Assembly: GCA_020632035.1 (NCBI GenBank)
Contig: JACKGG010000002.1
Coordinates: 24,095 to 88,094 of the forward strand
Source: Candidatus Nomurabacteria bacterium
GTDB taxonomy: Bacteria; Patescibacteriota; Minisyncoccia; Phycocordibacterales; UBA918
DNA length: 64,000 bases
Direction of reading: 5' to 3'
The notes under the pieces: generated by a model
What the model saw: the letters and a program-made list of their open reading frames with translations, nothing else
What the model was told of the DNA's origin: nothing
Database searches by the model: none
Shown: piece after piece, positions 1 to 64,000 of the stretch
How positions within the stretch are numbered: position 1 is the first letter of the stretch
How the letters are laid out: each line of letters begins with the position of its first letter
Position numbers and translations under genes: made by a program

Positions 1-371
1 GGTAAGTACTCGTCAAAAGTCACCAGGATTTCAGTTCTACTCACATTGTCGACAGTCACGTTGTGTAACCGATCAACTGACTGGACTGAAGAAATAATTT
101 CTTTTTTGGGGAAAAACCAAGTAAAACGTCTGGGAATTATTCCTATATATGATCCTTCGAGTTGTTTGTTTGCAAGCTTTGCTATTTCACTAAGATCAAT
201 GGTTTTTCCACCTTCGACTGAAACTTGTGAAATGGTGAGTGGTGCCAGCCTTGTTCCGTACCAGACTCCAGTTACAAGCAAAGCAACAGTAACAATTACA
301 ATAATCCCAATCCCAATCTGCTTCAATAGCACACGGGTATCAGGATTTATTAACTGTCGACGTTTTTTCAT
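1..371 (-). CDS. FtsQ/DivIB-like cell-division protein, N-terminal part (cytoplasmic tail, TM anchor, POTRA-like region); 3' end runs off the window start
   Basis: Minus-strand ATG at 369-371. Translation: MKKRRQLINPDTRVLLKQIGIGIIVIVTVALLVTGVWYG...FPKKEIISSVQSVDRLHNVTVDNVSRTEILVTFDEY. Short basic N-terminus, one TM helix, then a POTRA-like beta-alpha pattern. Absent from the ORF track because it is open at the edge. Confidence 0.45.
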   Translation of the reverse strand, partial: MKKRRQLINPDTRVLLKQIGIGIIVIVTVALLVTGVWYGTRLAPLTISQVSVEGGKTIDLSEIAKLANKQLEGSYIGIIPRRFTWFFPKKEIISSVQSVDRLHNVTVDNVSRTEILVTFDEYL

Positions 372-496
372 TCCGTTAAAAATCAGAAGCTAAACTTCAA
401 ATAGGCTATTGAGTTTAATAATGACGTTTTGAAAAGGCATAGATATATTATAGCAACTTTTGTAATTTCTAACGGGATTCATGTTTGTATCGTAGC

Positions 497-531
497 ATAA
501 AAGTGCGCCGGTCTTTGACCGGCGCACTTTT
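497..531 (-). terminator. Intrinsic terminator downstream of serS
   Basis: GC stem gtgcgccggtc / gaccggcgcac with a TTT loop, flanked by T/A runs; lies 2 bp beyond the serS stop codon. Confidence 0.6.
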
Positions 532-532
532 T

Positions 533-1795
533 TTAACCTATTTGTTCTTTACCAAAATACTTTTGCAAAACCTCAGGGATCTTTATAGAGCCGTCGGCTT
601 GTTGGAAATTCTCAATTAAGGACACCAGGATTCTCGGCGTAGGAATAGCCGTACAGTTTAAAGAGTGAGCGTAGCGAATCTTACCATCATCCTCTCGGTA
701 GCGAATATTAAAACGGCGGGTCTGGAAATCATGAAAGTATGAAGCAGAGCTAATCTCGCGATAGGTTTTCTCCCCCGGAACCCACAGTTCAATATCATAC
801 TTCTTTACCTGTCCCTGGCCTAAGTCTCCACCACAGTTAAGCACTGTTCGGTATGGGATACCGAAAGACTCAATAAATTCTTCTGTATTTCTGTTAAGCC
901 ATTCGTGCCACTCGACACTCACTTGGTGAGATGCTTCGCACAACATAACTTGTTCTAGTTTATAAAACTCATGCACCCGGATCAGTCCTCTAGTGTCCTT
1001 ACCATGACTCCCAGCTTCACGCCGATAACAAGGAGAAAAGCCAAGAAACTTTACTGGAAATAATCCCTTATCGATAATTTCATCGGCGTAAAAACCCATC
1101 ACCGACACCTCGCTGGTACCAATCAGATAATCTTCGTCTTGAGTTTTATAGACATCGTCGGCTTCGTTCGGTAAATGCCCAGTACCATATAGATTGGACT
1201 TTCTAACTATAGTCGGTGGGATAACTGGTACGAAGCCTTTATTTTGAAAAAAGTCATTAGCGTAGTTCCAAATCGCCCAAGATAACTTCGCACCATCACC
1301 AAGTAAGTAGTAGCCCCGAAAGCCGTGCACTTTTGTACCACGCTCAAAATCAACCATCTTATGTTTAGTCATTAGTTCAACGTGATCTTTGGCTTCAAAA
1401 TCAAACTTATGCTTCTCGCCCCAAGTTTTCATCTCTTCATTATCAGCATCACTGTCTCCGTCTGGTACCGACATATCTGGAATATTGGGTACTTGAAGCA
1501 TCAAGGCTTGCCACTGTTCCATAATTGGTTTCAGAGCCTCTTCGTTTTTTTGCACCTCTTGCTTTAGTGCTTGCATCTCAGTTATGAGTTGTTGGCGAAC
1601 AGCCTGATCTGTTGCGGTTGGGATACCGTCTGAGATTCGATTCTGCTCGGCACGTTTTTCCTCGAGGCTTTGCATAACTTCTCGTCTTGAGTCATCTACC
1701 TGTACCAAACGATCAAGGTCGACTGTCATTTTTTTCTTAGTGACAGCTAGTTTAACAAGATCAATATTCTCCCTTATGAATTTAATATCCAACAT
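533..1795 (-). CDS. serS: Seryl-tRNA synthetase
   Basis: Translation has the N-terminal coiled-coil arm and class II aaRS core (…FRREAGSHGKDTRGLIRVHEF…, …GDLGQGQVKKYDIELW…). Start most likely at the second Met (MLDIKFIREN). Confidence 0.9.
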   Translation of the reverse strand: MLDIKFIRENIDLVKLAVTKKKMTVDLDRLVQVDDSRREVMQSLEEKRAEQNRISDGIPTATDQAVRQQLITEMQALKQEVQKNEEALKPIMEQWQALMLQVPNIPDMSVPDGDSDADNEEMKTWGEKHKFDFEAKDHVELMTKHKMVDFERGTKVHGFRGYYLLGDGAKLSWAIWNYANDFFQNKGFVPVIPPTIVRKSNLYGTGHLPNEADDVYKTQDEDYLIGTSEVSVMGFYADEIIDKGLFPVKFLGFSPCYRREAGSHGKDTRGLIRVHEFYKLEQVMLCEASHQVSVEWHEWLNRNTEEFIESFGIPYRTVLNCGGDLGQGQVKKYDIELWVPGEKTYREISSASYFHDFQTRRFNIRYREDDGKIRYAHSLNCTAIPTPRILVSLIENFQQADGSIKIPEVLQKYFGKEQIG

Positions 1796-1965
1796 AGTGG
1801 GTTTGATTATACACAACAAAATCAATATCTAAAAACCTGTTTTGGCTTATTATAGTCTAGCCAAACGGGAATCGTGTACCAACACAAAATAACTGCTTGC
1901 TTCGCTTGAGCATTTTTTATATTCAAGGAAATAATTTAAGCTGGTTCTAATGTTTTACCGATAGT

Positions 1966-4900
1966 TTATCTTCCTGCCAGTAATGTGTCTTCTCCAGTTA
2001 ACATTAGTCTAATAAACTTACCAGTTTGGAAGTTGTCGGATGCACTCAGCCTAAACGGATCTCCGCTTGATATACCAAACTCTCTCCAATCATCAGGCGT
2101 GAACTCCAAACCACTAGGAAGAATTTTGTACCCATCTTCTGAAACTGCTCCTGATAATTCTAACAAGGCCTGGGCCACTAGCCCTTCCGTGTTATTGGTA
2201 AAATTAGTGCTTCCACTAAGTAATCTAATTGGTAAAGTAATACCGTCTTTACTTACGCCATTAACATCCAACTTACCTTGATTTATAGTTTCGATAATAT
2301 GTTTCGATAAGGTCTCTCCGTTTTCCAAATCAAACTCATGCGTCATAACCGCATACTTACCCTCCATACTAAATCCCCTATTATTAAGTATGGCCTCACT
2401 TGGATCATTATTAACTTCGCTACTGTCCTCTTGAGAATTAGGCGTGTTCTCAGCTGAAAAGTCTTCCCTGGAATTACTTGAACCTTCCACTGTTTCAGAA
2501 GCTCCTTCCACAGATGTTTCTGGTTCCACACCGGAAACATCTGGTAGAACCACATCGGCATTTGGTTTAACCGAAACCTCTACATCTGGAACACTTTGTG
2601 GTGTGGGTACAACGTCTACTTCGGGTGTTTCTTTAGCAATTGATGCGCTGTCCTCAGAATCGCCCGTGGAAGCTACGACTTCTTCAGGAGATGAAGCATC
2701 AGCTTCATCAGGCAAATAGTCGTTAGGTCCACGCAAACCTTCTGAACCATCTCCTCCTTGAGGCCAACCTGCTTCCTTTGCGACTATTTCTTCTACTTCA
2801 GCTATAGACAGATCATCGGAGTCCTCCGTAAATGGGCTTGCAACAGAATCTATGTTTTGCACATCTGTTGTTCCCTTCATATCGTCGATAATTGCCTGAA
2901 CATTGATTTTATCAGTTTTACCATAGCCTTCAGCATCTGCAGCAAAGATCAAATCAGGATTACCACTGCTAACACCGTATCCTTCCCAAACTTTACCAGG
3001 AGAGTCTGAATGTTCAGACATCAAAATAAATTTACGAAAAAGATAGCTGTGAATAGAGTTTTCATCTTCACCTGATGGATAGCTCATTTCACCTGCAGCC
3101 ACCCTATTTTTTATAGCTTCTACCAAAATGCCAGTAAGTGTTTCTCCCTGCTTAACCTCATGTATTCTTTCTATATTGTTTGCTATAGACTCTTTTAAAA
3201 CTTCAGTACCTGCTTCAGGACGTGTCACATCCGAAAGTGAAGTTTGGTTCTCAACCGACGCATCTCCATTAACGATCTTCGCACCATACTCCACCTGCTC
3301 TTGAGTCATGAAATTAGGGTGATCGGGTCTCGCACCTACAGATTTAATATCAGAAGCCAACTTGCCATTTACATAGTCTTTTGCGTAATCCAGCTGCTCT
3401 TGAGTAATGTAGTTTGGCCCTCGGTAAGAAGTTTCTCCAGACGCTTGTTGAGCTTGACCTTCAACCACACTTTGAGTGTCAGTCGGAGAATCTATCTCGG
3501 ACTTAGGCAAGTCTACATCTTTAGATAATTCAGCCCCATCTAAAGGGGGCAGATCTGGATTCTGCTTGAAAGGATAATCTGACGCAGATGTACTATCGAA
3601 ATTTAATTTTGTATCTATTGGTAAATTATCAGGAACATCATCCGGAACACTAACTACGGACGCCTCAGCGGTAGCTTGAGCAACTGTCCCAGAAATTTGT
3701 GTTCCCGTGCTCCCACCAGTAGCAACTGGTTCAACTTTTACCTCAGGCGTATCTTCTACCGAAGCTACAGGTGCAAAAGCGGTCTTAGATGTTCCACCCG
3801 GAGTCAAGTCTGACATGAGAGTGTTCCCACTATCAGTTACAAACTCTTGCGCTGTATATAGGTCTAGGTTTTCATCTTTTATATAACCCTCAACTGAATC
3901 AAGAAATTCATCTGCTTCCGGTGAAGTAATTACTTCTAGCAATTGATCGTATAATTTAGATATACTGTCTGCCATCATTCCATAAACTGCAACCTTTGCG
4001 GTTTTTTCTGTATAGCGAGCAAACATTCCCACCGTGTCCAAAGCTCCTTGCTGACTCAGTAAGCGATCGTAGTCCTTTAACATACTTCTATTAGAACCAA
4101 GTCCAAGCCAACCATTAAGAATTCTTTCTTTCTTTGCTTCCTTTTGTTTGTCTGTAATTGATTCGTCACTGTCAATTTTTTCAAACTTTTTGTTAATTCT
4201 AGACACACTATAATTAGCGTGTTTTTGAAACACGTATTGGACCATCTTGGTGCCTGTAAATGGTTGGGGATTTTTTGCTAATCTTTTTAGGATGTCTTTC
4301 GGCACTCTTTCTTCATATATTTTTTGCAGGTTTTCACGACTTACTTTTTCTCCTTCTGGAGTTCTCTGGTTGGCAATCTCATGGATCTTCCAGGCTTCTT
4401 CAGCTGCTTCTTCGATGTCTTGTTCTTGTATTCTAGTTCTTTCAATTACTTCGTGGTTTTTAAGTCGTGCTTCTTTGGCTGCTTCTGATCCAGAGGCAGC
4501 AGCCATACTCAATAACATTGGCAGTCTTTGAGTAAAACCAACTGTTATCCCGGCCGCATCCGCCGCCAATCGACCATACTTGAGAGCATTTCCGGCTGCA
4601 CTTCCAATGTTGCCCAAATGATCTAACTTACCTATTCCCCCTCCTTCTGCTTTTTTGTCTTCCAAGCTCTCTATAGTGTCTAAAGCTTTTTTTTCTTTTT
4701 CATCAAATTGCTCTTTCCATGCTGTAAAAAATCTTCCACCAGTAGTTTCCTGATCGAATCTTTTTGACATCAGACCAAAAACTTTTGAAAAACTACTTGC
4801 TTTTAATGCTTGAAGTTTATGGCCAAAATTATGTATGCCCAATTTTGCTTTTTCTTGTTCTTCTGGAGACAGTCCTTCGAGTAATTTTTCGTATAATTCC

Positions 4901-5649
4901 TTTTCCATCTCTGGATCGAGAACTTCTTGAACTGTAGTAGCACCTGTAACCTCTGATCTAGATGGACCGACAAATTCATTAACTTTGACTGATTTATCTG
5001 GACCAGAGTCCTCTGTTGTAGCAGTTTTTGGTTCATCAGAAACTTCAAGAGGTGTTGATTCTACTACAAGTGTACCTTCCGAGTTAATATTGGATTGTGA
5101 CTGATAATCTGACTCAGGTTTTAGTGGTCCAACAAAATCTTCTATGCTTGTTTGTGGATCTAAAGAAATGTTTTCGTCTTCATTTGCAGGTTTCTTTTGT
5201 GTATCAATCACAACCGGCTCTTGGGAAAATGAGGATTTTACATCTGCGGGTTTTTGTGCGTGCTCTGGATAACGCTCAGCAAAAATTTGTTCGGCTTGGT
5301 TAGAAATGGAAGAAAGAAATTTAATAGCTTCTGGAGTTAGAGTCACAGAATCATTCCATGCTTGACCAGTCATCTTAGCTAGATACTTTTCATCTTCAAT
5401 TTTTTGTCTTTCTTCATCACTTAACTGGAGCTCCATTGGACCGTTTTTATCAACCCAGTTTGCCTTCAGTTCTTGAATAATCCCTTGAAGTAGTCTTGCC
5501 TTCTTATCAATATTTTCTTGATTCTTTGTCCAGTGCACTTGATTCGGTCCTACAGGCTCAGGGTTCAAATCATCCTCGCCAAACTTTCGCAGTTTTCTTG
5601 CTCTGTGACTATTTTTATTTAAAAAGTTTGGGTTTTCTGAATCTGTCAT
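1966..5649 (-). CDS. Large (1227 aa) acidic, low-complexity protein of unknown function
   Basis: Long uninterrupted ORF. No signal peptide or TM helix visible. Rich in D/E/S/T/P tracts. Contains an internal tandem duplication of about 28 aa (…NYITQEQLDYAKDYVNGKLASD… / …NFMTQEQVEYGAKIVNGDASVE…) at roughly nt 3250-3420. No domain recognised by eye. Confidence 0.6.
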   Translation of the reverse strand: MTDSENPNFLNKNSHRARKLRKFGEDDLNPEPVGPNQVHWTKNQENIDKKARLLQGIIQELKANWVDKNGPMELQLSDEERQKIEDEKYLAKMTGQAWNDSVTLTPEAIKFLSSISNQAEQIFAERYPEHAQKPADVKSSFSQEPVVIDTQKKPANEDENISLDPQTSIEDFVGPLKPESDYQSQSNINSEGTLVVESTPLEVSDEPKTATTEDSGPDKSVKVNEFVGPSRSEVTGATTVQEVLDPEMEKELYEKLLEGLSPEEQEKAKLGIHNFGHKLQALKASSFSKVFGLMSKRFDQETTGGRFFTAWKEQFDEKEKKALDTIESLEDKKAEGGGIGKLDHLGNIGSAAGNALKYGRLAADAAGITVGFTQRLPMLLSMAAASGSEAAKEARLKNHEVIERTRIQEQDIEEAAEEAWKIHEIANQRTPEGEKVSRENLQKIYEERVPKDILKRLAKNPQPFTGTKMVQYVFQKHANYSVSRINKKFEKIDSDESITDKQKEAKKERILNGWLGLGSNRSMLKDYDRLLSQQGALDTVGMFARYTEKTAKVAVYGMMADSISKLYDQLLEVITSPEADEFLDSVEGYIKDENLDLYTAQEFVTDSGNTLMSDLTPGGTSKTAFAPVASVEDTPEVKVEPVATGGSTGTQISGTVAQATAEASVVSVPDDVPDNLPIDTKLNFDSTSASDYPFKQNPDLPPLDGAELSKDVDLPKSEIDSPTDTQSVVEGQAQQASGETSYRGPNYITQEQLDYAKDYVNGKLASDIKSVGARPDHPNFMTQEQVEYGAKIVNGDASVENQTSLSDVTRPEAGTEVLKESIANNIERIHEVKQGETLTGILVEAIKNRVAAGEMSYPSGEDENSIHSYLFRKFILMSEHSDSPGKVWEGYGVSSGNPDLIFAADAEGYGKTDKINVQAIIDDMKGTTDVQNIDSVASPFTEDSDDLSIAEVEEIVAKEAGWPQGGDGSEGLRGPNDYLPDEADASSPEEVVASTGDSEDSASIAKETPEVDVVPTPQSVPDVEVSVKPNADVVLPDVSGVEPETSVEGASETVEGSSNSREDFSAENTPNSQEDSSEVNNDPSEAILNNRGFSMEGKYAVMTHEFDLENGETLSKHIIETINQGKLDVNGVSKDGITLPIRLLSGSTNFTNNTEGLVAQALLELSGAVSEDGYKILPSGLEFTPDDWREFGISSGDPFRLSASDNFQTGKFIRLMLTGEDTLLAGR

Positions 5650-5937
5650 AATATAAAAAATGTATCAGCTTACTGGTAATAATATCATGGAGCGTGCGGT
5701 AAAAATGTATTCTTATTAAAGGAAAAGGCCCGGCGGTATAGGATGTGGAATTGACTCACATCGCCGCTGGGCCCTTGATGACTGGATAAGATTCACAGCC
5801 ACCTGTCTCAGAGAGACCTTCGTCCCGATGGTTGGGACGGTGCTACCCACGAAGCCTTTGTTTTTGACTTCATGGTTCACTGGCAATTATACACGCTTTA
5901 TACTTTTTGTCAAGTCTTTTTACCTACGTGGTAGAAT

Positions 5938-6810
5938 TTGATTTATATGGACTTTCCAATTTTAGAGTTAATGGCTGGGGAATTTCCATCAGGCTTGAGG
6001 GAAATTCCCCAGCCGCCGAAATCCCTCAATTACCGTGGTCTCCTCCCTTCCACCGACCTCACACTTCTTTCTATTGTTGGTTCACGCAAATACACCACCT
6101 ACGGTAAGCAAGTAGTGGACGATCTAGTGTCCGGTCTAGCTGGCTACCCTATCGGTATTGTGTCTGGCATGGCTCTTGGGATTGATTCATTAGCCCACGA
6201 AACAGCCTTGATTAATAATTTATATACACTCGCCATTCCCGGCGGAGGTCTTTCAGACCGCCGCCTCTACCCCGCCACTCACAAGAAATTAGCTTTCCGA
6301 ATTCTTGAGGCGGGCGGAGGACTGCTATCGGAATTTGATCCTGATTTTCAAGCAACTCGTTATTCATTTGTACAACGAAATCGTTTAGTGGCTGGTATCA
6401 GCATGGCCACTCTACTCATAGAGGCCGGGGATAAATCTGGTACACTTATTACTGCTCGCATGGTAGCCGATTATAACCGTGAACTATTGGTTGTACCCGG
6501 CAGTATTTTTTCATCCAATAGCAAAGGTGTGCATCAGTTCCTAAAACTTGGAGCTACCCCAGTAACATCAAGTAAAGATATTCTTGATGTGTTACACATT
6601 GAGACCAATCTCAAAGACTCATCACAATTATCTCTAATCTTATCCCCAGTTGAGACACTCATACTTTCACACCTTGCCGAACCAACCCACAAAGACGATT
6701 TAATACGAAAAATCAACCTTCCTACCAACGAGGCTTCTCAGATTTTGATGTTGATGGAACTCCAAGGACACGTCAAAAGCGAACAAAATATATACAGGAC
6801 AAATCTCTAG
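5938..6810 (+). CDS. dprA: DNA processing protein DprA/Smf
   Basis: Rossmann-like DprA core (LSIVGSRKYTTYGKQVV…GIVSGMALGIDSLAHETAL…GDKSGTLITARMVADYNREL). Sits in the classic dprA-topA arrangement. Confidence 0.85.
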   Translation: MIYMDFPILELMAGEFPSGLREIPQPPKSLNYRGLLPSTDLTLLSIVGSRKYTTYGKQVVDDLVSGLAGYPIGIVSGMALGIDSLAHETALINNLYTLAIPGGGLSDRRLYPATHKKLAFRILEAGGGLLSEFDPDFQATRYSFVQRNRLVAGISMATLLIEAGDKSGTLITARMVADYNRELLVVPGSIFSSNSKGVHQFLKLGATPVTSSKDILDVLHIETNLKDSSQLSLILSPVETLILSHLAEPTHKDDLIRKINLPTNEASQILMLMELQGHVKSEQNIYRTNL

Positions 6811-6867
6811 TCGCGATACACACAGGTTGACAGATTCATCGTGTGCTAGTATTTGTTACCAATAATT

Positions 6868-9231
6868 ATGTCAAAACAAACATTAGTAATAGTTGAGTCT
6901 CCGGCTAAGTCAAAGACTATCGAAAAATATTTAGGAAAAGGCTACAAAGTAATGTCTTCTATTGGTCACATTCGTGATCTACCTAAAACCAACAAAGACG
7001 CCGTCGATATCGAAGGTGGTTTTGTTCCTCGCTACATAATTTCCCCAGGAAAAGAAAAAGTGATTGAAGGTCTGCAAGCGGTCGCAAAAAAATCGGATGA
7101 GGTACTCCTGGCTTCCGATCCCGATCGTGAAGGAGAAGCGATTGCTTGGCACGTAGCTGAATTACTCAAGAAACACAACTCCAATCTCAAACGAGTATCT
7201 TTTAATGAAATTACTGAAGATGCAGTAAAAGAGGCGATTGCTCATCCACGAGATATCGACATAAATCTTAAAGAAGCCCAAGAAGCTCGGCGAGTATTAG
7301 ACCGTTTGGTTGGTTATGATTTATCTGGATTGATTTGGAAAAAAGTTCGTTACGGTCTTTCAGCTGGTCGAGTACAATCTCCTGCTCTACGTATAGTAAT
7401 GGAACGTGAGCGAGAAATAAGAGCTTTTATACCAGAGGATTATTTTGTTCTAACTTCTTATCTTAAAGAAAGTAAGGATATTATTCCCTTTACCTGCACT
7501 ATTGAACCAAAGGAAGAAAAAGAAGCTAACCGAATTAAGGATATTGGCGAAAAAAATGACTGGGAAATTAAATCTATTAAAGAGAGTGAGGCGAAACGAG
7601 CGCCTCGCCCTCCTTTTACCACGTCGACTCTCCAACAGACTGCCTCAACCCGGCTAGGCTTTACTCCATCGCGTACCATGGGCGCGGCGCAAAAGCTCTA
7701 CGAAGCTGGTTTTATTACCTACATGCGTACCGACAGCCCAACTTTAAGTACTCAAGCACAAAAACAAATACTAGCTTTAGTAGCAAAGGATTTCGGCAAA
7801 AACTATGTCTCACCAAGAAACTACAAATCTAAAAGCAAATCAGCCCAAGAAGCTCACGAAGCGGTCCGACCATCAAACTTCGCTAAGCGCTCTGCTGGTA
7901 GCACAGCCGATCAGAAAGCCCTCTACGAACTGATCTGGGATCGGGCGGTCTCATCTCAAATGGCAGAAGCAATTATCCTGCGGACAAAACTGTTGGCCAA
8001 TGTAACTAGCGAAAAAGAGACGATCCCCGACTTTAGTGTGAATGGATCGAGAATCATCTTTGATGGCTGGCTAAAAGTCGATACTCGAGCTAGAGGTGAA
8101 GATACCGAGGTACCCAAACTCGCTCAAGGTGACATACTTAAGTGTAAAGAAGTTGAGATTGAAGCCAAACAAACCCAACCGCCTAACCGATATTCAGAAG
8201 CAGGATTAATTAAGGAACTAGAAAAAAGAGGTATCGGCCGCCCTTCGACTTACGCTTCAATAATGAACACTATTGTCCAGCGCGGTTATGTTGCCAAAGA
8301 AGGTCGCACCCTAATCCCTACCGATACCGGGGACGTGGTTTCCTCATTTCTTGAAAAACACTTCGCTGATTACATTGGTGATGACTTCACCAGCGAAATG
8401 GAGAATGAGCTTGACGAAATCGCCACTGGTGATCGTTCATACAAGAAGACTCTAGGTGATTTCTACACACCTTTTAAAAAAGCCGTCGATGCAAAGGAAG
8501 ATATAGAAAAACTAACTACCCTCGGAGCAGGACCAAAAGAATTTCCTTGTCCTATCTGTAAAGCTGGGATGGTTAAAAAACTTGGGCGCAATGGCACCTT
8601 CCTGTCTTGTGAAAGATTTCCAGACTGTGACGGAGCTCGCCTGATAGACGGATCAGAAGTAAAACCTGACGAGCCAATCGGAAACCACCCAGAAACTGGA
8701 GAACCAATATTTATTATGAACGGTCGTTTCGGTCCGTACATTCAACTCGGAGAAACACCTGAAAAGGTTAGTGGTAAAAAAACTATAACACCAAGACGCT
8801 CTTCTTTACCGGCTGAGGTAAAACCTGAGGATGTCACTTTGGAAGATGCTGTTCGTTACCTGCTTCTACCCCGCGAGTTAGGAATTCACCCAAAGACGGG
8901 AGAACCCGTCATGGCTAATTCTGGTCAGTACGGTCCATACATCGCTCACGCGGGAGATTTTCGTTCTTTGAAAGATCCTAAGGACAACCCGTACGATATT
9001 ACATTCGACCGCGCCATGGAAATACTGACTGAACCAAAACAGCTTAGAAAGGGAGAAAAACTTCTCAAAGAACTTGGTGTAAATCCCAAGACTAAAAAGA
9101 TGGTCAACGTTATGGAATCAAAATCAGGCCGTTACTTAAAGAAAGGTTTCAAACGAATTGGTATTCCTGACAATATAAAAACTGACGACATTACTCTAGA
9201 AATTGCCATTGATCTACTGAAACAAAAGTAG
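6868..9231 (+). CDS. topA: DNA topoisomerase I
   Basis: TOPRIM N-terminus (LVIVESPAKSKTIEKYLG), topoisomerase IA core, C-terminal zinc ribbon (CPICKAGMVKKLGRNGTFLSCERFPDCDG). ATG at 6868 preferred over the upstream TTG at 6853. Confidence 0.92.
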   Translation: MSKQTLVIVESPAKSKTIEKYLGKGYKVMSSIGHIRDLPKTNKDAVDIEGGFVPRYIISPGKEKVIEGLQAVAKKSDEVLLASDPDREGEAIAWHVAELLKKHNSNLKRVSFNEITEDAVKEAIAHPRDIDINLKEAQEARRVLDRLVGYDLSGLIWKKVRYGLSAGRVQSPALRIVMEREREIRAFIPEDYFVLTSYLKESKDIIPFTCTIEPKEEKEANRIKDIGEKNDWEIKSIKESEAKRAPRPPFTTSTLQQTASTRLGFTPSRTMGAAQKLYEAGFITYMRTDSPTLSTQAQKQILALVAKDFGKNYVSPRNYKSKSKSAQEAHEAVRPSNFAKRSAGSTADQKALYELIWDRAVSSQMAEAIILRTKLLANVTSEKETIPDFSVNGSRIIFDGWLKVDTRARGEDTEVPKLAQGDILKCKEVEIEAKQTQPPNRYSEAGLIKELEKRGIGRPSTYASIMNTIVQRGYVAKEGRTLIPTDTGDVVSSFLEKHFADYIGDDFTSEMENELDEIATGDRSYKKTLGDFYTPFKKAVDAKEDIEKLTTLGAGPKEFPCPICKAGMVKKLGRNGTFLSCERFPDCDGARLIDGSEVKPDEPIGNHPETGEPIFIMNGRFGPYIQLGETPEKVSGKKTITPRRSSLPAEVKPEDVTLEDAVRYLLLPRELGIHPKTGEPVMANSGQYGPYIAHAGDFRSLKDPKDNPYDITFDRAMEILTEPKQLRKGEKLLKELGVNPKTKKMVNVMESKSGRYLKKGFKRIGIPDNIKTDDITLEIAIDLLKQK

Positions 9232-9250
9232 CCGACATAGCCGGCTACAG
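9226..9250 (-). terminator. Hairpin terminator between topA and the convergent small gene
   Basis: Stem gtagccg / cggctac. On the minus strand it is followed by TTTTGTTT, so it mainly terminates the 9264-9596 minus-strand gene. Confidence 0.45.
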
Positions 9251-9263
9251 AAAACACGATACT

Positions 9264-9596
9264 TCACGCTGCTTCAGATGTTATATGATCGCCTAAGAGA
9301 TCAACTTCCACCTCTCCTCTATATTCTTCGTCTTCCTCCGGAGTCGGAGCAAAGCACTCTGGGTAATGCCTTCGCGTTATCCATTTGCCATAAAAATTTA
9401 CATATACATATCGTATATACTCCTCTCCTTCAAATATGGGCTGTATACAATTACAACAATGATACGACTTACTTGCAGTACTTACCCTAGTCCAAGTTTC
9501 AAGCAGCCTTCCCTTTTTGCGTTTATTTAACAATTGTAGCTCCTTTGCTAATTCATTCTTTTTAAACCGAAACTCTGCCAAACTTATTAAGTCCAT
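9264..9596 (-). CDS. Hypothetical small protein with Cys/His cluster
   Basis: 110-aa ORF (…SYHCCNCIQPIFEGEEY…RRHYPECF…) with a terminator downstream. No recognisable family. Confidence 0.4.
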   Translation of the reverse strand: MDLISLAEFRFKKNELAKELQLLNKRKKGRLLETWTRVSTASKSYHCCNCIQPIFEGEEYIRYVYVNFYGKWITRRHYPECFAPTPEEDEEYRGEVEVDLLGDHITSEAA

Positions 9597-9697
9597 GTGA
9601 ACCCCTTCAAATAGCTATTTAAGAAAATCTATCATAAAATTTTCTTGTTTGGAAGTTATAGCTTGTGTTTTATTGTTTCAGTCTCTAGAATACAAGT

Positions 9698-11248
9698 ATG
9701 CATACAGCTGATGAAATTATCGCTCAACTACATCACCCCATAGACGAGGACAGGGTGCTTATTAAAAAAGCCTACGATTACGCCGCTGAAGCGCACAAAG
9801 ACCATAAGCGCTATTCTGGTGAGCCATACATGGTGCACACAGCTGAGGTGGGATACAAGTTAGCGGCTATGAGTATGGGTCCACGCACTATTTGTGCCGG
9901 CCTACTTCATGACACGATTGAAGATACACCTGTCACCTCAGAAGACATCATGAGAGAATTCGGCGAAGAAATACTATTTTTAGTCGAAGGAGTAACTAAA
10001 CTGAGCTCTGTACGTTACTACGGGACAGATCGTCATAACGAAAGTTTACGAAAACTTTTTGTTGCTACCAGCCAAGATATCCGAGTGTTGATTATCAAGC
10101 TAGTAGACCGGCTACACAATCTAGAAACTCTACACCATGTACCAGCTGAAAAACAGCTTCGCATCGCCAGGGAAACTCTTGAGATTTACGTACCAGTGGC
10201 ACACCGGCTCGGTATGGGAAAGCTTAGAAAAGAACTTGAAGACCTGGCCTTCCCATTTGTCTATCCAGAAGAAGCTAAGCGAGTAGCTGAGTCACTTTCT
10301 CGCCGCTTTGGAAACGCCAAGGAAATGCTTGAACGCGAAAGAAAAGTGCTACAAAAAAGATTGGTTGAAGTCGGATTGCTTGATTTCCAAACTTCTTTCA
10401 GAGTTAAGGGTATGTACAGCTTATATAACAAATTGACTCGTAAAGAGTGGGACATCGATGTCATCTATGACTTAATGGCCATGCGAGTAGTAGTTAAAGA
10501 TGTTGATGATTGTTACCGCACCCTTGGTATCATTCACGAATTGTGGCGCCCATTACCAAAAAGAGTTAAGGATTATATAGCTTTTCCAAAACCAAATGGC
10601 TACCAGTCACTTCACACAACTGTCACTACCCAAAACGGAGTGATCCTTGAGATTCAAATTAGAACAGAGAAAATGCACCGAGAGGCCGAATTCGGTGTTG
10701 CTTCACATGTTTTTTATAAGCAGCCATCAGTAACAGACAAAGTTAAGGAGCCTTCAAGATTCGCCAGCCTAATCCCTGGATTGTTCAAGCCTTTTTCCCG
10801 TAGACAAACTGAACTCGAAAAGAAGCTAGAGGAGACGGCCACTACCCCACACTATAAAAAAATTCCTCGCTGGATTTCTCAAATCGGCCAAACATACAAT
10901 ACGGACTCGGAGCATCCAACCAGCGAATTCCTAGAAGACGCTGAGTCTGACTTTTTCTCAAACCGTATTTTTGTATTTACTCCAACTGGAGACGTAGTCG
11001 ACCTACCAATGGGAGCGACTCCAATAGACTTTGCTTACGCCATTCACTCGGAAGTAGGAGATCACACTTCAGGTGCTAAAGTAAATCGTAAATTAGTCCA
11101 ATTGGATACGGAACTTAAAAATGGCGACATTGTAGAAATAGAAACAAGAAAATCCTCTAAACCAAGTCCGAAGTGGCTTCACTTCACCAAAACTTCCTTG
11201 GCTAGAAAACGCATCAAAATGGCCTTAGAAAACGAGTCTAAACTGTAA
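9698..11248 (+). CDS. Short RelA/SpoT-family (p)ppGpp synthetase/hydrolase (HD hydrolase, synthetase and TGS domains; no ACT/RRM tail)
   Basis: HD motif (HTAEVGYKLA…LLHDTIEDT), synthetase region (…YQSLHTTV…), TGS region (IFVFTPTGDVVDLPMGATPIDFAYAIHSEVGDH). Only 516 aa. Confidence 0.85.
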   Translation: MHTADEIIAQLHHPIDEDRVLIKKAYDYAAEAHKDHKRYSGEPYMVHTAEVGYKLAAMSMGPRTICAGLLHDTIEDTPVTSEDIMREFGEEILFLVEGVTKLSSVRYYGTDRHNESLRKLFVATSQDIRVLIIKLVDRLHNLETLHHVPAEKQLRIARETLEIYVPVAHRLGMGKLRKELEDLAFPFVYPEEAKRVAESLSRRFGNAKEMLERERKVLQKRLVEVGLLDFQTSFRVKGMYSLYNKLTRKEWDIDVIYDLMAMRVVVKDVDDCYRTLGIIHELWRPLPKRVKDYIAFPKPNGYQSLHTTVTTQNGVILEIQIRTEKMHREAEFGVASHVFYKQPSVTDKVKEPSRFASLIPGLFKPFSRRQTELEKKLEETATTPHYKKIPRWISQIGQTYNTDSEHPTSEFLEDAESDFFSNRIFVFTPTGDVVDLPMGATPIDFAYAIHSEVGDHTSGAKVNRKLVQLDTELKNGDIVEIETRKSSKPSPKWLHFTKTSLARKRIKMALENESKL

Positions 11249-12419
11249 AGCTATTTATTGAATATAAATTGCTTTCATCCTCGTCTTGGCTTTGTTGAGT
11301 ATCTGGTTTTACCTCTTCTGCTTGCGCCGGCTCTACTTCTTGAACTGACTCTCTGTCAGGTGTTGATTCTATCGGAGTATCCTTGAGTACAGAATAGATT
11401 TCATCATAATCGTCGAAGCCGTGATTGATTTCATGCTCATCAACAATTTCAGTTTCTTGGGCGGGAGCAGATGCCGTAGCGACTTCTGTGGCCTGCTGGC
11501 TGGCTTCAATTGCCAAGGGCGTGTGTTCAGACAATTTTGCCACCTCGGCTTGAGGATTTTGCGGGAGCATGATGGCCTCATCCTTAATCCTAGCCAGAAT
11601 CACTTCAAGATCATCTTCAGAGAAATAGTCGATGGTAAGCTTACCACCAAAATCAGTTTTTTGGATTTGGACTCTAGTACCTAAAGTTTCAGTAAATTGT
11701 TTTTCAAATTCAATCAAATTAGCGTCGAATTCTCCCGGATTCTTTTTACGGACTTTATCGGTCGCAATCTTGCGTACAATCCTTTCAACTTCTCGTACTG
11801 AAAGTTTCTTTAATAATATTTCCCGGTATACCACCTCTTGCTCTTCAGGACGGTCAGAAAGCATCAAAAGGGTCCTGGCGTGACCCTCCATCATATCGCT
11901 ATGCTTAAGCGACTCTAGCATATGCTCTGGCAGGCCAAGGAGGCGAATTGTGTTAGATACGTACTCACGGCTTCTACCAACTTTCTGAGCTACTTGGGCA
12001 TGTGAAAGACCGAAGGTGTCTGACAGTTGTCGAAAAGCAATTGCTCTATCTACTGCATTAAGATCCTCACGTTGGAGATTTTCGATAATAGCCAGTTCTA
12101 ACTTTTCTTGTTCGTTTTGTTCGCCTTCACGAATAATTACCGGCACTTGTGGCACTCCTGCCAGTTTACTTGCACGTAATCGCCTCTCTCCGGCTATCAG
12201 CTCGTACTCAGTATAAAATGTGCCATCGTCGCGTTGCACCTCAGACCTGGTGACAGTTAGTGGCTGAAGAACGCCGTACATACGAATAGAATCCGCCAAT
12301 TCTTGCAGTTTGTTTTGATCGAATTCTCGCCTTGGTTGGAATGGGTTCGGAACTACTTTTTCTAATTCTACCCAGTATATTGAATCACCTTGAAATGCCA
12401 TAATAAATATTACCTCCAA
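11238..12419 (-). CDS. ParB/Spo0J-like partition or DNA-binding protein with long acidic C-terminal tail
   Basis: ParB N-terminal box and HTH region (…GVLQPLTVTR…ELIAGERRLRASKLAGV…GLSHAQVAQKVGRSREYVSNTIRLLGLP…). True start may be Met7 (MAFQGD…). No parA adjacent. Confidence 0.8.
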   Translation of the reverse strand: MEVIFIMAFQGDSIYWVELEKVVPNPFQPRREFDQNKLQELADSIRMYGVLQPLTVTRSEVQRDDGTFYTEYELIAGERRLRASKLAGVPQVPVIIREGEQNEQEKLELAIIENLQREDLNAVDRAIAFRQLSDTFGLSHAQVAQKVGRSREYVSNTIRLLGLPEHMLESLKHSDMMEGHARTLLMLSDRPEEQEVVYREILLKKLSVREVERIVRKIATDKVRKKNPGEFDANLIEFEKQFTETLGTRVQIQKTDFGGKLTIDYFSEDDLEVILARIKDEAIMLPQNPQAEVAKLSEHTPLAIEASQQATEVATASAPAQETEIVDEHEINHGFDDYDEIYSVLKDTPIESTPDRESVQEVEPAQAEEVKPDTQQSQDEDESNLYSINSFTV

Positions 12420-12499
12420 GCTCTAGCGCTTGATACCGACATTCTAACATACGTGAGTTATACACACTTCTAAATAATACAGGCTCTTCTTTACTAACG

Positions 12500-12653
12500 G
12501 TGTCTTGTGATGGAGTCGGTTATTACATAATCAATACTCGTTTTGGATGGATTGTTTCGAAACTCACAATCCATCTCAAAAAAGCTTCGACTCGTGCAAG
12601 GCTTTTCAAAGAAAAGCTGCACCCCGAGGCACAGCTTTCACTCCGTTCATTTG
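12500..12653 (-). repeat. Possible degenerate tRNA-3'-linked element downstream of tRNA-Leu(CAA)
   Basis: Minus-strand sense shows a terminator hairpin right after the tRNA, then ttgaaaag…cacgagtcgaa (partial complement of the T-loop), an A/T hairpin ggattgtgagtttcgaaacaatcc, and ccgactccatcac (degenerate copy of the tRNA T-loop/3' stem). Weak match to the family described in findings. Confidence 0.25.
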
Positions 12654-12735
12654 TGCCTCGAGAGGGAGTCGAACCCTCAAGCCTTACGGCATACGATTTT
12701 GAGTCGTACGTGTATACCAATTCCACCATCGAGGC
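12654..12735 (-). tRNA. tRNA-Leu (anticodon CAA), long variable arm
   Basis: Manual fold: acceptor GCCTCGA/TCGAGGC; anticodon stem TACGA/TCGTA with loop CTCAAAA; variable arm ATGCCGTAAGGCT; T-arm GAGGG-TTCGACT-CCCTC. Confidence 0.8.
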
Positions 12736-13200
12736 AAGTGAAAAAGAGTGTACCAGAAAAAGCTTGTTTAGAAAACGACCATTGCTGTGAACCGGTCTCA
12801 ACAAGGAGGAAGACAATGAACAATTTTGAAAGTATGCAGTTAGGGCCTGTCGCTGGGAGTAGTTAATTACCCTGGCATGATGAGAAAAAAACTGAGTAAT
12901 TTTTGACCCACAAGCTGCTTCTGCGCTTATTTACTAAGGGCTATGAGTCGGAATAACTTTGCTTCCGGCAAACCATATGTAATTGTTGCCACCGATATTG
13001 GAAGATACCCCTTTCACTCGGTGTAAGTCGTTACTAGACCAAGTATGACCATTTAAGCACCAGTGCGATTGGATAACCTGCCCGGATTCAATCCAAGACA
13101 AGCTTTTTTATAAAATTTCAATCCTAATTTCTAACTACTTATAAATTAAATATCAAGAAGCTCTGGTTCAGTTAGGTTTTTTCTAGTAAACTCAATTTGA

Positions 13201-14103
13201 ATGGAAAACAAAAAACCAAAAGCAATTGCAGTAGTCGGGCCGACCGCCTCTGGCAAGACTTCCCTGTCTATTCAGCTTGCAAAAAGATTCAATGGTGAGG
13301 TTATTTCAGCAGATTCTAGACAAGTCTATACCGGACTTGATCTAGGCACTGGAAAAGTCACTGTAGAGGAGATGGATGGAGTACCTCATCACCTATTGGA
13401 CATAATGGACCCAAAAGGTGTATACAATGCGGCTGAATTTGAACTCGATGCTACTACTGCTATCTTAGACATACATAGTCGGGGCCGAGTACCAATAATC
13501 GCTGGTGGTACTTTCTTTTATCTAGATATGCTCCGTGGCAAACACCAAGTCGCCTCTGTTCCTCCAGATAATAACTTTCGCCTTACCCTAGCTTCTTGCA
13601 CGACTCCAGAGTTATTTGAAAAACTCAAGGAACTAGATATCAGTCGAGCTGAAACGATAGATGAACACAATAGACCCCGTCTAATTCGAGCGCTTGAAAT
13701 AATCAACACTCTTGGTCATGTACCTAAAGTCGAGAAAAATGAGTCTCCTTATGACTGGCTAGTGATTGGTGTTGATATCGATAAAGTAAGACTGCACGCA
13801 AATATCCATACTCGACTAGCCGAAAGACTTAGCGCAGGCATGATAGACGAAGTCTGCGAACTACACAAAAACGGCCTGACTTACGAAAGGATGCACGAGC
13901 TGGGCCTAGAGTATAGATATATTGCCATGTACTTAGAACAAAAACTCAAATACGAAGTTATGGTAAAAGATTTGGAAATAAAAATTAGGCAATACGCCAA
14001 AAGGCAAATGACTTGGCTCAGGAGAGATGATGAAATAGAGTGGTTCAAACCGACTAAGCCCGAAAAGATTTTTACTCGAGTAGAGAAATTCCTCAAGCAA
14101 TAG
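13201..14103 (+). CDS. miaA: tRNA dimethylallyltransferase
   Basis: P-loop AVVGPTASGKTSLSIQLA and …SADSRQVYTGLDLGTGK… are typical MiaA motifs. Confidence 0.9.
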   Translation: MENKKPKAIAVVGPTASGKTSLSIQLAKRFNGEVISADSRQVYTGLDLGTGKVTVEEMDGVPHHLLDIMDPKGVYNAAEFELDATTAILDIHSRGRVPIIAGGTFFYLDMLRGKHQVASVPPDNNFRLTLASCTTPELFEKLKELDISRAETIDEHNRPRLIRALEIINTLGHVPKVEKNESPYDWLVIGVDIDKVRLHANIHTRLAERLSAGMIDEVCELHKNGLTYERMHELGLEYRYIAMYLEQKLKYEVMVKDLEIKIRQYAKRQMTWLRRDDEIEWFKPTKPEKIFTRVEKFLKQ

Positions 14104-14160
14104 AAACAGTTGACCTACCCCAGCATTTCCAATACTATGTTGCGATAAACAAATATCCAC

Positions 14161-14231
14161 GGGTCTATAGTTTAGTGGTAAAATTTCGGTCTCCAAAACC
14201 GACGTCCGAGGTTCGAGTCCTCGTGGACCCG
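14161..14231 (+). tRNA. tRNA-Trp (anticodon CCA)
   Basis: Acceptor GGGTCTA/TGGACCC; anticodon stem TCGGT/ACCGA with loop CTCCAAA; T-arm CGAGG-TTCGAGT-CCTCG; discriminator G. CCA not encoded. Confidence 0.8.
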
Positions 14232-14232
14232 C

Positions 14233-14542
14233 ATAAAACATTACGTCCTAATGCGTCTAGCATTGGGGCGTTTATGTTTTACGGTACTAAGAGGACTCGA
14301 AAAGGTTGCCTGATATTTTGTGACGTAGGAGCAAAAATATCGACAACCTGTACTGAATCTGTAAGATTCGAGTCCTCGTGGACCCGCATAAAACATTACG
14401 TCCTAATGCGTCTAGCATTGGGGCGTTTATGTTTTACGGTACTAAGAGGACTCGAAAAGGTTGCCTGATATTTTGTGACGTAGGAGCAAAAATATCGACA
14501 ACCTGTACTGAATCTGTAAGATTCGAGTCCTCGTGGACCCGC
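14233..14542 (+). repeat. Two perfect tandem copies (155 bp each) of a tRNA-3'-end-linked structured element (family I), directly after tRNA-Trp
   Basis: Units 14233-14387 and 14388-14542 are identical. Each has an A/T hairpin (aaaacat…atgtttt), an anti-T segment gaggactcgaa, the core gaaaaggttgcctGATATTTTGtgacgtaggagCAAAATATCgacaacctgtactGAATCtgtaaGATTC, then gagtcctcgtggacccgc, a copy of the tRNA-Trp T-loop and 3' end. Overlapping track ORFs here are artefacts. Confidence 0.85.
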
Positions 14543-14546
14543 GAGC

Positions 14547-14582
14547 AACAAAACCAACCTGAATAAGGTTGGTTTTGTTTTG
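14547..14582 (+). terminator. Intrinsic terminator after the tRNA-Trp repeat array
   Basis: Stem caaaaccaacc / ggttggttttg followed by TTTTG. Confidence 0.6.
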
Positions 14583-14589
14583 CAAGCGA

Positions 14590-14722
14590 GGGCTACGAGG
14601 ACTCGAAAGCCGGAACCGGTACACAAGCCGACGAGCTTGCGAGGAGGGCTTGTCGGTGAGGCGGGGTCGAGAAAAATTTTCGTAGAAAATTTATTCGTGA
14701 CCGAGTCCTCATGGACCCATAA
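14590..14722 (+). repeat. Third, divergent tRNA-Trp-linked unit (family II architecture)
   Basis: Contains the anti-T segment gaggactcgaaag, a GC-rich hairpin, an A/T hairpin gagaaaaattttc-gta-gaaaatttattc, then gtgaccgagtcctcatggaccc, a degenerate copy of the tRNA-Trp 3' end. Confidence 0.6.
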
Positions 14723-14733
14723 GCCTAATCACT

Positions 14734-15816
14734 TTATTTATCGTAGACAGAAAAATGTGGAGCTGTTATATATCCAACAACTTGCACATCCTCTGTTCGC
14801 AGGCGACCTTTAGCATCTTTTACTAATGCATCAGCTTCTGCTTGAGTAGCGACCTCATACTTTGCAGTTAGACCATTTCTATAAGCTGCTTTTATAACAC
14901 TGACTATATCATCTGTACTTTTCATACCACCTTCGACTCCGTAATCCACACATGTACCATTTTGATGACAAGGATTTTTATGATTTACCCCAGGTGTTGG
15001 AGGCATAGCTTCAGTAACTCGAGCACCAACTACTGTTTTTGATACTTCTGCATGAAAATTAACTAACTTATCCAGAGTTATGGGAGAGACTGAACAAGTA
15101 TTTGAATTCTTGCAAGGCACACCGGCATCTGCCAGAGAACGACAGCCATTAAAACAGGCATCTTCCAATCCTGGCGTAATAGGTGGCTTAGGAGGGTCCA
15201 CACCATTTGGGCAATCCCAATGTTCTTCTTCGGTCTCTCCTCTTGCAACACTATATGTGCAATTACTCGGGAGACATTTCCAAATATTTCCCACTAAAGT
15301 ACAACCCATAGCTACCAGATCCCTGTTTTGTTGGAAAACTTTACTTGGTGGGACAGTATCATTCTGTTCAATACATTCAAGCGTAGACCATGGTCTATTA
15401 TTTAATTCACCTTCTCCACCAAGGAGTAAAGACTTCATAAGAGTGTCAACCAGCAGCCAAGCTCCCATAACAATTAGTATACCTATCAGAGCATTAGTCA
15501 TTTTTTGCTTTGCTTCAGTTTTAGCTGACGTATTACCGCCTGAAGTGACCAAGCTAAATCCTGCCCAAGCAGTAGTTATGGCAAATATCACCAGCATAAC
15601 TCCGATCAACCAGCCTAGGATATTTTCAGCCAACACCACTAAATGACAAGAATTACAGTCTGTTCCTTCGCAAGGAATTAATCCTCGGTCAACTTCCTCA
15701 GTCAGCACTTCTTGAGGCGGGTCTTCAACTGGAGCAGGTTCTTCTATTGGAGCAGAGAGCACGAAACCAGGTAAGACAATCAAACTAAACATCATTATAA
15801 AAATTGCCTTTTTCAT
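14734..15816 (-). CDS. Secreted Cys-rich protein with C-terminal two-helix pilin-like membrane domain (VirB2/TrbC-like topology)
   Basis: Signal peptide MKKAIFIMMFSLIVLPGFVLSAP, then a roughly 200-aa Cys-rich region. C-terminus (…ENILGWLIGVMLVIFAITTAWAGF…ALIGILIVMGAWLLVDTLMK) matches the two-hydrophobic-helix motif of the 31322-33793 paralog cluster. Confidence 0.7.
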   Translation of the reverse strand: MKKAIFIMMFSLIVLPGFVLSAPIEEPAPVEDPPQEVLTEEVDRGLIPCEGTDCNSCHLVVLAENILGWLIGVMLVIFAITTAWAGFSLVTSGGNTSAKTEAKQKMTNALIGILIVMGAWLLVDTLMKSLLLGGEGELNNRPWSTLECIEQNDTVPPSKVFQQNRDLVAMGCTLVGNIWKCLPSNCTYSVARGETEEEHWDCPNGVDPPKPPITPGLEDACFNGCRSLADAGVPCKNSNTCSVSPITLDKLVNFHAEVSKTVVGARVTEAMPPTPGVNHKNPCHQNGTCVDYGVEGGMKSTDDIVSVIKAAYRNGLTAKYEVATQAEADALVKDAKGRLRTEDVQVVGYITAPHFSVYDK

Positions 15817-15936
15817 GGTTTTAGTGATTTTAAATGATTACTATAATTATTAAATAATAACACAAAGGGCTTTGAAAAAAGGTCTATCTGTGTTATTTTG
15901 TTCCCACTAATTCAATTTGTTTGAATGAGTGACTAC

Positions 15937-16019
15937 GCGTCGGTACTCAAGCGGTCAACGAGGGCAGACTGTAAATCTGCTGACTTATGTCTACGAAGGT
16001 TCGAATCCCTCCCGGCGCA
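15937..16019 (+). tRNA. tRNA-Tyr (anticodon GTA), long variable arm
   Basis: Acceptor GCGTCGG/CCGGCGC (one G-U pair); anticodon stem GCAGA/TCTGC with loop CTGTAAA; variable arm TGACTTATGTCTAC; T-arm GAAGG-TTCGAAT-CCCTC (one mismatch). Confidence 0.7.
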
Positions 16020-16024
16020 CAATA

Positions 16025-16057
16025 GAAATTGCCCCTATTTATAGGGGCAATTTCTTT
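16025..16057. terminator. Bidirectional hairpin terminator (tRNA-Tyr and convergent gene)
   Basis: Perfect stem gaaattgcccct / aggggcaatttc followed by TTTAAA. Confidence 0.6.
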
Positions 16058-16079
16058 AAACTGGGTTGCAAGTTAGAAC

Positions 16080-16784
16080 TTAATTGATCACACGCTTATA
16101 GACAAACCCACTGTAACAAGGTCCAACTCCTGAAAAAACTGGCTCACGAGCAGTTAGTTCTAACGTTACTTGTTCGCCAGAAGCGATAACTTGCTTGTCT
16201 TCCTCACTAATTTCATTCCAAGGTAAGTTAATAATCAAACTCTTATCCTCGATCTGATTGACTGAATTACCACCTAAAGTACTCAATAGAGTTTTGAAGT
16301 GCCAAAAATTTGTCGGCCTAAACTGCAGTTTAAGTCCGTGACATTGTTGCGTCTGCTCCCACGCAGTTTTTTCGTACGTTTGATACAAGCCAGTCATTGA
16401 GAATGTTTCATTTAGTGCGTATGTATTACTAATATCATTTAGAAAATTATCTAAATTTTCTTCATCGTCAATAAAGTCTTTCACTGAGTACCTATCGAGT
16501 TTTTTACCGTCTAGGGTAATGCCAGCTTCGGTCGTATATGGTTCAACAATATCAGTCTGTCCAATTACCTCTTCCCGCACAACCTCTTTCTCAACTTCTT
16601 TCACTACAATTTTCTCAATCTCCGTAACCTTTTCTGGAGCAAAACTATATCCCACATACCCACCTACAAAAGGCAAAATGATAAAAAGTGCCATTGCTAG
16701 ATATTTAGATAAAGGTGTGATGGTGTGCAAGCGACTAACTTTCTTTACTTCAACAGTTTCCTGCACAATGATTTCTGGTTCCAT
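16080..16784 (-). CDS. Hypothetical membrane-anchored protein
   Basis: 234-aa ORF with a single N-terminal TM helix (LAMALFIILPFVGGYVGYSF) and a soluble domain. No known family recognised. Confidence 0.55.
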   Translation of the reverse strand: MEPEIIVQETVEVKKVSRLHTITPLSKYLAMALFIILPFVGGYVGYSFAPEKVTEIEKIVVKEVEKEVVREEVIGQTDIVEPYTTEAGITLDGKKLDRYSVKDFIDDEENLDNFLNDISNTYALNETFSMTGLYQTYEKTAWEQTQQCHGLKLQFRPTNFWHFKTLLSTLGGNSVNQIEDKSLIINLPWNEISEEDKQVIASGEQVTLELTAREPVFSGVGPCYSGFVYKRVIN

Positions 16785-16885
16785 ATTGACTAAATTTTAA
16801 CACACCAGTTTCGAACCAACTCAAGTTCGGCGCGTGACCACGTTAGTGGTTCTGTCGGAAACAAGTTCAAGCGGGGTTGAATAGA

Positions 16886-16927
16886 GACACATTTTAAAAA
16901 CACCCTTAAGGGTGTTTTTAAAATGTG
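16886..16927. repeat. Perfect 42-bp palindrome
   Basis: acacattttaaaaacaccc-ttaa-gggtgtttttaaaatgtgt: 19-bp perfect arms around a palindromic ttaa centre, in an intergenic region. Confidence 0.9.
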
Positions 16928-17016
16928 TGGTGGGTTTTGAGTTACTTCTTGAAATATGAGGCAACATGGGGCATATTGTCATCAGGTGCACATTCACACC
17001 TTGAGGGAGATTAAAA

Positions 17017-17370
17017 TTGGATATTACAATTAAACAAACCAACAGTTTGGGTGACGACAGAGAGAATGAACTCTGTCGAAGAATCACCAAACTTGTCATG
17101 GCGACCCAAAAGCGCCTAATTAAAGAAAATCCTTATAGAGACAACTCTATTTCTCGTATCAAGGAACCGGACTTCGATTTTCAGAGACTCAAGAGAGCAG
17201 ATGGTGAAAACCATTTAAGCGTAACGATTTGTTCTCATCGTATCGAAAAATGGGATGATGGGTTTAAGAAAAGTTTCCAAAGTAATTTACGGAAACTGTT
17301 GACTATAATTACTGGAGTAAAAGCACCTAATGTTTATTTGATTAAGCTTGTGCCCAAATCTTCAGAATAG
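17017..17370 (+). CDS. Hypothetical protein (TTG start)
   Basis: 117-aa ORF preceded by the RBS-like GAGGGAGA 6 nt upstream of TTG; followed by a terminator at 17391-17417. Confidence 0.45.
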   Translation: MDITIKQTNSLGDDRENELCRRITKLVMATQKRLIKENPYRDNSISRIKEPDFDFQRLKRADGENHLSVTICSHRIEKWDDGFKKSFQSNLRKLLTIITGVKAPNVYLIKLVPKSSE

Positions 17371-17390
17371 TAGTCTTCCTCTCTACTAAG

Positions 17391-17417
17391 AAAGCCACCC
17401 TCTCGGGTGGCTTTATT
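17391..17417. terminator. Hairpin terminator between the hypothetical gene and clpB
   Basis: Stem aagccaccc / gggtggctt followed by TATT. Confidence 0.55.
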
Positions 17418-17429
17418 GCATTATTAACA

Positions 17430-20141
17430 CTAAGCAGTTACCGCTTCTCTTTTCTTTTTCGGTGTCTGTGTAGAAGCTTTTTTCTGGACTACTTTCTTAC
17501 GAGCAACTTTTTTAATTTCAAAATCTAACTCCCCTTTCTTAATCCCAACTTTCACTGATCCACCTTGGAGCATTCCCTCTCCTACCATCATGTTGGCGAC
17601 TTGGGTGAGAATCTTACTCTGGATTAGCCTTCGAAGTGGTCTAGCACCAAACTTGGGGTCATAGCCCTCTTTGGCTAGGTAAGCTCTAGCTTCTTTGCTG
17701 ATAGTCAAGTTGATTTCTTTTCTGGCTAAACGTTTTACTACATCATCCACTTGAATATCGACTATTTCAGCAATAGCTTCTTGCGAAAGCAGGTCAAAGA
17801 CTACAATTTCATCAAGTCGATTGAGGAATTCCGGACGGAAATAGTTCTTAAGTGTATCGATCACTTTGTCTTTGGCTTGAACAAACTGAGCCGCCTCACC
17901 GTGGTCGAGAGCAAAACCAAAGTTAGACATTTGGCTAATGTGCTCAGCTCCTATGTTTGAAGTCATAATAATGACCGTGTTTTTGAAGTTCACCTTTCTA
18001 CCTTTAGCGTCTGTTAAGTGACCAGAATCTAGTACTTGTAGAAGAATGTTGAATACTTCAGGATGGGCTTTTTCGACTTCGTCGAGCAAGATAACAGAAT
18101 ATGGACGGTGTCTTACTCGTTCGGTAACTGAGCCACCTTCATCGTGCCCAACGTACCCTGGTGGTGAACCGATTATTTTAGAGACGGAGTGCTTCTCCAT
18201 AAACTCAGACATGTCGATTCGTAAAAGTGCATCTGGGTCACTGAACATAAATTCGGACAAGGCGCGCGAGAGCTCTGTCTTACCAACTCCAGTCGGACCG
18301 AGGAATAAGAATGAACCAATCGGTCGGTTCGGGTCTGCAATGCCGGCTCGAGCGCGTTTGATCGCATCTGAGACAAGCTTAACGGCATTATCTTGTCCTA
18401 CCACCTTCTCGTGTAACACCTCTTCCATGCGAGCCAGCTTAGCGACTTCCGCTTCAAGCATTCGAGACACTGGTACACCTGTCCAGCGAGACACCACCAT
18501 CGCAATATCTTCTTCGGTAACTTCTTCTTTCAGAAGCCGACGGCTTCTCTGCAACTTTTTGAGTCTCTTTAGCTTCACATCCAAATCTTTTTGAATTGAA
18601 GGAATGATGTCATAACGAATCTCAGCTGCACGAGTGAGGTCGGCCATAGCTTCGGCGTTATCAGCCTCGACCCTGACTTCCTCTAACTCTTTTTTGAGCT
18701 TACTTATTTCTCCTAGAGCCCCCTTTTCATTCATCCATTTTGTCTCCAGGTTTGAAGTTGTCTCTTTATGCTCACCAATCTCTTTCTCAATTTCCTTAAT
18801 CCGTTCCTTTACTTTTTTCTTGTTGGCAGAAATCTCCACTTCTTTACGAAGTGCTTCCCTTTCAATCTCCAGTCGGCGGATCAAGCGATCAGTCGCAATA
18901 AGTTCATCTGGTTTATTTTCGAGTGAAATCTTAAGAGAAGCAGCGGCTTCATCAACCAAGTCGACCGCTTTGTCAGGCAGGAATCTATCGGTAATATAAC
19001 GAGAAGACAAATTAACAGCTGCCAGAATAGCGTCGTCTGTGATGCGTACTCCGTGGTAAAGCTCATACTTTTCAGCCAAGCCTCTAAGAATAGCGACAGC
19101 ATCCTCCTGACTTGGCTCATTTACATAAACTGGTTGGAAACGACGGGTAAGAGCTGGATCACGCTCTATATGCTTCTGATATTCTTTTAGCGTAGTGGCT
19201 CCAATTACTCTGATCTCGCCTCGAGCTAAGGCCGGTTTAAGCATATTTGAAGCATCCATAGAGCCATCCGCTTGCCCGGCTCCAACAATAGTGTGGAGTT
19301 CGTCAATAAACAAAATCACTCTCCCGGCCGCTTGCTCGACTTCCTTCATTACGGCTTTTAGTCTTTCTTCAAATTCTCCGCGGAATTTGGTACCAGCTAC
19401 CAAAAGACCTAAGTCTAGGGAAAGTATTTCTTTATCCTTTACTGACTCCGGCACTTGCCCTAAGACAATCTGTTGTGCGAGCCCCTCAGCAATCGCTGTT
19501 TTACCTACTCCAGCCTCACCAATCAGGACTGGGTTGTTCTTAGTTCGACGAGATAAAATCTGAATCACTCTCTGTAATTCTGTATCTCGACCAATAACCG
19601 GGTCGACTTTATTTTCTTGTGCTAGTTTAGTCAGGTTTCGAGTGTACTTAGACAAAGTTCTAAATTTTTTTGGAGACTGAGCGTCTGACACATTACTCTC
19701 GCGCATTTCTTTAATAGCATCTGAAACTTTAGATTTATTGACACCAGTACGTTGCATTATTTCTATAGCTGGACCAGGGTGCTCTAAAGCCGCAACAAAT
19801 AGGTGCTCTACCCCAACGTAAGAATCTCCGAGTTGTTCGGCGTAGGTACCAGATGCCTCCAACGCTTTAGCGAGCTCGGGAGTAAGGTAAAGTTGGTATG
19901 ACTGCGAAATAGTAGTCTGGGCTTCTGGCATTTCTAGTGCTTCTAGAAGCAGATCAGTAAAAGCAATAATATCAATATCTAGTCTATCTAGAATCGCAAT
20001 AACAGCACTCTCATCTTGCATAGAAAGAGCCGTCAGCAGATGAACTGGACTAACGTGGTTTTGACCTCTTTCAATGGCTAGTTCATGTGCCTTTCGAATG
20101 GCCTCCTTAGCTTTGGTTGTGAAGTTGTGAAAATTAGGCAT
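17430..20141 (-). CDS. clpB: ATP-dependent chaperone ClpB
   Basis: Two AAA+ modules (…[15 protein letters not shown]… and …[15 protein letters not shown]…), long middle coiled coil, N-domain; 903 aa with a Lys-rich C-terminal tail. Confidence 0.93.
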
Positions 20142-20261
20142 AGTTCAAAGTATTCAATATTCATTATACGTTATCGGTAGCGTTCGGTCAGTTTTGATAT
20201 GCAGTCAGGTGGCCGACATAGAGTATTACGTACCCTTACTTGGTATATTGCAACGAAATCC

Positions 20262-21467
20262 CTATTGAGTCAAATTTTTCATCTTGACTTTATGTTTGAA
20301 CAAGATATCCGCCATTTTCTTAATTTGTTCAAATGTATTGGCTGGCCCTAGAGTGAAGCGGAGGGTGGATAGGGCGCGGGCCGGGTCGCGAGAAATCGCT
20401 TTTACCACCACACTCTCTCCCCCACCCGCACCGGAACAAGCCGACTTGGTACTGACTGCAAAACCATGTTTGTCGAGTACAACAGTAGCGAACTCTGTAT
20501 CCATGCCTGGAACAGAAATATTAATATTGTTTGCCACTCGGTCTTTTCCAGTTGGGCCATTTAAAACCGCCCCATTGATTGTTTTTAAAATATACTCAAT
20601 TCCTTGATCTCGGATTTTAGACACTTTCTCTGAGCGTTCTCTCCAATTCTTTTGAGCAAAAGTAAAAGCCACTCCGGTCCCAACTATGGCGGGGACATTT
20701 TCAGTACCCGGGCGCAAGCCACTCTCTTGTCCACCCCCGAACTCAACCGACCTTAACTCAGACCGAGTGCTACGCACTAACAGTCCAATTCCTTTAGGAC
20801 CACAACACTTAGCTGAGTCTAAAGCTAAGTAATCTGCTCCAATTGATGTAAATTGGCAGTTCAACCAAAGTGGTGCTTGAGCGGCATCAACATGAAAATA
20901 AATTTTAGTGGAAAATTTTTCTTCTGCCTCTTTTAAAACTTTCTTAATCGCATGGAGAGGCTGAACAACTCCAATCTCACTATTAACAAGCGAGCAAGTA
21001 GTGAGGACTGTTTTAGCAGAGACCAGTTCCTTTAACTCAGACAATATGATTTTTCCAGTTTCATCGACCGAGACATATTCCACAGACACACCGCGTCTTT
21101 GAAGTTCATCCATAGTTTTTAAAACTGAAGGATGCTCTATCTTGGTAGTGATAACCTCCATATCAACAAAATCAATACGATTTGCGCGTAGGTTCATAAT
21201 GGTACCGAGAATCGCCAAATTATTCGACTCTGTTCCTCCACTGGTGAAGGTCACATATTCTGATCGCACCTCAAGACTGCGCGCGACTTCGTCGCGCGCA
21301 GTCTCTACTGCCTGCTTTGCTCGCAATCCTTCAGCATGAATCGCACCAGGGTTACCAAAATCATTTTCCAAAAATGGCAACATTGCCACTTTTGCCTCCG
21401 GCAAAAGTGGCGTCGCGGCTGCCCAGTCTAGATAGACTCTCTCTTGTTTCTTCTCCAAAAATTTCAT
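20262..21467 (-). CDS. Cysteine desulfurase (class V aminotransferase, IscS/NifS family)
   Basis: PLP-fold motifs and active-site region (…GIGLLVRSTRSELRSVEFGGGQESGLRPGTENVPAIVG…). Start assigned to MKFLEKK. Confidence 0.85.
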   Translation of the reverse strand: MKFLEKKQERVYLDWAAATPLLPEAKVAMLPFLENDFGNPGAIHAEGLRAKQAVETARDEVARSLEVRSEYVTFTSGGTESNNLAILGTIMNLRANRIDFVDMEVITTKIEHPSVLKTMDELQRRGVSVEYVSVDETGKIILSELKELVSAKTVLTTCSLVNSEIGVVQPLHAIKKVLKEAEEKFSTKIYFHVDAAQAPLWLNCQFTSIGADYLALDSAKCCGPKGIGLLVRSTRSELRSVEFGGGQESGLRPGTENVPAIVGTGVAFTFAQKNWRERSEKVSKIRDQGIEYILKTINGAVLNGPTGKDRVANNINISVPGMDTEFATVVLDKHGFAVSTKSACSGAGGGESVVVKAISRDPARALSTLRFTLGPANTFEQIKKMADILFKHKVKMKNLTQ

Positions 21468-21525
21468 TCCTAGAATCATGACACAGGTTAACTAAAGTGC
21501 AAACAAAAAACCACCTTTTTTATAA

Positions 21526-21927
21526 TTATTTGGGTGGCTTCACTTGTCTAGGTAGGTGCTGGAATGCCACCAACCCCTCTTTGAGTACATCTTTTACCAA
21601 ACTTAAACGAAGTTGAATTATCGTATACCTTTTCTTATTAGTATCAAACTTCATCCCACCGAAGAAACTAGAGCTTCGTCTGTTAATCCAGCACTCCCAC
21701 ACACCTTCAACCTCTTCATAAATAACTTCGTCTGTATTCTTCACTATGTTTAAGTATCTTTCAATATTGTTCAGATCAACAGAGTACAAAAGAGGTTTTC
21801 TTACGATAATTCTTACACGTATTTTATTGCCATTGCACACTTCCGCGCAGCATAACTGCCAGCAACTCACATTCCAGATAGAAGACGAGACTATACGATG
21901 GAAAACAAAAAAAATCGTAAGATTCAT
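21526..21927 (-). CDS. Hypothetical protein
   Basis: 133-aa ORF upstream of and co-directional with the desulfurase. No RBS and no similarity recognised. Confidence 0.3.
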   Translation of the reverse strand: MNLTIFFVFHRIVSSSIWNVSCWQLCCAEVCNGNKIRVRIIVRKPLLYSVDLNNIERYLNIVKNTDEVIYEEVEGVWECWINRRSSSFFGGMKFDTNKKRYTIIQLRLSLVKDVLKEGLVAFQHLPRQVKPPK

Positions 21928-22223
21928 CTAACACAGAGTGAGAAATCAAATTTTTACTTTGATTGATACCGCTAGAAAAAATTTTTCTTTTCTGTGCTAG
22001 TGAAAAGGTATGACCCTTCAAGCTAGAGACGACTATTGACATATAGTTCTCCTTGCGTCTGACTATGTAACACCTAAGTAATTAATATAATATTATTTAT
22101 GATTTGTCAATTTCACAAAACCCCTTGATTTTCCTGGATAAGATGGCCGAACTCTGCTATACTCGCAAACATCTAATTATCAGTACGCCTATCTAGGTGT
22201 TTTAAGTCTAGTTATACAAATAT

Positions 22224-23732
22224 ATGGCAAAAAAAGGCAAAACAACGGCTCCAAATGTGATCAAGCGACCACCAGTTGTGGTGGTCATGGGTCATATTGA
22301 CCACGGAAAATCTACTCTCTTAGACACTATTCGAAAGAGCAATATTGTTGATGGTGAAGCGGGCGGGATCACCCAACACCTTTCGGCTTACGTAGTGCCC
22401 CACAAAACAAAAGACGGGGCTGAAGAAAAAATAACTTTCCTAGACACTCCCGGGCACGCCGCTTTTCAAAAAATGCGCCTCCGGGGCGCCGATGTGGCTG
22501 ATGTGGCTATTCTTATGGTCTCAGCTGAAGATGGCGTGAAGCCACAAACACTCGAAGCGCTTGAGTCTATCAAACAGGCAAATATTCCATACGTTGTTGC
22601 GATCAACAAAATCGACAAACCAGGCGCTGATATTCAACGAACTAAAAATACTCTAATCGAAAACGAAATATATATTGAAGGTATGGGTGGAGATATACCC
22701 TACTCACCAATCTCTGCAAAGAGTGGTGAAGGTATAGATGACCTTCTTGATCTAGTCATCCTGGCCGCTGATTTGGCTGAGCTTAAGGGAGACACCAACG
22801 CTTCTGCCACTGGGAAAGTGATCGAAGGCAAAATGGACCCGAAACGAGGCAACACTGCTACCCTTTTGGTAAACAATGGCACTCTCAAGAGCGGACAATT
22901 TGTTGTTTCTGGTACGACTTTTTCTCCTGTTAGGATCATGGAAGATTTTCAAGGTAAAACAGTCAAGGAAGCCGGGTTATCGACACCTGTTAGGATAGTT
23001 GGCTTTACTGACATTCCTGAAGTTGGAGCAGAGTTCACCACTGTAGCGAGCAAAAAAGAAGCTGAGTTGGCTATAACACAGGCCCAACTCGATAGTACTC
23101 CTGTGGTTCAAGCGAAGACAAATTCAAAACTGCCTGTTATTCCGATCCTAATTAAAGCTGATGTTCTAGGAACTATTGATGCTATCCAACACGAACTAGA
23201 AAAGTTTGAGTCAGACCGAATCACCGTACGCATTATTGATACTGGAGTCGGAGACATTTCAGTTAGTGATGTCCAGAATGTCAGCGCTACTAAAGAAGCG
23301 ATTATCGTTGGTTTTAATGTAAAGGTTGAGCGACCAGCTCAAGACTTGGCAGACCGGCTCGGAGTGGAAATAGACACCTTCAGCATCATCTACGAACTGT
23401 CAGAATGGTTAGAAACTGCTCTAAAAAATCGTACTCCTAAATTGAAAGAAAAAGTTGAAACTGGCCTGGTTAAAATCCTCAAACACTTTAGCGTACAAAA
23501 AAATACTCATGTCCTGGGCGGGAGAGTAGAAGATGGTGTTTTAAAAATGAATCAACACGTGATCATTCTTCGGCGTGATATTGAAATCGGGACCGGTGTC
23601 ATCAAAAATATTCAACAAATGAAATCAGATGTTCAGCAAGTAGACGAAGGAGAATTCGGAATGCAACTTGAAACAAGGGCAGAAATCGCTCCAGGAGACT
23701 ACTTGAAGCCTTTTGATACAGTCGTATCATAG
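22224..23732 (+). CDS. infB: Translation initiation factor IF-2 (short form)
   Basis: G-domain motifs VVVMGHIDHGKSTLLD, DTPGH, NKID, followed by beta-barrel domains. Only 502 aa, with almost no N-terminal extension. Confidence 0.9.
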   Translation: MAKKGKTTAPNVIKRPPVVVVMGHIDHGKSTLLDTIRKSNIVDGEAGGITQHLSAYVVPHKTKDGAEEKITFLDTPGHAAFQKMRLRGADVADVAILMVSAEDGVKPQTLEALESIKQANIPYVVAINKIDKPGADIQRTKNTLIENEIYIEGMGGDIPYSPISAKSGEGIDDLLDLVILAADLAELKGDTNASATGKVIEGKMDPKRGNTATLLVNNGTLKSGQFVVSGTTFSPVRIMEDFQGKTVKEAGLSTPVRIVGFTDIPEVGAEFTTVASKKEAELAITQAQLDSTPVVQAKTNSKLPVIPILIKADVLGTIDAIQHELEKFESDRITVRIIDTGVGDISVSDVQNVSATKEAIIVGFNVKVERPAQDLADRLGVEIDTFSIIYELSEWLETALKNRTPKLKEKVETGLVKILKHFSVQKNTHVLGGRVEDGVLKMNQHVIILRRDIEIGTGVIKNIQQMKSDVQQVDEGEFGMQLETRAEIAPGDYLKPFDTVVS

Positions 23733-23738
23733 AATTTT

Positions 23739-24083
23739 ATGGCTAACCCAGACAGAAACATTCGTCTATCCGGAATCCTAAAGGAGCTAATTGCTACCTT
23801 TATTCGACATGAAGCAAATAGTAATCCAATGATTACTCTGACCAACATTGACCTTTCTCCAGACGGCAAACGCGCTTTACTTTTTGTTACAACTATTCCA
23901 GACGGCAGAGAACAAGATGCTCTCATCTTCCTGAAGCGTAATGCTACAAACTTACGGAATTACCTAAAGAAAAATGCTCGGATAAAAAATATTCCTCATT
24001 TAGAATTCATGGTTGATGCCGGCGAACGACATAGACAACACATGGATGAGCTGGTGAGAGAGATTGAAGATAAGAAAAAATAA
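23739..24083 (+). CDS. rbfA: Ribosome-binding factor A
   Basis: 114 aa, immediately downstream of infB (conserved synteny). KH-like pattern …RLSGILKELIATFI…DGKRALLFVT…. Confidence 0.8.
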   Translation: MANPDRNIRLSGILKELIATFIRHEANSNPMITLTNIDLSPDGKRALLFVTTIPDGREQDALIFLKRNATNLRNYLKKNARIKNIPHLEFMVDAGERHRQHMDELVREIEDKKK

Positions 24084-24084
24084 T

Positions 24085-24117
24085 ACCGCCCAGAACCAAA
24101 AAGGTTCGGGCGGTTTA
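24085..24117 (+). terminator. Intrinsic terminator after rbfA
   Basis: Stem accgcccagaacc / ggttcgggcggt followed by TTT. Confidence 0.6.
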
Positions 24118-24325
24118 AGTTTGTGAAGCTTAAGCTATTCGCTTGGTCTGTTTCATTTTGCATACCTCATCAAAGAACCTGAAGCTACTGTAGTTTATAT
24201 ACGTTTCATTTGCAATATCGAGGTTGCTATAGGGACAAGCAAATGTATACCGTACTTAATATGCAAGGAACAAAACCTTTGAACAGAGCCTAGAATAATG
24301 CTACAGTACTGCGTACAAATGAAAT

Positions 24326-24398
24326 GTCCTGGTGGCGAAGTGGTTAACGCTACGGTTTGCAAAACCGTCATACGTGGGTTCGACTCCCACCCAGGACT
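24326..24398 (+). tRNA. tRNA-Cys (anticodon GCA)
   Basis: Acceptor GTCCTGG/CCAGGAC; anticodon stem ACGGT/ACCGT with loop TTGCAAA; T-arm GTGGG-TTCGACT-CCCAC. Confidence 0.85.
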
Positions 24399-24472
24399 CA
24401 CGAATTAAAAACTACATCCGTAGCTTTTAATTCGTGAGTGCTACCAAATACTATTTTAGTATTTACACTTTC

Positions 24473-24558
24473 GCCCGGGTGGTGGAATCGGTAGACACGA
24501 GGGACTTAAAATCCCTTGCCTTTTAAACGGCGTGCGGGTTCAATTCCCGCCCCGGGCA
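24473..24558 (+). tRNA. tRNA-Leu (anticodon TAA), long variable arm
   Basis: Acceptor GCCCGGG/CCCGGGC; anticodon stem AGGGA/TCCCT with loop CTTAAAA; T-arm CGGGTTCAATTCCCG; discriminator A. Confidence 0.8.
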
Positions 24559-24561
24559 CCG

Positions 24562-24987
24562 AAATAATGAGTCAGACCTTGTGTCTGGCTTATTATTTTG
24601 GTCAAGGGAATTGAAAAGGTTAGTCAGATATTTTGGAGCTTGCGAACAAAATATCGACAACCTGTACTGATCCTGTAAGGATCAATTCCCGCCCCGGGCA
24701 CCGAAATAATGAGTCAGACCTTGTGTCTGGCTTATTATTTTGGTCAAGGGAATTGAAAAGGTTAGTCAGATATTTTGGAGCTTGCGAACAAAATATCGAC
24801 AACCTGTACTGATCCTGTAAGGATCAATTCCCGCCCCGGGCACCGAAATAATGAGTCAGACCTTGTGTCTGGCTTATTATTTTGGTCAAGGGAATTGAAA
24901 AGGTTAGTCAGATATTTTGGAGCTTGCGAACAAAATATCGACAACCTGTACTGATCCTGTAAGGATCAATTCCCGCCCCGGGCACCG
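24562..24987 (+). repeat. Three tandem 142-bp copies of a tRNA-3'-end-linked structured element (family I), directly after tRNA-Leu(TAA)
   Basis: Units 24562-24703, 24704-24845 and 24846-24987 are essentially identical. Two identical 60-aa track ORFs 142 bp apart confirm the period. Each unit has a terminator-like hairpin (aataatgagtcagac…gtctggcttattatttt), an anti-T segment gggaattga, the core gaaaaggttagtcaGATATTTTGgagcttgcgaaCAAAATATCgacaacctgtactGATCCtgtaaGGATC, then aattcccgccccgggcaccg, a copy of the tRNA-Leu T-loop and 3' end. Confidence 0.85.
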
Positions 24988-25103
24988 AAAGTAGAAGTCG
25001 GAACTGGTTTCCGGCTTTTACTTTTGATTGTAATCGTCAGATCAGTTTTACATTGAAATGATCATAGGATAAATGCAAGTCAACGCACATATTCCAACAT
25101 ATT

Positions 25104-26105
25104 TTATTTCATTAACTCATTTCCAATTTTTTCAAAAAAATCTAACACCGGGATATTGTACTCAGCCTGCCATAAGTGTGACCATACATTTCGGCTACTT
25201 TGTGACAATAGAACGTAAGCGCCATCATTAATATACCCTTGTTGCACAAGCATTGCTTCAGCTTTTTTTTGACACGAAATATCTACAATTCCATCATCAA
25301 CACTATGAAACATTTTGAATGGTATTTTCTGATTTGAACTTACAGTCTCCAAACTTCTATCTCTAAAATGAGCATTAGGTAAACATGCACCCGCCTCAGT
25401 AATCTGTTTGTTGGTCTCCCGATCAAATCCAGCGCCCTTAGCACTCTCTCGCAATGAAAGTGAAGGATCACAATCGAAATAGGTTCCATACGGATCACCA
25501 GATGCTACAGGGGCAAATGCTGTAATAAGATTATCAAAGTGTGTTGCGGTTAGAATTGCCATATATCCACCAGTTGACTCTCCAGTGAGGAACGTGTTTA
25601 TAGAACTTCCGACTGGTCGCTTACTAGGGACAATCTCAGTGATTACTTGTTCAATAAATGGTAGGTCCACATTATCTGTCCTACCTTCTACAAGTGTCGC
25701 ATCCCATCGCTTTCCGCAAACAAGACCGCCGGAATCAGTTACAACATCATTTGTCGATTCTAGTAGAAATACAGCAAATCCTCTTTCTACCGCTAAATCA
25801 CTAAAATCCACTTGTGGTTTCACTAGTCTAAGACTTTCATAACACCATTGGGTATAATCCCCTCCTCCACCATGCATTGCTATAACGGCTCCCTTTGTCC
25901 ATTTTTCTGGCCCCTTCCATAAAACAGATCGCTCTCGTCCATCAACGTGAATAGTGATCTTTTCAAAACCCCGGTCTACACAACTTTGTTCATTCAGTAA
26001 GATCGACTCCTCATTTGATACCGATCCATCTCGAATCCGTGAAACTACGTTCAACACGATCAGGATCAAAAAAATGATTATCGTGGTCTTGATAAGCTTT
26101 CTCAT
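25104..26105 (-). CDS. Secreted alpha/beta-hydrolase (esterase / PHB-depolymerase-like)
   Basis: N-terminal signal/TM segment; oxyanion-hole-like HGGGGDYTQW and nucleophile elbow GESTGGYMA (G-x-S-x-G). Confidence 0.7.
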   Translation of the reverse strand: MRKLIKTTIIIFLILIVLNVVSRIRDGSVSNEESILLNEQSCVDRGFEKITIHVDGRERSVLWKGPEKWTKGAVIAMHGGGGDYTQWCYESLRLVKPQVDFSDLAVERGFAVFLLESTNDVVTDSGGLVCGKRWDATLVEGRTDNVDLPFIEQVITEIVPSKRPVGSSINTFLTGESTGGYMAILTATHFDNLITAFAPVASGDPYGTYFDCDPSLSLRESAKGAGFDRETNKQITEAGACLPNAHFRDRSLETVSSNQKIPFKMFHSVDDGIVDISCQKKAEAMLVQQGYINDGAYVLLSQSSRNVWSHLWQAEYNIPVLDFFEKIGNELMK

Positions 26106-26163
26106 ATAATAATTTTACCACGGGTAAAACTTTGCTAGTTGGACTATGTAAATGTATTTAGTT

Positions 26164-26451
26164 CTAATTCAATTTCTTATATAAAGCACCTGTCAAAACC
26201 AATACGACAACCCCTGTCATTAAAATCATGTGCGGATTTTCGTTAAAATACGGTATTTGATCTATAACTTTTTCAAACCCATAAAACGTAGCGACCAGAC
26301 CAAAGGAAGAAAGAAGGACAAATATCATCGGAAACCTCGCAAAAGCTGAATCTCTCACGGTACTAAACTTTCCGGTCAGCGACTCGCTGATTTTTTCAAT
26401 TTTCTTTATTTCAGCTTCTGCTCTTTCCTTCTGACTTTGTAATAAATTCAT
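26164..26451 (-). CDS. Hypothetical small membrane protein (2 TM)
   Basis: 95-aa ORF with an amphipathic N-terminus and two hydrophobic helices (MIFVLLSSFGLVATFYGF, LMTGVVVLVLTGALY). Confidence 0.45.
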   Translation of the reverse strand: MNLLQSQKERAEAEIKKIEKISESLTGKFSTVRDSAFARFPMIFVLLSSFGLVATFYGFEKVIDQIPYFNENPHMILMTGVVVLVLTGALYKKLN

Positions 26452-26539
26452 ATTCTAAATTATAGCAATTAATTTGAAATTAGTGATTAATTACCTTGTA
26501 ATATGTATTTAATTATTGTAAACTCAGCCCACAAAACAT

Positions 26540-26612
26540 GCGCCTTTAGCTCAGTCGGTAGAGCAGCTGCCTCTTAAGCAGACGGTCCCAGGTTCGAGCC
26601 CTGGAAGGCGCA
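26540..26612 (+). tRNA. tRNA-Lys (anticodon CTT)
   Basis: Acceptor GCGCCTT/AAGGCGC; D-arm GCTC-AGTCGGTA-GAGC; anticodon loop CTCTTAA; T-arm CCAGG-TTCGAGC-CCTGG. Followed by a perfect 17-bp hairpin (ggaatcatattaaaaga…tcttttaatatgattcc). Confidence 0.8.
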
Positions 26613-26703
26613 CAATGGAATCATATTAAAAGATTACGTCTTTTAATATGATTCCTAGCCTTGAGTAATAGTTCCTGCTATACTCACGGTCACAATTAAA
26701 TAT

Positions 26704-26786
26704 GCGCAGGTGGCGAAATTGGTATACGCGCTAGTTTTAGGCACTAGTGGAGCAATCCGTGGAGGTTCAAGTCCTCTCCTGCGCAC
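26704..26786 (+). tRNA. tRNA-Leu (anticodon TAG), long variable arm
   Basis: Acceptor GCGCAGG/CCTGCGC; anticodon stem CTAGT/ACTAG with loop TTTAGGC; variable arm TGGAGCAATCCGTG; T-arm GGAGG-TTCAAGT-CCTCT. Confidence 0.8.
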
Positions 26787-26815
26787 TAAGAAAACCCACT
26801 TTGGTGGGTTTTTGT

Positions 26816-26946
26816 GTGCTCAGGAAGCAAAGTCTGGAAGACTTTGTGTGAGGGTTTGAAAAGGTTGCCAGTTATTTTGGAGCTTGTGAACAAAATAACG
26901 ACAACCTGTACTGAACTCGTAGAGTTCAATTCCTCTCCTGCGCACA
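26816..26946 (+). repeat. Single copy of the tRNA-3'-end-linked structured element (family I) after tRNA-Leu(TAG)
   Basis: A terminator hairpin (aaaacccac…gtgggttttt) at 26787-26815 precedes the unit. The unit has gagggtttgaaaaggttgccaGTTATTTTGgagcttgtgaaCAAAATAACgacaacctgtactGAACTCgtaGAGTTC, then aattcctctcctgcgcaca, a near-copy of the tRNA-Leu(TAG) T-loop and 3' end. Both stems differ from loci A and B only by compensatory changes. Confidence 0.8.
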
Positions 26947-26949
26947 TAT

Positions 26950-26980
26950 AACAAAAAACCGGCTATGCCGGTTTTTTGTT
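26950..26980. terminator. Bidirectional hairpin terminator
   Basis: Stem aacaaaaaaccggc / gccggttttttgtt with T runs on both sides; sits between the repeat unit and the convergent trhO. Confidence 0.65.
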
Positions 26981-28016
26981 ATGCGACTAATCTCGTCTTC
27001 TCAAACGGCTTTCGCTTCCGTATGTATAAATTGTAGTATTTGGCCAGAGTCTTCTTTGTTTGAGTCGGAAGCTTGTCTACTTGCGCGCACTTCCAAGAAC
27101 AATAGCCGTCTTTCTTTTTCATACAAGAATCACAGCCAATAAAAAGAATATGACAAATTTGATTTTTGCAGTGGTGATGTGTGTCGCTCTTAGTTTCCTT
27201 GCAAAGATGACAGTTAGAAATGATTTCATCTCCCACTCTTTCACCTAATCTCTCATCAAACACGAAGTTTTTGCCCTTAAATTTGTTCTCCAACCCTTGT
27301 TGCTTTACCTGGTGAGCGTAGTCAATAATCCCTCCCTTTAGGTGTCGCACGTCTTCAAAGCCATTATGCTTAAGCCAGGCACTAGCTTTCTCACAACGAA
27401 TTCCGCCAGTACAGTACAAAGCAATTTTTTTATTCTTATGAATTTTAAGTAGTTCTGGAGTCTTTTTTAATTCATCACGGAAAGTAACTACATTCGGAGT
27501 AATAGCAGATTCAAAGTGACCAACTTCAGATTCATAGTTATTGCGCATATCTACCACCACTGCATCTGGATCTTCGATGTATTGGTTCATCTCCTTTGCA
27601 GTTAGATAAGCTCCGGTGTTGGTCACATCGAAAGAAGCATCATCAAGGCCGTCGGCGACGATTTTTTTACGAACTTTAATATTTAATTTGTAGAAAGATG
27701 GAATATCTGCTTCTTCAACGGCAATCTTGTATGGTATCCCGGCCAATTCCGGCTGAGATTGTACCCAAGCATCGAACTGATCCCAATACATTTTAGGAAC
27801 GTTCATTTGAGCATTAATACCTTCATTGGCAATATATATACGACCAAAGCAATCTAGCTCCGACCACTTATCAAGGAGTCGACGCCGAAAAGCTTCTGGG
27901 TCAGAAATCTTCACATAACGGTAGAAAGACAGCGTAGTTCGTGGCCTTTCATCCATAGCAGCTAGCCGGCGCTTTTCAGCACGACTAGTCGGATCTGTCC
28001 TTACAGCTAGATTCAT
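26979..28016 (-). CDS. trhO: Rhodanese-domain tRNA uridine(34) hydroxylase TrhO (YceA/UPF0176 family) with Cys-rich C-terminal extension
   Basis: …LSFYRYVKISDPEAFRRRLLDKWSELDCFGRIYIANEGINAQM… then rhodanese region (…IALYCTGGIRCEKASAWLK…). C-terminal CHLCKETKSDTHHHCKNQICHILFIGCDSCMKKKDGYCSWKC. Start may be the internal Met at 27956. Confidence 0.8.
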   Translation of the reverse strand: MNLAVRTDPTSRAEKRRLAAMDERPRTTLSFYRYVKISDPEAFRRRLLDKWSELDCFGRIYIANEGINAQMNVPKMYWDQFDAWVQSQPELAGIPYKIAVEEADIPSFYKLNIKVRKKIVADGLDDASFDVTNTGAYLTAKEMNQYIEDPDAVVVDMRNNYESEVGHFESAITPNVVTFRDELKKTPELLKIHKNKKIALYCTGGIRCEKASAWLKHNGFEDVRHLKGGIIDYAHQVKQQGLENKFKGKNFVFDERLGERVGDEIISNCHLCKETKSDTHHHCKNQICHILFIGCDSCMKKKDGYCSWKCAQVDKLPTQTKKTLAKYYNLYIRKRKPFEKTRLVA

Positions 28017-28134
28017 AGGTCAAAATCATACCTAATGCCCGGTTGCTTCGCAACCCGCCCACACCCAAAACCACCCAAACCAGCAAAATACTCAAAATCT
28101 GGCCTAAAATAACGCTCTTTTCTACCCTCTTTGC

Positions 28135-28163
28135 TTGACTTTTAGTGTAAAATATGCTATTAT
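28135..28163 (+). promoter_or_regulatory. Sigma-70-type promoter (TTGACT, 17-nt spacer, TATTAT, with extended -10 TG)
   Basis: ttgact at 28135-28140, 17-nt spacer, tgctattat; lies 80 bp upstream of the 28244 ORF. Confidence 0.55.
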
Positions 28164-28243
28164 GTAGGTAGGTGGATAGGTATTCCCTATCCAAAACAAA
28201 TCGCGACATCCGTCGCAGAGAACATTGACAGAGGAATACGAAC

Positions 28244-29185
28244 ATGGAATTTAATTTGAAGAATATTGGAAATGCAGTAACGCATGTGACGGGTGTTGCT
28301 TCCCACATTCACTCGGGCTTATCAATGATAGCACCCTTGTTTGGTAAAAAGGTCAATCCTCTTGACGAGGGTACGACTACCACCCCACCCGATCAGAAAA
28401 AAAAGGGTGGCTTGTTTAGCATCGATGATGAAGTTGGTTACGGTCAGCTCTTAACGGAGCTAGATCGTAAGTACGTCGGTTTCATAACCGGCTGTACAAA
28501 TGATCACTACTACGACTTCGCTCACCCGGAGCGTAGGGATGGTCTGAAAGGTCTTTTGCGAAGAGCCGAGGCTGAAAGAAAGTTCGATGGTTACAGAACA
28601 ATTGTAACCAATATGACCAAAAACGGTCTAAGAAAAGCTCAGCTCGAAGAGATTGTTAAAGCTGACATAACCAGGCGGGCAAAAATTCGCCTCTCAGATA
28701 CTGTGGCTAGCAACCCAAGACAAGGAAATCAAAACCGAGGTCGCAATCAACAACAGCGCCCCATCCTTGATAAAAGTACGACCACAACTACCAAGAAGTG
28801 GGATGAGTACACCAAGGAAAAACCCTATGCAAAGGCTTATCTCGAGGTGTTTGCAGAAACCATTAAGAGAGCTTATCTGGAGAATTTGACCGAGGAACAA
28901 ATTCAAAGGCTTTCTATCGATAAAGAAGCCAACATCGATAACCCCGAAGCACTGGCAATTGCCTATGAGGCGGGGGTCGACTTTCTTCGGGCGACCGGTA
29001 TCCCGGTCATGTCAGCGATGTCAGACGAACCTGGTTCGTTTGGTATAAACGAAATCGGAGCCACTGTTGGCCAGGGCCTGTCGGCAATCGACAGAGGCTT
29101 GGAAGCTACGTACGCTGAAAGGCGTGCCCAGCGAGAAGCCGAAAGTGGCAGGTTTATAAAATTTCTCGAAAAATTCTTGAAATAG
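28244..29185 (+). CDS. Hypothetical protein
   Basis: 313-aa ORF with a strong upstream promoter. The next gene starts 11 bp downstream with the RBS GGGAGA. No recognisable domains. Confidence 0.6.
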   Translation: MEFNLKNIGNAVTHVTGVASHIHSGLSMIAPLFGKKVNPLDEGTTTTPPDQKKKGGLFSIDDEVGYGQLLTELDRKYVGFITGCTNDHYYDFAHPERRDGLKGLLRRAEAERKFDGYRTIVTNMTKNGLRKAQLEEIVKADITRRAKIRLSDTVASNPRQGNQNRGRNQQQRPILDKSTTTTTKKWDEYTKEKPYAKAYLEVFAETIKRAYLENLTEEQIQRLSIDKEANIDNPEALAIAYEAGVDFLRATGIPVMSAMSDEPGSFGINEIGATVGQGLSAIDRGLEATYAERRAQREAESGRFIKFLEKFLK

Positions 29186-29195
29186 GGAGAACAAA

Positions 29196-30566
29196 ATGAA
29201 AGACGAAACAAAAAATACGTGGATGGAGGGTGTTACAGACACCCTGAAGAAAGTTGCTGTAGGGGCTGGCTTGTTAGCTTCGGTCGTAGACTGGGGTAAT
29301 AACGGACCACCTCTGCAGAGAGCCTGGCAGGAAGCAAACCAGACAACTACCAGAAACCTGGCAATTATCTGGAAAGGCCTTTTCCAAGCCATACTTGTCC
29401 TTGTTTTGGCTTTTGTCCTTACCTGCTTAAAGGTTTACACGGGACAGGATTGGACTATTTGGCTTAGTTTTGGCGTTGCCATACTTAGTACAACCCTGGT
29501 CATCATGACCTTTCTAGGCTCGCGCCTGGTGTTGGGTACGGCGGTACTGGGTACCCTAAGTGGGTGGCTACAAGATAAGGACAAGTCGATCAGTGTCTGG
29601 GGGGCTGAGGTAAAACTCTTCACCCTGGTCATGACACTTGCCGGACTATTCTTGGCTCCCCAATACTTTCTGGTGGCCTGGCCATTCGAAAACAATCTTG
29701 GGGCCTTCTGGTTAGTTTTTCTCGGAGCTATCCTTTTGTCATTTCTGACATTGACGATACCGAGCAAGCTGATCAAAGGATTGGCGTGGGTATTCATTCC
29801 TACGACAATGATTGCCGCTCTCTGGTCAACTCTCCCAGGGACGTACACCGGGGTCATGTTCAACAAGAACGGTGTTGCTAAGTATATGCAAGAACCGTCA
29901 GAGTTTGATCAAAACAGCCTCCCGGTGGTATACGTTCAGTACACTCCTAAAACTTGCCGCCCTGAAGACAAAAAACACTTCATGAAAGCGGTCAACGAAA
30001 AAGGAGAAGAGGTAAACGGGATGTTTCCTTACGCAACGGAAGGAACCTGCGCTTCTCCAAGGAGCGGAGTCAAGCTTATCCCAGTCACTCGGGCGACAGC
30101 TTTGGCATATCAACCATGGAGTAGAATACAGGCTTTCTTTGGTGGCTTTAAAACCACAATTGAAAGTCTGGACGAAGTGCTTAAAGTGGCCGAGGAGCAG
30201 CCGCAACGGCCTTCCTACGACTACAACTCACCGGCGATCATGCCGGACCAACCGGTCGCAGCCAGTCTGAAACCGGCAAGGGCCGAACCAGTGGCACAGC
30301 AGTGCCCTGGTCCGGATTCGATCCAGCTTGAAATCTGCAACGGAGATCAAGTTTGGTCTGATCCAGTCGTCGTCCAAGTGGGCTGTGGAGTTATTGGGGT
30401 CTACAACCTGGACCTGGTCCGATACCAGGGCCTAGTTAATGGGGAGTGGATCGAATTCACCACCCCAACCAGTACAAAAGGTAAAAAAATAAGCGCACTA
30501 AAGTGGTGCGCAAGAAATTCCTTTGTTGCTGAGCGAGAAATGCCGCTCTTGCGCAAAGTGATATAA
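29196..30566 (+). CDS. Hypothetical polytopic membrane protein (about 6 TM) with C-terminal Cys-containing extracytoplasmic domain
   Basis: 456 aa. The N-terminal 230 aa are mostly hydrophobic helices; the C-terminal 220 aa are soluble with 6 Cys. Forms an operon with the upstream ORF; adjacent to the pilin-like cluster. Confidence 0.6.
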   Translation: MKDETKNTWMEGVTDTLKKVAVGAGLLASVVDWGNNGPPLQRAWQEANQTTTRNLAIIWKGLFQAILVLVLAFVLTCLKVYTGQDWTIWLSFGVAILSTTLVIMTFLGSRLVLGTAVLGTLSGWLQDKDKSISVWGAEVKLFTLVMTLAGLFLAPQYFLVAWPFENNLGAFWLVFLGAILLSFLTLTIPSKLIKGLAWVFIPTTMIAALWSTLPGTYTGVMFNKNGVAKYMQEPSEFDQNSLPVVYVQYTPKTCRPEDKKHFMKAVNEKGEEVNGMFPYATEGTCASPRSGVKLIPVTRATALAYQPWSRIQAFFGGFKTTIESLDEVLKVAEEQPQRPSYDYNSPAIMPDQPVAASLKPARAEPVAQQCPGPDSIQLEICNGDQVWSDPVVVQVGCGVIGVYNLDLVRYQGLVNGEWIEFTTPTSTKGKKISALKWCARNSFVAEREMPLLRKVI

Positions 30567-30641
30567 GCCCTACGGGGCGCCAAACGGGTAAGCACCTAGT
30601 GCTGCCCGTTTTTTTATATCTTATAAAAATATTTGTTTAAT

Positions 30642-31181
30642 CTAGTTTGTCACTGGAGGTTCAATACTTCTATCAACGGGACCTGGGTTTCCTCCTCCGG
30701 TGCCAGGACCAGGATTACTTCCTCCAGTGCCGGGGCCTGGATTACTTCCTCCAGTACCTGGACCAGGGTTTTCACCTCCTGTGCCGGGACCGGGGTTTTC
30801 ACCTCCTGTGCCGGGACCGGGGTTTTCACCACCGGGGATACTCGTATCAGGTAATACAAAAGCATCTCCACAGTCTGGTCCGCTTGGGTTATTGGCACAA
30901 TCTAGTTGTTTATCAAGACCAAAAGTAGAAGTAGCAATACTCAATATAGCAAAAGCTGAAAGCATCACCACTAGGCCAATTATCCCAAAAGTGATATGCT
31001 TTACTCCCTGCCCCCTCGCTGTTTCGTTGGCAGAATTAACAAAGTATTCTACACAACCCCAAACAAAAACAAGAAAAGCTACCGCACTAAGAAGAGCGAT
31101 AGTAGGAAACAATATAATGTCATTAAATTTATCTACAAATTTAGCAGCTTCTTCGGTCGCTTGTTGTTGAGGTGTTGCCAT
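30642..31181 (-). CDS. Two-helix pilin-like membrane protein (VirB2/TrbC-like topology) with C-terminal (GENPGPGTG)x6 repeat tail
   Basis: Two hydrophobic helices (ILFPTIALLSAVAFLVFVWG…/…TFGIIGLVVMLSAFAILSIA) separated by a short polar loop, then six nine-residue Gly/Pro repeats. Confidence 0.7.
   Translation of the reverse strand: MATPQQQATEEAAKFVDKFNDIILFPTIALLSAVAFLVFVWGCVEYFVNSANETARGQGVKHITFGIIGLVVMLSAFAILSIATSTFGLDKQLDCANNPSGPDCGDAFVLPDTSIPGGENPGPGTGGENPGPGTGGENPGPGTGGSNPGPGTGGSNPGPGTGGGNPGPVDRSIEPPVTN
30683..30843 (-). repeat. In-frame 27-bp tandem repeat (6 copies) encoding GENPGPGTG
   Basis: cctcctccggtgccaggaccaggattactt… and related units repeated head-to-tail; the track protein shows GENPGPGTGG x3 then GSNPGPGTGG x2 and GGNPGP. 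Confidence 0.85.
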
Positions 31182-31321
31182 AGATAAATATTAGCATACC
31201 CAACTAATGACAAAACTGTTTATCCAATAATTTTCTAAACAAAAACCACCCGCAGGTGGTATTGTTTTGTTTTACGCGTAGTACTTCTGATCAAAGTGAA
31301 AATCTTCAATGAAATACTATT

Positions 31322-31738
31322 TTAAGAACTTGGAGGAGGTATAGTGACCCCTTTAACATCTGTATCACTAACAGCGGTTCCTTTGTCGAGACCGGTGCTT
31401 GATGAGAGTAAGTTGATTACTCCCCAGAAAACGATAATGATTACAAAACCTAGCGTTGCGTAGATCATTAAGCTTTTTCCTTTTTCTTTTGCTTCATCGT
31501 TGGCTCCACCAAAAATGAAGTAGCGGAACATACCCCAGACAAAGAACAGGAAGGCAATCCCAATAATAAACGGAATAAGTATTGTGTTTGCAAAGGTTAG
31601 TAGATCTTCAAGTAATTTACCAAAACCTCCACCGGTACCGTCATCTGCTAAACCAGCGGCTGAAACCAGAAATGGCAAGGCAAGCATTGAAAAGCTTAGT
31701 GCTATCAGTAAGTTTTTCTTTATAGTTGAGACTATCAT
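31322..31738 (-). CDS. Secreted two-helix pilin-like protein (VirB2/TrbC-like topology), paralog 1
   Basis: Signal peptide, then …NTILIPFIIGIAFLFFVWGMFRYFIFGGANDEAKEKGKSLMIYATLGFVIIIVFWGVINLLSSSTGL…. Confidence 0.7.
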   Translation of the reverse strand: MIVSTIKKNLLIALSFSMLALPFLVSAAGLADDGTGGGFGKLLEDLLTFANTILIPFIIGIAFLFFVWGMFRYFIFGGANDEAKEKGKSLMIYATLGFVIIIVFWGVINLLSSSTGLDKGTAVSDTDVKGVTIPPPSS

Positions 31739-31760
31739 GTATATAAGAATTAATTGATAA

Positions 31761-32153
31761 TTAAGTGCTTGGTGCTACTGGTATATCAGCATTAATTTTA
31801 GGAATATTTTGCACCTCTTTACCACCAAGGCCTGTACTTGATGAAAGCAAGTTGATTACTCCCCAGAAGACAATTATAAGCACAAAACCTAGGGTAGCCC
31901 AGATCATTAAGCTTTTTCCTTTTTCTTTTGCTTCGTCGTTGGCCCCACCAGCAATAAAGTAGCGGAACATACCCCAGACGAACACCAAGAAACCAATACC
32001 AATAATAAATGGAATAATGACAGTATTGGTGAATTCTAAAATATTCCCCAGTAGAGTTCCAAACTTTCCGCCATTTGGATTAAATTCAGCCAAGGCCAGC
32101 ATAGGCATGACAGACAATATTGCTCCACTAGTGAGAAAACTTATTTTTTTCAT
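31761..32153 (-). CDS. Secreted two-helix pilin-like protein, paralog 2
   Basis: …NTVIIPFIIGIGFLVFVWGMFRYFIAGGANDEAKEKGKSLMIWATLGFVLIIVFWGVINLLSSSTGL…; about 75% identical to paralog 1. Confidence 0.7.
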   Translation of the reverse strand: MKKISFLTSGAILSVMPMLALAEFNPNGGKFGTLLGNILEFTNTVIIPFIIGIGFLVFVWGMFRYFIAGGANDEAKEKGKSLMIWATLGFVLIIVFWGVINLLSSSTGLGGKEVQNIPKINADIPVAPST

Positions 32154-32241
32154 ATGTTTTATAAATAAACTGATAACGTTGTAACGTTTACCTTATTATA
32201 TGACACTAGTTAGTATGTCTAGTGAGTTATTCACCTCCTGC

Positions 32242-32619
32242 TTATGGAACGATAACTGAAGGAATATTCTGGATTGACTCTCCCTCAAGTCCAGTACTGC
32301 TAGTTAATAGGTTGATTACACCAAAGAAAATGATGATCACCACAAAACCAATAACAGCATGGATCATTAAACTTCTTCCTTTTACTTTTTTCTCGTCATC
32401 GGCTCCACCCATTATGAAATATAGAAACATTCCCCAAACAAAGAATAGGAAACCAATACCAATAATAAACGGTATGAGGACGTCATTTATGAACTGCATC
32501 AAGTTAATCAGAAGATCTTCAAACCCACCACCATTTGATGAATCAGCAATTTGTGCTGAAGAAACAAAAGGTAGAAGTAATACTGAACTAACTGGAATTG
32601 TGGCTAAAATCTTTTTCAT
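32242..32619 (-). CDS. Secreted two-helix pilin-like protein, paralog 3
   Basis: …NDVLIPFIIGIGFLFFVWGMFLYFIMGGADDEKKVKGRSLMIHAVIGFVVIIIFFGVINLLTSSTGL…. Confidence 0.7.
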   Translation of the reverse strand: MKKILATIPVSSVLLLPFVSSAQIADSSNGGGFEDLLINLMQFINDVLIPFIIGIGFLFFVWGMFLYFIMGGADDEKKVKGRSLMIHAVIGFVVIIIFFGVINLLTSSTGLEGESIQNIPSVIVP

Positions 32620-32700
32620 AAATTAATATTATTTAATTGCTTAAAATTATACCCGGATAAACTAAAATGTAAAGGGTCTTCTGTGGTCACTAAGCCTAGC

Positions 32701-32949
32701 CTAGCCGAACAAAGTTGACTTTATCATGGCTACAATCCCCCAAGCACTTATCATTACCACAAACGCTATAACGGCAGATACTGCGTAACTCTTGCCCTCT
32801 TCTACTTTTTTTCCGTCTCCGGCATGAATGATCCAGGAATCAATCATCTTCCAAACAAAATACACGAACATAGCCGCAAATATAGTTGGTATGATTATGT
32901 TTATGAGGCCGATTATTAAACCTACTAGTTCTTTGTAATCTGTTGGCAT
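32701..32949 (-). CDS. Small two-helix membrane protein, divergent pilin-like paralog
   Basis: 82 aa with two hydrophobic helices flanking GDGKKVEEGKS; same architecture, lower similarity. Confidence 0.55.
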   Translation of the reverse strand: MPTDYKELVGLIIGLINIIIPTIFAAMFVYFVWKMIDSWIIHAGDGKKVEEGKSYAVSAVIAFVVMISAWGIVAMIKSTLFG

Positions 32950-32975
32950 GATAATTTGATTAAAGGTTGTAAGTA

Positions 32976-33239
32976 TTAAAAAGCATTTACTACGTTTTGC
33001 ACAATCTGGGTAATGGCTACTGCACCAATCAGTATCACTCCACCGATTACTCCATATAAGAGTGCTTGAGAAGCCACCTTTATTTTCTCTGGATTACCAC
33101 GGGCCGTCACATACAAGAAGCCAGCGTATATAAGATAAAATATTACAATCGGCGTTGCCATTATTATAACCACATTCAAAACAGCGACCAGCAACTCTGA
33201 TATGTTCGGAAATTTTAATGGGTTATCGAAATTTTCCAT
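32976..33239 (-). CDS. Small two-helix membrane protein, pilin-like paralog (subfamily B)
   Basis: …VVIIMATPIVIFYLIYAGFLYVTARGNPEKIKVASQALLYGVIGGVILIGAVAITQIV…; nearly identical motif to the C-terminus of the 33254-33793 protein. Confidence 0.65.
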   Translation of the reverse strand: MENFDNPLKFPNISELLVAVLNVVIIMATPIVIFYLIYAGFLYVTARGNPEKIKVASQALLYGVIGGVILIGAVAITQIVQNVVNAF

Positions 33240-33253
33240 ATTAAATATATTTT

Positions 33254-33793
33254 CTAAGCCCGGAAAGCATTTATTATATTTGATAGTATTTCCGACAGGG
33301 CGACAGAGCCTAGTAAAATCACACCTCCAATAATGGCATACGTGAGTGCGGTAGTCGCTTCTTGTATTTTGGTTGGGTTTCCTCTGGCAGTTACGTAGAG
33401 GAAACCAGCATAAATAATATACAAAACAATGATCGGCGTAGCGATTACGATGAATATACTAAGCAGTGCTGACAATAAACCTTCTATTGAAGTGATACTC
33501 TCACTTAAAGGGCTTTTTACAGTGTATTTTATTCCAGTAGTCTCAACGCTAGTTGATTTTGTTCCTGGTTCAGGTTCAAGTTCTTCACCCCAACAATCAC
33601 AGTCAAAAAATCCATCTTCTGCAGGACTTGGGTTACATCTTGGAAGATTTGGTGGTTCACAAGAGCATACGTTACCGGGCTGGAGACCGTTACATGGTTC
33701 TTGAGCGATTGAAACTTGTGCGACACTGAAAAGTGTCAGGATAAACAGAAAAATGCTTACACTGATCACTGTTTTGTTTATACTGTATTTCAT
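33254..33793 (-). CDS. Secreted Cys-rich protein fused to C-terminal two-helix pilin-like domain (subfamily B)
   Basis: Signal peptide; Cys-rich segment CNGLQPGNVCSCEPPNLPRCNPSPAEDGFFDCDCWGEE; then …FIVIATPIIVLYIIYAGFLYVTARGNPTKIQEATTALTYAIIGGVILLGSVAL…. Confidence 0.7.
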   Translation of the reverse strand: MKYSINKTVISVSIFLFILTLFSVAQVSIAQEPCNGLQPGNVCSCEPPNLPRCNPSPAEDGFFDCDCWGEELEPEPGTKSTSVETTGIKYTVKSPLSESITSIEGLLSALLSIFIVIATPIIVLYIIYAGFLYVTARGNPTKIQEATTALTYAIIGGVILLGSVALSEILSNIINAFRA

Positions 33794-33799
33794 ATTTTA

Positions 33800-35107
33800 T
33801 TAATATTCATTACCCAGCCTTGAGGCTGCGTCTGACACGGCACCGTCGAGATCACGCCGGTTTTCATTAATATCTTGCGTCATTGTGGCTAAGATTTGAT
33901 TAGAAGCAGACAATTCTGGGTTGAGCCAACCTAGCGCAATAGACGCCGATTTATAGGCCACCCTGCCGTAAAGATTGTTACTACCTAGTGCAACCGTGCT
34001 TCGGTATGCTGGCACCATATTGCTTTCAACCGCAATTCTATTGGCAATAGTTGCCCCAGCAAAGTTGGTCATGACTGAGCCGGCACCAACTTTGTTATCT
34101 GATGATTTGAGCAATGAAATAGCATAGAACTTTCCGTAAGTACGCCTGATGGTGGCTTCGGCTCCTTGTGGAACTTCTGCAATATCAAAGTTAAGATTAG
34201 GATTCAGCTTTTCTATCTGAGCACCCTCACTTCCATAGCCAAAGTAAGTAGTTAATCTTTCGGCAACGAACTCAGAGCGGTCATCTTTAAAGGATCTGTT
34301 CCAGGAATAAAGAGAATTACTTGGTCTGCTAAATCTAGTATAGAAATCGGCCGCAGCTCGAAGGGGGTCACTACTCCCATTTTCAGATAGACGCAATTTT
34401 ACCTGGTACTTATCACTTCCATCTAGGAGAACTGCTTGGGAGCCACCCTGGAAAAGTAAGGCTGAAATTATTCCAAAAGCATTGCGAACATTGTTGTACT
34501 CACCCATAGCTACCACCGCTTGCCTGATCGTTCTATCTGAGTCACGTTTAATTAATTCCGGAAAGATAGAATTTACCAAATCTTCCCAAGTGGCCGGCGC
34601 TGATAAGAATCCGGAGTTGGTGAAAATATTTTTGTTCCAATACATCATTAGAGGGTCAACCGCAATCGGGTAACCATACAAACCATCATTAAGAGCAAAA
34701 ATCTGAGCTCCGTCTATATAGGCGTCTTTAATATTCCTGAGCGGAAAGAATTCGAAAGAAATTGGTTGGATTCTCTTTCGAGTCTCGACCAATTTTTCAT
34801 GAGACACCAAAACCAAGTCCGGACCAGTCCCGTCAGCCAGTGCATTAACTAATCTTTCATCAAATTGAGTTGGCGAGTAATAACGATATGATACATTGTT
34901 GTATGACTCATCAATCTCGCTGAGTTCTCTAATTATTTTATTGATCGGGTCTGCCGGCAAGGTGCCCCAAATGGTCACGCTACCAACCACTGCTTGTGGC
35001 TCATCTGAACCAGAACCACCATCAAAAGTAGACAAGATTACTAAGGCCGTAAGCCCTAATCCGACAAAGATAATCACCAAGGCTAATTCAAACGGTCGGA
35101 GTTTCAT
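33800..35107 (-). CDS. Membrane-anchored extracellular solute-binding-protein-like protein (SBP family 1 fold)
   Basis: N-terminal TM anchor, then motifs typical of sugar-type SBPs (VTIWGTLP…, PDLVLVSHEKLVE, YGYPIAVDPLMMYWNKNIF). No cognate permease or ATPase adjacent. Confidence 0.55.
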   Translation of the reverse strand: MKLRPFELALVIIFVGLGLTALVILSTFDGGSGSDEPQAVVGSVTIWGTLPADPINKIIRELSEIDESYNNVSYRYYSPTQFDERLVNALADGTGPDLVLVSHEKLVETRKRIQPISFEFFPLRNIKDAYIDGAQIFALNDGLYGYPIAVDPLMMYWNKNIFTNSGFLSAPATWEDLVNSIFPELIKRDSDRTIRQAVVAMGEYNNVRNAFGIISALLFQGGSQAVLLDGSDKYQVKLRLSENGSSDPLRAAADFYTRFSRPSNSLYSWNRSFKDDRSEFVAERLTTYFGYGSEGAQIEKLNPNLNFDIAEVPQGAEATIRRTYGKFYAISLLKSSDNKVGAGSVMTNFAGATIANRIAVESNMVPAYRSTVALGSNNLYGRVAYKSASIALGWLNPELSASNQILATMTQDINENRRDLDGAVSDAASRLGNEY

Positions 35108-35652
35108 AATTTACGAAAAGCTAACCCGTAATGGTGGCCACCAGCCGGATACTCGCGCTCGAAGACAAAACCATTGGATTCAAATATTGCAGTAGACTCC
35201 TCTGCAGTCACAACGTGGTCTGGTGCTGGGCCCATGCCCGCAAAAGACTCTGTCCAATCGATGACAAAGAACTTACCCCCGGCACGAACGGTACGACCCA
35301 TCTCTGCTACTGCGGCATTTTTATCTTCCATCATGAAAAAAGTATTGACTAAGACACCAGCGTCGAGCTCGCCAGTTGGTATCTTTATGCCGTTTGGCTC
35401 CTCTAAGTCACACCATAGAGGGTGTATGTTAGATAGTTTTTGCAACCGAGCCTGGTCTCCCAGCCTCTCCACTAAAGCCTTTTGGATTTCGCAAGCAAAA
35501 ACTCGACCGGTCTCGCCAACTGTTTGCGACAGAGCTGGTAAGAAAAAACCGCTACCGGCACCAAAATCTGCCACCATGTCACCTTCTCGTAAGTGGAATT
35601 GTGTCACCACGACGTCTGGTATAACAAAGGTTCCGCCGACTGAAATATTCAT
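35104..35652 (-). CDS. Class I SAM-dependent methyltransferase
   Basis: Motif I DFGAGSGFF and post-I acidic residue (…RVFACEIQ…). Overlaps the downstream gene by 4 bp (translational coupling). Confidence 0.7.
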   Translation of the reverse strand: MNISVGGTFVIPDVVVTQFHLREGDMVADFGAGSGFFLPALSQTVGETGRVFACEIQKALVERLGDQARLQKLSNIHPLWCDLEEPNGIKIPTGELDAGVLVNTFFMMEDKNAAVAEMGRTVRAGGKFFVIDWTESFAGMGPAPDHVVTAEESTAIFESNGFVFEREYPAGGHHYGLAFRKL

Positions 35653-35752
35653 ACAATATATTATACACGGCTACTTGGCTCAAAATGGTGAGTGTGTGAA
35701 AAGAGACGCCGGACCCAATGATCCGGCGTCTCAATCACCCCTCATTTACACT

Positions 35753-38224
35753 CTAAACAAACACCACGCTCGCAATCGAATCCCCAGCTCGCATCTTCAT
35801 TACTCGCACTCCCTGAGTCTGTCGGCCAAGAGTTGGCACTTGTTTCAATGGAAGCTTAATCACCTGCCCTTTCTTGCTCATGATCACCAGCTCTCCTTCT
35901 TCCCTTTCTTCTCCAGTTAAAATAATACCCCTTACAATAGAACCGGTCTTATCTGTCACTTTAGCGGTCTTGATACCTGAACCACCCCGCTTTTGTACTT
36001 TGTATTCTTTAGCTGGTGTGGCCTTACCGTAGCCGTGCTCGGTAACTATTAGCACAACCCGGTCTTTATCGGAAGACTTAAGCACATCGGCTGAAACAAT
36101 CACATCTCCCTTACCGAGCTTCATAGCGGTTACTCCAGCGGCCGTTCGTCCCATTTCTCGCACATCACTTTCTTTGAAGCGGATAGCCTGACCTTTTTCT
36201 GTAATCAAAGACACCTCATCTTTCTTACCAACGAACAAAGCATCAATTAAGGAGTCATCGCCTTTGAGAGTAATCGCGATCAGTCCACTCCGGCGGACAT
36301 CTTTGAAGGCAGCCGCATCGCTCTTCTTAGCTACACCGTTCTTAGTGATCATCATCAGTGACCAGTCGCCATCCCAGTCTTCCTTTCGCACCGCTAAGAC
36401 CGAGGTGACTCTTTCTTCAGCGTTCATAGACAAGAAGTTCATGATCGACTTACCCTTAGTCGCTCGCCTTCCTTCTGGGATCTCGTACATCTTGCACTGA
36501 TAAACTTTTCCAGCGTCGGTAAAGAAGAGGAGGTCACTGTGAGCAGAAGTAGTTAAAAGAGTAGTTACCATATCCTCTTCTTTCGTATTCAAGTCAACCA
36601 CTCCGACCCCTCCTCGCTTTTGTACTTTATATTCAGCTGGGTTGGTACGCTTCACGTATCCACCTTGGGTTAACACCAGCACACTTTCATCGTCTGGCAC
36701 TAAGTCTTCTGGGTTGAGTTGCTTTACCCCACCTTTCACAATCTTAGTTCGGCGATCGTCACCGAATTTTTCTGCTACTTCCAGCAAGTCTTTCTTGATT
36801 ATCGCTAGCATTTTAGCCTTACTCTTCAAAATAGCCTCAAGCTCTTTGATCAGCTTTTGGATAGCCGCTAGTTCGTCTTCGATTTTCTTGCGTTCAAGTC
36901 CAGCTAGTTTCTGGAGACGCATATCGAGGATCGCTTGCGCTTGAATAGCGGAAAACTTGAACTCCTTCATCAAAGCGGCGTGAGCAGTTGGGACGTCTTT
37001 TGAGGCTCTGATGAGCTTGATTATCTTGTCTATATGATCAAGCGCTTTTTTTAGACCAAGGAGAATGTGCTCGCGGTCCTTAGCTTTATTTAAGTCATAC
37101 TGAGTTCGACGTCGAATTACTTCCACTCGGTGCTTAACATACTCTTGCAGTATTACCTTAAGCGACAAAGTCTGCGGCACACCATCTACCAAGGCCACCA
37201 TATTGTAGTGGAAAGTATCTTCGAGCTGAGTGTGCTTGTATAGTTTGTTTAAGACAGTCTGAGGCTGAGCTCCAGTCTTCAACTCAATCACAACTCGGAT
37301 GTCATTGGTCGACTCATCACGCATCTCTCGAATTCCTTCGATCTTTTTATCTCGCACCAGATTTGCAATCTTTTCTTGCAGGTCGGCTTTGTTAACTCGG
37401 AAAGGAATCGAAGTAATTATTATTGAAAAAGCACCCCGTTTATCTTCTACGATCTCTGCCTCTCCCCGCACAACCACTCCACCTCGACCAGTTGCATAAG
37501 CTTGGGCAATGGCTTTTTTATCGAAGGCAATAGCTCCCATTGGAAAATCTGGTCCTTGAACAAACTTTAGTAGATCGTCGGTATTAGCCTCTGGATTGTC
37601 GATCAGGTATGCGACCGCGTCTGCCACTTCGCGCAAGTTGTGCGGAGGAATATTAGTAGCCATACCAACTGCAATCCCAAGTGAACCAAGGAGAAGCAAG
37701 TTTGGTGCTGCTGCTGGAAGTACCACTGGCTCTTTCTTAGTACCATCGAAGTTTGGTCGCCAATCAACTGTGTCTTTTTCTAGATCACGAAGTAGTTCCT
37801 CTGCCACCTTAGACATTTTCGCCTCGGTGTATCGATAAGCGGCGGCTGAATCACCGTCGATTGATCCGAAGTTTCCTTGTCCAATAACCAGTGGATATCG
37901 TGTGGAAAAGTCCTGCGCCAGCTTAACCATAGCCTCGTACACAGAAGCATCGCCATGGGGATGGAAACTACCGAGTACGTCTCCTACTACCGTCGCAGAC
38001 TTGCGGAATTTGGCAGTAGAGGTAAGGCCGTTGAGACGCATTGAGTAGAGAATCCGGCGGTGCACTGGCTTTAAGCCGTCGCGCACATCTGGTAGAGCAC
38101 GCTGGGTAATAACCGACATGGCATAGTCTAGATACGCAGTCTCCATCTCACCAGTAATACTCTGAGTGATGATTTTATTATGTTGTGGAATGATTGGCTC
38201 TTCGGCCTGGGTCTTTTTCGGCAT
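35753..38224 (-). CDS. gyrA: DNA gyrase subunit A
   Basis: …[29 protein letters not shown]… (active-site Tyr region), followed by C-terminal beta-pinwheel repeats; 823 aa. Confidence 0.93.
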
Positions 38225-38371
38225 ACTGTTTTTCTGTATACAATATAATTAAATAATTCAATCTTCGAAGCCCGTATTTTCGCTTATCTTAAAGGGCGAA
38301 CTTGGGACCTACCTCTACATCAACACTAAATCTTAGTCTCATTCAGTAAATTAGACTGCAGTATAGCATAT

Positions 38372-38848
38372 CTACTGTCCACTTGGAGTGGTAGACGAGC
38401 TATCGGTAGTAATAATAAGAACCTCTCTTCCTCGCCCAGCACTACCTGAAACTAACTTATCTTCCTCTTTAACAGTCTGGCTAGGCCAAGTGTATTTATC
38501 GGAAGATGAGGCTCTGGGCTCGACTGTGATCGGCTCAATATATATAGACGAAGTGTCAGATACAGGTTCCTCTGTTACTGATGTTTCTTCTTCAGCAATA
38601 ACTGAAGACTTCAAGCTCGCCACCTGCTTACGGACATCGCTGAAGAAACTAGCAAAACCAGGTGACCTACTCTCTTCACTAGGCTCACTTTGACCGTGCC
38701 TTTTGTCGATAGCCGCGTAGCGAGCCGGAGCTTGTGATAGCCAGACAGTGAAGATCAGGGCAGTAAAAAGAGCAGCTAAAGAGAAGGCAATATTATCTCT
38801 AGACGACTTAGATCTTTGGCGAATGTTTCTAAGTAAGCTTTTGATCAT
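38372..38848 (-). CDS. Hypothetical membrane-anchored Ser/Thr-rich protein
   Basis: 158-aa ORF with an N-terminal TM helix (IAFSLAALFTALIFTVWL) and a low-complexity tail. Confidence 0.45.
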   Translation of the reverse strand: MIKSLLRNIRQRSKSSRDNIAFSLAALFTALIFTVWLSQAPARYAAIDKRHGQSEPSEESRSPGFASFFSDVRKQVASLKSSVIAEEETSVTEEPVSDTSSIYIEPITVEPRASSSDKYTWPSQTVKEEDKLVSGSAGRGREVLIITTDSSSTTPSGQ

Positions 38849-38853
38849 AGTGG

Positions 38854-39495
38854 TTATACCTTTAAGACAGCCACTTCTCCTGACATTTCACGCACGTCTT
38901 TCTTCTTTAGAGTTAACTTATCTACCGGCTTCAAGTCTTCGTTACCTTCTTCTTTAAGAAAAGCTTTTAGAGCGGTGGCGTCATAGTGCATCGGGATTAT
39001 CAGTCTAGCTTCTAGCTTTACTGCTAATTTCGAAGCTTGTGGTACTTCTAGCACATCACCACCGCCAATTGGGACAAACAATATGTCGATATCACCAAAC
39101 TCACCGAGGATCTTTGGGTCGATTTCTGGATTATTTAGTGCGCCAAGAAAAACAATATTCATTTCCTCTAGTCGTACTTGGTAAATGGTGTTGAAGCAGT
39201 CTTTTTTTTCATAATTTGTAGCAACACCAAAGCCGTGAGCTGTCACCTGGCCGATTTCGTACTCACCAGGGCCATCAACTAGAAACGGTTGTTTTGAGCC
39301 GTGGGTTACGTTTTCCACCCCGTTAAAATCATCGTGCCAGAGCGAAACAAACGCCACATCTGAGCCGAACTTGGCTGGACTTAGTTTGGATTTTTTAGAA
39401 ATTGGATTGAAAGCAATTGTAGTGTCACCAAACGAAACTTTAAAACACTGACCGCCGTGAAATGTAATAACCATAGTGGAGATAGTATAAAGCAT
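38854..39495 (-). CDS. Metallo-beta-lactamase-fold hydrolase (UPF0173-like)
   Basis: …ITFHGGQCFKVSFGDTTIAFNP… and …DILFVPIGGGDVLEV… resemble small MBL-fold metal-dependent hydrolases. Confidence 0.55.
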   Translation of the reverse strand: MLYTISTMVITFHGGQCFKVSFGDTTIAFNPISKKSKLSPAKFGSDVAFVSLWHDDFNGVENVTHGSKQPFLVDGPGEYEIGQVTAHGFGVATNYEKKDCFNTIYQVRLEEMNIVFLGALNNPEIDPKILGEFGDIDILFVPIGGGDVLEVPQASKLAVKLEARLIIPMHYDATALKAFLKEEGNEDLKPVDKLTLKKKDVREMSGEVAVLKV

Positions 39496-39541
39496 AAAGT
39501 CCAGAACAAGAAGTATTTCATGTTGTTCTGATGAAATACTA

Positions 39542-39710
39542 GAAAATTACCAAGCTTTTGTGAGACGAGTGCTTCATTCTAGGTTGAATATATTCGTCTC
39601 CAGTACGCAAAACCCATAACTCGCTTCACTCAAACAGATGGGTTTTACTCTTACGACTCACTATTCAACAGCTACCATTCCGCAAGTCTCACAAAAGCTT
39701 GGTAATTTTC
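39542..39710. repeat. 169-bp element bounded by perfect 25-bp inverted repeats (MITE-like or long-stem RNA), containing a T7-promoter-like 13-mer
   Basis: Left arm gaaaattaccaagcttttgtgagac (39542-39566) is the exact reverse complement of gtctcacaaaagcttggtaattttc (39686-39710). Internal hairpins agacga…tcgtct and gcaaaacccat…atgggttttac. tacgactcactat at 39652-39664 matches the T7 class III promoter core. Confidence 0.8.
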
Positions 39711-39934
39711 AGGTAAAAACTTGACAAATACTTTAAATATGCTATCCTTTTCGTGTTCCCAAGCGGAACAAACTTCAACCTTCATAAATGTTTTCGGGAG
39801 AAAAATTATGCGAAGGGAGAAGCGCTTCATCGCGCGCCAAAGCAGGTCGGAAACGACCTAAGCGCTGAGCCAACAGCGTCAATATAAGCTAAATGGCAAA
39901 ACCCGTTAACTAAAACTAACTAGAGGGATTGAGC

Positions 39935-40087
39935 ATGCTTAATCTTCACGGACCGCCCGCCAAGGGCAAACTGGCTTCGTCCAAGGTAAATTTTTATTTT
40001 AAACGCGGCGACAACGACAACCTGCGCGACGACGGCGGCCACCTGGGCGACGACGGCGGCCACCTGGGCGATATTATCTCAGACTGA
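39935..40087 (+). CDS. Candidate small ORF (50 aa) with good RBS; contains the GC-rich tandem repeat
   Basis: AGAGGGA 5 nt before ATG. MLNLHGPPAKGKLASSKVNFYFKRGDNDNLRDDGGHLGDDGGHLGDIISD. Below the track's length cut-off. A 17-aa ORF (39808-39861, MRREKRFIARQSRSETT) with RBS GGGAGA lies upstream. Confidence 0.3.
   Translation: MLNLHGPPAKGKLASSKVNFYFKRGDNDNLRDDGGHLGDDGGHLGDIISD
40028..40069. repeat. 21-bp GC-rich perfect tandem direct repeat (2 copies)
   Basis: gacgacggcggccacctgggc occurs twice head-to-tail; about 75% GC in an otherwise AT-rich intergenic region. Confidence 0.85.
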
Positions 40088-40245
40088 CGACCAGGCCCGC
40101 TGCGCCGAAACCGGTTTTGGTTATCGGGCAAAGTAAAGCTCGGTAGACCAAATGTCCGGTTTGTTTGAAAACATGTTCTTTCAACCTAAACGTGCCCCTC
40201 AGGACTAGGAACCCTGTTGAATCGACAGGCACAAGAAGCTCAACA

Positions 40246-40291
40246 AAGCCCTCGGGCGCAACCATCGCAGTGTTGCACCCGGGGCTTTTTT
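40246..40291 (+). terminator. Strong intrinsic terminator closing the 39.7-40.3 kb non-coding transcript region
   Basis: Stem aagccctcgggcgcaac / gttgcacccggggctt (15 bp, two non-Watson-Crick pairs) followed by TTTTTT. Confidence 0.65.
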
Positions 40292-40391
40292 ATAGACAAA
40301 TTCGTTTATATATATTATATTGTCGCCACCTAAAAGGTAATTAATAGTTTCTAGCGACACACGTTTAACCCTCTGTATATGGGTATGGCCG

Positions 40392-40421
40392 GTGGAAAAT
40401 TTTCTTAAGAAAATTTTCCAC
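40392..40421. promoter_or_regulatory. Perfect 30-bp palindrome in the rpsA upstream region (candidate operator)
   Basis: gtggaaaattttctt|aagaaaattttccac; centred about 65 bp upstream of the rpsA ATG. Confidence 0.5.
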
Positions 40422-40472
40422 CTCGAGAAATGGTTACAGAGACGCGTGTCGTCGGAATAATAAAATAATAAA

Positions 40473-41585
40473 ATGTTTGGATTTGGAAAATCTAACGACA
40501 GCGAGTCAAACACCGCTGTTGCAACTGGAGTGATGGACAAGTATTTGGCCGAAACACCAGCCGCTCCCCAAGAAGGAGATATTGTAGAAGGAGTAGTATC
40601 AGCTATTGGACGAGCTCGAGTTTATATCGATATCGCACCATTTGGTACAGGTCTTATCTACGGACGTGAATACATGAATGCGCGAGATATTCTGCGTAAG
40701 GTTCACCCGGGAGACACCATTGCTTCTAAAGTAGTGATGTCAGAAAACGAAGATGGCTACATTGAGCTTTCACTTAAAGAAGCGAGGCAGGCTCTCATCT
40801 GGGCAGACGCCGAAGAAGCAGTTAAGAAAGGGACTATTCTTAGCCTTGAAGTTAAGGAAGCCAACAAGGGTGGACTTATCATCGACTGGCAAGGAGTACA
40901 AGGATTCCTACCAGCTTCACAGCTTTCTTCAGAAAACTACCCTCGAGTATCAGACGGCGACAAGGACAAAATCCTTACCGCTCTTAATGAACTAGTTGGT
41001 AAGCATCTATCAGTAGTAATGATCACAGCTGATCCAAAGGAACACAAGCTAATCTTCTCTGAAAAGGGACTACAAGAAAAGGAAGAGAAAGAAGAAAAGG
41101 TTAACAAGTATGATGTTGGAAATGTTATCAAGGGTGAAGTGACTGGTGCCGTAGACTTCGGAATCTTCGTTAAGCTCGAACCAGGTCTTGAAGGTTTGGT
41201 CCACATCTCTGAACTCGACTGGGGTCTAGTGGAAGACACTAAGGCACTATACAAGGTAGGTGACCCGGTAGAAGTTAAGGTGATTGAAGTGAAAGACGAT
41301 AAGATTTCTCTTTCTATCAAACAACTAAAAGAAAACCCATGGGTTTCGGCTGCAAAGAAATACAAGAAGGACCAGATAGTAGACGGAGTAGTCATTAAGT
41401 ACAACAAACACGGAGCTTTAGCATCTATTGAAGAAGGTGTAGCTGGTTTGGTTCACGTTTCAGAATTTGAAACAGTAGAAAAACTAAAATCATCACTATC
41501 TCTAGGAAATGTTTACAAGTTTAAAATCACTCTTTTTGAACCAAATGAACAGAAGATGACTTTGTCGACCAAGGATGTTGCTTAA
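40473..41585 (+). CDS. rpsA: 30S ribosomal protein S1 (four S1 domains)
   Basis: Repeated S1 OB-fold motifs (…GDIVEGVV…, …GTILSLEVKEANKGGLIIDW…, …GNVIKGEVTGAVDFGIFVKL…, …DQIVDGVVIKYNKHGALASI…). Confidence 0.9.
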   Translation: MFGFGKSNDSESNTAVATGVMDKYLAETPAAPQEGDIVEGVVSAIGRARVYIDIAPFGTGLIYGREYMNARDILRKVHPGDTIASKVVMSENEDGYIELSLKEARQALIWADAEEAVKKGTILSLEVKEANKGGLIIDWQGVQGFLPASQLSSENYPRVSDGDKDKILTALNELVGKHLSVVMITADPKEHKLIFSEKGLQEKEEKEEKVNKYDVGNVIKGEVTGAVDFGIFVKLEPGLEGLVHISELDWGLVEDTKALYKVGDPVEVKVIEVKDDKISLSIKQLKENPWVSAAKKYKKDQIVDGVVIKYNKHGALASIEEGVAGLVHVSEFETVEKLKSSLSLGNVYKFKITLFEPNEQKMTLSTKDVA

Positions 41586-41610
41586 TAAGCACCTACTCAC
41601 TTAGTAGAAA

Positions 41611-41654
41611 AGCACGAAAAAGCTGGCCTCGGGCCAGCTTTTTCGTGCTTTATC
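41611..41654 (+). terminator. Intrinsic terminator after rpsA
   Basis: Stem agcacgaaaaagctggcc / ggccagctttttcgtgct followed by TTAT. Confidence 0.65.
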
Positions 41655-41726
41655 CCCAATTACTTGCTTTTTAGGTTATTTTGTGGTATTATATAAAAAT
41701 GACATTTACCTATAGGAGGGATAGTC

Positions 41727-41933
41727 ATGTTATCAAATAAGCATAAGCTGGATCGCCACTTGCCTGGGCTGGTGGCGGTAATGGTTGTTTTGGGGACAGG
41801 TCTAGGCCTGTTAACCGGACACATATCCGGTGACACTTCCCTGAAATTTTTGGTTTTGGGAGGAATCTCTGTCTGCGCACTAAGCAGGTTGAGAATCCGT
41901 CTCCAACAAAATAAACGGTCACCGAGCTGTTAA
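41727..41933 (+). CDS. Hypothetical small membrane protein
   Basis: Strong RBS AGGAGGGA 5 nt before ATG; 68 aa with two hydrophobic helices; terminator immediately downstream. Confidence 0.5.
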   Translation: MLSNKHKLDRHLPGLVAVMVVLGTGLGLLTGHISGDTSLKFLVLGGISVCALSRLRIRLQQNKRSPSC

Positions 41934-41958
41934 GAGTGGCCCAAGAGCTTATAGCCGA

Positions 41959-41992
41959 GCCCCCCGCAAATCTGCGGGGGTTTACTTTGTTT
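41959..41992 (+). terminator. Intrinsic terminator after the small membrane ORF
   Basis: Stem cccccgca / tgcggggg followed by TTTACTTTGTTTG. Confidence 0.6.
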
Positions 41993-42584
41993 GATTCACC
42001 CTATTCATCGCTACCTTTGCCCCATCTAAAATAATCGTCTCCAGCGCTAACTGGACTTTCTTATATACTTCAGGCAAATCTCCCTTTTCTGTTAGGCCAA
42101 AAGGTTTTAGCACAAAACGCTCGAGCGGCCCACCTCCTTGCGGACGCTTCACTTTCCCGGTCCAAATGCTCTTGGGCGCAATCCCAACCCTCACTCGCAC
42201 AAATTCCTTTGTTCCTAACTTATCTATAATAGACTGAACTCCATTATTGCCACCGGCTCCCTTGCCTTTTCCTATCTTTACTTCACCAAACGGTAGATCA
42301 ATATCATCATGGACTACAATAAGTTTTGAGATGTCGTCCTTTGGGACAAACTTTACCACTGCACTCCCTGAGTTATTCATATATGTATCTGGGTAAAGAA
42401 CCTTTACCTCACCCCCTGCAACCACCCCTTCCGTAACCTCTCCGGAAAATTGCTTTGAGCTTACAAGAGCTGGTAATTGGTTTTCCACTAGGAAATAGTC
42501 AAGTGCCAGCCAGCCGACATTATGTCTAGTGTTGCTATACTTTTCTCCAGGGTTTCCAAGGCCTACGATGTAATACATATTCAA
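41982..42584 (-). CDS. pth: Peptidyl-tRNA hydrolase
   Basis: MYYIVGLGNPGEKYSNTRHNVGWLALDYF… and …VVHDDIDLPFGEVKIGKGKGAGGNNGVQSII… are canonical Pth motifs. Confidence 0.9.
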   Translation of the reverse strand: MNMYYIVGLGNPGEKYSNTRHNVGWLALDYFLVENQLPALVSSKQFSGEVTEGVVAGGEVKVLYPDTYMNNSGSAVVKFVPKDDISKLIVVHDDIDLPFGEVKIGKGKGAGGNNGVQSIIDKLGTKEFVRVRVGIAPKSIWTGKVKRPQGGGPLERFVLKPFGLTEKGDLPEVYKKVQLALETIILDGAKVAMNRVNQTK

Positions 42585-42605
42585 CTAATTAAACCATAAT
42601 ACACG

Positions 42606-43817
42606 TTAAACATCTCTACCGTAGTCTCCTGCCTCGTGTTTCTTTATTATGTACCAGTACATTGAAAATGAAACTATAATAAAAAATATGCCCAGAATTA
42701 AGAAGCTTTTTTGATATGAAAAATGTAAAATCAAAGTACCTAAGACAAAACTGATAGCACCAGAAATAAGAGACTTAAGTTGAGAATAGACTGATAATAA
42801 AGTTGCTTTGAACTTGCTACCACTAATAATCTGTAGTTGGTATCCTTCATCTATTTTAGAAAATCCCCACTGAATGGCATTTGCCAAAACAAACACTACT
42901 GCCACCACTAACCAACTATCTATTGACCACGCAATCAAATACAAAACCCCAAACAAGAATATCTGCCAAAGATAAAAAGAAGGTAAAGTTAGAACATTTT
43001 TAATTCTTCCACTATAAGCCAGCATCAGAGAGGCTAGCCCTCGACCTAAACCAAACAGTACCCCGAACCAAATAACTGATATTCCAACAAATTCTTGATA
43101 CGGATCCCTAAACATAGAAAAACTTGTAGCGGTAGCTCCAATAAAGGCCGACAACAAAACGACACTGAAAAAATTGAGACGGTAAGCTTCTTTCATAACT
43201 TGCTTAAAATTGGTAATCCCAACTTCTTTAACGTGCTCTGGAGTGACAGGTGGTACGACTAGACTAAAAACTACAAATAAACCGATTACGTCCATAATCA
43301 GAGCTATCAGAAAAGGTACTTTGTAACTAATACTAACCAAAAACGGCACCAACACCGTGAGTATAATCGGTACGGAAAACCCGATCGCTGACACTTTTCC
43401 CATTATCCGGCTGTATTCGTGTTCTATATTTAGAGCTCGTAGAGTTTCGTGCATAAAGGCACTTCCTGTACCACTCTTAAATGCCCAACTGGCACACATA
43501 ATAGTAGAAGCCAACATTAATAAAGTGACACTATTTGCAAACAAAAACAAAATCGTAGAGCAGACCATCAGAATACTAGACATTACGAGTGTTTGCTTGT
43601 GACCAAGCTTGTCTGAAATATAACCACTCGGTATTTCTAGAAAAAAAGAGACTACATTCCCCACTAACAAAATAAGTCCGACCGTCTGGACGGTTACGTC
43701 AGGAATAGTCAGATAATATACACTGATGATAGCGGCGAAGATTCGTTTGTTTACGACTCCCATCACTGTGTACTTCCAAATATTTGACCTGAGTCTTCTT
43801 TCTAGTTCAGCAACCAT
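42606..43817 (-). CDS. Major facilitator superfamily transporter
   Basis: 403 aa, about 12 predicted TM helices, MFS-like loop (…GYISDKLGHKQTL…). Confidence 0.7.
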   Translation of the reverse strand: MVAELERRLRSNIWKYTVMGVVNKRIFAAIISVYYLTIPDVTVQTVGLILLVGNVVSFFLEIPSGYISDKLGHKQTLVMSSILMVCSTILFLFANSVTLLMLASTIMCASWAFKSGTGSAFMHETLRALNIEHEYSRIMGKVSAIGFSVPIILTVLVPFLVSISYKVPFLIALIMDVIGLFVVFSLVVPPVTPEHVKEVGITNFKQVMKEAYRLNFFSVVLLSAFIGATATSFSMFRDPYQEFVGISVIWFGVLFGLGRGLASLMLAYSGRIKNVLTLPSFYLWQIFLFGVLYLIAWSIDSWLVVAVVFVLANAIQWGFSKIDEGYQLQIISGSKFKATLLSVYSQLKSLISGAISFVLGTLILHFSYQKSFLILGIFFIIVSFSMYWYIIKKHEAGDYGRDV

Positions 43818-43985
43818 AAATTGCTAGTATTTATTACACAGAAACCGCTCTTCTCCTAACCACTTGATAACACTCATATTCTTTCAAGAAACCCTAAACT
43901 GCAGTTACTAAACACAAACCTACACGTATTTTGGGAAATTTGTTTTTAGTTTAAAAATTTCGTATACTAGTGATTAATTAGTCCT

Positions 43986-44630
43986 ATGTCACTATTCTCA
44001 AACAAAGAAATTACTAACGAAACCTCTGATCAAGAGAATACTGAAGACATGAAAACTGAACACCCTCTAACCGAGATCGTTCGCTTCTCCATCATTGCAA
44101 TTCTTATCGTTATTCCGATTAGAATGTTTATCGCTCAGCCATTCATCGTGTCTGGAGCTTCAATGGATAACACTTTCCACAGTGGTCAGTATTTGATTGT
44201 GGATCAAGTCACCTACCTCTTCGAGAAACCTAGCCGTGGAGACGTGATTGTTTTTCGTTATCCAAAGGATCCTTCTAAATTCTTTATCAAAAGAGTCATT
44301 GGCCTACCCGGAGACACTCTATCTATCGAAAATAGCAGGGTGACAATTGTTAATGAGGCTAATCCGGATGGTTTCACCCTAGATGAACCATACATAAAGT
44401 CTATGGAGCCTACCTCACCCTTCACCGAGACCCTCGGCGAGCGCGAATACTTCGTCATGGGTGACAACCGTGACCAAAGCTCAGATTCAAGGAGCTGGGG
44501 AGTTTTGCAAGAAGAAAGGATAGTCGGTAGAGCCTTGGTGCGATTGTTTCCGCCGAGCGCCCTAGATTATCTGCCAGGAGCCACCAGTTACATTTACGAA
44601 AAGAACCAAGACGCCGTTACCAAAAATTAG
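43986..44630 (+). CDS. lepB: Signal peptidase I
   Basis: Catalytic Ser box (SGASMDNTF), Lys box (…KRVIGLPGDTLSIEN…), …VMGDNRDQSSDSRSWG…. Confidence 0.9.
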   Translation: MSLFSNKEITNETSDQENTEDMKTEHPLTEIVRFSIIAILIVIPIRMFIAQPFIVSGASMDNTFHSGQYLIVDQVTYLFEKPSRGDVIVFRYPKDPSKFFIKRVIGLPGDTLSIENSRVTIVNEANPDGFTLDEPYIKSMEPTSPFTETLGEREYFVMGDNRDQSSDSRSWGVLQEERIVGRALVRLFPPSALDYLPGATSYIYEKNQDAVTKN

Positions 44631-44647
44631 TAATTCACCACAAATTT

Positions 44648-45817
44648 ATGTCACTCACATCAACGGAATTCCTAAAAGTCGCCAACCATACTGCCGAACA
44701 CTTTGGCTTTCAAACTGTCGAACAACTCCGTAAATCTCCTGAGTGTAAAAAATGTGTTACTTCGATGCCACACACAGTAACCGGCACCAACAAAAAGCTC
44801 GACAGCCACGGCGGTCTACTAAGTGCTGGCATTACTACTTTCTGTGATGAAAAATTATACGCGCTCGAACGCCCGGTCTTACTCTATTCCTTCGAGCAAG
44901 TTCCACGAACTGGTGAGACAGCCGTTACTTTCCATATTTTCAATGTCGAGCGTAGTATCGCAGAAGCCATCCTCATTCACGCCACAAGGGCGCTGGCTAA
45001 CGACCTCGGCTTCTCTAATCACACTGTACGTATTAATTCCCTTGGTGACACCGACTCAATCACCCGCTACAGCCGCGAGTTAACCAATTTCCTCAAGAAG
45101 CGCCTAGACACCATGCCCCCAGCTGCGCGCGAACTAATGAAAGACCACCCTCTTAGCGCCTTGGCGCACCTAGTAGAGCAAAACCACGAACTAGCCTACC
45201 GTAGCCCAAACCCACTGGAGTATTTGAGTGATCCTAGTCGTAAGCATTTCCGAGAAATTATTGAATTCCTCGACATGAGTGAGACTCCGTATGAAATTGA
45301 TCCAAAAATGCTCGGTCACCATGAATGCTACTCCGACGCGATTTTCTCACTAAATATAAATATTGAAGAAGGAGAAGAGCCAGCTCAGATCTCAGCCCGT
45401 GGCGGTCGTTTCGATGAGTTCGTCTACCGACAAACTCGCACCCGTACCCCGGCCGTGGGAGCAGTAGTCACTTTAAACAACAGCAAGGCTCCGGCCCGGG
45501 CCCCACGCACTAAAGTTACCAAGCCTTCTGTTTACGTAGTCCAGCTTGGCTTCGGACCAAAGATAAAGAGTCTGATGCTAATCGACACGCTGAGACAAGC
45601 CGGCATTCAAGTCCACCACAATCTAGCCAGCGACTCACTCTCTACCCAACTAAGAGATGCCGAGGCCCAAGGAGTGAGATACACCCTTATCATCGGTCAG
45701 AAAGAATTCGTAGAAAATACTGTCATCTTCCGCGATATGAATGTCCGCAATCAAGAATACATCGATCAAGACACCCTCATCCGCCGCCTCAAGCGAAAGA
45801 GTTCTCTAGTGGCTTAA
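44648..45817 (+). CDS. Histidyl-tRNA synthetase-like class II aaRS (divergent HisRS/HisZ family)
   Basis: Class II core with HisRS-like motif-3 region (…ARGGRFDEFV…) and C-terminal anticodon-binding-like domain. The N-terminus and motif 2 are atypical. Confidence 0.55.
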   Translation: MSLTSTEFLKVANHTAEHFGFQTVEQLRKSPECKKCVTSMPHTVTGTNKKLDSHGGLLSAGITTFCDEKLYALERPVLLYSFEQVPRTGETAVTFHIFNVERSIAEAILIHATRALANDLGFSNHTVRINSLGDTDSITRYSRELTNFLKKRLDTMPPAARELMKDHPLSALAHLVEQNHELAYRSPNPLEYLSDPSRKHFREIIEFLDMSETPYEIDPKMLGHHECYSDAIFSLNINIEEGEEPAQISARGGRFDEFVYRQTRTRTPAVGAVVTLNNSKAPARAPRTKVTKPSVYVVQLGFGPKIKSLMLIDTLRQAGIQVHHNLASDSLSTQLRDAEAQGVRYTLIIGQKEFVENTVIFRDMNVRNQEYIDQDTLIRRLKRKSSLVA

Positions 45818-45940
45818 AAGCTTACCCTCACACTAAGTTTTCAGTTGTATATTTTTATAAAAATATGCGCACAAGGTGCAACTTAAAATTAGTGTGCGGG
45901 CTTGCGCCACAAGCCCTAAGGTGGTATGCTCTCCCGACAT

Positions 45941-46186
45941 ATGGCAATTAATGTTCAAGTTGAAAAGAATAACAATGAAAGTAGCGCGAACGTAATTCGT
46001 CGTTTTACTAAGCGTATGCAAGGAGCTGGTATCGTACCAAAGGTACGTGCTGGCAGATACTTCACTCGCATCAAGAGTAACAACGTGCAACGAACCGCAA
46101 AACTTAAGAAACTTATAAAGAGCGTAAACTACGAAAAACAAGTCAAGCTTGGTAAAATCCAAGAATTCAAAGGACGAAGACGTTAG
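45941..46186 (+). CDS. rpsU: 30S ribosomal protein S21
   Basis: MAINVQVEKNNNESSANVIRRFTKRMQGAGIVPKVRAGRYFTR… is a basic approximately 80-aa protein with an S21 pattern; the upstream in-frame Met is unlikely. Confidence 0.75.
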   Translation: MAINVQVEKNNNESSANVIRRFTKRMQGAGIVPKVRAGRYFTRIKSNNVQRTAKLKKLIKSVNYEKQVKLGKIQEFKGRRR

Positions 46187-46196
46187 TTACGAAGAT

Positions 46197-46226
46197 AACA
46201 GCCGGTACACAGTACCGGCTGTTTTC
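46197..46226 (+). terminator. Intrinsic terminator after rpsU
   Basis: Stem aacagccggtac / gtaccggctgtt followed by TTCGTTT. Confidence 0.6.
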
Positions 46227-46245
46227 GTTTACCAAGCAATGTATA

Positions 46246-46641
46246 ATGCACGTACTAATGAGTACTTTCAACATAACCACAACGGTAAAAAAATACCCAA
46301 AAAAGCTTCCTTACGAGGAAATTAAGACAAAAATACTTGGTGTTAAGTATGTCCTGTCACTAGTTTTTGTTGGCAAGAAGAAAGCTGCCTCGATAAACAA
46401 GTCTACTAGAAACAAAACCTACTCTCCGAATGTACTCTCCTTCCCCTTAACCGACCAAGCCGGTGAGATCATAATTTGCCCCGACACAGCAGTCAGAGAA
46501 GCGAAAAAGTTTGATTTGACTAAAGATGGCTACATCGCCTTTTTATTCATACATGGACTACTTCATTTGAAAGGTCACGACCATGGCGATACAATGGATA
46601 AACTAGAGCGTAAGTACCTCAAAGCGTTCAATATTAAATAA
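46246..46641 (+). CDS. ybeY: Endoribonuclease YbeY
   Basis: Zinc-binding motif HGLLHLKGHDH near the C-terminus; 131 aa. Confidence 0.85.
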   Translation: MHVLMSTFNITTTVKKYPKKLPYEEIKTKILGVKYVLSLVFVGKKKAASINKSTRNKTYSPNVLSFPLTDQAGEIIICPDTAVREAKKFDLTKDGYIAFLFIHGLLHLKGHDHGDTMDKLERKYLKAFNIK

Positions 46642-46643
46642 TC

Positions 46644-47813
46644 ATGTCTGAGCAAATTATTACCGGTATCGATGTTGGAACTTACCACGTAAAAGTGGCA
46701 GTTGCTCGTATTCCTAAAAATGCCGGTCCCAATGCTAAGCCAGAGATTATCGGCACCGGATTGGCAGAAAGCCGTGGTTTGAAAAGTGGCTATATTATGA
46801 ACGAAGCAGAAGTGGCAAGAAGTATTAAGAGTGCTCTGACTCAAGCCGAGAAAAGTGCCAAACTATCTATCAAAAAGGCTCATGTCGCCATCGGCAGTAT
46901 TGGTCTTGAAGAAGTCTACTCGCACGGAGAAATCATTCCCTCGAGAGCAGATTCAGAAATCATTCCCTCTGACCTAGAAAAAGTAATGACCGACAGTGAA
47001 GAAAGAATAATGGATCATATTCCAAATCGACGGATTTTGCACAGTATACCGCTAAGGCACTTGGTAGACGGCGCCGAGGTACTAGGGCGACCACAGGGCT
47101 TAAAAGGGACCAAGCTCGAGGTAGACAGCCTTTTTATTACCACCTACGAACAACACGTAAACGATCTTATTCGTACTATTGAAAGCCAAGGAGTATTTGT
47201 CGAGGATATTATTGCTTCCCCGCTGGCGGCTAGTTTTGTTATGTTGTCGAAAGCGCAAAAGAGGGCCGGCTGTATACTCACTAACATTGGAGCAGAAACA
47301 ACTTCCATCGTAGTGTTCGAAGACTCTACCCCAATCTCTTTGAAGATTTTCCCGATTGGATCGAATGACATAACCAACGACATTGCGCTTGGTCTACGGA
47401 TCCCTCTTGAGGACGCTGAAAAGGTAAAACGCGGGGCCATGACCAGTGCCACCTACTCAAAGAAACGGCTGGATGAAATAATCCACGAACGACTACGAAT
47501 GATCTTTGGACTGATTGATGGTCATTTGAAGAAAATAAAAAGAGATGGTCTCCTACCAGCAGGCATAATCCTAACCGGAGGTGGAGCCAATGTAACAGGT
47601 ACGGTTGAGGTGGCAAAAGCTGCACTAGAACTGCCGGCCCGCACAGCCACTCTTGATATTGGTAAAAATCTTAAAATCAGAGACGCCTCGTGGGCAGTGG
47701 CTTATGGTCTATGCATGTGGGGTGCGATCGATACTGAAGAAACATCCGCTCTTGGCATAGTGAAACACACTAGACGCAATATACTTTCTTGGTTCAGCCA
47801 ATTCCTCCCCTAG
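46644..47813 (+). CDS. ftsA: Cell division protein FtsA
   Basis: Actin-fold N-terminus (ITGIDVGTYHVKVAVA), …GGGANVTG… phosphate-2 region; followed by ftsZ. Confidence 0.85.
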   Translation: MSEQIITGIDVGTYHVKVAVARIPKNAGPNAKPEIIGTGLAESRGLKSGYIMNEAEVARSIKSALTQAEKSAKLSIKKAHVAIGSIGLEEVYSHGEIIPSRADSEIIPSDLEKVMTDSEERIMDHIPNRRILHSIPLRHLVDGAEVLGRPQGLKGTKLEVDSLFITTYEQHVNDLIRTIESQGVFVEDIIASPLAASFVMLSKAQKRAGCILTNIGAETTSIVVFEDSTPISLKIFPIGSNDITNDIALGLRIPLEDAEKVKRGAMTSATYSKKRLDEIIHERLRMIFGLIDGHLKKIKRDGLLPAGIILTGGGANVTGTVEVAKAALELPARTATLDIGKNLKIRDASWAVAYGLCMWGAIDTEETSALGIVKHTRRNILSWFSQFLP

Positions 47814-47864
47814 AGACTAAATATCATTAACGATATAAATAATACTACTATGATGATTTCTTAC

Positions 47865-48000
47865 AAACGTCTACCTATCATCAATAATATAAAAAATACT
47901 ACTACAGTGATCGGTTATAAACGTCTACCTATCATCAATAATAAGAATCTTACTTCAGTAGTAAATAGACCAAGCTACCTATCCTTGATGATAGATAGTA
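47865..48000. repeat. Direct and inverted repeats in the AT-rich ftsA-ftsZ spacer
   Basis: aaacgtctacctatcatcaataata at 47865-47889 and 47919-47943 (25-bp perfect direct repeat); partial inverted copy ctacctatccttgatgatag near 47972. Confidence 0.8.
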
Positions 48001-48088
48001 AGTTTTTGAATATAAAATTGTTTTTTATAAAGATAAATTTGATCTACAAAACAACAATTTTCTAACTTGTGTCAATGATACATTTCTC

Positions 48089-48114
48089 ATATCTGTCAAT
48101 ATGGTGACAGATAT
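48089..48114. promoter_or_regulatory. 10-bp-arm perfect palindrome upstream of ftsZ (candidate operator)
   Basis: atatctgtca-atatgg-tgacagatat, about 85 bp upstream of the ftsZ start. Confidence 0.45.
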
Positions 48115-48197
48115 TTTTATCGCGTGTATGATGTACGAGTTATAAACAAATTCGTACTCAGGGGTGGGTCGCGAACATAGACACAAATTATATCGGT

Positions 48198-49439
48198 ATG
48201 GAACAAATAAGAACAGATGTTGAATCATTCGCACGGATCCGCGTGGTCGGTGTGGGAGGTTCTGGAAAGAACGCCGTTAACCACATGGTGTCATCCAAAG
48301 TACGTGGAGTTGAATTTATTGCTATAAACAGTGACGCTCAAGATCTGCATCACTCACTAGCCAAGAAAAAAATTCACATTGGTAAAAATCTTACTCGTGG
48401 TCTTGGCGCAGGTGGAAACCCAGAGATGGGACGTCGCGCTGCAGAAGAAACGAGAGAAGAAATAAACAACTCTATCAAGGGTTCTGACATGATCTTCATT
48501 ACTGGCGGTATGGGTGGTGGAACTGGAACAGGTTCAGCACCTGTAGTAGCCAAAATTGCTCGCGAGAGCGGAGCTCTAACAGTAGGTGTAGTTACAAAAC
48601 CGTTTCTATTTGAAGGACAAGAAAGGATGCGTTTGGCGCTAGCCGGGATCGAAGAACTAAAGCAAGAAGTTGATGCTCTTATTATTGTCCCTAACGATCG
48701 TCTACTAGCTATCGTAGATAAAGAGACTACTGTTCAAAGTGCCTTTGAACAATGTGACAATATCCTAAAACAAGCGGTAGAGGGTATCTCAGACCTCATA
48801 ACCATGCCAGGTATTATCAACGTTGACTTTGCTGACATTCGTAGTGTTATGGAAAACGCTGGTTCCGCCTTGATGGGTGTTGGTATATCCTCTGGAGAAA
48901 AGCGAGCCGAAGAAGCAGCCAGACAAGCCATCAATTCCCCTCTTCTTGAGGTTTCAATCACTGGTGCAAAGGGTGTACTTTTCGCTATTGCTGGTGGAGA
49001 GGATCTTGGAATGCTTGAGATTCAAGATGCAGCCAGAGTCATAACAGAATCGATTGATCCACATGCACGAGTAATATTTGGTGCCATTAAGGATGACAAA
49101 CTTAAGAAGAATGAACTTAAAGTTACTGTAATCGCAACTGGTTTTCCAGAAGAGTCAGAAAATGGTGGAAATTATAATATTGCTCGACGTATTCCTTCGA
49201 CACCAGACCCCGTCGTGAATGAGACAGTATCAAATTCTACCAACAAAGGAAAAATCTTTAATTCTTTACAAAAGAAGCCAGACGTATCTAAAGCTCCAGA
49301 ATCTGTCTCTGGCAACAAGGATATAAGCTCGGAAACACCGAAGCGAGATCCTAAACCAGTAGACCCAGCAGACGACACAGAAGATGATGATGACTGGGGA
49401 GCTGTTCCAGCTTTCTTACGACGTTCAAAATTGAAATAA
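48198..49439 (+). CDS. ftsZ: Cell division protein FtsZ
   Basis: Tubulin signature [14 protein letters not shown]7 loop region, acidic C-terminal linker and conserved C-terminal peptide ([11 protein letters not shown]). Confidence 0.95.
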
Positions 49440-49645
49440 AATATAATTCTGTCATAACTGGCTCAATGCTAAATATCAGCTCCTCAGTCAGTATGAATGG
49501 GGTGAGACTGTCGCAAGACCTTGCCAGACAATTTACAAATACTTGAAGTAAAGTGTCGAAAAGGTGTACCGTCTAGTCGAGAAGGTACCGGCATTTCTAC
49601 GTAGAAGTAAACCTAAATAGTTTACTTAGAAGTAAGAACAAACAA

Positions 49646-49672
49646 AAGAACCGCTATGCGGTTTTTTTGTTT
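49646..49672 (+). terminator. Intrinsic terminator after ftsZ
   Basis: Stem aaccgc / gcggtt followed by TTTTTTGTTT. Confidence 0.5.
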
Positions 49673-49761
49673 AACCCTAAATCTCTTGTAGACATGTGAC
49701 TAAAAGATCAATTATGGTATCCTACTGAAACTAATCTTTAAATTCCGTTTGAACAAATGTT

Positions 49762-50685
49762 ATGTACGATCTAATAATCATAGGAGGTGGACCAGCCGGT
49801 ATCTCAGCCGGGGTATATGCTTCCAGGAAACAACTTAAAACTATTTTTATTACAAAGGAATGGGGCGGCCAAAGTGTAGTCTCTACTGATATCCAGAACT
49901 GGATTGGTACCCCATCTATTGCTGGAGACAAACTAGCCAGCGATCTACAATCTCACCTCAAGACCTACGCAGACGGTCATGTTGACATTGTCTCAGGCCA
50001 AACAGTTTCTACACTCACAAAGACAGACAATGGCTACCAGGCAACTTTAAGCGACAGTTCTACCTATGAAGCTAGAGCGGTACTTATTACCTCTGGTTCT
50101 AGCCGCCGCCGACTAGCTGTACCAGGAGCAGACGAGTTCGAACACAAAGGTGTTACCTACTGTGCGAGCTGTGATGGCCCCATTTTTGCCGGACAAGACG
50201 TGGCTGTAGTAGGAGGAGGAAACGCTGGCTTTGAGACCGCAGCCCAGCTCCTCGCTTACGCTAAGAGCGTTACTCTTCTACAGCGTGGTGCCGCTTTTAA
50301 GGCTGACCCGGTAACAGTAGAGAGAGTTTTATCACACGAAAATATGACCGGTATTCTTAATGCTACTACTAAAGAAGTTGTAGCCGATAAGTTCGTCAAC
50401 GGCTTAACCTACACTGACTCTCAAACAAACAAAGATGTCACCTTGCCAGTAACCGGAATATTCGTAGAAATCGGCATGATACCTAATACCGACTTCGCAG
50501 ACGGTATCTTAGAAAGAGATGAATACAATCGTATTAAAATCGACCCTTGGACCCAAAAGACTTCAGCTGAAAATATCTGGGCTGCTGGAGACTGCACTAA
50601 TGTTAAATACCACCAAAATAATATTTCGGCTGGAGATGGGGTCAAAGCCTTAGAAGATATATACGTAAGTCTTAAGACTAAATAG
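49762..50685 (+). CDS. trxB: Thioredoxin reductase
   Basis: FAD motif IIGGGPAGISAGVYA, redox-active CASCDG, NADPH motif VVGGGNAGFETA. Confidence 0.9.
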   Translation: MYDLIIIGGGPAGISAGVYASRKQLKTIFITKEWGGQSVVSTDIQNWIGTPSIAGDKLASDLQSHLKTYADGHVDIVSGQTVSTLTKTDNGYQATLSDSSTYEARAVLITSGSSRRRLAVPGADEFEHKGVTYCASCDGPIFAGQDVAVVGGGNAGFETAAQLLAYAKSVTLLQRGAAFKADPVTVERVLSHENMTGILNATTKEVVADKFVNGLTYTDSQTNKDVTLPVTGIFVEIGMIPNTDFADGILERDEYNRIKIDPWTQKTSAENIWAAGDCTNVKYHQNNISAGDGVKALEDIYVSLKTK

Positions 50686-50732
50686 GGGCTAAAAGATTTG
50701 CAGGAAAAAACTAAGCACTAATTTAATATCAC

Positions 50733-50764
50733 AAAAGCGCCCCCTCCAGGGCGCTTTTGTTTTG
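50733..50764 (+). terminator. Intrinsic terminator after trxB
   Basis: Stem aaaagcgccccct / agggcgctttt followed by GTTTTG. Confidence 0.6.
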
Positions 50765-51124
50765 TACAACGTAGAGCTTCGGCTTGTGCGTATTGCTCGT
50801 AGCCTCGAGCTTAAGTATGTTGATACTTCACCACCGCACAAACCTAGTAACATGTTCACACATAGGAAAAATATGTCAATACAATATGAAAACCTTTGTT
50901 TCAAGGGGCTGCTGTGCATAACTTGTGTATAAGTGTGTATATAACTGGGGTAAAACCCCGTGCAAAACCATGCCTATAACCCTCTTGACCAACCTTATCT
51001 ACATTTCTACTATAGACAAGCTGTTCAGCGAACCGTCAAGTTTCCGTACGAAGTAGCTTCTCCGAATTCACGTTTCATCATGCCAGCCAACGTATGAGCT
51101 TTTATCAGCTCTAACACAATAATT

Positions 51125-51547
51125 ATGATTAGATTTTATTCTCTATTCATAACCGATGATGACCTATTGGCTAGCCCATACGTCCGTCGGTTTAACTTTT
51201 TCCACGATATCACTTTGCATCGTGGAGAAACAGAAACAGTAAACTTTCTTTTGCAAACTCCACTCACATCTGAGCAGAGTAAGCAACTGAATATTATCAG
51301 CGACCCATCTTCGATTAACGTACTGGATGTCGAAACAAAGTCTTTTAGACACCAAAGCTTGGTCACAGTTACTTTGGTAGCTAAAGAAGTCGGTTCGATA
51401 AAAATTGGACTAGCCTTCCCTCAATCAGCTAGCTTACATAGGGAGCGAATGCAGAAATTGCCATCTCCTTTGGTTTCTGTACCATGTAGCAAGATACACA
51501 ATGAAGCAATGCACAGTGTCTCGCCTTCACTTACTACAGTACAATAA
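51125..51547 (+). CDS. Hypothetical protein
   Basis: 140-aa ORF in an otherwise empty 900-bp interval. No motifs recognised. Confidence 0.35.
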   Translation: MIRFYSLFITDDDLLASPYVRRFNFFHDITLHRGETETVNFLLQTPLTSEQSKQLNIISDPSSINVLDVETKSFRHQSLVTVTLVAKEVGSIKIGLAFPQSASLHRERMQKLPSPLVSVPCSKIHNEAMHSVSPSLTTVQ

Positions 51548-51649
51548 CCCGTTACATAATCGCTTCCTAGAAATCATGAATATTACAGAGGGTCAATAAA
51601 GTCCGCTTAACAATTTGTTAAGCGGACTTTAAAATTGAACTTACCATTA

Positions 51650-52405
51650 TTAAAGCGCAAAGAAAGTTCCTACAAAGTAGGCCAGTACAGCGGCTGTTCC
51701 ACCAACTGCCACTACTTCAAACAAAGAAGACTTTAGATTTGCTCCTATCACTCTCCATTTTAGTAAACCTAGTACCACCAAGGCAAATAGCGTACCTAAG
51801 GTTGAGTACAAGAAAGCAGTCGAATGGTCGCCATTTTCTTGCAGCATAAATGGTAGAAGTGGTATAGAACCAAACGCCATAAATGAGAAAAAAGTAGCCA
51901 AGCCAGTAAATATTTCGTTCTCCCCTCTTGGGTCAGATTGTTCTAGTTTGTGGTGCATCATGAAATCTAGCCAGTAGTTCTCATTATTCTTATAGGTATT
52001 CGCCAGAATATTTGCGTCTTCTTGAGTGAAACCTTTGTCTTGCAAAATCCTCATTGTTTCTGCTTTTTCAGTTTCTGGATCAGCTTTTAGTCCAGCTAAT
52101 TCCCTCTCCCTAGTGACCATATACAAATCCTTTTCAGATCGTACCGAAAGGAAGTTGCCAAGACCCATCGAGGCAGCATCGGCAAAAAGATTGGCTAATC
52201 CAAATAATAAAACCACCACGAAAGATATCTGAGTGGTTGTGTCACTCGACAAAGAAGCCCCAGCCCCTCCGGCCACTACAGCAAAGGTAGTAACGATTCC
52301 ATCGATACCACCATATATGACTTCTTTAAAATAATCTGCGAACGCTCCTTTAAACTTGTTTTTTAATCTATCCATAACGTCCAATATAATATCACAAATA
52401 AACAC
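51650..52405 (-). CDS. VIT1/CCC1-family iron/manganese transporter
   Basis: N-terminal …VIYGGIDGIVTTFAVVAGGAGA… and a C-terminal cluster of TM helices, typical of the VIT family. Confidence 0.75.
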   Translation of the reverse strand: MFICDIILDVMDRLKNKFKGAFADYFKEVIYGGIDGIVTTFAVVAGGAGASLSSDTTTQISFVVVLLFGLANLFADAASMGLGNFLSVRSEKDLYMVTRERELAGLKADPETEKAETMRILQDKGFTQEDANILANTYKNNENYWLDFMMHHKLEQSDPRGENEIFTGLATFFSFMAFGSIPLLPFMLQENGDHSTAFLYSTLGTLFALVVLGLLKWRVIGANLKSSLFEVVAVGGTAAVLAYFVGTFFAL

Positions 52406-52503
52406 TTAAATAGCGAATCGGGCTAGCTTTTTTCTAATACTCTGTTATTATGTTGCGCACTTGTTGGGTCACCTCAGCAAGGCCAGTGACTTCACAGTTA
52501 CAT

Positions 52504-52575
52504 GGTCCCATCGTCTAATGGTTAGGACGTCAGGTTTTCATCCTGGAAATCGGGGTTCGATTCCCCGTGGGATCA
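52504..52575 (+). tRNA. tRNA-Glu (anticodon TTC)
   Basis: Acceptor GGTCCCA/TGGGATC; D-arm GTC-TAATGGTTAG-GAC; anticodon loop TTTTCAT; T-arm CGGGG-TTCGATT-CCCCG. Confidence 0.8.
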
Positions 52576-52960
52576 CAAAACGAGACTTCGTCTCGACACA
52601 AGGAGCGCGCCGAAGGCGCGCGAGAAGAAGAAAGTGGAAAAATACCCTGTCGCGTAGCGACGGATTGGGACGGGACGGGTGCGAGAGTACTTAGTAGATT
52701 TTGCACGAAGTGCAAAAATATACTTAGTAACTCGTGACCACAAGTACTTTTGTCTCAAAAATAATTCAGGGCCCATGTTTTCGTTCGTGATCCAAGAGAA
52801 AGACGCTAGTGCGTCTTTTGTGGGAATCGAACCAGCGGAGTCATCCTGCACGGAGCGAAGCGAGTACAGAAGTCGAGGCATGTCCCGCGGCACTTCTTAT
52901 TTTGTGAGGTACGAAACAAAATAAGTTAGTGACCGTCAGGATCATTCCCCGGGGGATCAC
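52576..52960 (+). repeat. tRNA-Glu-linked structured element(s) (family II architecture) ending in a copy of the tRNA-Glu 3' end
   Basis: Several hairpins (cgagacttcgtctcg; gcgcgccgaaggcgcgc; tttgcacgaagtgcaaaa). Anti-T segment gggaatcgaacc at 52822-52833. A/T hairpin cttattttgt-gaggtacgaa-acaaaataag. Then gtgaccgtcaggatcattccccgggggatcac at 52929-52960, which copies the tRNA-Glu T-loop and 3' end (attccccgtgggatcac). Confidence 0.65.
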
Positions 52961-52964
52961 TAAG

Positions 52965-53005
52965 AACAAGAAAAAGAGCTTCTGAAGGAAGCTCTTTTTC
53001 TTGTT
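52965..53005 (+). terminator. Intrinsic terminator after the tRNA-Glu-linked element
   Basis: Perfect stem aacaagaaaaagagcttc / gaagctctttttcttgtt. Confidence 0.6.
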
Positions 53006-53016
53006 ACAATTAATCT

Positions 53017-53529
53017 ATGCGGGCAATTGGGATTTTAAAACTAATTATTGGCGTTTCCTTGGCAATAAACGCAATGGTTCAAATCTTGAATCATGAGACC
53101 TGGTGGTTTATCCAAAACGTAAACCTTATCTTTCATGAGGCGGGTCATGTGCTATTCATGTTCTTTGGTGAGACCCTACACATACTAGGAGGATCTTTGG
53201 TAGAGATACTTATTCCGATCTTAGTCACTATTCATTTTATCCATTCTAAGCAGATTTTTTCTGCTGCCTGTACTTGTTGGTGGTCCTCAACAGCTTTCTT
53301 GAGTGTCAGTATTTATGCCTCAGACGCACAAGAAAGAGTTCTTCCCCTTATTACCAATGATGTATCAACTCATGACTGGTTCAATTTACTCTTAAAATTT
53401 AATTTACTAAAATACGATGATTTAGTTGGGTTTGTATTTTTTTGCAGTAGTCTAGTGTCTGTCAGTTTGTTGATATTACTTATCCTTAGGGACAAAGATG
53501 TAAATAAAAAGCTCCTGTCTTTAGGTTAA
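53017..53529 (+). CDS. Hypothetical integral membrane protein
   Basis: 170 aa, 4-5 hydrophobic helices, His-rich short loops (HEAGHVLFMFFGETLH). Confidence 0.5.
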   Translation: MRAIGILKLIIGVSLAINAMVQILNHETWWFIQNVNLIFHEAGHVLFMFFGETLHILGGSLVEILIPILVTIHFIHSKQIFSAACTCWWSSTAFLSVSIYASDAQERVLPLITNDVSTHDWFNLLLKFNLLKYDDLVGFVFFCSSLVSVSLLILLILRDKDVNKKLLSLG

Positions 53530-53688
53530 ATTTATAAAGATAAATATTCTAGTGTTTTTTCTAAAACATCTAAACGACTCTTAGTTTTCCAGAGTTTTCT
53601 TTATACAACCCTACTATGCTAAGGCTTTATGAAAGACCGACATAAACCCTAACCTATCAACAATTATTTAGTTTGATATTATAGTGAT

Positions 53689-54786
53689 ATGGATAAAAAT
53701 CAGAAAATTAGAGTGGGGATACTATTTGGTGGAAAGTCAGCCGAGCACGAAGTGTCTCTACAATCTGCGAAAAATGTACTGGAAGCAATTGATGAAGAAA
53801 AATACGAAGTTTTTCTTATTGGCATAGACAAGTCCGGCAAATGGCTAATACCGAACAAATCACAATTTCTCTTAAATGAAAGCGACCCAAAGTTAGTCAA
53901 ACTTAACAAGGAAGGTGAAGAAAGTGTTACTCTCATTCCAAATAGCGCTGGTGAAATAACTAACTTATCAAACCCAAACTCACATACTGAATTAGATGTA
54001 GTCTTCCCCATATTACATGGACCTTTTGGAGAAGATGGCACCGTTCAAGGGTTACTTAAACTGTCCGAAATACCTTTTGTGGGGGCGAGTGTACTTGGCT
54101 CTGCCGTTGGTATGGACAAGGATGTAATGAAAAGATTATTAAGAGATGCAAATATACCAATTGGTAAGTTTTTAGTATTCAGAGAGGTAGACAAGATAGA
54201 TTTTGACCATACAGTAGCCGAGCTCGGACTACCTTTCTTCGTAAAGCCAGCCAACTTAGGATCTTCAGTTGGTGTAAATAAGGTAAATGATGAAGAGTCT
54301 TTCAAAACAGCAGTGAGTGAAGCTTTTGAGTATGACACCAAAATATTGGCTGAAGAATTTATTGACGGTAGAGAGCTTGAGTGTGCTGTTCTGGGAAACC
54401 AATACCCCGAGGCTTCCGGCGTTGGAGAAGTTGAACCACTCCAAGAATTCTATTCATACAGCGCAAAATACATCGATGAAGTTGGTGCCAAACTAACCAT
54501 ACCAGCCGATATTGAGGAGGCTAAAAAAGAAGAAATCAGGGAACTAGCGATTAAAACTTTTAAGACGCTTTCCTGTGAAGGATTAGGAAGAGTAGATTTC
54601 TTCATGAAAAAAGACGGTACATTATTAGTTAATGAAATCAACACGATCCCTGGCTTCACTAAGATTAGCATGTACCCTAATCTTTGGGCGGCGTCTGGAG
54701 TTTCTTATTCGGAGTTGATTAGTCGACTAATCGACCTAGCAATAGAAAGATTCGCGAGAGAGAAGAAACTAAAAAACTCTAACTAG
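53689..54786 (+). CDS. ddl: D-alanine--D-alanine ligase
   Basis: N-terminal IRVGILFGGKSAEHEVSLQSA and an ATP-grasp region (…FFVKPANLGSSVGV…, …AEEFIDGRELECAVLG…). Confidence 0.9.
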   Translation: MDKNQKIRVGILFGGKSAEHEVSLQSAKNVLEAIDEEKYEVFLIGIDKSGKWLIPNKSQFLLNESDPKLVKLNKEGEESVTLIPNSAGEITNLSNPNSHTELDVVFPILHGPFGEDGTVQGLLKLSEIPFVGASVLGSAVGMDKDVMKRLLRDANIPIGKFLVFREVDKIDFDHTVAELGLPFFVKPANLGSSVGVNKVNDEESFKTAVSEAFEYDTKILAEEFIDGRELECAVLGNQYPEASGVGEVEPLQEFYSYSAKYIDEVGAKLTIPADIEEAKKEEIRELAIKTFKTLSCEGLGRVDFFMKKDGTLLVNEINTIPGFTKISMYPNLWAASGVSYSELISRLIDLAIERFAREKKLKNSN

Positions 54787-54788
54787 CG

Positions 54789-55643
54789 CTAAGACATCTG
54801 TTGCACCTTAGTTTTGAGCTTCATTTTAGACAAAATAGTTTGGTAACCAAACACCAACAGAAAGATACAACCCTGCAAAAATACAATCGCTCCCCCAGTC
54901 GACACATCGTAGTAGTAGCTGGCGTATGATCCTGTTACTGAGCTAAATACACTCACGACAACTGCTATTTGTAGCATCACTGGAAAGCGTTTAGTAATAA
55001 GAAAAGCAGTAGAGCCTGGAGTAATAAGCATGGCGATAACCAAAATAATACCGACCGTCTGTAGTGAACCAGTAATTGTGATAGCTAGTAGGATTAAGAA
55101 TGCGTAGTGAATATAACGCACTCTCATACCAACAGACTGGGCGTGGACCACATCAAAACAAAAGACCAAGAAACTTCGCCTAAAGATAAGAATTATCGCG
55201 GCCACTAAGGTGAGTGTTCCGATGGTATAGATAGCAGCTTCGTCTGATATGCCAAGCAACTCTCCAAACAAAACGTGGGTTAGATCGATCGTACTAGTTA
55301 CTTTTGAGATCAATATGAGACCAAGGGCAAACATGGTGGTAAAAACGATCCCCATAATCGCGTCTTCCTTGATCTTGGTGTTAGTCTTAATTAGACCAAT
55401 CATCACGACCGCTAGAAGAGCAAAAAAGAAAGCTCCAATCGAGAACGGAATGCCGATTATATAAGCCACCACCACACCAGGCAAAACCGCGTGTGAAATA
55501 GCATCACCAAGGAGAGACCACCCTTTGAGAATAAGAAAACAAGAAAGTAACGCGCAAGCTGCCCCAACCACAATAGACACCACCACGGCTTTAAGCATGA
55601 AGGCGTACTGTAATGGTTCGACGATAAATTGAATAATGTCCAT
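54789..55643 (-). CDS. Metal (Zn/Mn) ABC transporter permease (ABC-3 family)
   Basis: About 8 TM helices, ZnuB/MntB-like. Start assigned to MDIIQF…, giving ATG/stop coupling with the upstream ATPase gene. Confidence 0.8.
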   Translation of the reverse strand: MDIIQFIVEPLQYAFMLKAVVVSIVVGAACALLSCFLILKGWSLLGDAISHAVLPGVVVAYIIGIPFSIGAFFFALLAVVMIGLIKTNTKIKEDAIMGIVFTTMFALGLILISKVTSTIDLTHVLFGELLGISDEAAIYTIGTLTLVAAIILIFRRSFLVFCFDVVHAQSVGMRVRYIHYAFLILLAITITGSLQTVGIILVIAMLITPGSTAFLITKRFPVMLQIAVVVSVFSSVTGSYASYYYDVSTGGAIVFLQGCIFLLVFGYQTILSKMKLKTKVQQMS

Positions 55644-55644
55644 A

Positions 55645-56385
55645 TTAATTATCAAATTTAAGATTATGCATAATACCGTCAAAAGTCTTAGATACTAGCT
55701 CTCTAGTGAAGACTTCTTTGGTTGGACCATATGCCACAATGGTCTTTCTTACTAGAGCCACCTGGTCGCAGATGTCGGGCAAGGAGGTAAGTTCGTGAGT
55801 CGCCAAAATTACTGTCTTCCCTTCATTTTTTAAATCAACCAGTAGTTTGGTCAGAGACTTTTCGCTGACCGCGTCTAAGCCAGCGAAAGGTTCATCTAAC
55901 AAAAGGATGTCGGCTCCTTGCGCTAGAGCTCGCGCAACAAACACTCGCTTCTTCTGTCCACCAGACAGCTCTCCTATCTGCCTGCCGACAAAGTCCATCA
56001 TATTCACTTTTGTCAGCGCGTTTTCTACGTACTCCCTGTCCTCTTTACTTGGAGTTTTAAATATATTTTGCAAACCAACTCTACCCATCATGACCACTTC
56101 ATAAACAGAGACTGGAAAATCCCAATCGACTAACTCGTTTTGTGGAACATATGCCACATGGCCATGCTTCTGAGATACTGAAGGCGGATCACCACATATC
56201 TCTACCCGGCCAGTAACTGGCTGAACAAGCCCCATGATCACCTTAAATAGGGTCGACTTCCCCGCGCCGTTCATTCCAATCACGCCCATCAGTATTCCGT
56301 AAGGAATATTCATTGAAGTATTTTCTAGTACAAAATTTCCGTCGTACTGAACACTCACATCATTTATCTCTATAGCGTTTACCAT
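55645..56385 (-). CDS. Metal ABC transporter ATP-binding protein
   Basis: Walker A GMNGAGKSTLFKVI, signature LSGGQKKRV, Walker B ILLLDEPFAGLD. Confidence 0.9.
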   Translation of the reverse strand: MVNAIEINDVSVQYDGNFVLENTSMNIPYGILMGVIGMNGAGKSTLFKVIMGLVQPVTGRVEICGDPPSVSQKHGHVAYVPQNELVDWDFPVSVYEVVMMGRVGLQNIFKTPSKEDREYVENALTKVNMMDFVGRQIGELSGGQKKRVFVARALAQGADILLLDEPFAGLDAVSEKSLTKLLVDLKNEGKTVILATHELTSLPDICDQVALVRKTIVAYGPTKEVFTRELVSKTFDGIMHNLKFDN

Positions 56386-56386
56386 A

Positions 56387-57340
56387 TTATTTAGTTAATC
56401 CACCAATTATAATTTCGGCTGAACTTTCCAATAATTTTAAATAGGTCGGCGCAGGTCCGTCTGCCAGTGAAAGAGAGTCGACATAAAGTGTCCCTCCTAG
56501 TCTGGCTCCTGTGGCATTGATCACTTCTTGTTGAATTTTTGGAGCGACGGTACTTTCGCAAAATACAGCTGGGATATTATTTTCACGTACTAAATCAATC
56601 ACCCTGGCTACGTCCTGTGGTGAACCGCCCGATTCGTCGTTAATTGCCCAGAGGTAGACCTCGTGCAAATCGTAGTCAGTTGCTAAGTAAGCAAAAGCGC
56701 CTTCACAAGTTACTAAATAACGATTGTTCTCAGGTAACGTAGCTAAAGACTCCCTAAGCCCAGTGTCGACTGCTTCTAGTTTTGCAATATAGGCAGCAGC
56801 GTTGGCATTATAATAATCTGCATTGTCTGGATCAACTTCAGCTAAAGCCTTACGAATATTTTCAATGTAGATCATCCCTTGTTTGGGAGACATCCAAGCG
56901 TGAGGGTTTGGCTTGCCTTCGTATGACCCCTCTTTGATTTCTCTTACTTCAACACCTTCGCTCACAATCACAGAAGGCATATCAGGCAAGCTAGCGCGCA
57001 GCTTCTTGGCCCAAAGCTCAAGGTTCAAACCATTTTCAAAGAATATGTGGGCTCTAGAAGCCTGGACCAAGTCACCCGGAGTGGTTTCGTAACCATGGAT
57101 CTCTGCTCCTGGTTTAGTAAGTGAAATTGACTCTACTTTGTCTCCACCTACTTCTCGGACCATATCAGCCAGGATTGTGAAGGTACTAAGGGCCACCAAC
57201 TTGTCCCCAGACTGATCATCAACACTAGAAATAGCCGACGCTCCAAAAGAAACACCGTTGGTAAAACCGCTACTTATGACAGACACGATCAATGCGCCTA
57301 TTAACACACCAAAAGCTCCAACTCCTACATTCTTCTTCAT
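56387..57340 (-). CDS. Metal ABC transporter substrate-binding protein (ZnuA/TroA cluster-9 family)
   Basis: Signal peptide MKKNVGVGAFGVLIGALIVS; metal-binding His/Asp pattern (…HGYETTPGD…, …NPHAWMSP…). Internal Met start chosen to avoid a 47-bp overlap with mntR. Confidence 0.8.
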   Translation of the reverse strand: MKKNVGVGAFGVLIGALIVSVISSGFTNGVSFGASAISSVDDQSGDKLVALSTFTILADMVREVGGDKVESISLTKPGAEIHGYETTPGDLVQASRAHIFFENGLNLELWAKKLRASLPDMPSVIVSEGVEVREIKEGSYEGKPNPHAWMSPKQGMIYIENIRKALAEVDPDNADYYNANAAAYIAKLEAVDTGLRESLATLPENNRYLVTCEGAFAYLATDYDLHEVYLWAINDESGGSPQDVARVIDLVRENNIPAVFCESTVAPKIQQEVINATGARLGGTLYVDSLSLADGPAPTYLKLLESSAEIIIGGLTK

Positions 57341-57365
57341 GATCTTTCTAATTCTTACTAATTTA

Positions 57366-57803
57366 TTAATTCCACTTTTTAACTTTCGGTATAGCTGATC
57401 CGTGAGGATCATTTTCTGGGTAATCTAGAAATTTTGCTAACTGCTGGATCACTTTGTCGCTAACTGCATGCTCCAAGCGGTGAGCCTCTTCATGCACTTC
57501 ATCCTTTGGGATCTTTAGCACAGTATTTAAAAACACTTCAATTAGTCTGTGTTTGTAGGTTAATTTTGTCCCTACCTCAACTCCGGCTTTGGTGAGAGTG
57601 ACTTCTGAATAAGGGTCGGCTATCACCAAACCATCTTGAACCAAATCTTTAAGCCTCTCCGATACTGTCGACTTGCTTAAACCTAGCTTGTCGGCAATCT
57701 GGGTCACGCCAACTTCGTCGATAGACTCTTGCAATATATAAATCGCTCTGATGTAGTCTTCTCTTGTCGCTGTTAGTGATTGCTGTTTGGAGATTGTTCG
57801 CAC
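57366..57803 (-). CDS. DtxR/MntR-family metal-dependent transcriptional repressor (GTG start)
   Basis: N-terminal winged HTH (…EDYIRAIYILQESIDEVGVTQIADKLGLSKSTVSERLKDL…) and metal-binding/dimerisation domain; first gene of the metal-uptake operon. Confidence 0.8.
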   Translation of the reverse strand: MRTISKQQSLTATREDYIRAIYILQESIDEVGVTQIADKLGLSKSTVSERLKDLVQDGLVIADPYSEVTLTKAGVEVGTKLTYKHRLIEVFLNTVLKIPKDEVHEEAHRLEHAVSDKVIQQLAKFLDYPENDPHGSAIPKVKKWN

Positions 57804-57812
57804 ATACGAACA
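57795..57812. promoter_or_regulatory. Palindrome overlapping the mntR start codon (candidate autoregulatory operator)
   Basis: tgttcg-cacata-cgaaca: perfect 6-bp inverted arms spanning the GTG start. Confidence 0.35.
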
Positions 57813-57962
57813 ATATACTAGATTAAAATTTTTTGCAACTTGTTGTCTGCTTATAAAAAACGTTTTTAAGATACCCAGTATTTAAATGTTGACCAAAATG
57901 ACGTTTTTTGACAATATCTAATTAGCTACAGTTATTTATATAGCCCACAAGGGGGATTTGCC

Positions 57963-58496
57963 ATGGAAAATTATAGTCAGAATTCTTCATGCACAACTTT
58001 ACTTCTGCTTCGTAATAATCAGCAAGACAGTTTTCTGGTTGTATCAAATCCGAACAAAAGAAAGCTTTACAATGAACGTCTGGCCATTCCTGGTGTAGAA
58101 AACTACATCTTATCTATTGAACCCGAAGACATGGTCTCCTGGATATCTATTAACTACTTTCAACTTGACCTAACAGTGAGTCAGGTTAAGTTGCTCTGTA
58201 CTTTAGATGATGGCGAAGAACAAGATGTCCATTTGTTTACCAACTGTGAGCCCATGCAAGAAATTGATGATTTGTTTGCAAATGCACACGATAATGGCAG
58301 TTACCAGATTATGACATTTCATCGGGCGGGTTTGCTGCACTGCGGCCTAGACCAATTACATCGTAAAATCCTAGCTGAAGACGCGAGGTTAATTAACCTA
58401 GCTGGTTCATCTTCAAGAAAGGTTGAACTTATGTGTGCCTACGCCAGTAGCGATCTTCGAACAAAGATGCTTGGCTATGCACCAAAACCACTTTAA
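57963..58496 (+). CDS. Hypothetical protein
   Basis: 177-aa ORF with a clean terminator downstream. No motifs recognised. Confidence 0.5.
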   Translation: MENYSQNSSCTTLLLLRNNQQDSFLVVSNPNKRKLYNERLAIPGVENYILSIEPEDMVSWISINYFQLDLTVSQVKLLCTLDDGEEQDVHLFTNCEPMQEIDDLFANAHDNGSYQIMTFHRAGLLHCGLDQLHRKILAEDARLINLAGSSSRKVELMCAYASSDLRTKMLGYAPKPL

Positions 58497-58513
58497 CCTT
58501 TAATAACTTAAGG

Positions 58514-58545
58514 GAAGGGCGCGAACAAGTTCGCGCCCTTTAATG
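58514..58545. terminator. Bidirectional hairpin terminator between convergent hypothetical genes
   Basis: Stem agggcgcgaac / gttcgcgccct followed by TTTAATGTTT. Confidence 0.6.
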
Positions 58546-58600
58546 TTTCTATTACAAAAAATTAAACCGCCTCAACAAATGGATTGCTGGACGGTGTGTA

Positions 58601-59224
58601 TTATAGTCCTTCTTTTTTTAGCTCAGCGATCTCATTTTCAACCCTCGCGAGAATCCTCGCAACCGAGTTGTAGGTCTGCTGAGCTGACTCAAAGTGAAAA
58701 ATGGTCATGTTGGCCACTGAAAGCCATTGGTGCTGGCTGAACAAAAACTCAGCCTTCTCCTGCGGTTTCTCACAGAAATCGACTTGAGAAAAGAATGAAT
58801 CAACGTTTTCACGATGCTTCATAAACATCTCTCTGAGTCGAGGCCAAATGATGCTGTTCAGGTTTTCATACAGGACGTCATAGAAGTCCTGTAGAAACTT
58901 ACTTGGCAACACTCCCTGGCTGGAGGCTTCTTCCATCATCTCGCAATAATGGTTGTAGTCTCTAGGGCCTCCACACCAAGCAATAATACTGTCCATGCCG
59001 CGTTCGGCATTTCTCCTTACATACCCGTCACCGGTGCAGTTGTACTTTATATCCTCGATTTCTCTCTGGTACCAACGTTTTGCCAAAACTTCAACACTGA
59101 TGAAGACTATCTGCAAAGGTGCGGGGTCGGCCTTGGGTACAAGTTTCAGAACATTTGGCACCCTACATTCTGGACCGATAGAAGAATCCGAATTGTTTTT
59201 TAAAAACTTTTGTTGTACGCCCAT
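58601..59224 (-). CDS. Hypothetical protein
   Basis: 207-aa ORF, soluble, with several Cys and Trp. No motifs recognised. Confidence 0.5.
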   Translation of the reverse strand: MGVQQKFLKNNSDSSIGPECRVPNVLKLVPKADPAPLQIVFISVEVLAKRWYQREIEDIKYNCTGDGYVRRNAERGMDSIIAWCGGPRDYNHYCEMMEEASSQGVLPSKFLQDFYDVLYENLNSIIWPRLREMFMKHRENVDSFFSQVDFCEKPQEKAEFLFSQHQWLSVANMTIFHFESAQQTYNSVARILARVENEIAELKKEGL

Positions 59225-59421
59225 TTTGTTCTCCTTTCCATAGTAAACTATGGATATCCAATTAATTTGGGGGTTTTACTCCCACTATTTCAATGGATTT
59301 GAAGTCGCGGGAGCGTTTTTGCTAAAGTACTTGTAGTGTTCAAAGTACCTATGTTTCATTTTATATAGTAGCATATTCTTGACAGACTGTCAATAATATT
59401 ACTCAAATAAATTCTTAGTTT

Positions 59422-61236
59422 TTACTCAACCGTCACTGATTTAGCTAGGTTTCTCGGTCTATCTACGTTTAAACCCTTCTCTACACCAATATAATAGGCT
59501 AATAATTGTAACGGTATGGTGCTAACAATTGGTTGGAGTATAGGGTGAACTTTGGGCACAAACAAGACATCGTCTGCTACTTCAGAAATATGTTTGTCCC
59601 CTTTCGTCGCAATTGCCAAAACTGGTGCTTTTCTAGCACGCACTTCTTCAATATTTGAAATCATTTTTTCATACACATCGTCTTGAGGTACGAGCGCTAC
59701 TATTGGAAAGTTTTCATCTAACATAGCGATCGAACCGTGCTTCAGTTCCCCAGCAGCATAAGCTTCCGCATGAATATAAGTAACTTCCTTGAGTTTTAGA
59801 GAACCTTCGTAAGCAATTGGAGCATGGAACTTGCGGCCAATAAACATCGCGTCCCTATAGCCAGCATATTTCTTGGCGACAGTTTTTATGTCTGAGGTGT
59901 TTTTTAAGTATTTTCTAATTAGGTCAGGCAGATTGTTGAGCTCTTCGACAATCTTTTTTCCCTCTTCGAGTGACATACCTCTTTCTCTAGCCAGCAGTAC
60001 GGTAAGTAGCACAAAAACCGTTAGTTGTGAGATGAAAGCCTTCGTTGAAGCAACTGCAATTTCTGGACCAGCGTGATTATATATACCAGCTTCAGTTTCT
60101 CTGGCGATCGTTGAACCAACTGCATTTACTATCCCTAGGGTCAAAATTCCTTGCTCTTTAGCGGAACGAACTGAAGCTAAAGTGTCGGCAGTTTCGCCCG
60201 ACTGAGTGACCACGATCACTGCGCTTTCTTTGTCTGGCAAATTTCTTTTATAGCGGTATTCACTACCAAGCTCCACTTCAGTTGGAAGGCCGGCATATTC
60301 TTCAAGCAAATAGCGCCCGACTTGCCCAGCATAGTAAGCCGAACCACAACCAACTATCATCAATCGACTAGCTGAAGTTAGTTTAGAAAATACACCATCC
60401 AGGCCGCCAAGCTTCACCTTGCCCTTACTTAAAATTTGGCGCCCGCGGATGGTGTTCTCTATCACTTCCGGTATCTCAAATATTTCTTTAAGCATAAAGT
60501 GATCGTAACCCTGCTTCTGAACTGCTTCTACTTCCAGCTCAACCGTTTCTGGAGTTTTGGTTAGCCTTTTTCCTTTAAGAGTTAGGATCTCATACGCATC
60601 TTTTGTAACAACGGCACATTCACCATCCTCAAGATAGACAACATCTTTTGTATGTGCCAAAAGAGCTGAGGGGTCGGATGAAATTAAATTCCCATCTATT
60701 CCTAAGCCAATGACTACCGGGCTCCCTAGCCTAGCGGTAACAATTTTATCAGAGTGATGCGTTGAGGTGACGATGATTCCGTAGGTACCGCGAACTAATG
60801 AGAGAGAATCTTGGACCGCCTTTAGCAGATCGCCCTGATAAAGAGTCCCAATTAATTTAGCGAGAACTTCTGTGTCGGTCTCCGAATCAAATTTGATTCC
60901 TTGACTAATTAGACCCTCTCTTAACTCACGGAAATTTTCAATTATGCCATTGTGAGCTAGGGCAATAGAGCCAGACATGTCTAAGTGTGGATGAGCATTA
61001 GCTTCGGTTGGAGCTCCATGAGTAGCCCAGCGTGTGTGTGCGATACCAGTAGTACCGGGAATACTTTCAGCAAATTTAGCAGCTAGATTATCTATTGGTC
61101 CAACTGCTTTAACGGGAGAATGTCCGGGAACATAAATACCAGCCGAATCATAACCTCGATACTCTAAAGTGCGCAGACCATCGAGTAAGATTGGTACGGC
61201 TGTTCTGCTTCCAACATATCCGATAATTCCACACAT
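59422..61236 (-). CDS. glmS: Glutamine--fructose-6-phosphate aminotransferase
   Basis: N-terminal MCGIIGYVGS (Ntn amidotransferase Cys), two SIS domains, C-terminal …NLAKSVTVE. Confidence 0.95.
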   Translation of the reverse strand: MCGIIGYVGSRTAVPILLDGLRTLEYRGYDSAGIYVPGHSPVKAVGPIDNLAAKFAESIPGTTGIAHTRWATHGAPTEANAHPHLDMSGSIALAHNGIIENFRELREGLISQGIKFDSETDTEVLAKLIGTLYQGDLLKAVQDSLSLVRGTYGIIVTSTHHSDKIVTARLGSPVVIGLGIDGNLISSDPSALLAHTKDVVYLEDGECAVVTKDAYEILTLKGKRLTKTPETVELEVEAVQKQGYDHFMLKEIFEIPEVIENTIRGRQILSKGKVKLGGLDGVFSKLTSASRLMIVGCGSAYYAGQVGRYLLEEYAGLPTEVELGSEYRYKRNLPDKESAVIVVTQSGETADTLASVRSAKEQGILTLGIVNAVGSTIARETEAGIYNHAGPEIAVASTKAFISQLTVFVLLTVLLARERGMSLEEGKKIVEELNNLPDLIRKYLKNTSDIKTVAKKYAGYRDAMFIGRKFHAPIAYEGSLKLKEVTYIHAEAYAAGELKHGSIAMLDENFPIVALVPQDDVYEKMISNIEEVRARKAPVLAIATKGDKHISEVADDVLFVPKVHPILQPIVSTIPLQLLAYYIGVEKGLNVDRPRNLAKSVTVE

Positions 61237-61316
61237 GGTAACCTTAACTTATTATAGCGTATATGCTATGTATTACATCTGTTACAGTGTAAAAGTTTCG
61301 CGGTATACTTTCATCT

Positions 61317-62468
61317 ATGAATCACACGAAGGATCTTATCAAGAGTATCAAAACTAACCTTACCGATGACACTCGCTTTTTTTGGCTACGAATTGTTGCG
61401 GTTATCGGACTACTGTCTAGCCTACTTCTCTCTGCTCCGGCCTGGTCTCCTGAGCGAACCTTTCCACTTAGTCCAATCATAACTAGACTAACCATGCTTC
61501 CAGCTTCGCAAGATGCGCTTTTTTTACTTGTGCTTGTTTCACTTACTGCTGGCTTATTCCGCACCAACTTTAGAAAATATTTATTAAGTACTGGTCTAGT
61601 TGCCCTTCTCTTACTCCTCCTCTTAGACATAACTCGTCTGCAACCCTGGGTCTTACATTACTGTGCTGTTTTATTTCTATTTAGTAGTCTCATTGATAAA
61701 GACATTACTTCTTCTAAAATTCTTGATGCTTCACGCCTTATTGTCGGGGGAATATATTTTTGGAGCGGACTACAGAAACTGAATTACTATTTCTTTACAA
61801 CTACTTTCCCTTGGTTTACTGAGCATCTATGGCTGCCTTTTGGAGATGCTGGCAGTACATTGGCTATCTTTGCTTCTTTCTTTGTTCCTTTTATAGAAAT
61901 GACGTTGGCGATTGGCTTGTTTACAAAACGCTTCCGAAAACTTTCAGTTTTTGGAAGCGCTTTGATGTTACTTCTTGTACTCATAAGCCTCGGACCAACT
62001 GGTCACAACTGGAACAGCGCGGTCTGGCCCTGGAACATAGCCATTTTTGGTATGGTCTTTCTCCTTTTCTTCAACACAAATTTTTCCCTACCTGAGTTCA
62101 TAGTTAGACTTAAAGGTAACCTAGTGGCCTATGTGATGATTTTTACTTTCTGGGTTGTCCCGGCCGGAAACCTGGTTGGCTTTACCGACAACTACCTAGC
62201 CTGGTCGCTTTATTCGGGGAAAGTGCCTGAAGCCTCCATCTTAGGCAACCATAGCTTCCTGGCCACATTATCTCCAAAAACTGAGGGTGGTGAACTGAGG
62301 TTTGTTGCGTGGACACTAGACAGTATGAACTTAGTTCCCTATCCAGAAAATCGAGTTTTTATTGATGTCTTTGAAAACATCTGCAACAAATACACAGCTC
62401 AACCAATGACTCTAGTGATTGAAGAGAAAAAGCACCAGCGATTATATAAGTGCAACGGGGTTGACTAG
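61317..62468 (+). CDS. Hypothetical polytopic membrane protein (about 9 TM)
   Basis: 383 aa, mostly hydrophobic helices with a Cys-containing C-terminal region. No family recognised. Confidence 0.55.
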   Translation: MNHTKDLIKSIKTNLTDDTRFFWLRIVAVIGLLSSLLLSAPAWSPERTFPLSPIITRLTMLPASQDALFLLVLVSLTAGLFRTNFRKYLLSTGLVALLLLLLLDITRLQPWVLHYCAVLFLFSSLIDKDITSSKILDASRLIVGGIYFWSGLQKLNYYFFTTTFPWFTEHLWLPFGDAGSTLAIFASFFVPFIEMTLAIGLFTKRFRKLSVFGSALMLLLVLISLGPTGHNWNSAVWPWNIAIFGMVFLLFFNTNFSLPEFIVRLKGNLVAYVMIFTFWVVPAGNLVGFTDNYLAWSLYSGKVPEASILGNHSFLATLSPKTEGGELRFVAWTLDSMNLVPYPENRVFIDVFENICNKYTAQPMTLVIEEKKHQRLYKCNGVD

Positions 62469-64000
62469 TCTTCCAGCACGAATCCTCCGGCTTGGTGGTT
62501 CCACAGTCTTTCGTAAGTTCCGCCAGCTTTTGAAAGCTTATTATGTTCACCGTCTTCAATAATTTTTCCATTTTCCATCACGATTATTCGGTCCATCTTT
62601 CGTAAGGTCGAGAGTCGGTGTGCAATAGCGATAACCGTCCGGCCCTCCATCAGGGTCTCCAAAGCCTTTTGGATCGCCACTTCACTTTCACTATCAAGAG
62701 CTGAGGTGGCTTCGTCTAGCACAAGAATAGGGGCATCTTTTAGCATGGCTCTTGCTATCGCTACCCGTTGTTTCTGCCCGCCCGAGAGCTTTACCCCTCT
62801 CTCACCCACCATAGTCTCAAACCCTTCAGGTAGCGACATTATGAAATCATAAGCCTGAGCTTTCTTGGCTACCTCAATCAATTCTTCTTCGGTAGCTGAA
62901 GGTTTTCCATAAGCGATGTTTTCTCTAATAGAGCGGTGGAAGAGGGCCGGCTCTTGTGGTACTACGGCAATATTTTGTCGTAAAGAATCTTGAGTGACTT
63001 TTGAAATATCCTGCCCATCAATCTCAATCGAGCCGGCCGTAATATCATGCTGTCTGAGCATAAGTGAAACAAAAGTTGATTTACCGGCTCCCGACCTCCC
63101 TACCAAACCAAGTCTCTGACCTCTGGGTATATTTAAATCAAAGTCAGTAAATACCGGCTGACCTTCAAACCGAAATCTAACTTGTTTCCAAGCAATTGTC
63201 GCTCCATCAGTTAACAAGGTAGGCGCTTCTCTAGCATCAATTATTTCAATTGGCACACTAAGCTCATTGAGTCCTTCTTTAATTTCTCCAATCCCTTTTG
63301 CGGTCTCGTTAAATGCTCGACCGATGAATACCAACATACCCGTAATCTGTGAATAAAGAGCCATAACGAGAACCAAGTCACCAGTAGAAACACTCCCTTG
63401 CTTCCACTCATTCAACAAGACCCAGAACATGATCAAGGCAAACACAAGTAATATGACTCCGTTCCAAAGTCGTGTTGCCTCAGAGTACATCCAACTTCTT
63501 CTATTTTTCAGATAGAGATCTGACGACAACTCTTTCATTCTTTCTTCTTCAAGAGAAAAGTTCACATATTGTCTAACTGCCTGCACATTAGTAATCACAT
63601 CTATTAATCTTGCTCTGTAGACAGTAGCAGCTTCTGCAGATTCCATAGAATAAAGAGATTTTGTTTTAGCTAGTCTATTGTTATAAATAAATAATACAAT
63701 AACAAGTACTAGGAAAATAAGGGTAGATTTTGGATCGACCATCATTAAAAATCCCATTGTAATGAGCAATGACATTATTGCTGTGAGATGCGACCATAGA
63801 AAATCTGGTATGAGACTATCAAATGCACTATTGATGTTATTAATCTTACTTAGAAGTGAACCTGCAAAACGATTGGAAAAGTATGAGTGACTGTGTCTCA
63901 AAATGTACTTTGAAAGCACGTCATAACTATACTTTTTGACCCCCACAACCCATTTTGATCCAGCATAGCCACTCAATCGGAATATAGTTTCGCCGATGAA
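62465..64000 (-). CDS. ABC exporter (fused TMD-NBD, MsbA/ABCB-like); 5' end beyond window
   Basis: C-terminal NBD with Walker A GRSGAGKST, signature LSGGQKQRV and Walker B ILVLDEATSALD; N-terminal TM helices. The reading frame is still open at nt 64000. Confidence 0.85.
   Translation of the reverse strand, partial: FIGETIFRLSGYAGSKWVVGVKKYSYDVLSKYILRHSHSYFSNRFAGSLLSKINNINSAFDSLIPDFLWSHLTAIMSLLITMGFLMMVDPKSTLIFLVLVIVLFIYNNRLAKTKSLYSMESAEAATVYRARLIDVITNVQAVRQYVNFSLEEERMKELSSDLYLKNRRSWMYSEATRLWNGVILLVFALIMFWVLLNEWKQGSVSTGDLVLVMALYSQITGMLVFIGRAFNETAKGIGEIKEGLNELSVPIEIIDAREAPTLLTDGATIAWKQVRFRFEGQPVFTDFDLNIPRGQRLGLVGRSGAGKSTFVSLMLRQHDITAGSIEIDGQDISKVTQDSLRQNIAVVPQEPALFHRSIRENIAYGKPSATEEELIEVAKKAQAYDFIMSLPEGFETMVGERGVKLSGGQKQRVAIARAMLKDAPILVLDEATSALDSESEVAIQKALETLMEGRTVIAIAHRLSTLRKMDRIIVMENGKIIEDGEHNKLSKAGGTYERLWNHQAGGFVLED

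Follow-up and report, generated by a model that had tools for sequence, protein, structure and literature searches.

Structured modules without a protein gene behind tRNA genes of CPR bacteria: most likely an undescribed family of mobile units

The tandem units that follow tRNA-Trp in the 64-kb stretch of Candidatus Nomurabacteria DNA analysed here (the window, taken at its full length) are most likely copies of a previously undescribed mobile module, structured but protein-less, that sits behind the tRNA genes of CPR bacteria. The family, here called family I, extends well beyond the window, with 272 copies found in ~240 loci behind 31 tRNA isoacceptors. The units are 100–170 bp long and lie 40–100 nt past the tRNAs, and the named genome bins that carry them are mostly Patescibacteria. 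The sequence-only reading had suggested tRNA-targeting mini-elements, or tRNA-trailer ncRNAs, of a family not yet characterised. This description is supported by the size and hosts of the family, the lack of an Rfam match or a published account, the strong covariation of the stems, and the empty and occupied orthologous sites. In the window, only tRNAs reach the gathering scores of Rfam 15 (including rtT, hammerhead, twister, hairpin, group I intron, and tRNA-like families), and a permissive scan of 14100–14760 with an E-value limit of 10 returns only chance microRNA-type matches far below threshold. Full-text literature searches, and a paper on CPR tRNA introns, give no description of such tRNA-linked modules.

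The coordinates of the units and their parts are given in Table 1. The tRNA-Trp gene does not encode CCA, and its last 21 nt, from T54 to C74 (14212–14232), form the first repeat, X1. Tandem Repeats Finder reports a period of 155 bp with 2.1 copies at 100% identity (14212–14542), as the sequence-only reading had seen, and each unit has the hairpin, the tRNA-complementary segment, and the copy of the tRNA 3' end that had been described. The complementary segment is reverse-complementary, without a mismatch, to the T-loop and the 3' strand of the T-stem of tRNA-Trp, and the X copies of both units are identical to X1. The stretch 14543–14582 is a further terminator-like hairpin that opens a third unit, absent from the earlier description, so that the array consists of two family-I units and one family-II unit.

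Table 1. Modules, their parts, and the associated tRNA genes in the window
Feature	Position	Strand	Evidence
tRNA-Leu(caa) (12653-12735) with a divergent, partly decayed family-I unit	12505..12735	-	Covariance model R1, 42.1 bits, E = 3.6e-9
tRNA-Trp(cca)	14161..14232	+	ARAGORN; Rfam tRNA, 66.3 bits
Family-I unit 1, 155 bp	14233..14387	+	Tandem Repeats Finder; R1, 99.4 bits
Unit 1, hairpin 1	14234-14281	+	
Unit 1, T-loop/T-stem antisense (P1 5' strand), GAGGACTCGAA	14291-14301	+	
Unit 1, P2	14303-14349	+	
Unit 1, joining strand GTACT	14350-14354	+	
Unit 1, P3, GAATCT GTA AGATTC	14355-14369	+	
Unit 1, tRNA 3'-end copy X, TTCGAGTCCTCGTGGACCCGC	14367-14387	+	
Family-I unit 2, same sequence as unit 1	14388..14542	+	Tandem Repeats Finder, 100% identity; R1, 99.4 bits
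Unit 2, antisense GAGGACTCGAA	14446-14456	+	
Unit 2, P3	14510-14524	+	
Unit 2, X copy TTCGAGTCCTCGTGGACCCGC	14522-14542	+	
Family-II unit, other core, same architecture	14543..14719	+	Sequence; BLAST relatives L108, L060, L028; cross-locus architecture comparison
Family-II unit, terminator-like hairpin	14547-14579	+	
Family-II unit, degenerate antisense of the whole tRNA 3' end (GAGGACTCGAA at 14597-14607)	14586-14607	+	
Family-II unit, core II	14608-14701	+	
Family-II unit, decayed X copy CGAGTCCTCaTGGACCCa	14702-14719	+	
tRNA-Leu(taa) with three perfect 142-bp family-I units	24473..24990	+	R1, 87.5 bits, three times; Tandem Repeats Finder
tRNA-Leu(taa) gene	24473-24560	+	
142-bp repeat array behind tRNA-Leu(taa)	24540-24990	+	
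tRNA-Leu(tag) with one fuller family-I unit	26704-26786 (tRNA), 26787-26944 (unit)	+	R1, 90.4 bits
Orphan weak family-I-like core, no tRNA nearby, GACCTTGCCAG...CGAAAAGGTGTACCG	49502..49601	+	R1, 24.5 bits, E = 2.4e-4 over the window
tRNA-Glu(ttc) (52504-52576) with two family-II-type units, ~52577-52760 and ~52790-52961	52504..52961	+	

On the tRNA strand, each unit is made of a terminator-like hairpin, the T-loop/T-stem antisense, a three-way-junction core, and the tRNA copy, in this order. The core had been read as two hairpins; it is present, while the hairpins turn out to be two arms, P2 and P3, of a three-way junction that a third helix, P1, closes. The motif quoted for the first hairpin is exact for the Leu(taa) copies, and in the Trp units its second arm is CAAAAATATC, with one extra A. 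The core consists of the joining strand GAAR, the long arm P2, the joining strand RUACNGA, and the arm P3 with a GUA loop. P1 is formed by the antisense stretch and the second tRNA copy (T54/55 to position 74). In fuller copies the antisense also spans the acceptor strand (helix P0) and is split by a small hairpin, hp2. The whole module is enclosed by the T-loop of an intact tRNA gene on one side and the original terminator of that gene on the other, and the first tRNA 3' end (T54/55 to C74) now belongs to the working tRNA. Across the family, the tRNA copy starts at T54/55, ends most commonly at exactly position 74, and has a modal length of 21 nt; the tRNA-copy repeats are 20–25 nt long, and ARAGORN still recognises the upstream tRNAs. 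Of 119 distinct cases, 77 have an exact junction. An A58|N59 hotspot for the junction has been considered and set aside, since extra nucleotides are seen there in at least three strictly scored copies, and in a few more by eye, among the 119, which is too few.

The sequence-only reading had argued for a selected secondary structure from compensatory substitutions between loci, and these hold on 108 distinct copies. In this set, pairing is kept in 91.5% of the cells and 20 of the 30 pairs show both-sided change. The covariation score is 0.326, against 0.118 for shuffled alignments, none of 500 shuffles reaches the observed value, and sliding the partners by 1–3 columns brings it to 0.05–0.07. 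P2 changes from GATATTTTG/CAAAATATC to GTTATTTTG/CAAAATAAC between loci, and P3 is GAATC/GATTC, GATCC/GGATC, or GAACTC/GAGTTC. The divergent copies covary in P2a too (ACCUUG/CAAGGU, GGGUUG/CAACCC, CUUUUG/CAAAAG). The T-loop residue N59 covaries fully with the antisense stretch (AU 29, CG 29, UA 28, GC 6). Read on the tRNA strand, P2 and P3 contain 38 G·U pairs versus nine A·C pairs, and the predicted fold energy is −64.2 kcal/mol for the plus strand and −55.0 kcal/mol for the minus strand. The RNA minimum-free-energy fold of unit 1 coincides with the comparative structure (z = −7.75). Selection on the fold thus acts on the tRNA-sense strand, and the G·U bias and the covariation suit an RNA just as well as a folded DNA. 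Hairpin 1, at the left end, varies from one locus to another, which speaks against a pair of recognised ends and against terminal inverted repeats.

Modules, one to three each, are found behind five of the eight tRNA genes of the window, and the invariant 16-mer CGACAACCTGTACTGA occurs six times in it versus 0.38 expected by chance. The recurrence of the core behind two other tRNAs, noted earlier from the sequence, is confirmed for Leu(taa) with three units and Leu(tag) with one, and a divergent copy behind Leu(caa) is added. The last X copy of the Leu(taa) array (24966–24990) abuts the native terminator. The Leu(tag) unit contains, in order, hairpin 1, a degenerate anti-acceptor stretch, hp2 (caaagtctggaagactttg), P1, the core, and an X copy that has a single mismatch. 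The Leu(caa) unit has P2a UUUUG/CAAAA, the joining strand GUAUUGA, and a decayed X. Behind Glu(ttc), BLAST finds relatives of 52601–52760 in at least 15 other loci; in the second unit, GGGAATCGAAC is antisense to the T-arm and the 3' end is the decayed copy GATCATTCCCCGGGGGATCAC. Neither a family-III nested element nor family-II signatures beyond the listed units have been found in the window.

Both empty and occupied orthologous sites are observed, which shows that the module is an insertion, one that some orthologous tRNAs have and others lack. In the related locus L005, 84% identical to the window, the tRNA-Leu(taa) site is empty and the native terminator directly follows the tRNA; this terminator is orthologous to the one past the third Leu(taa) unit of the window. 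Occupancy varies among the syntenic Cys/Leu/Lys/Leu clusters. Insertion is also supported by a 77-nt core that is 100% identical between the Leu(taa) units of the window and a unit behind tRNA-Pro(tgg) in a Kaiserbacteria bin, with the hairpin, the antisense, and the tRNA copy differing between the two. The Leu(tag) unit is identical to that of L005 at 137 of 137 positions from hairpin 1 to P3, with flanks 81–93% identical (native terminator 35/41, next gene 247/306); selection, instead of recent exchange, could account for this.

The most likely explanation, at about even odds, is a non-autonomous, site-specific integrative module that targets the T-loop of tRNA genes and has its fold as the cis-acting part. 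It would recombine with the tRNA gene in or beside the near-universal T-loop and would supply its own tRNA 3' end and terminator, keeping the essential tRNA intact. The end supplied by the module would regenerate the target, so that further modules could enter the same site. The three-way junction and its closing helix are the only conserved part, and hence may be a cis-acting site for machinery encoded elsewhere. We tentatively prefer a version of the integrative module, by itself somewhat more probably wrong than right, in which it is read as a folded single strand by analogy with integron attC sites and CTXphi attP; the antisense stretch would then rebuild a duplex copy of the tRNA target. 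Ordinary homologous exchange between related genomes may also contribute, with the tRNA as left arm and the 21-nt copy as right arm. Several points weigh against the integrative module. Neither a mobility enzyme in or beside the modules nor an integrase-bearing element at these sites has been found in the ~240 loci. A new tRNA target needs a matched change in the antisense and the tRNA copy, which is hard to account for, a circular double-stranded intermediate of 140–170 bp would be very stiff, and the analogue in E. coli is a processed RNA. The equal fit of the fold to an RNA, and the possible role of selection at the Leu(tag) unit, also count against it.

Two or three units are found at 20 of the 250 occupied sites, in independent assemblies, and the contig AACY023826642.1 holds 3.5 perfect 171-nt copies. 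The tandem units had been likened to serial integration scars. The base-perfect copies are explained more simply as arising locally, and the perfect arrays probably grow by slippage, or by unequal exchange, between the 21-nt direct repeats; in the mixed arrays, by contrast, modules have inserted repeatedly and independently. Arrays that are mixed or bear a gene are found at L083, L119, L157, and L129. That the tandem copies are an assembly artefact, or a meaningless local duplication, has a virtually negligible probability. Short reads do assemble perfect short tandem repeats poorly, and the window copy numbers of two and three could be wrong, but arrays stand at 20 independent sites and on a separate contig, and the same architecture is seen in single copies at more than 200 loci.

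The likeness to integration scars without integrase or cargo is upheld for the integrase; rare copies do carry genes, among them a deaminase-like ORF and small or secreted-looking ORFs. It is nevertheless highly improbable that the units are functionless attL/attR remnants, left by larger islands or prophages after cargo loss. Each unit does lie between direct repeats of the tRNA 3' end, and genes persist in rare copies, as this explanation would have it. However, a ~75-nt core is conserved with covariation over the 272 copies and distant CPR lineages, no integrase-bearing relatives are found at the same sites in the ~240 loci, and BLAST detects no resemblance to the phage and plasmid collections. 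Also, L157 and L119 repeat 7–8 nt of the tRNA 3' end before the terminator of the 3' module, suggesting that cargo entered a pre-existing unit.

A serious, if somewhat unlikely, rival is that the unit is a tRNA-trailer RNA. In this case selection would keep the RNA, or its influence in cis on how the upstream tRNA matures or terminates, and DNA mobility would be secondary, through homologous exchange via the tRNA sequence. The transcript from the strong tRNA promoter would read through hairpin 1 and the antisense would pair with the downstream tRNA copy, mimicking the acceptor and T stems in fuller copies. RNase P, RNase Z, and CCA addition could then release a tRNA-like small RNA of ~110–130 nt, with the three-way junction as its business end. 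The covarying structure read on the tRNA strand agrees with this. In 26 of 111 copies, versus 2 of 111 shuffled-acceptor controls, an anti-acceptor helix has at least nine pairs in a row, which would give a tRNA-like closing stack. Many of the syntenic clusters compared carry a module at their Leu(tag) site, the identity of the Leu(tag) unit between genomes exceeds that of its flanks (81–85%), and no mobility enzyme has been found among the window neighbours by Pfam or in the ~240 loci by a box-II regex. In E. coli, the repeats distal to tyrV offer a parallel, in which the annotated small RNA RttR ends exactly at the copied CCA.

Several observations do not fit the trailer RNA. A terminator-like hairpin stands ahead of every unit, and no convincing promoter of its own is present. 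The closing helix is always made with the 3' end of the neighbouring tRNA and has a sharp limit at position 74, although any sequence would serve, which points to an insertion mechanism. Presence and absence among close relatives, perfect tandem copies, and many decayed copies (low-scoring copies are numerous) are likewise unexpected. Drift in the distal tRNA copy is mostly uncompensated in the antisense stretch: where distal copies have drifted, the antisense agrees with the real tRNA at 12 positions, compared with four for the drifted copy. Finally, at least one further core family, family II, is unrelated to the family-I core and has the same flanking architecture.

Some of these observations could also be explained by guide-directed insertion, which we regard as very unlikely. 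Here the antisense would pick the tRNA gene by pairing with its T-loop and T-stem, the core would be a scaffold for an enzyme acting in trans, and the tRNA copies would be a long target duplication arising on insertion; retargeting would take guide mutations only. The identical core behind two tRNAs, with the antisense and both tRNA copies differing together, is in line with a guide, as are the covariation of N59, the antisense that follows the real tRNA and not the drifted copy, the constant duplication length of 20–21 nt, the layout shared by two core families, and the lack of a cis-encoded enzyme. All of these points are also compatible with an att-type element that brings its own tRNA copy. 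Moreover, no candidate enzyme was found, and we know of none; a guide fully complementary to the adjacent sequence would be mostly sequestered in helix P1, and a target duplication of 21 bp is unusual. A decidedly unlikely extension is a cassette system without a cassette-encoded enzyme. The junction and the antisense guide would be scaffold and address label, as folded ssDNA or RNA, and a conserved CPR protein would insert the module, occasionally with a passenger gene, at the T-loop of the tRNA gene that matches the guide. If true, this would be a programmable tRNA-targeted system, with a logic like that of integrons and bridge-RNA elements and unrelated to both.

Searches for an enzyme have covered the window and the ~240 loci. 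No recombinase, transposase, or reverse transcriptase is found in or beside any module in these loci, and no ORF for an IS110-type recombinase adjoins the units. The tyrosine-recombinase box-II motif is absent from 1486 ORFs of at least 150 aa in the ~240 loci, by a crude regex that is blind to serine recombinases and HUH enzymes. Pfam identifies MiaA, a pilin-like protein, ParB, IF-2, a rhodanese-domain protein, and a VIT-family protein among ten window neighbours, and four have no match. The arrays are preceded by the tRNA promoters and by housekeeping genes, MiaA before tRNA-Trp and IF-2 before the Cys/Leu cluster. BLAST gives no match of the modules to phage or plasmid collections, and no integrase-bearing partner sharing these sites was found in the ~240 loci or in the phage, plasmid, and viral-contig collections. 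A viral origin was also dismissed: the four IMG/VR matches to the 16-mer are due to chance and have neither an R1 match nor a tRNA.

The closest known layout is that of the E. coli tyrT/tyrV distal repeats (RttR/rtT), in which 3.1 copies of 178 bp directly follow the tRNA on the tRNA strand, and the tRNA-Tyr 3' end closes each unit, which also has the antisense of that end, GGGGAAGGAT. In E. coli the copied part begins at A58 with CCA included, whereas here it extends from T54/55 as far as position 74; the small ORF tpr overlaps with one of the E. coli units. The tyrT region gives no R1 match, so no similarity in sequence or structure has been detected. To our knowledge the RttR-type repeats are confined to one enterobacterial tRNA-Tyr locus, while family I spans 31 isoacceptors.

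Integron cassettes resemble the modules in forming arrays of short units at one fixed site, with many units here lacking an ORF and few having one gene, and in the proposed regeneration of the entry site on insertion. The attC site is also a 60–140-nt imperfect inverted repeat that ends each unit and whose one-strand structure is conserved above its sequence, as the covariation and the G·U strand bias indicate for the modules. By comparison, entry is at attI in integrons and at the tRNA T-loop here, and no IntI or attI adjoins the arrays. The attC boxes GTTRRRY and RYYYAAC are absent: the boundary is G-TTCRA, and the inner strand ends in TCGAA, with A-rich joining nucleotides after it. The attC fold is a simple bulged hairpin, in contrast to a three-way junction with strongly conserved joining strands, and only the module brings a terminator and a replacement gene end.

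Genomic islands and prophages at tRNAs, and CIMEs, share with the modules insertion in the 3' part of the tRNA, a boundary in the T-loop, a direct repeat reaching the tRNA 3' end, restoration of the tRNA by element sequence, tandem accretion at one tRNA, and empty as well as occupied sites. Islands and prophages encode an integrase, whereas units of 100–170 bp have none within or nearby. CIMEs have an autonomous relative that supplies the integrase, and none was found for the modules in the ~240 loci or the phage, plasmid, and viral collections. Unlike these elements, one module serves 31 tRNAs and has an internal target antisense and a covarying fold. Phages of the CTXphi type would share the mechanism, with two inverted target copies in one strand folding to mimic the chromosomal site, an enzyme that the element does not encode, and common tandem arrays. 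They differ in their dif target, the XerCD enzymes, and a size of several kilobases, and the ssDNA substrate is suggested here by analogy. REPIN/RAYT elements and MITEs are also short non-coding hairpin-forming repeats, with many copies near gene ends and presumably moved by a protein encoded elsewhere, but have no fixed gene target, no copy of a neighbouring gene end, and no three-way junction. In the IS110 bridge RNA the guides lie in internal loops, whereas here both target-related stretches pair together in a helix.

CPR bacteria have very small genomes. The modules, which restore the tRNA gene that they interrupt and sometimes bring genes along, point to either an undescribed mobilisation route in these bacteria or a new class of tRNA-linked small RNA, and they bear on DNA exchange by streamlined symbionts and on the old, unexplained tyrT/RttR repeats of E. 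coli with the same layout. They also bear on the annotation of tRNA loci in CPR bins, where decayed tRNA ends and extra terminators are easily misread. If the antisense stretch sets the choice of target, the module could also be interesting for applications, as a compact device for programmable insertion.

Several other identities have been considered for the units and rejected. In the three-way junction of the hammerhead ribozyme, CUGANGA joins stems I and II, GAAA joins stems II and III, and the cleavage site is NUH; the module does contain GAAA and CUGA, but in the wrong order and spacing, since GUA and CUGA are not separated by a stem and CUGA is not followed by NGA. A pseudo-tRNA with an insert does not agree with non-palindromic T-loops, for example TTCGAGT, whose reverse complement ACTCGAA, and not a direct copy, lies upstream. 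A primer-binding site was discarded since the antisense ends at position 74, without the complement of CCA, in one copy inspected by eye (L020). The core contains TCGACA-16-TAAGAT, which weakly resembles a sigma-70 promoter; its inner positions covary as a stem, and the resemblance is therefore regarded as a coincidence. As a separate observation, the orphan core at 49502–49601 resembles the ACCTTG/CAAGGT subfamily.

The units behind tRNA-Trp had been described from sequence alone as two perfect 155-bp copies whose core recurs behind two other tRNAs of the window, and both observations are confirmed. Tandem Repeats Finder gives a period of 155 bp, 2.1 copies and 100% identity over 14212-14542, and the other two tRNAs are tRNA-Leu(taa) and tRNA-Leu(tag). 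The 16-mer CGACAACCTGTACTGA from this core, which defines family I, occurs six times in the window against an expected 0.38, with two occurrences in the Trp units, three in the Leu(taa) units and one in the Leu(tag) unit. In each of the two perfect Trp units, A-rich nucleotides join the antisense stretch to the P2 arm, and GTACT joins P2 to the P3 arm. The antisense stretch and the tRNA copy pair as helix P1, and the unit therefore folds as a three-way junction. ViennaRNA recovers this junction unaided at -64.2 kcal/mol (z = -7.75); the opposite strand gives -55.0 kcal/mol, and DNA folding parameters leave the topology unchanged.

Features of the tRNA-linked units in the window
Feature	Position	Strand	Basis
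Divergent, partly decayed family-I copy behind tRNA-Leu(caa)	12505-12600	-	covariance model, 42 bits
tRNA-Trp(cca)	14161-14232	+	tRNA scan and Rfam
Trp unit 1, long hairpin	14234-14281	+	terminator-like score
Trp unit 1, antisense stretch GAGGACTCGAA	14291-14301	+	exact reverse complement of T-loop and T-stem 3' strand
Trp unit 1, P2, long interrupted hairpin	14303-14349	+	sequence
Trp unit 1, P3, short hairpin GAATCT-GTA-AGATTC	14355-14369	+	sequence
Trp unit 1, tRNA copy TTCGAGTCCTCGTGGACCCGC	14367-14387	+	identical to last 21 nt of tRNA gene; overlaps P3
Third Trp unit, family II	14543-14719	+	directly 3' of second Trp unit; family-I layout, other core
Three perfect 142-bp units behind tRNA-Leu(taa)	24540-24990	+	16-mer and tandem repeat
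One unit behind tRNA-Leu(tag)	26787-26944	+	16-mer
Weak orphan family-I-like core	49502-49601	+	covariance model, 24.5 bits
Two family-II-type units behind tRNA-Glu	52577-52961	+	sequence, relatives in other loci

Family-I or family-II units follow five of the eight tRNA genes in the window. The third Trp unit consists of a terminator-like hairpin, a tRNA 3'-end antisense, a core and a decayed tRNA copy, CGAGTCCTCaTGGACCCa. Family-II units are also found in the collected loci L030, L039, L048, L011, L037, L065, L070 and others. Their core of ~105 nt ends in ...GGGGTCGAGAACACTTAGTAGATT..AATATACTTAGTGATTCGTGAC|C, and the order is terminator, anti-acceptor stretch, small hairpin AAGCAAACTGCTTTGCTT, anti-T-arm, core and a tRNA copy from C56. 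The modular layout is thus common to both families. The tRNA-Trp gene encodes the discriminator and one C, as do the other tRNA genes with inspected 3' ends (e.g. 14231-14232, 16018-16020, 26785-26786), while tRNA-Leu(taa) has the discriminator and CC; CCA is not encoded in any of these. The copies of tRNA 3' ends elsewhere likewise mostly terminate with C at position 74. Convergent with the Trp array is a minus-strand gene (14734-15816) with a type IV secretion pilin domain (PF18895, E = 1.1e-7). The orphan core sits between two protein genes without a neighbouring tRNA, and the covariance model matches nothing in the corresponding stretch of the syntenic locus L074.

The proposal that the stems are kept by compensatory change was borne out by an alignment of 108 distinct copies in which the pairs of the three-way junction were counted. 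In this alignment 91.5% of the cells pair, and both sides change in 20 of 30 pairs. Its covariation score is 0.326; shuffling gives 0.118, and none of 500 shuffles scores as high. Sliding the partners by 1-3 columns reduces the score to 0.05-0.07. Covariation is free in P3 and outer P2; in P1 it follows tRNA identity, and for example the pair at T-loop position 59 is AU in 29 copies, CG in 29, UA in 28 and GC in 6. Inner P2 is invariant in this set because the search pattern fixed it, but it covaries in model-based matches (ACCUUG/CAAGGU, GGGUUG/CAACCC, CUUUUG/CAAAAG, CCCGAUUG/CAAUUGGG). The conserved single-stranded parts are GAAR 5' of P2, RUACNGA 5' of P3 and the GUA loop of P3. P2 and P3 together hold 38 G·U pairs against 9 A·C mismatches, and therefore the fold is read on the tRNA-sense strand; this excess fits RNA and folded single-stranded DNA alike.

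The strongest rival to an element that inserts as DNA is a processed tRNA-trailer RNA. Fuller copies carry two extra features between hairpin 1, the terminator-like hairpin, and P1. One, helix P0, involves sequence antisense to the 3' strand of the acceptor; 26 of 111 copies have a run of 9 or more pairs there, compared with 2 of 111 shuffled controls. The other, hp2, is a small hairpin conserved in sequence (e.g. ACAGUCUGGGAGACUGU). Both are present in degenerate form in the Leu(tag) unit, and the Trp and Leu(taa) units are reduced relative to the fuller copies. P0 and P1 of the fuller copies from candidate-phyla-radiation bacteria resemble stacked acceptor and T stems, which would permit release by RNase P and RNase Z. 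The tyrV-distal repeats of E. coli K-12 (NC_000913.3, 1286700-1287250; 178 bp, 3.1 copies) have the same layout: each unit ends in the tRNA-Tyr 3' end and holds its antisense GGGGAAGGAT, as well as the T-arm-like AAGGTTCGAC, and the copied CCA is exactly where the annotated small RNA RttR ends. The tyrT/RttR repeats share this layout with family I, but no homology. Against a trailer RNA, a terminator-like hairpin precedes each unit, the copies appear, vanish and decay, and the flanking layout is common to two unrelated cores. Moreover, the units employ the 3' end of their own tRNA neighbour and stop sharply at position 74, which looks mechanistic rather than functional.

The family had been called uncharacterised, and this holds: Rfam has no corresponding family, full-text literature searches gave no description of such units, and a recent paper on CPR tRNA introns is silent on them. 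Phage and plasmid collections show no similarity to family I; four viral-contig matches were rejected as chance. A gapped-pattern search gave more than 119 loci in species-representative genomes and at least 120 in metagenome contigs. Among the matches listed, a profile census counts 272 copies next to tRNAs of 31 isoacceptors, and most named genome bins are Patescibacteria (Paceibacteria, Kaiserbacteria, Nomurabacteria, Saccharibacteria, Minisyncoccia and others). The few gapped-pattern matches outside this group are chance or probably mis-binned contigs. Of 134 copies with an intact tRNA 3' copy, 119 have the preceding copy 50-100 nt upstream. In family I the tRNA copy begins at T54/55, in family II at C56; its most frequent end is exactly position 74, and its modal length is 21 nt.

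Insertion polymorphism has been observed in a Cys/Leu(taa)/Lys/Leu(tag) tRNA cluster common to the window and L005, a Nomurabacteria bin ~84% identical to it. In L005 a terminator lies directly 3' of tRNA-Leu(taa) with no unit between, while in the window the orthologous terminator sits after the last of three units. The native terminator and the tRNA 3' region have therefore been separated by an insertion of n x 142 bp. Among ~15 genomes with the syntenic cluster, units are present at each of the four tRNAs in some genomes and missing in others. The Leu(tag) unit is identical to that of L005 from hairpin 1 to P3 (137/137), whereas the distal tRNA copy (20/21), native terminator (35/41) and adjacent gene (247/306) differ. 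This pattern fits a recent exchange whose crossover fell in the distal copy, though it may instead reflect very strong constraint. Over a 77-nt core, the Leu(taa) unit is 100% identical to a tRNA-Pro(tgg) unit of a Kaiserbacteria bin, with unlike hairpin, antisense stretch and tRNA copies. Between the Leu(taa) array and tRNA-Lys (25030-26500), the window has minus-strand ORFs 25104-26105 (333 aa) and 26164-26451 (95 aa), neither with a Pfam match; L005 has only ~200 nt in their place, a second insertion/deletion difference of the same cluster.

Two or three family-I units were present at 20 of 250 occupied sites among the matches listed. Contig AACY023826642.1 holds 3.5 perfect 171-nt copies; tandem arrays are therefore not peculiar to the window's assembly, and an assembly artefact is poorly supported, as is the view of the units as deletion scars of larger islands. 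For identical neighbouring units, the simplest explanation is that the 21-nt direct repeats underwent slippage or unequal exchange. Independent insertions at one tRNA are required for mixed arrays; examples are the Trp array (I, I, II), a tRNA with two subfamilies (L076) and arrays of different cores (L119, L083, L157).

Rare units bear genes between the preceding tRNA copy and the 3' module: a CMP/dCMP-deaminase-like ORF (L083), small ORFs (L119, L112), a 152-aa ORF (L157) and a secreted-looking 453-aa ORF (L129). Just 5' of the 3' module's terminator, L157 and L119 repeat 7-8 nt of the tRNA 3' end, which suggests that cargo entered an already present unit. None of the cargo ORFs is recombinase-like, a box-II motif search of the 1486 ORFs of all loci gave zero matches, and the window's neighbouring genes are housekeeping or without match. 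Many copies have low scores or a tRNA copy that is truncated or has drifted. In 19 clean cases with a distal copy 1-2 substitutions off the real tRNA within P1, the antisense still pairs with the tRNA version alone at 12 drifted positions and with the drifted copy alone at 4. This small sample suggests no strong maintenance of P1 in place once a unit has inserted.

The module thus combines its layout and a selected sense-strand fold with insertion polymorphism, a wide tRNA target range, an intact regenerated tRNA, mixed arrays and cargo, with no linked recombinase motif in the examined loci. We infer a non-autonomous, site-specific integrative element. Recombination would occur in or beside the near-universal T-loop, and the module would supply a replacement tRNA 3' end and terminator, so that the host is unharmed and the module's own target is regenerated. 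The three-way junction and closing helix are the sole conserved part and therefore should be the cis-acting site that machinery encoded elsewhere recognises. A reading as a folded single strand is favoured by analogy with integron attC and CTXphi attP, because the antisense stretch rebuilds a duplex copy of the target beside the junction. Transfer between related genomes could also proceed by ordinary homologous exchange, with the conserved tRNA as one arm and the 21-nt copy as the other, which would explain why identity ends where the tRNA ends.

A weak point of the integrative-element reading is that a new target demands a matched change in the antisense stretch and the tRNA copy. Guide-directed insertion, in which the antisense stretch picks the target and the tRNA copies are target duplications, would account elegantly for retargeting, but it has no enzyme and no direct support. 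As an integrative element, the module would work like tRNA T-loop-class elements and integron cassettes; it differs from the former in having no integrase or autonomous partner, and from the latter in lacking R/L boxes, IntI and attI. We rate family I as an undescribed structured family that is a variant of site-specific integrative or cassette-like elements. It would be new in kind if the fold proves to act as a programmable address label.

In several independent units, those of L019, L035 and L187 (and by eye L021, L075 and L084), the distal tRNA copy has 1-2 extra nucleotides exactly between TCGA (A58) and N59, which could mark the true element-target junction. A small non-coding element, which begins with AAGCAAGCTTTCT...GAACTGCATTC and is absent from the window, lies right after TGT in the family-I P3 loop or inverted in P2a after GGTTGT (L034 ~1900-1960; L006; L118 from 6115, minus orientation, and 1059-1212; L100 308-466); these insertions are nested and disrupt the fold. 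In the chromosome-level OZ244961.1 (L007, 5920-6060, minus strand), the 5' part of tRNA-Cys up to T54 is fused to a family-I core with a GC hairpin in place of the distal tRNA copy, an odd variant just upstream of an intact tRNA-Cys. Tandem repeats of the window also include 30677-30830 (27/54-nt period, overlapping ORFs at 30642-31181), the GAC-rich 21-nt repeat at 40004-40071 and the AT-rich 54-nt repeat at 47822-47943 (2.3 copies, between ORFs 46644-47813 and 48198-49439).

Follow-up and report, generated by a model that had tools for sequence, protein, structure and literature searches.

Tandem 142-bp units behind tRNA-Leu(TAA) belong to a widespread family of structured tRNA-end elements in Patescibacteria, tentatively read as integrative cassettes

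Behind tRNA-Leu(TAA) in the window (the whole 64,000-nt stretch of Candidatus Nomurabacteria DNA that was analysed) lie three tandem 142-bp units that belong to a family of elements at tRNA gene ends, and this family is real, non-random and widespread. At slightly less than even confidence, we read the units as tandem non-coding, non-autonomous integrative cassettes targeting the 3′ ends of tRNA genes, by a mechanism that we infer. Each cassette would comprise a ‘bay’ holding either a terminator hairpin alone (as in the window) or real genes, 9-21 nt antisense to tRNA positions 54/55-74, a conserved core that forms a three-way junction, and those tRNA positions repeated in sense orientation.

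The array (24540-24990) has a period of 142 and 3.2 copies with 100% matches and zero indels (Tandem Repeats Finder, TRF). This agrees with direct reading and confirms the three perfect units first proposed from the letters alone. Its features are as follows (CM, covariance model).

24473-24560, + strand: tRNA-Leu(TAA), host gene of the array (ARAGORN; Rfam tRNA, 61.5 bits)
24540-24561, + strand: T segment, running from position 55 in the T-loop to just beyond the discriminator; it opens the series of direct repeats and is identical at 24682-24703, 24824-24845 and 24966-24987
24562-24703, + strand: unit 1, 142 bp, consisting of hairpin, antisense, core, small hairpin and T segment (TRF, 100% identity; CM match, 95 bits)
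24704-24845, + strand: unit 2, the same as unit 1 in sequence (TRF; CM match)
24846-24987, + strand: unit 3, the same as unit 1 in sequence (TRF; CM match)
24561-24599, + strand: terminator-like hairpin belonging to the unit, 17-bp stem plus U-run (from folding; missing from the L001 empty site)
24606-24614, + strand: antisense GGGAATTGA, which supplies the 5′ side of helix P1 and is the reverse complement of TCAATTCCC from the T-loop/T-stem of the tRNA
24613-24670, + strand: conserved core GAAAAGGTT...GACAACCTGTACTGA (exact pattern shared by the family; covariation)
24671-24681, + strand: P4 hairpin TCC-TGTAA-GGA, abutting the T segment (all four pairs covary family-wide)
24988-25026, + strand: terminator native to the tRNA-Leu(TAA) locus and displaced by the insertion of the array (its homologue directly follows the tRNA in the L001 empty site)

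Unit 1 ends in TCAATTCCCGCCCCGGGCACCG (24682-24703), which is the same as the final 22 bases of the tRNA region (24540-24561). Each unit opens, as had been noticed, with the terminator-like hairpin, and the slot that this hairpin occupies (24561-24599) is filled by cargo genes in other members (e.g. L067). The core (24613-24670) is made up of the junction strand AAA, P2 (AGGTT/AACCT), the P3 hairpin (24627-24655) and the junction strand GTACTGA, and at this locus holds the hairpin GATATTTTG/CAAAATATC. The minimum free energy structure of one window unit is the hairpin plus a three-way junction (z = -6.2 as RNA, -6.8 as DNA). Two identical 60-aa ORFs (24620-24802 and 24762-24944), which overlap on the minus strand and have TTG starts, are produced by the repetition and are artefacts, as originally supposed. 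The range first marked for the array, 24473-25030, also takes in the tRNA and the native terminator (24988-25026).

The core is found elsewhere in the window: with three mismatches allowed, its 15-mer occurs six times against 1.6 expected. The observation that the Leu(TAA) core recurs at tRNA-Trp with its flanks swapped was borne out (14299-14356 and 14454-14511, flanks GAGGACTCGAA / TTCGAGTCCTC), and a third locus with the same core was found at tRNA-Leu(TAG) (26858-26914). These and the other elements of the window, which include members with a second type of core (family B, as distinct from family A), are given here.

14233-14542, + strand: two perfect 155-bp family-A units behind tRNA-Trp (14161-14232) (TRF; CM, 106 and 104 bits)
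14543-14719, + strand: family-B element behind the Trp array, with terminator hairpin, antisense (14596-14607), a different three-way-junction core and a decayed T segment (14702-14719)
26787-26945, + strand: single family-A element behind tRNA-Leu(TAG) (CM match; 2 of 164 aligned positions differ from L001), with terminator 26791-26814, hairpin P0 26828-26846, antisense 26850-26860, core 26858-26914, P4 26915-26925 and T segment 26925-26945, which has one G>T change at 26930
12495-12652, - strand: decayed family-A variant behind tRNA-Leu(CAA) (CM, 39 bits, E = 5e-9; sequence), with anti-acceptor, P0, antisense, variant core and decayed T segment
52787-52960, + strand: family-B element behind tRNA-Glu, with anti-acceptor (52787-52793), P0, antisense (52820-52831), core and T segment (52944-52960)

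A degenerate B core (52577-52745) precedes the tRNA-Glu element and the covariance model detected an orphan core at 49500-49607. Overall, at least one element is present at five of the eight tRNAs in the window.

Scanning of the pattern GAAAAGGTT-N(25-45)-GACAACCTGTACTGA against one genome per GTDB species gave 98 stretches, two of them chance matches and the remainder nearly all from Patescibacteria (Paceibacteria, Kaiserbacteria, Nomurabacteria and Saccharibacteria), and a metagenome scan added at least 120 more. Across GTDB genomes and metagenomes there are at least 208 distinct exact-core copies over 216 loci, again nearly all in Patescibacteria. A tRNA on the same strand lies 40-105 nt upstream in 126 of the 189 evaluable copies, representing 17 amino-acid identities; the other evaluable copies are further array units, cargo-bearing units or copies with no tRNA called. 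The exact direct repeat is mostly 21-22 nt long; it begins at tRNA position 54/55 and stops with the last base of the tRNA or the base after it. A covariance model trained on 98 copies recovered 160 copies in 716 kb of loci, and roughly a quarter or more of the tRNAs in host genomes carry an element. The family-B core, located at other tRNAs, is longer and is also a three-way junction closed by a helix between antisense and tRNA end, and the hairpin-tip motif UGA-GC-loop-GC-GAA is common to families A and B.

The match between flanks and host tRNA is locus-specific. An unbroken antisense helix of at least 9 bp can be formed with the element's own tRNA in 77% of cases versus 22% for non-cognate tRNAs (mean helix 9.6 bp versus 5.7 bp), and the T-loop complementarity described for the array is present in additional members to that same extent. 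At many loci complementarity spans all of tRNA positions 54-74, either continuously (L009, L088, L025) or split by the small hairpin P0 (L003, L023, L059, L030). The 58-nt core is identical at tRNA-Leu(TAA) in the window, tRNA-Pro (L054) and tRNA-Val (L087), with flanks that are all different, and the modular design envisaged in the sequence-only reading, a constant core with locus-specific ends, holds in ~200 members behind 17 tRNA identities. Core exchange among resident elements would explain this ‘retargeting’ pattern equally well. The antisense is better matched to the tRNA copy of the repeat in ~18 cases and to the distal copy in three, including L025 and L065; such an asymmetry is expected under neutrality too, the tRNA copy alone being under constraint. 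The distal T segment of L061 and L068 resembles a different tRNA-end allele, as though displaced. Where the distal copy has decayed, the antisense keeps matching the tRNA. The pairing partner of the antisense was tried as a discriminator of insertion models and set aside, as the result was mixed and the asymmetry compatible with neutrality.

RNAalifold and a hand-set structure concur on a three-way junction, in which P1 is the helix of the antisense with the tRNA-end copy, P2 and P3 form one arm, and P4 is a 3-4-bp hairpin with loop UGUAA that has no linker to the tRNA-end copy, its closing pair taking tRNA position 54. Alignment and covariation analysis of the units, which had been suggested as a check, gave strong stem covariation: across 98 sequences pairing is seen in 91.8% of cells, compared with 79.4% after shuffling and 33-48% with the structure slid, and the covariation score of 0.353 (0.133 shuffled) was reached by none of 500 shuffles. 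Double changes were seen in 6/10 pairs of P1, 9/9 of P3 and 4/4 of P4 in the same 98 sequences. P2, although held fixed by the search pattern, covaries in variant cores such as AGCUUUUG/CAAAAGGU and GCCCGAUUG/CAAUUGGGG. The two compensatory pairs reported between the Leu and Trp versions of the second hairpin (GATCC/GGATC and GAATC/GATTC) are there, with covariation across the family confined to the inner 3-4 pairs; the outer G-A/U-C pairs are invariant bases and compete with the long helix. Since G.U cells outnumber A.C cells by 98 to 50, the tRNA-sense strand is the strand that folds. Junction strands AAA and GUACUGA are invariant, and loops UGUAA (P4) and, often, UGGGA (P0) are conserved together with the GA/GAA tip motif. 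In four odd copies the sequence after ‘TGTAA’ was considered as the end of a gene on the opposite strand, and was instead found to consist of P4-loop insertions of ~66-70 nt.

Folding of this kind also fits the main rival to the cassette reading, namely that each element is a resident functional non-coding RNA (structured sRNA or ribozyme) dedicated to its upstream tRNA, a strong alternative that we nevertheless consider unlikely. The antisense arm of such an RNA would pair with the 3′ third of the tRNA, in the precursor or the mature molecule, with a role in processing, quality control, regulation, or T-loop cleavage/repair; the sense copy would mask or mimic the substrate, and new copies would arise through duplication and core exchange between loci. 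It accounts for the covarying stems with a sense-strand G.U excess, for the invariant junctions, conserved loops and GNRA-like tips, and for the tRNA-matched helix and hairpin-tip motif shared by the A and B cores, different as these are. An antisense that is still tRNA-matched where the distal copy has decayed, and occupancy of about a quarter or more of host-genome tRNAs, point the same way. The terminator-like hairpin, which lies between tRNA and antisense in at least 66% of copies, speaks against this rival in separating most copies from the tRNA, and its insulation of the antisense from the tRNA transcript counts in favor of cassettes; also against the rival is the lack of any sigma-70-like promoter found in the Leu(TAA) array. 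Searches of both arrays against Rfam 15, at the gathering threshold and at E <= 10, returned only tRNAs and noise, giving no match to any family, every known self-cleaving ribozyme included.

Comparison of homologous tRNA-Leu loci in relatives, another of the checks suggested for the array, revealed presence/absence polymorphism. L001, from a Candidatus Nomurabacteria MAG, is ~84% identical to window positions 22125-28031 and is an empty site, where an identical tRNA-Leu(TAA) is directly followed by the homologue of the terminator found after unit 3 (24988-25026). With the tRNA-end repeat as its boundary, the insert therefore comprises the units and nothing more, and the opening hairpin belongs to the element. 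L017 is a second empty site at tRNA-Leu(TAA), and L085 has one unit at this tRNA versus three in the window. The L085 unit is 92% identical to that of the window (flanking genes, 73%), and among the 11 differing positions three base pairs change compensatorily. At the Leu(TAG) region 162 of 164 positions aligned with L001 match, while flanks are 87-92% identical. The empty sites need not be ancestral, as precise loss could also have produced them, and conservation above that of the flanks would likewise suit a resident RNA under purifying selection, for which it counts as support. The absence of the element from the same tRNA in close relatives implies that it is dispensable, which counts against a resident RNA.

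Tandem arrays are present in the window and in L016, L065 and L142, and mixed A/B arrays exist, with distal copies more decayed. L142 has three perfect 171-bp units and a last partial copy that extends 56 nt beyond the tRNA-end copy; because of this overshoot, unequal crossing-over or slippage must also feed array growth. Some members carry cargo: L067 has a promoter, a 78-aa ORF and a terminator in the space from tRNA to antisense, L046 is an array with genes that include one of the cytidine-deaminase family, and L073 is an array with several small ORFs. Overall, the cargo ORFs comprise a deaminase and small proteins without assigned identity. Mobile DNA typically shows such perfect tandem copies, decayed copies and gene cargo, which sit poorly with a resident RNA. 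The proposal of a guide- or att-dependent mobile module is partly upheld: the two empty sites, copy-number variation, cargo and above-flank conservation support mobility, or at the least gain and loss, whereas targeting might depend on either a guide or an att site.

The window is core chromosome, encoding SerRS, DprA, TopA, RelA/SpoT, ParB, MiaA, ClpB, IF2, RbfA, GyrA, S1, Pth, FtsA, FtsZ, Ddl and GlmS, and Pfam scans of its ~50 ORFs identified no recombinase, transposase or reverse transcriptase. Neighbor clustering, on 96 loci and then within 2.5 kb of all 216, found only housekeeping synteny and no enriched recombinase or partner protein, and direct search of 1.34 Mb (218 loci) yielded one TnpA-like ORF (L020) and one Xer-like ORF. 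Several candidates were discarded. The genes beside the arrays encode MiaA, IF2, RbfA, a rhodanese-domain protein, a T4SS-pilin-like protein and a hydrolase-like ORF rather than an integrase. A ~225-aa HTH protein considered as a partner proved to be located upstream of tRNA-Gly/Met, with no link to the element. Phage origin was rejected, the core pattern having 0 matches in 2.9 million viral contigs. An intron in the T-loop or a split tRNA was rejected as well, the upstream tRNA being complete and the antisense not a T-stem 5′ strand; ARAGORN and Rfam called no tRNA-like domain inside the units, only the upstream tRNA. The group I introns described for Patescibacteria tRNAs concern position 35/36 and are unrelated to the element. 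No prior description of the element, including by core sequence, was found in the literature searched.

These surveys bear on two further alternatives. One, to which we assign very little weight, is that the units are functionless scars of integrase-driven islands or prophages, that is, leftover attL/attR arms amplified by slippage. The block of identity from T-loop to tRNA 3′ end is tyrosine-integrase-like, and arrays with cargo genes do exist. An identity block with these limits is reportedly the classic tyrosine-integrase att site. Scars would not be expected, however, to have a core conserved over distant Patescibacteria lineages with compensatory changes in three helices, nor to form complete, perfectly repeated units of 100-170 bp, and neither an integrase remnant in the window or loci nor any viral-contig match was seen.

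The other, which appears quite improbable yet merits more weight than scars, is an RNA-guided or RNA-catalysed mobile element. Its core would be a guide scaffold, in the manner of TnpB omega-RNA or IS110 bridge RNA, or a ribozyme, its tRNA-matched flanks would be the guide or guides, and a nuclease or recombinase supplied in trans, or the RNA itself, would direct insertion or homing. This is consistent with the locus-specific matching, the RNA-like structural features and the scaffold that adjoins 21 nt identical to the target without a linker, an arrangement shared with omega-RNAs, which take their guide from the flank; as there is no cis-encoded protein, any protein must act in trans. Sense and antisense of the same 21 nt would, on the other hand, pair with one another and not with DNA, and a nuclease would meet a self-target in the restored tRNA. 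The cores, at 60-100 nt, are smaller than the omega and bridge RNAs that are known and have no counterpart in Rfam, TnpB, IscB and IS110 genes were not seen near the elements (216 loci), and the upstream terminators, with no promoter found in the Leu(TAA) array, are a further difficulty.

Returning to the cassette reading, the element sits between the intact tRNA and the original terminator of the locus, so the tRNA remains whole and terminated. The element may move as a folded single strand, ssDNA or possibly RNA, in which the antisense:sense helix would close the junction, mark the element's own end and pick a matching tRNA end, in a way that recalls the folded attC and CTX attP sites or the internal guides of IS608. 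This folded, target-matched module would serve as a recombination or guide site for an enzyme encoded elsewhere, and arrays might grow through repeated insertion or through unequal crossing-over between the direct repeats of 21-25 nt. Gain rather than loss is presumed here as the direction of events. Two insertion models can be drawn. A crossover in the T-loop, replacing tRNA positions 54-74, is favored by the displaced-looking alleles of L061 and L068, while L025 and L065 point in the opposite direction; the sharp end of the repeat at the tRNA end favors insertion just after tRNA position 74.

Some observations run counter to cassettes. The invariant junction bases, the UGUAA/UGGGA loops and the GA/GAA tip look more like a functional RNA than an att site. 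No recombinase, transposase or reverse transcriptase was found in the window and none is enriched near the loci, there are zero viral matches, and the acquisition of flanks for a new tRNA is left unexplained.

A bolder version, which we think doubtful, is that the structured module is a self-sufficient nucleic-acid targeting device whose target-complementary arm programs the destination of the cassette. The core of such a device would be either a catalytic RNA or ssDNA fold or a handle for a class of trans-acting enzyme. If true, this would be a natural, reprogrammable insertion system free of protein genes and, in its RNA-only version, a new ribozyme class directed at the tRNA T-loop.

If the cassette reading is true, hundreds of tiny gene-free cassettes occupy tRNA loci of Patescibacteria by means of a conserved fold and pairing with a tRNA end, sometimes ferrying genes, and would represent a new route of gene flow in organisms with very few classical mobile elements as well as a compact natural case of target-matched, possibly programmable, insertion. 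If they are instead resident RNAs, at least a quarter of the tRNAs encoded by these reduced genomes are each served by a structured RNA of their own, which would be new tRNA biology. Under either reading, this is a large, well-defined family without an Rfam entry that is testable in the few culturable, transformable Saccharibacteria; Southlakia epibionticum has reportedly been manipulated genetically through natural transformation.

Among known systems, integron cassettes and their attC sites are similar in forming arrays of short units at one fixed chromosomal site, with units that are empty or carry one or two genes and end in an imperfect inverted repeat that folds on one strand; the pairing found here is likewise strand-biased. 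The element differs in having no IntI gene, attI or Pc promoter and no GTTRRRY R/L boxes, its junction being ...GCT|TCGAATCC or GGA|TCAATTCC, with C in place of a purine as the fourth base after GTT. Between the arms there is a conserved three-way junction rather than the variable loop of attC, and the arms copy the adjacent tRNA, the target being a tRNA end.

tRNA-targeting islands and prophages that cross over in the T-loop likewise leave the tRNA intact with the T-loop-to-3′-end segment duplicated, as the direct repeat here shows, supply their own sequence downstream of the tRNA and can occupy one tRNA in tandem or serially. Unlike these, the units are 100-170 bp and lack an integrase (those of 142 bp hold only artefactual ORFs), additionally contain the att segment in antisense and a structured core with covariation, and occupy at least a quarter of a genome's tRNAs.

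IS200/IS605 elements and their PATE derivatives resemble the family in their strand-specific single-strand hairpins and in having protein-free derivatives mobilised in trans, and IS608 has an internal sequence that pairs both with its target and with the end of the element itself. IS608 guides are ~4 nt without a long direct repeat, whereas pairing here is 9-21 bp and the repeat 21 nt; a direct repeat of 21-22 nt flanking the element also departs from the absence of target duplication that defines IS200/IS605. CTX-phi and other IMEX elements mimic the chromosomal site through single-strand pairing between two target-site copies in inverted orientation, tandem arrays are common and the recombinase is not encoded by the element (host Xer in that case), but the present element targets a tRNA end and not dif, and is a hundred-odd bases rather than a phage.

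IS110 bridge RNAs and TnpB/IscB omega-RNAs share a conserved structured scaffold beside target-matching segments, and differ in that no protein gene of this kind was found within 2.5 kb of the element (216 loci), the scaffold is much smaller here, both sense and antisense of the same segment are present, and there is no match in sequence or structure. The hammerhead ribozyme also has a three-way junction with GAAA-like and CUGA-containing strands. It was rejected: the order of helices and strands does not fit, CUGA comes directly after the P2 3′ strand, stem I is absent, the G8-A9 and A15.1-U16.1 pairs are missing and no Rfam match was obtained at E <= 10. A MITE was rejected because the inverted segments vary by locus and equal the neighboring tRNA instead of being constant terminal inverted repeats.

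Dada DNA transposons carry part of an RNA gene, keeping their target functional. They are fish elements that insert specifically into multicopy small RNA genes, e.g. tRNA genes, as outlined in PMC8869645. They are eukaryotic, encode a transposase, and have neither an antisense segment nor a structured core. By analogy only, the family may resemble integron cassettes, CTX-phi and IS608 in its mode of working. Because it does not pass the tests that define any of those three, placement is limited to the broad kind of site-specific elements inserting at tRNA genes.

Members of a second cassette type, family B, share with family A (short cassettes at tRNA ends) a common layout, and both occur in the window in intact or degraded form:

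14543-14719, family-B element directly behind the Trp array (the two 155-bp units behind tRNA-Trp), with antisense, three-way-junction core and tRNA-end copy
52577-52745, degenerate family-B core without flanks, behind tRNA-Glu
52787-52960, complete family-B element 3′ of this degenerate core, with anti-acceptor, P0 hairpin (small hairpin beside the antisense) and antisense
12495-12652, minus strand, decayed family-A variant behind tRNA-Leu(CAA)
49500-49607, orphan core-like sequence between ftsZ and a thioredoxin-reductase-like gene (24 bits, E = 1e-4)

The core of the element behind the Trp array is longer than that of family A and unrelated to it, despite the shared layout, and its tRNA-end copy is decayed. 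In the variant behind tRNA-Leu(CAA), a hairpin splits the antisense, and several positions of the tRNA-end copy carry mutations. The orphan sequence has neither a tRNA nor matched flanks.

Loci from other genomes and metagenomes showed additions to the cassette itself. A related insertion of ~66-70 nt lies within the loop of P4 (a small hairpin), directly 3′ of TGTAA, in L079, L193, L088 and probably L002, followed by GTAA and then the remainder of P4 and the tRNA-end copy; it may represent a mini-insertion nested in the element, or else an additional arm that is optional. Three arrays (L046, L067 and L073, behind tRNA-Gly, tRNA-His and tRNA-Asn) carry cargo within their cassettes: genes for a cytidine/deoxycytidylate-deaminase-family protein and for a 78-aa, probably secreted protein, the latter gene having a TTGACA/TATAAT promoter to itself, as well as several small ORFs with no match in Pfam.

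Next to the Leu(TAA) array, and elsewhere in the window, the following genes and repeats were identified:

25104-26105, minus strand, ORF of 333 aa that contains a GESTGG motif and whose N-terminus resembles a signal peptide
31322-33793 and 14734-15816, several paralogous ORFs matching T4SS_pilin (PF18895)
30677-30830, tandem repeat (27/54-nt period) within overlapping ORFs without Pfam match
47822-47943, tandem repeat (54-nt unit, 2.3 copies) between ftsA and ftsZ
40004-40071, 21-nt tandem repeats 5′ of the S1 gene

The 333-aa ORF looks like a hydrolase, with nothing matched in Pfam, and is missing in the closest relative (L001, Nomurabacteria); a gene-sized indel therefore immediately adjoins the array. 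Within the pilin-like region, 31,380-32,487 acts as repeated DNA when compared with relatives.

Two further features were seen beside tRNA genes in other loci. AAGGAG, which by sequence resembles a Shine-Dalgarno sequence, occurs within ~5 nt 3′ of several tRNAs (L029, L035, L044 and L089), and in L029 is followed by a tiny ORF. Thirteen loci (e.g. L100, 10192-10881; L052, 4023-4715) encode a ~225-265-aa protein with an N-terminal HTH, its only Pfam match, and an ‘LYWGEGGK’ motif. In most of them the gene lies on the same strand as, and directly 5′ of, tRNA-Gly(GCC) or tRNA-Met. Judged by eye, the motif is reminiscent of LAGLIDADG endonucleases.

Follow-up and report, generated by a model that had tools for sequence, protein, structure and literature searches.

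What is the folded stretch that follows the tRNA-Leu(TAG) gene in a Candidatus Nomurabacteria genome, and why does it carry a second copy of the tRNA end? The initial annotation of the 64,000-nt stretch of contig analysed here (the window) placed at 26704-26982 the third locus of a repeat family. It described a terminator hairpin, two core stems and a near-copy of the tRNA 3' end, and all the features that it listed were found where it had placed them.

All parts of the locus lie on the + strand. The tRNA-Leu(TAG) gene occupies 26704-26786 (ARAGORN; Rfam RF00005, 56.2 bits), and the segment from its T-loop to its discriminator ("b") spans 26766-26786. A terminator-like hairpin, AAAACCCAC-TTTG-GTGGGTTTT, follows at 26790-26813 (sequence and fold). 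We assign this hairpin to the inserted unit because the hairpin that adjoins the tRNA lies inside the 156-nt indel that distinguishes an occupied from an empty locus (L125 and L132, described below). Folding also moves the beginning of the unit upstream of the start noted at first: a complement of the acceptor 3' strand and discriminator (segA, 26814-26825) pairs with 26936-26947, has counterparts in L015, L044, L060 and L069, and precedes a hairpin, P0 (26827-26847, loop GGA), which in relatives recurs as a CTGGGAG-loop hairpin, commonly C-UGGGA-G. The next segment, GAGGGTTTGAA (segB, 26850-26860), is the complement of the T-loop and the 3' strand of the T-stem and forms the 5' strand of the closing helix P1. 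It had been described as partially complementary to the T-loop; against the tRNA's own TTCAAGTCCTC it pairs at 11 of 11 positions, two G.T wobbles included, and against the mutated local copy it pairs with one mismatch.

The core of the unit is a three-way junction around the invariant GACAACCTGTACTGA, with strands in the order P1-GAAA-P2-GUACUGA-P3-P1. Helix P2 (26862-26907; folds and covariation) comprises a basal helix AGGTTG/CAACCT, a bulged A, the predicted stem 1 (GTTATTTTG at 26871-26879 with CAAAATAAC at 26891-26899) and an apical GAGC..GTGAA loop. An invariant 16-mer, CGACAACCTGTACTGA (26899-26914), makes up the 3' strand of P2a and the junction GTACT(GA). P3 (26912-26928; folds) contains the predicted stem 2, GAACTC-GTA-GAGTTC, at 26913-26927, and its 3' strand is at the same time the TTC of the T-loop copy. 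No unpaired base separates P3 from that copy, TTCAATTCCTCTCCTGCGCAC (26925-26945), which repeats tRNA positions 54-74 as a "displaced fragment" and differs from 26766-26786 by one base (G to T at 26930); it is exact in L001, a near-identical relative. A second terminator hairpin (26948-26982; fold) is, by analogy with the empty site of L132, probably the native tRNA terminator. In full, the unit reads terminator, complement of the acceptor 3' strand, P0, complement of T-loop and T-stem, core, copy of tRNA 54-74 and the presumed native terminator, and it folds as a whole at -86.1 kcal/mol (z = -9.5).

Since its stems keep their pairing while their sequences diverge, the initial annotation had proposed that selection acts on the structure, and it had named a larger alignment as the test. 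Compensatory changes are consistent across 70 distinct units, with 90.7% of cells paired (30-51% when the partners are slid), double changes in 20 of 32 pairs, and none of 500 shuffles reaching the observed values. An independent set of 25 metagenome units, whose alignment was fitted to the model and hence leans towards structure, has 88.4% of cells paired and double changes in 28 of the 32 pairs, among them the basal helix, which does not vary within the window. Selection on structure is thus borne out on 70 plus 25 independent sequences, with covariation in all three helices P1, P2 and P3. The A-T to T-A swap reported for stem 1 is column 25:57, which reads AU in 31 of the 70 units, CG in 22, GC in 8 and UA in 3. 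In P3, pairing reaches 99.3% over 12 or more different stem sequences, and P1 covaries with tRNA identity at columns 7:90 and 9:88.

The locus does belong to a family, but the family is larger than the three loci counted at first: in the window, at least five loci are linked to tRNAs and one more is an orphan. In a covariance-model (CM) search, as had been suggested, six units score 85-93 bits (E 1e-22 to 1e-24). Two identical 155-nt units (14233-14542, +; TRF period 155, 100% identity) stand behind tRNA-Trp(CCA) (14161-14232), with CM matches at 14290-14378 and 14445-14533 (92.7 bits). Behind tRNA-Leu(TAA) (24473-24560) there are three identical units of 142 nt (24561-24986, +; TRF period 142, 100% identity), which match at 85.2 bits. 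The unit after tRNA-Leu(CAA) (12653-12735, -) is degenerate (12509-12597, -; 44.3 bits, E 1.9e-10), with the junction GTATTGA and a decayed tRNA copy. A second core family, K2, is found behind the tRNA-Trp array (14586-14719, +), where a segment complementary to nearly all of the tRNA-Trp 3' half (14586-14607) is followed by a different core and the copy GAGTCCTCATGGACCCA (14703-14719); homologues exist in L090, L031 and L048. A divergent K2-like unit after tRNA-Glu(TTC) (52822-52961, +) has the complement GTGGGAATCGAA, a hairpin resembling stem 1 (52896-52925) and the copy ATTCCCCGGGGGATCAC. The orphan, a core-like copy that lies downstream of ftsZ and away from any tRNA (49505-49597, +; 25.6 bits, E 5.6e-5), has P2a swapped to ACCTTG/AAAGGT and the junction GTACCG. 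The 16-mer occurs six times in the window versus 0.38 expected, and this excess, the CM scores and the fold z-score indicate that the family is not due to chance.

The exact core was found 115 times, in the genomes of about 100 species, almost all of them Patescibacteria, and a 70-nt core with a 15-nt invariant block is maintained across them. Units are found behind tRNAs of 17 amino-acid classes and 29 anticodons, and they are always matched to the adjoining tRNA, which lies on the same strand at most 460 nt upstream for 91 of the 115. In 51 units the copy is exact over at least 19 nt; it starts at T54/T55, ends at the discriminator and leaves out CCA even where the gene encodes it. Identical or near-identical cores occur at different tRNAs: the core at tRNA-Leu(TAA) in the window is the same as those of L057 (tRNA-Pro) and L090 (tRNA-Val), and the tRNA-Ser and tRNA-Lys cores of a single MAG (L009 and L014) match at 70 of 72 positions. 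Literature searches yielded no description of such units, and we consider them an apparently undescribed family of folded, protein-less DNA inserts of about 90-160 bases behind tRNA genes of the CPR/Patescibacteria.

Comparison of relatives indicates that units come and go. The loci L125 and L132 come from near-identical metagenome strains; their identity is 99.8% over 3079 nt on the upstream side and 100% on the downstream side, and what separates the two is exactly one 156-nt unit. In the empty site (L132), the tRNA is directly followed by the terminator that sits behind the copy in L125. A difference of one unit between strains means that units are gained or lost; precise loss through recombination between the 21-nt repeats could, however, produce presence and absence without any insertion machinery. 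Among relatives, tRNA-Leu(TAG) is found empty, with the canonical core, with variant cores or with other core families, and in L149 it is followed by two different core types in tandem. Tandem arrays may be made of identical or mixed core types and sometimes trap cargo between successive copies, such as small ORFs in L076 and a cytidine/dCMP deaminase in L049. In two mirror-image cases (L003 and L017), the core lies behind a 55-nt 5' tRNA fragment broken after T55, and it is followed by a promoter-like spacer (with TATAAT in L017) and a complete tRNA. Because the 5' fragment ends after T55, the breakpoint is again in the T-loop.

Known families and enzymes did not account for the units. Rfam 15 at the gathering threshold detected eight tRNAs in the window and nothing else, and in E-value mode the tRNA-Trp array and 26780-26990 returned sub-threshold terminator and hairpin noise alone, without any ribozyme match. 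A tRNA or tRNA pseudogene was discarded, as neither ARAGORN nor RF00005 calls the units and their tRNA-derived part is limited to positions 54-74. The complement was not a leftover of the tRNA's own 5' half either: no tRNA 5' half matches the T-loop as the complement does, the pairing of the complement takes in the T-loop, the discriminator and the base after it, and the complement has A-U where the real T-stem has G.U (L015/L049). By inspection, the junction order does not map onto the hammerhead scheme I-CUGANGA-II-GAA-III-H. A box C/D-type guide was rejected since CUGA is preceded by invariant, not tRNA-specific, sequence, and P3 is no mimic of an anticodon arm, given its 3-nt loop closed by a Watson-Crick pair. 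An internal promoter (GACA-16 nt-TAnnnT is present in the core) would leave the invariant spacer and the covarying P3 unexplained. A leader or regulator of a downstream gene was dismissed because each of the three canonical loci faces a convergent gene.

Units of 142-160 nt have no ORF. Neither the 39 ORFs of the window nor the cargo ORFs yielded an integrase, transposase, HUH enzyme or reverse transcriptase, and none came from the recurrent ORF families of 99 loci, with Pfam scans covering only a few representatives of these families. Cargo and neighbouring ORFs are housekeeping or unknown, the cargo consisting of the deaminase and unknowns. Neither an excised circle nor a full-length autonomous relative was seen. 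LAGLIDADG-like ORFs were also noticed, six of nine clustering just upstream of tRNAs; the association with units is not significant (five of six such tRNAs carry units, versus a base rate of 45%).

The reading that we favour, with a probability of roughly 0.5, is that each unit is a miniature integrative element, non-coding and non-autonomous, that targets the 3' part of tRNA genes specifically, in other words a micro-island of 90-160 nt. Its layout is a copy of tRNA 54-74 with its own terminator, the complement, the core ending in ..TTC, and a second 54-74 copy with the presumed native terminator. The element would recombine with the tRNA gene inside the T-loop, at positions 54-56; the 3' half and terminator that it brings would regenerate the tRNA, and the chromosomal 3' half would stay downstream as the displaced fragment. 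The active form may be a folded single strand, in which pairing between complement and copy would rebuild a double-stranded image of the T-loop and 3' half beside the conserved junction. A circular form (copy, terminator, complement, core) would be a dumbbell, and a circle of unit length would carry the junction ..GTAAGCTTC|GAATCC..-terminator. A recombinase or nuclease encoded elsewhere might act on the fold, as IntI acts on attC and XerCD on the CTX-phage attP.

Such an element would have partial precedents. In tDNA islands, which tyrosine integrases insert into tRNA or tmRNA genes and which Islander catalogues (PMC4383910), the target is likewise split in the T-loop region and regenerated by element sequence, the displaced fragment lies at the far end, and several elements may stack at one tRNA. 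A regenerated tRNA with a bounding displaced fragment is what we find in L125/L132 and in the 51 units with exact copies. Unlike tDNA islands, the units measure 90-160 nt, hold neither an integrase nor any other gene, and combine an inverted tRNA complement with a covarying three-way-junction core in a single scaffold used at 29 anticodon species. Integron attC sites and the CTX-phage attP(+) offer another parallel: inverted segments fold into a duplex image of the target, structure with bulged bases is conserved over sequence, and integron cassettes form arrays with small cargo ORFs served by an enzyme encoded outside the cassette. The imperfect inverted repeats of the units do fold with a conserved structure, as P1, P2 and P3 covary; however, the attC core sites RYYYAAC/GTTRRRY are absent from the unit sequence, no integrase lies beside the window arrays, and the target is a tRNA T-loop whose paired segment is tRNA-specific, not generic. 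Like MITE-like repeats (REP/REPIN, ERIC, Correia, RUP), the units are small, non-coding, palindromic, intergenic, often placed by terminators and variable in copy number, with stems kept through compensatory change. Those repeats are dispersed and have fixed ends, whereas the units occur almost only behind tRNAs, their inverted ends vary with the tRNA and their direct repeat is 21 nt of tRNA; no autonomous partner was found in viral, phage or plasmid records or in the ORF families of 99 loci. Tandem tRNA-Pro 3' pseudogene repeats with terminator-like hairpins were reportedly described in the 1980s behind a gene of a Photobacterium phosphoreum tRNA operon; to our knowledge, no conserved structured core or complement is known from them.

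The alternative that survives best, which we hold as possible but tentative, is that the unit encodes a structured non-coding RNA, either as a gene or as a co-transcribed 3' trailer, which takes advantage of tRNA biogenesis, mobility being secondary. The helix of complement and copy, resembling an acceptor/T-stem, would be processed by RNase P, RNase Z and the CCA-adding enzyme, and the conserved junction might bind a protein or sense tRNA fragments. The initial annotation had raised a minihelix-like tRNA mimic, and the Leu(TAG) unit can indeed form an acceptor-like helix, a side arm and a T-stem-like helix, with a 3' end at the discriminator and a terminator behind it. The idea did not extend to the tRNA-Trp and tRNA-Leu(TAA) units of the window, which, like many others, have no acceptor complement. 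All units are oriented as their tRNA, and those without a terminator between tRNA and core (L022, L045 and unit 1 of L149, for example) must be co-transcribed with it, which also fits an RNA role. RNA-like traits are also seen in the apical tandem G.A motifs, in the conserved single-stranded GAAA and GUACU of the junction, and in the excess of G.T over A.C mismatches on the tRNA-sense strand (66:19 and 47:28), which counts for a folded element too; folding energy did not differ between strands. Most units, however, have a strong terminator separating tRNA from core, and upstream of units no conserved promoter was found. A patchy distribution with one to three copies, decayed copies and nested insertions also counts against an RNA gene, as does presence in one strain and absence from another, and the mirror configurations with their promoter-like spacer suit DNA integration better.

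A point against the favoured reading is the change of target. Integration at a non-cognate tRNA would break the tRNA, so simple site-specific recombination does not explain one scaffold at 29 anticodon species; the tRNA-specific pieces are all copies of one duplex of about 21 bp, hence one templated replacement would be enough to change specificity. In a bolder version of the integrative element, the units might be candidates for a programmable, protein-less mobile module, that is, RNA- or ssDNA-guided insertion into tRNA genes without a dedicated gene in the element, a proposal that we regard as speculative and rather unlikely. Conserved caps (terminator hairpin, P0 and core) would clamp the duplex copied from the T-loop and 3' half of the resident tRNA, and the complement would guide the element, in RNA or ssDNA form, into register with the tRNA or its gene. 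The core may catalyse a putative strand transfer at C56|R57, or steer a host enzyme to it, and snap-back synthesis on the new target would supply a new complement and copy. In IS110 bridge RNA and TnpB/IscB omega RNA, a conserved folded scaffold is interleaved with short target-matching segments. The units may resemble these RNAs in that respect; unlike them, the units hold no recombinase or nuclease gene, their fold is unrelated (no Rfam match), and complement and copy are both present.

We consider it improbable that the units are deletion remnants of integrase-encoding islands or prophages, the core being an attP arm with sites for integrase and accessory proteins. Ordinary tDNA islands do leave such traces (PMC4383910), namely a regenerated tRNA, a displaced 3' fragment, copies stacked in tandem and, now and then, cargo. 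However, no integrase-bearing element is linked to a unit among about 150 loci, and a phage or plasmid origin was rejected, as the core did not turn up in any of 2.9 million viral contigs, 50,697 phage records or 72,556 plasmid records. Arm sites that bind proteins should conserve sequence instead of covarying as helices, and integrases of one family normally use a single site or a few, not 29 anticodon species. Highly improbable, finally, is a passive origin, in which break repair or slipped replication at a tRNA terminator left inverted and direct copies of the flank through snap-back or template-switch copying, the units being without function: perfect palindromes of tRNA end, terminator and complement do exist (69 nt in L010), the lack of unpaired bases between P3 and copy recalls a primer-template, and identical tandem units fit unequal crossing-over, but a conserved core with covarying helices across about 100 species, shared non-templated modules (terminator type, P0, core) interleaved with tRNA-specific ones, and a test for neutral evolution of the core, under which compensatory changes should not outnumber disruptive ones, all speak against it.

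If the units are integrative elements, about half of the tRNA genes in many CPR genomes would carry gene-less elements that integrate in the T-loop and keep the tRNA intact, and these would be the smallest islands known. A scaffold with target-matched segments at 29 tRNA species would call for a way of rewriting a target-specific site without an element-encoded protein. The units would also offer strain-level markers for uncultivated bacteria, act as landing pads that trap cargo genes, and be candidates for a new structured RNA or ssDNA motif. For annotators of tRNAs and islands in Patescibacteria, they would be a reason for caution.

Downstream of tRNA-Leu(TAG) (26704-26786), the first element of the folded insert (hereafter, unit) is a terminator-like hairpin (26790-26813). 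It is followed by segA (26814-26825), complementary to the acceptor 3' strand and discriminator of the tRNA; hairpin P0 (26827-26847); segB (GAGGGTTTGAA, 26850-26860), complementary to the T-loop and the T-stem 3' strand; P2, a long bulged hairpin (26862-26907); the junction GTACT; the small hairpin P3 (26912-26928); a copy of tRNA positions 54-74 (26925-26945); and a second terminator (26948-26982). All the elements listed for this locus in the initial annotation, including its stem 1 (part of P2) and stem 2 (P3), were found where it had placed them, and the true start of the unit, with segA and P0, lies upstream of the limit it had set. Folding of the whole region as a single strand gave -86.1 kcal/mol (z = -9.5). 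In the predicted fold, the tRNA-end copy pairs with segA and segB, closing a junction with P0, P2 and P3, and P3 abuts the copy with no unpaired bases between them. A single mismatch, at 26930, distinguishes the copy from tRNA-Leu(TAG). Because the copy is exact in L001, a near-identical Candidatus Nomurabacteria relative, the T found at 26930 is a point mutation.

The proposal that selection acts on structure at this locus is borne out by helices that covary in two sets of units. In set A1 (genome loci plus the window; 70 distinct units), 90.7% of the cells were paired, compared with 30-51% in a slid-partner control, and double changes were detected in 20 of 32 pairs. Set A3 (metagenome loci; 25 distinct units), whose alignment was fitted to the model, yielded 88.4% paired cells against 34-49% in the control, and double changes in 28 of 32 pairs. 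None of 500 shuffles matched the observed values in either set. P3 showed 99.3% pairing across 12 or more distinct stems, and the A-T to T-A swap pointed out in stem 1 corresponds to column 25:57 (AU 31, CG 22, GC 8, UA 3). The search pattern fixed the basal helix AGGTTG/CAACCT, which is why it does not vary in A1; in A3 it covaries as well (for instance, CG 10, GC 10 and UA 3 at column 16:79). In the closing helix, P1, covariation follows tRNA identity. Constants of the family are the junction strands GAA(A) and GTACT(GA), a bulged A in P2 and a C.A/U-A position, while the P2 apical loop is usually of the UGAGC..GCGAA type. A sigma-70-like motif (xxGACA-16 nt-TAnnnT) that points into the tRNA-end copy was also seen inside the core, at 14340-14367 and at the equivalent position of every unit.

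Mismatches read on the tRNA-sense strand were more often G.T than A.C (66:19 and 47:28, setting aside the conserved C.A). Folding energy, on the other hand, did not differ between strands. The bias is therefore modest evidence that the functional form is a sense single strand, either RNA or ssDNA.

A metagenome scan that used the 5' part of tRNA-Leu(TAG) as query, and was thus independent of the unit, retrieved 53 loci. The site behind the tRNA is empty in L132, L138, L120 and L126; it holds a canonical core (the conserved three-way-junction part) in L131, L135, L149 and L105, and variant cores that retain GTACTGA and P3 in L104, L114, L110, L125, L128 and L141. Further loci carry other core families, and L149 harbors two different core types in tandem. 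Loci L125 and L132 match at 99.8% over 3079 nt of upstream sequence and at 100% downstream, and exactly one 156-nt unit, present in L125, separates them. In L132, where the site is empty, the tRNA is directly followed by the terminator that in L125 comes after the copy. This comparison shows that the hairpin adjoining the tRNA is part of the unit, and that gain or loss of units takes place on the time-scale of strains. In two further loci, L144 (990-1260) and L134, a truncated tRNA-Leu(TAG) copy located upstream has a different element of ~115 nt in its anticodon loop; both the promoter region and nucleotides 1-31 of the tRNA are duplicated.

The window contains additional copies. The 16-mer CGACAACCTGTACTGA occurs six times (0.38 expected by chance): in two identical 155-nt units behind tRNA-Trp, three identical 142-nt units behind tRNA-Leu(TAA) and the unit behind tRNA-Leu(TAG). 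A covariance model trained on 70 units gave 85-93 bits to these six, 44 bits to a decayed unit behind tRNA-Leu(CAA) (12509-12597, minus strand) and 25.6 bits to an orphan core-like copy downstream of ftsZ with no tRNA near (49505-49597). The latter is followed by a hairpin motif, AGAAGTAAAC..GTTTACTT, also present in L110, L127 and L131. The tRNA-Trp array is closed by a unit of the second core family, K2 (14586-14719), which consists of an almost full complement to the 3' half of the tRNA, AGCCGGAACC..GGGGTCGAG..hairpin..GTGACC and the tRNA-end copy, and has homologues in L090, L031 and L048. A K2-like unit lies behind tRNA-Glu(TTC) (52822-52961); that region (52580-52961) has an additional conserved hairpin, ACTTAGTAGATT..ATATACTTAGTAACTCGTGACCACA (about 52688-52745), found also behind tRNA-Leu(TAG) in L127 and L130. 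Altogether, the window has eight tRNAs, and five of them carry units.

Neighboring genes are those of an ordinary CPR chromosome (SerRS, DprA, TopA, RelA/SpoT, ParB, MiaA, ClpB, IF-2, GyrA, FtsA/FtsZ, Ddl), and no recombinase, transposase or reverse transcriptase was detected among the 39 window ORFs scanned. DprA handles ssDNA in natural transformation; its gene (5938-6810) would matter if units spread by entering cells as single strands. Short-period tandem repeats found by TRF at 30677-30830, 40004-40071 and 47822-47943 (27/54, 21 and 54 nt) are unrelated to the tRNA units.

A pattern derived from the core matched 101 stretches in 185,579 species genomes, two of them chance hits, and nearly all matches were in Patescibacteria (Paceibacteria, Saccharibacteria, Kaiserbacteria, Nomurabacteria and others). 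Among 115 units carrying the exact 15-mer, 12 of which are cut by locus ends, 91 have a same-strand tRNA within 460 nt upstream, and 51 end in an exact copy (≥19 nt) of the adjoining tRNA. The tRNAs concerned span 17 amino-acid classes and 29 anticodons. The copy runs from T54/T55 to the discriminator and lacks CCA even where CCA is gene-encoded; in the fetched loci, a downstream tRNA-end copy was found at 83 of 185 tRNAs. No similar sequence was detected in 2.9 million viral contigs, phage records or plasmid records, no Rfam 15 family matched, and full-text literature searches turned up no published description.

Different tRNAs can have the same core, or nearly the same one, behind them. L057 (tRNA-Pro) has the core seen at tRNA-Leu(TAA) of the window, and so, except for P3, does L090 (tRNA-Val). 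In one MAG, L009 (tRNA-Ser) and L014 (tRNA-Lys) have 70 of 72 core positions in common and related P0 hairpins, while their tRNA-specific segments are unrelated. Terminator types are also common to different tRNAs (tRNA-Leu in the window and L088, tRNA-Arg in L078, tRNA-Val in L096). Units thus combine two kinds of module in alternation, shared (terminator, P0, core) and tRNA-specific (copy, segA, segB, copy); every module of the second kind is a copy of one duplex of about 21 bp. In L010, tRNA end, terminator and complement form a perfect 69-nt palindrome. The idea that the complement is left over from the 5' half of the tRNA itself was rejected: it pairs with the T-loop, the discriminator and the next base, and has A-U in place of real T-stem G.U pairs (L015, L049).

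Unusual configurations were also found. L076 (4958-6900, behind tRNA-Asn) and L049 (1800-3720, minus strand, behind tRNA-Gly) are cassette-like arrays: successive tRNA-end copies are spaced 0.7-1.1 kb apart, with small unknown ORFs or a cytidine/dCMP deaminase between them, each followed by a core. The L049 deaminase segment interrupts a tRNA-end copy between ..TCACCC and GCAC. In L003 (5650-6250, minus strand) and L017 (2440-2800, minus strand), the core lies behind a 55-nt tRNA 5' fragment that ends after T55. Beyond the core come a short copy of the tRNA end and the complement of that copy, then a spacer resembling a promoter (TATAAT in L017) and finally a complete tRNA. The arrangement mirrors the usual one: the breakpoint is again the T-loop, and whatever the regenerated gene requires again comes from the element. 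Some units (L002, L075 1-2300 on the minus strand, L082, L091) carry a second small element of about 75 nt or more (AyAArTTTyCTTTC..CACTCA..AAGTAA) directly after the P3-loop GTAA; on the opposite strand it lies 3' of TTAC, a position that recalls target choice of the IS200/IS605 type. LAGLIDADG-like ORFs of two families, one with an N-terminal HTH, occur in L007, L055 (4038-4718), L057, L068, L081 and L082. Such ORFs end 8-76 nt upstream of a same-strand tRNA gene in six of nine cases, far above chance; their association with downstream units was not significant.

The origin of the units admits more than one explanation. They might be RNA genes or trailer RNAs that exploit tRNA processing, as some lack an intervening terminator and RNA-like motifs are present; however, most units do have terminators, many lack the acceptor complement, and the distribution is patchy, decaying and strain-variable, making this possibility a rather doubtful one. 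It is improbable that they are remnants of ordinary integrase islands, whose binding sites should not covary and of which no integrase-bearing relatives were seen. Passive repair or slippage is very unlikely, as it leaves the conserved, covarying core unexplained.

In tDNA islands (PMC4383910), element-borne sequence regenerates the target gene and a displaced fragment marks the other end. The units likewise show a regenerated target and a displaced fragment; unlike those islands, they span only 90-160 nt, have no gene and are target-matched on both sides. Integron attC and CTX-phage attP are substrates as folded single strands, and the fold of the units points the same way, although the units differ from folded att sites too in having no gene and in matching the target on both sides. 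Together with the complement, the covarying fold and the 0-nt P3/copy junction recreate the target as a duplex image, and by analogy point to a folded single-stranded substrate. We therefore favor, with a probability of roughly one half, the view that the unit is a non-autonomous integrative element on which an enzyme acts in trans, at the T-loop. If circular, a unit (copy-terminator-complement-core) would form a dumbbell, with the T-loop/3' half of the tRNA gene as its stem; crossover would take place at the T-loop, through a single-stranded intermediate and with an enzyme provided in trans. A non-cognate tRNA would be destroyed by integration, yet one scaffold serves 29 anticodon species. 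Rewriting of the ~21-bp duplex from a template seems to be required, and one speculation is that it might occur by snap-back synthesis from the terminator hairpin and the P3 3' end. The units are a widespread and apparently hitherto undescribed family of structured micro-elements of CPR bacteria that are specific for tRNA ends, closest in kind to tDNA islands and folded att sites.
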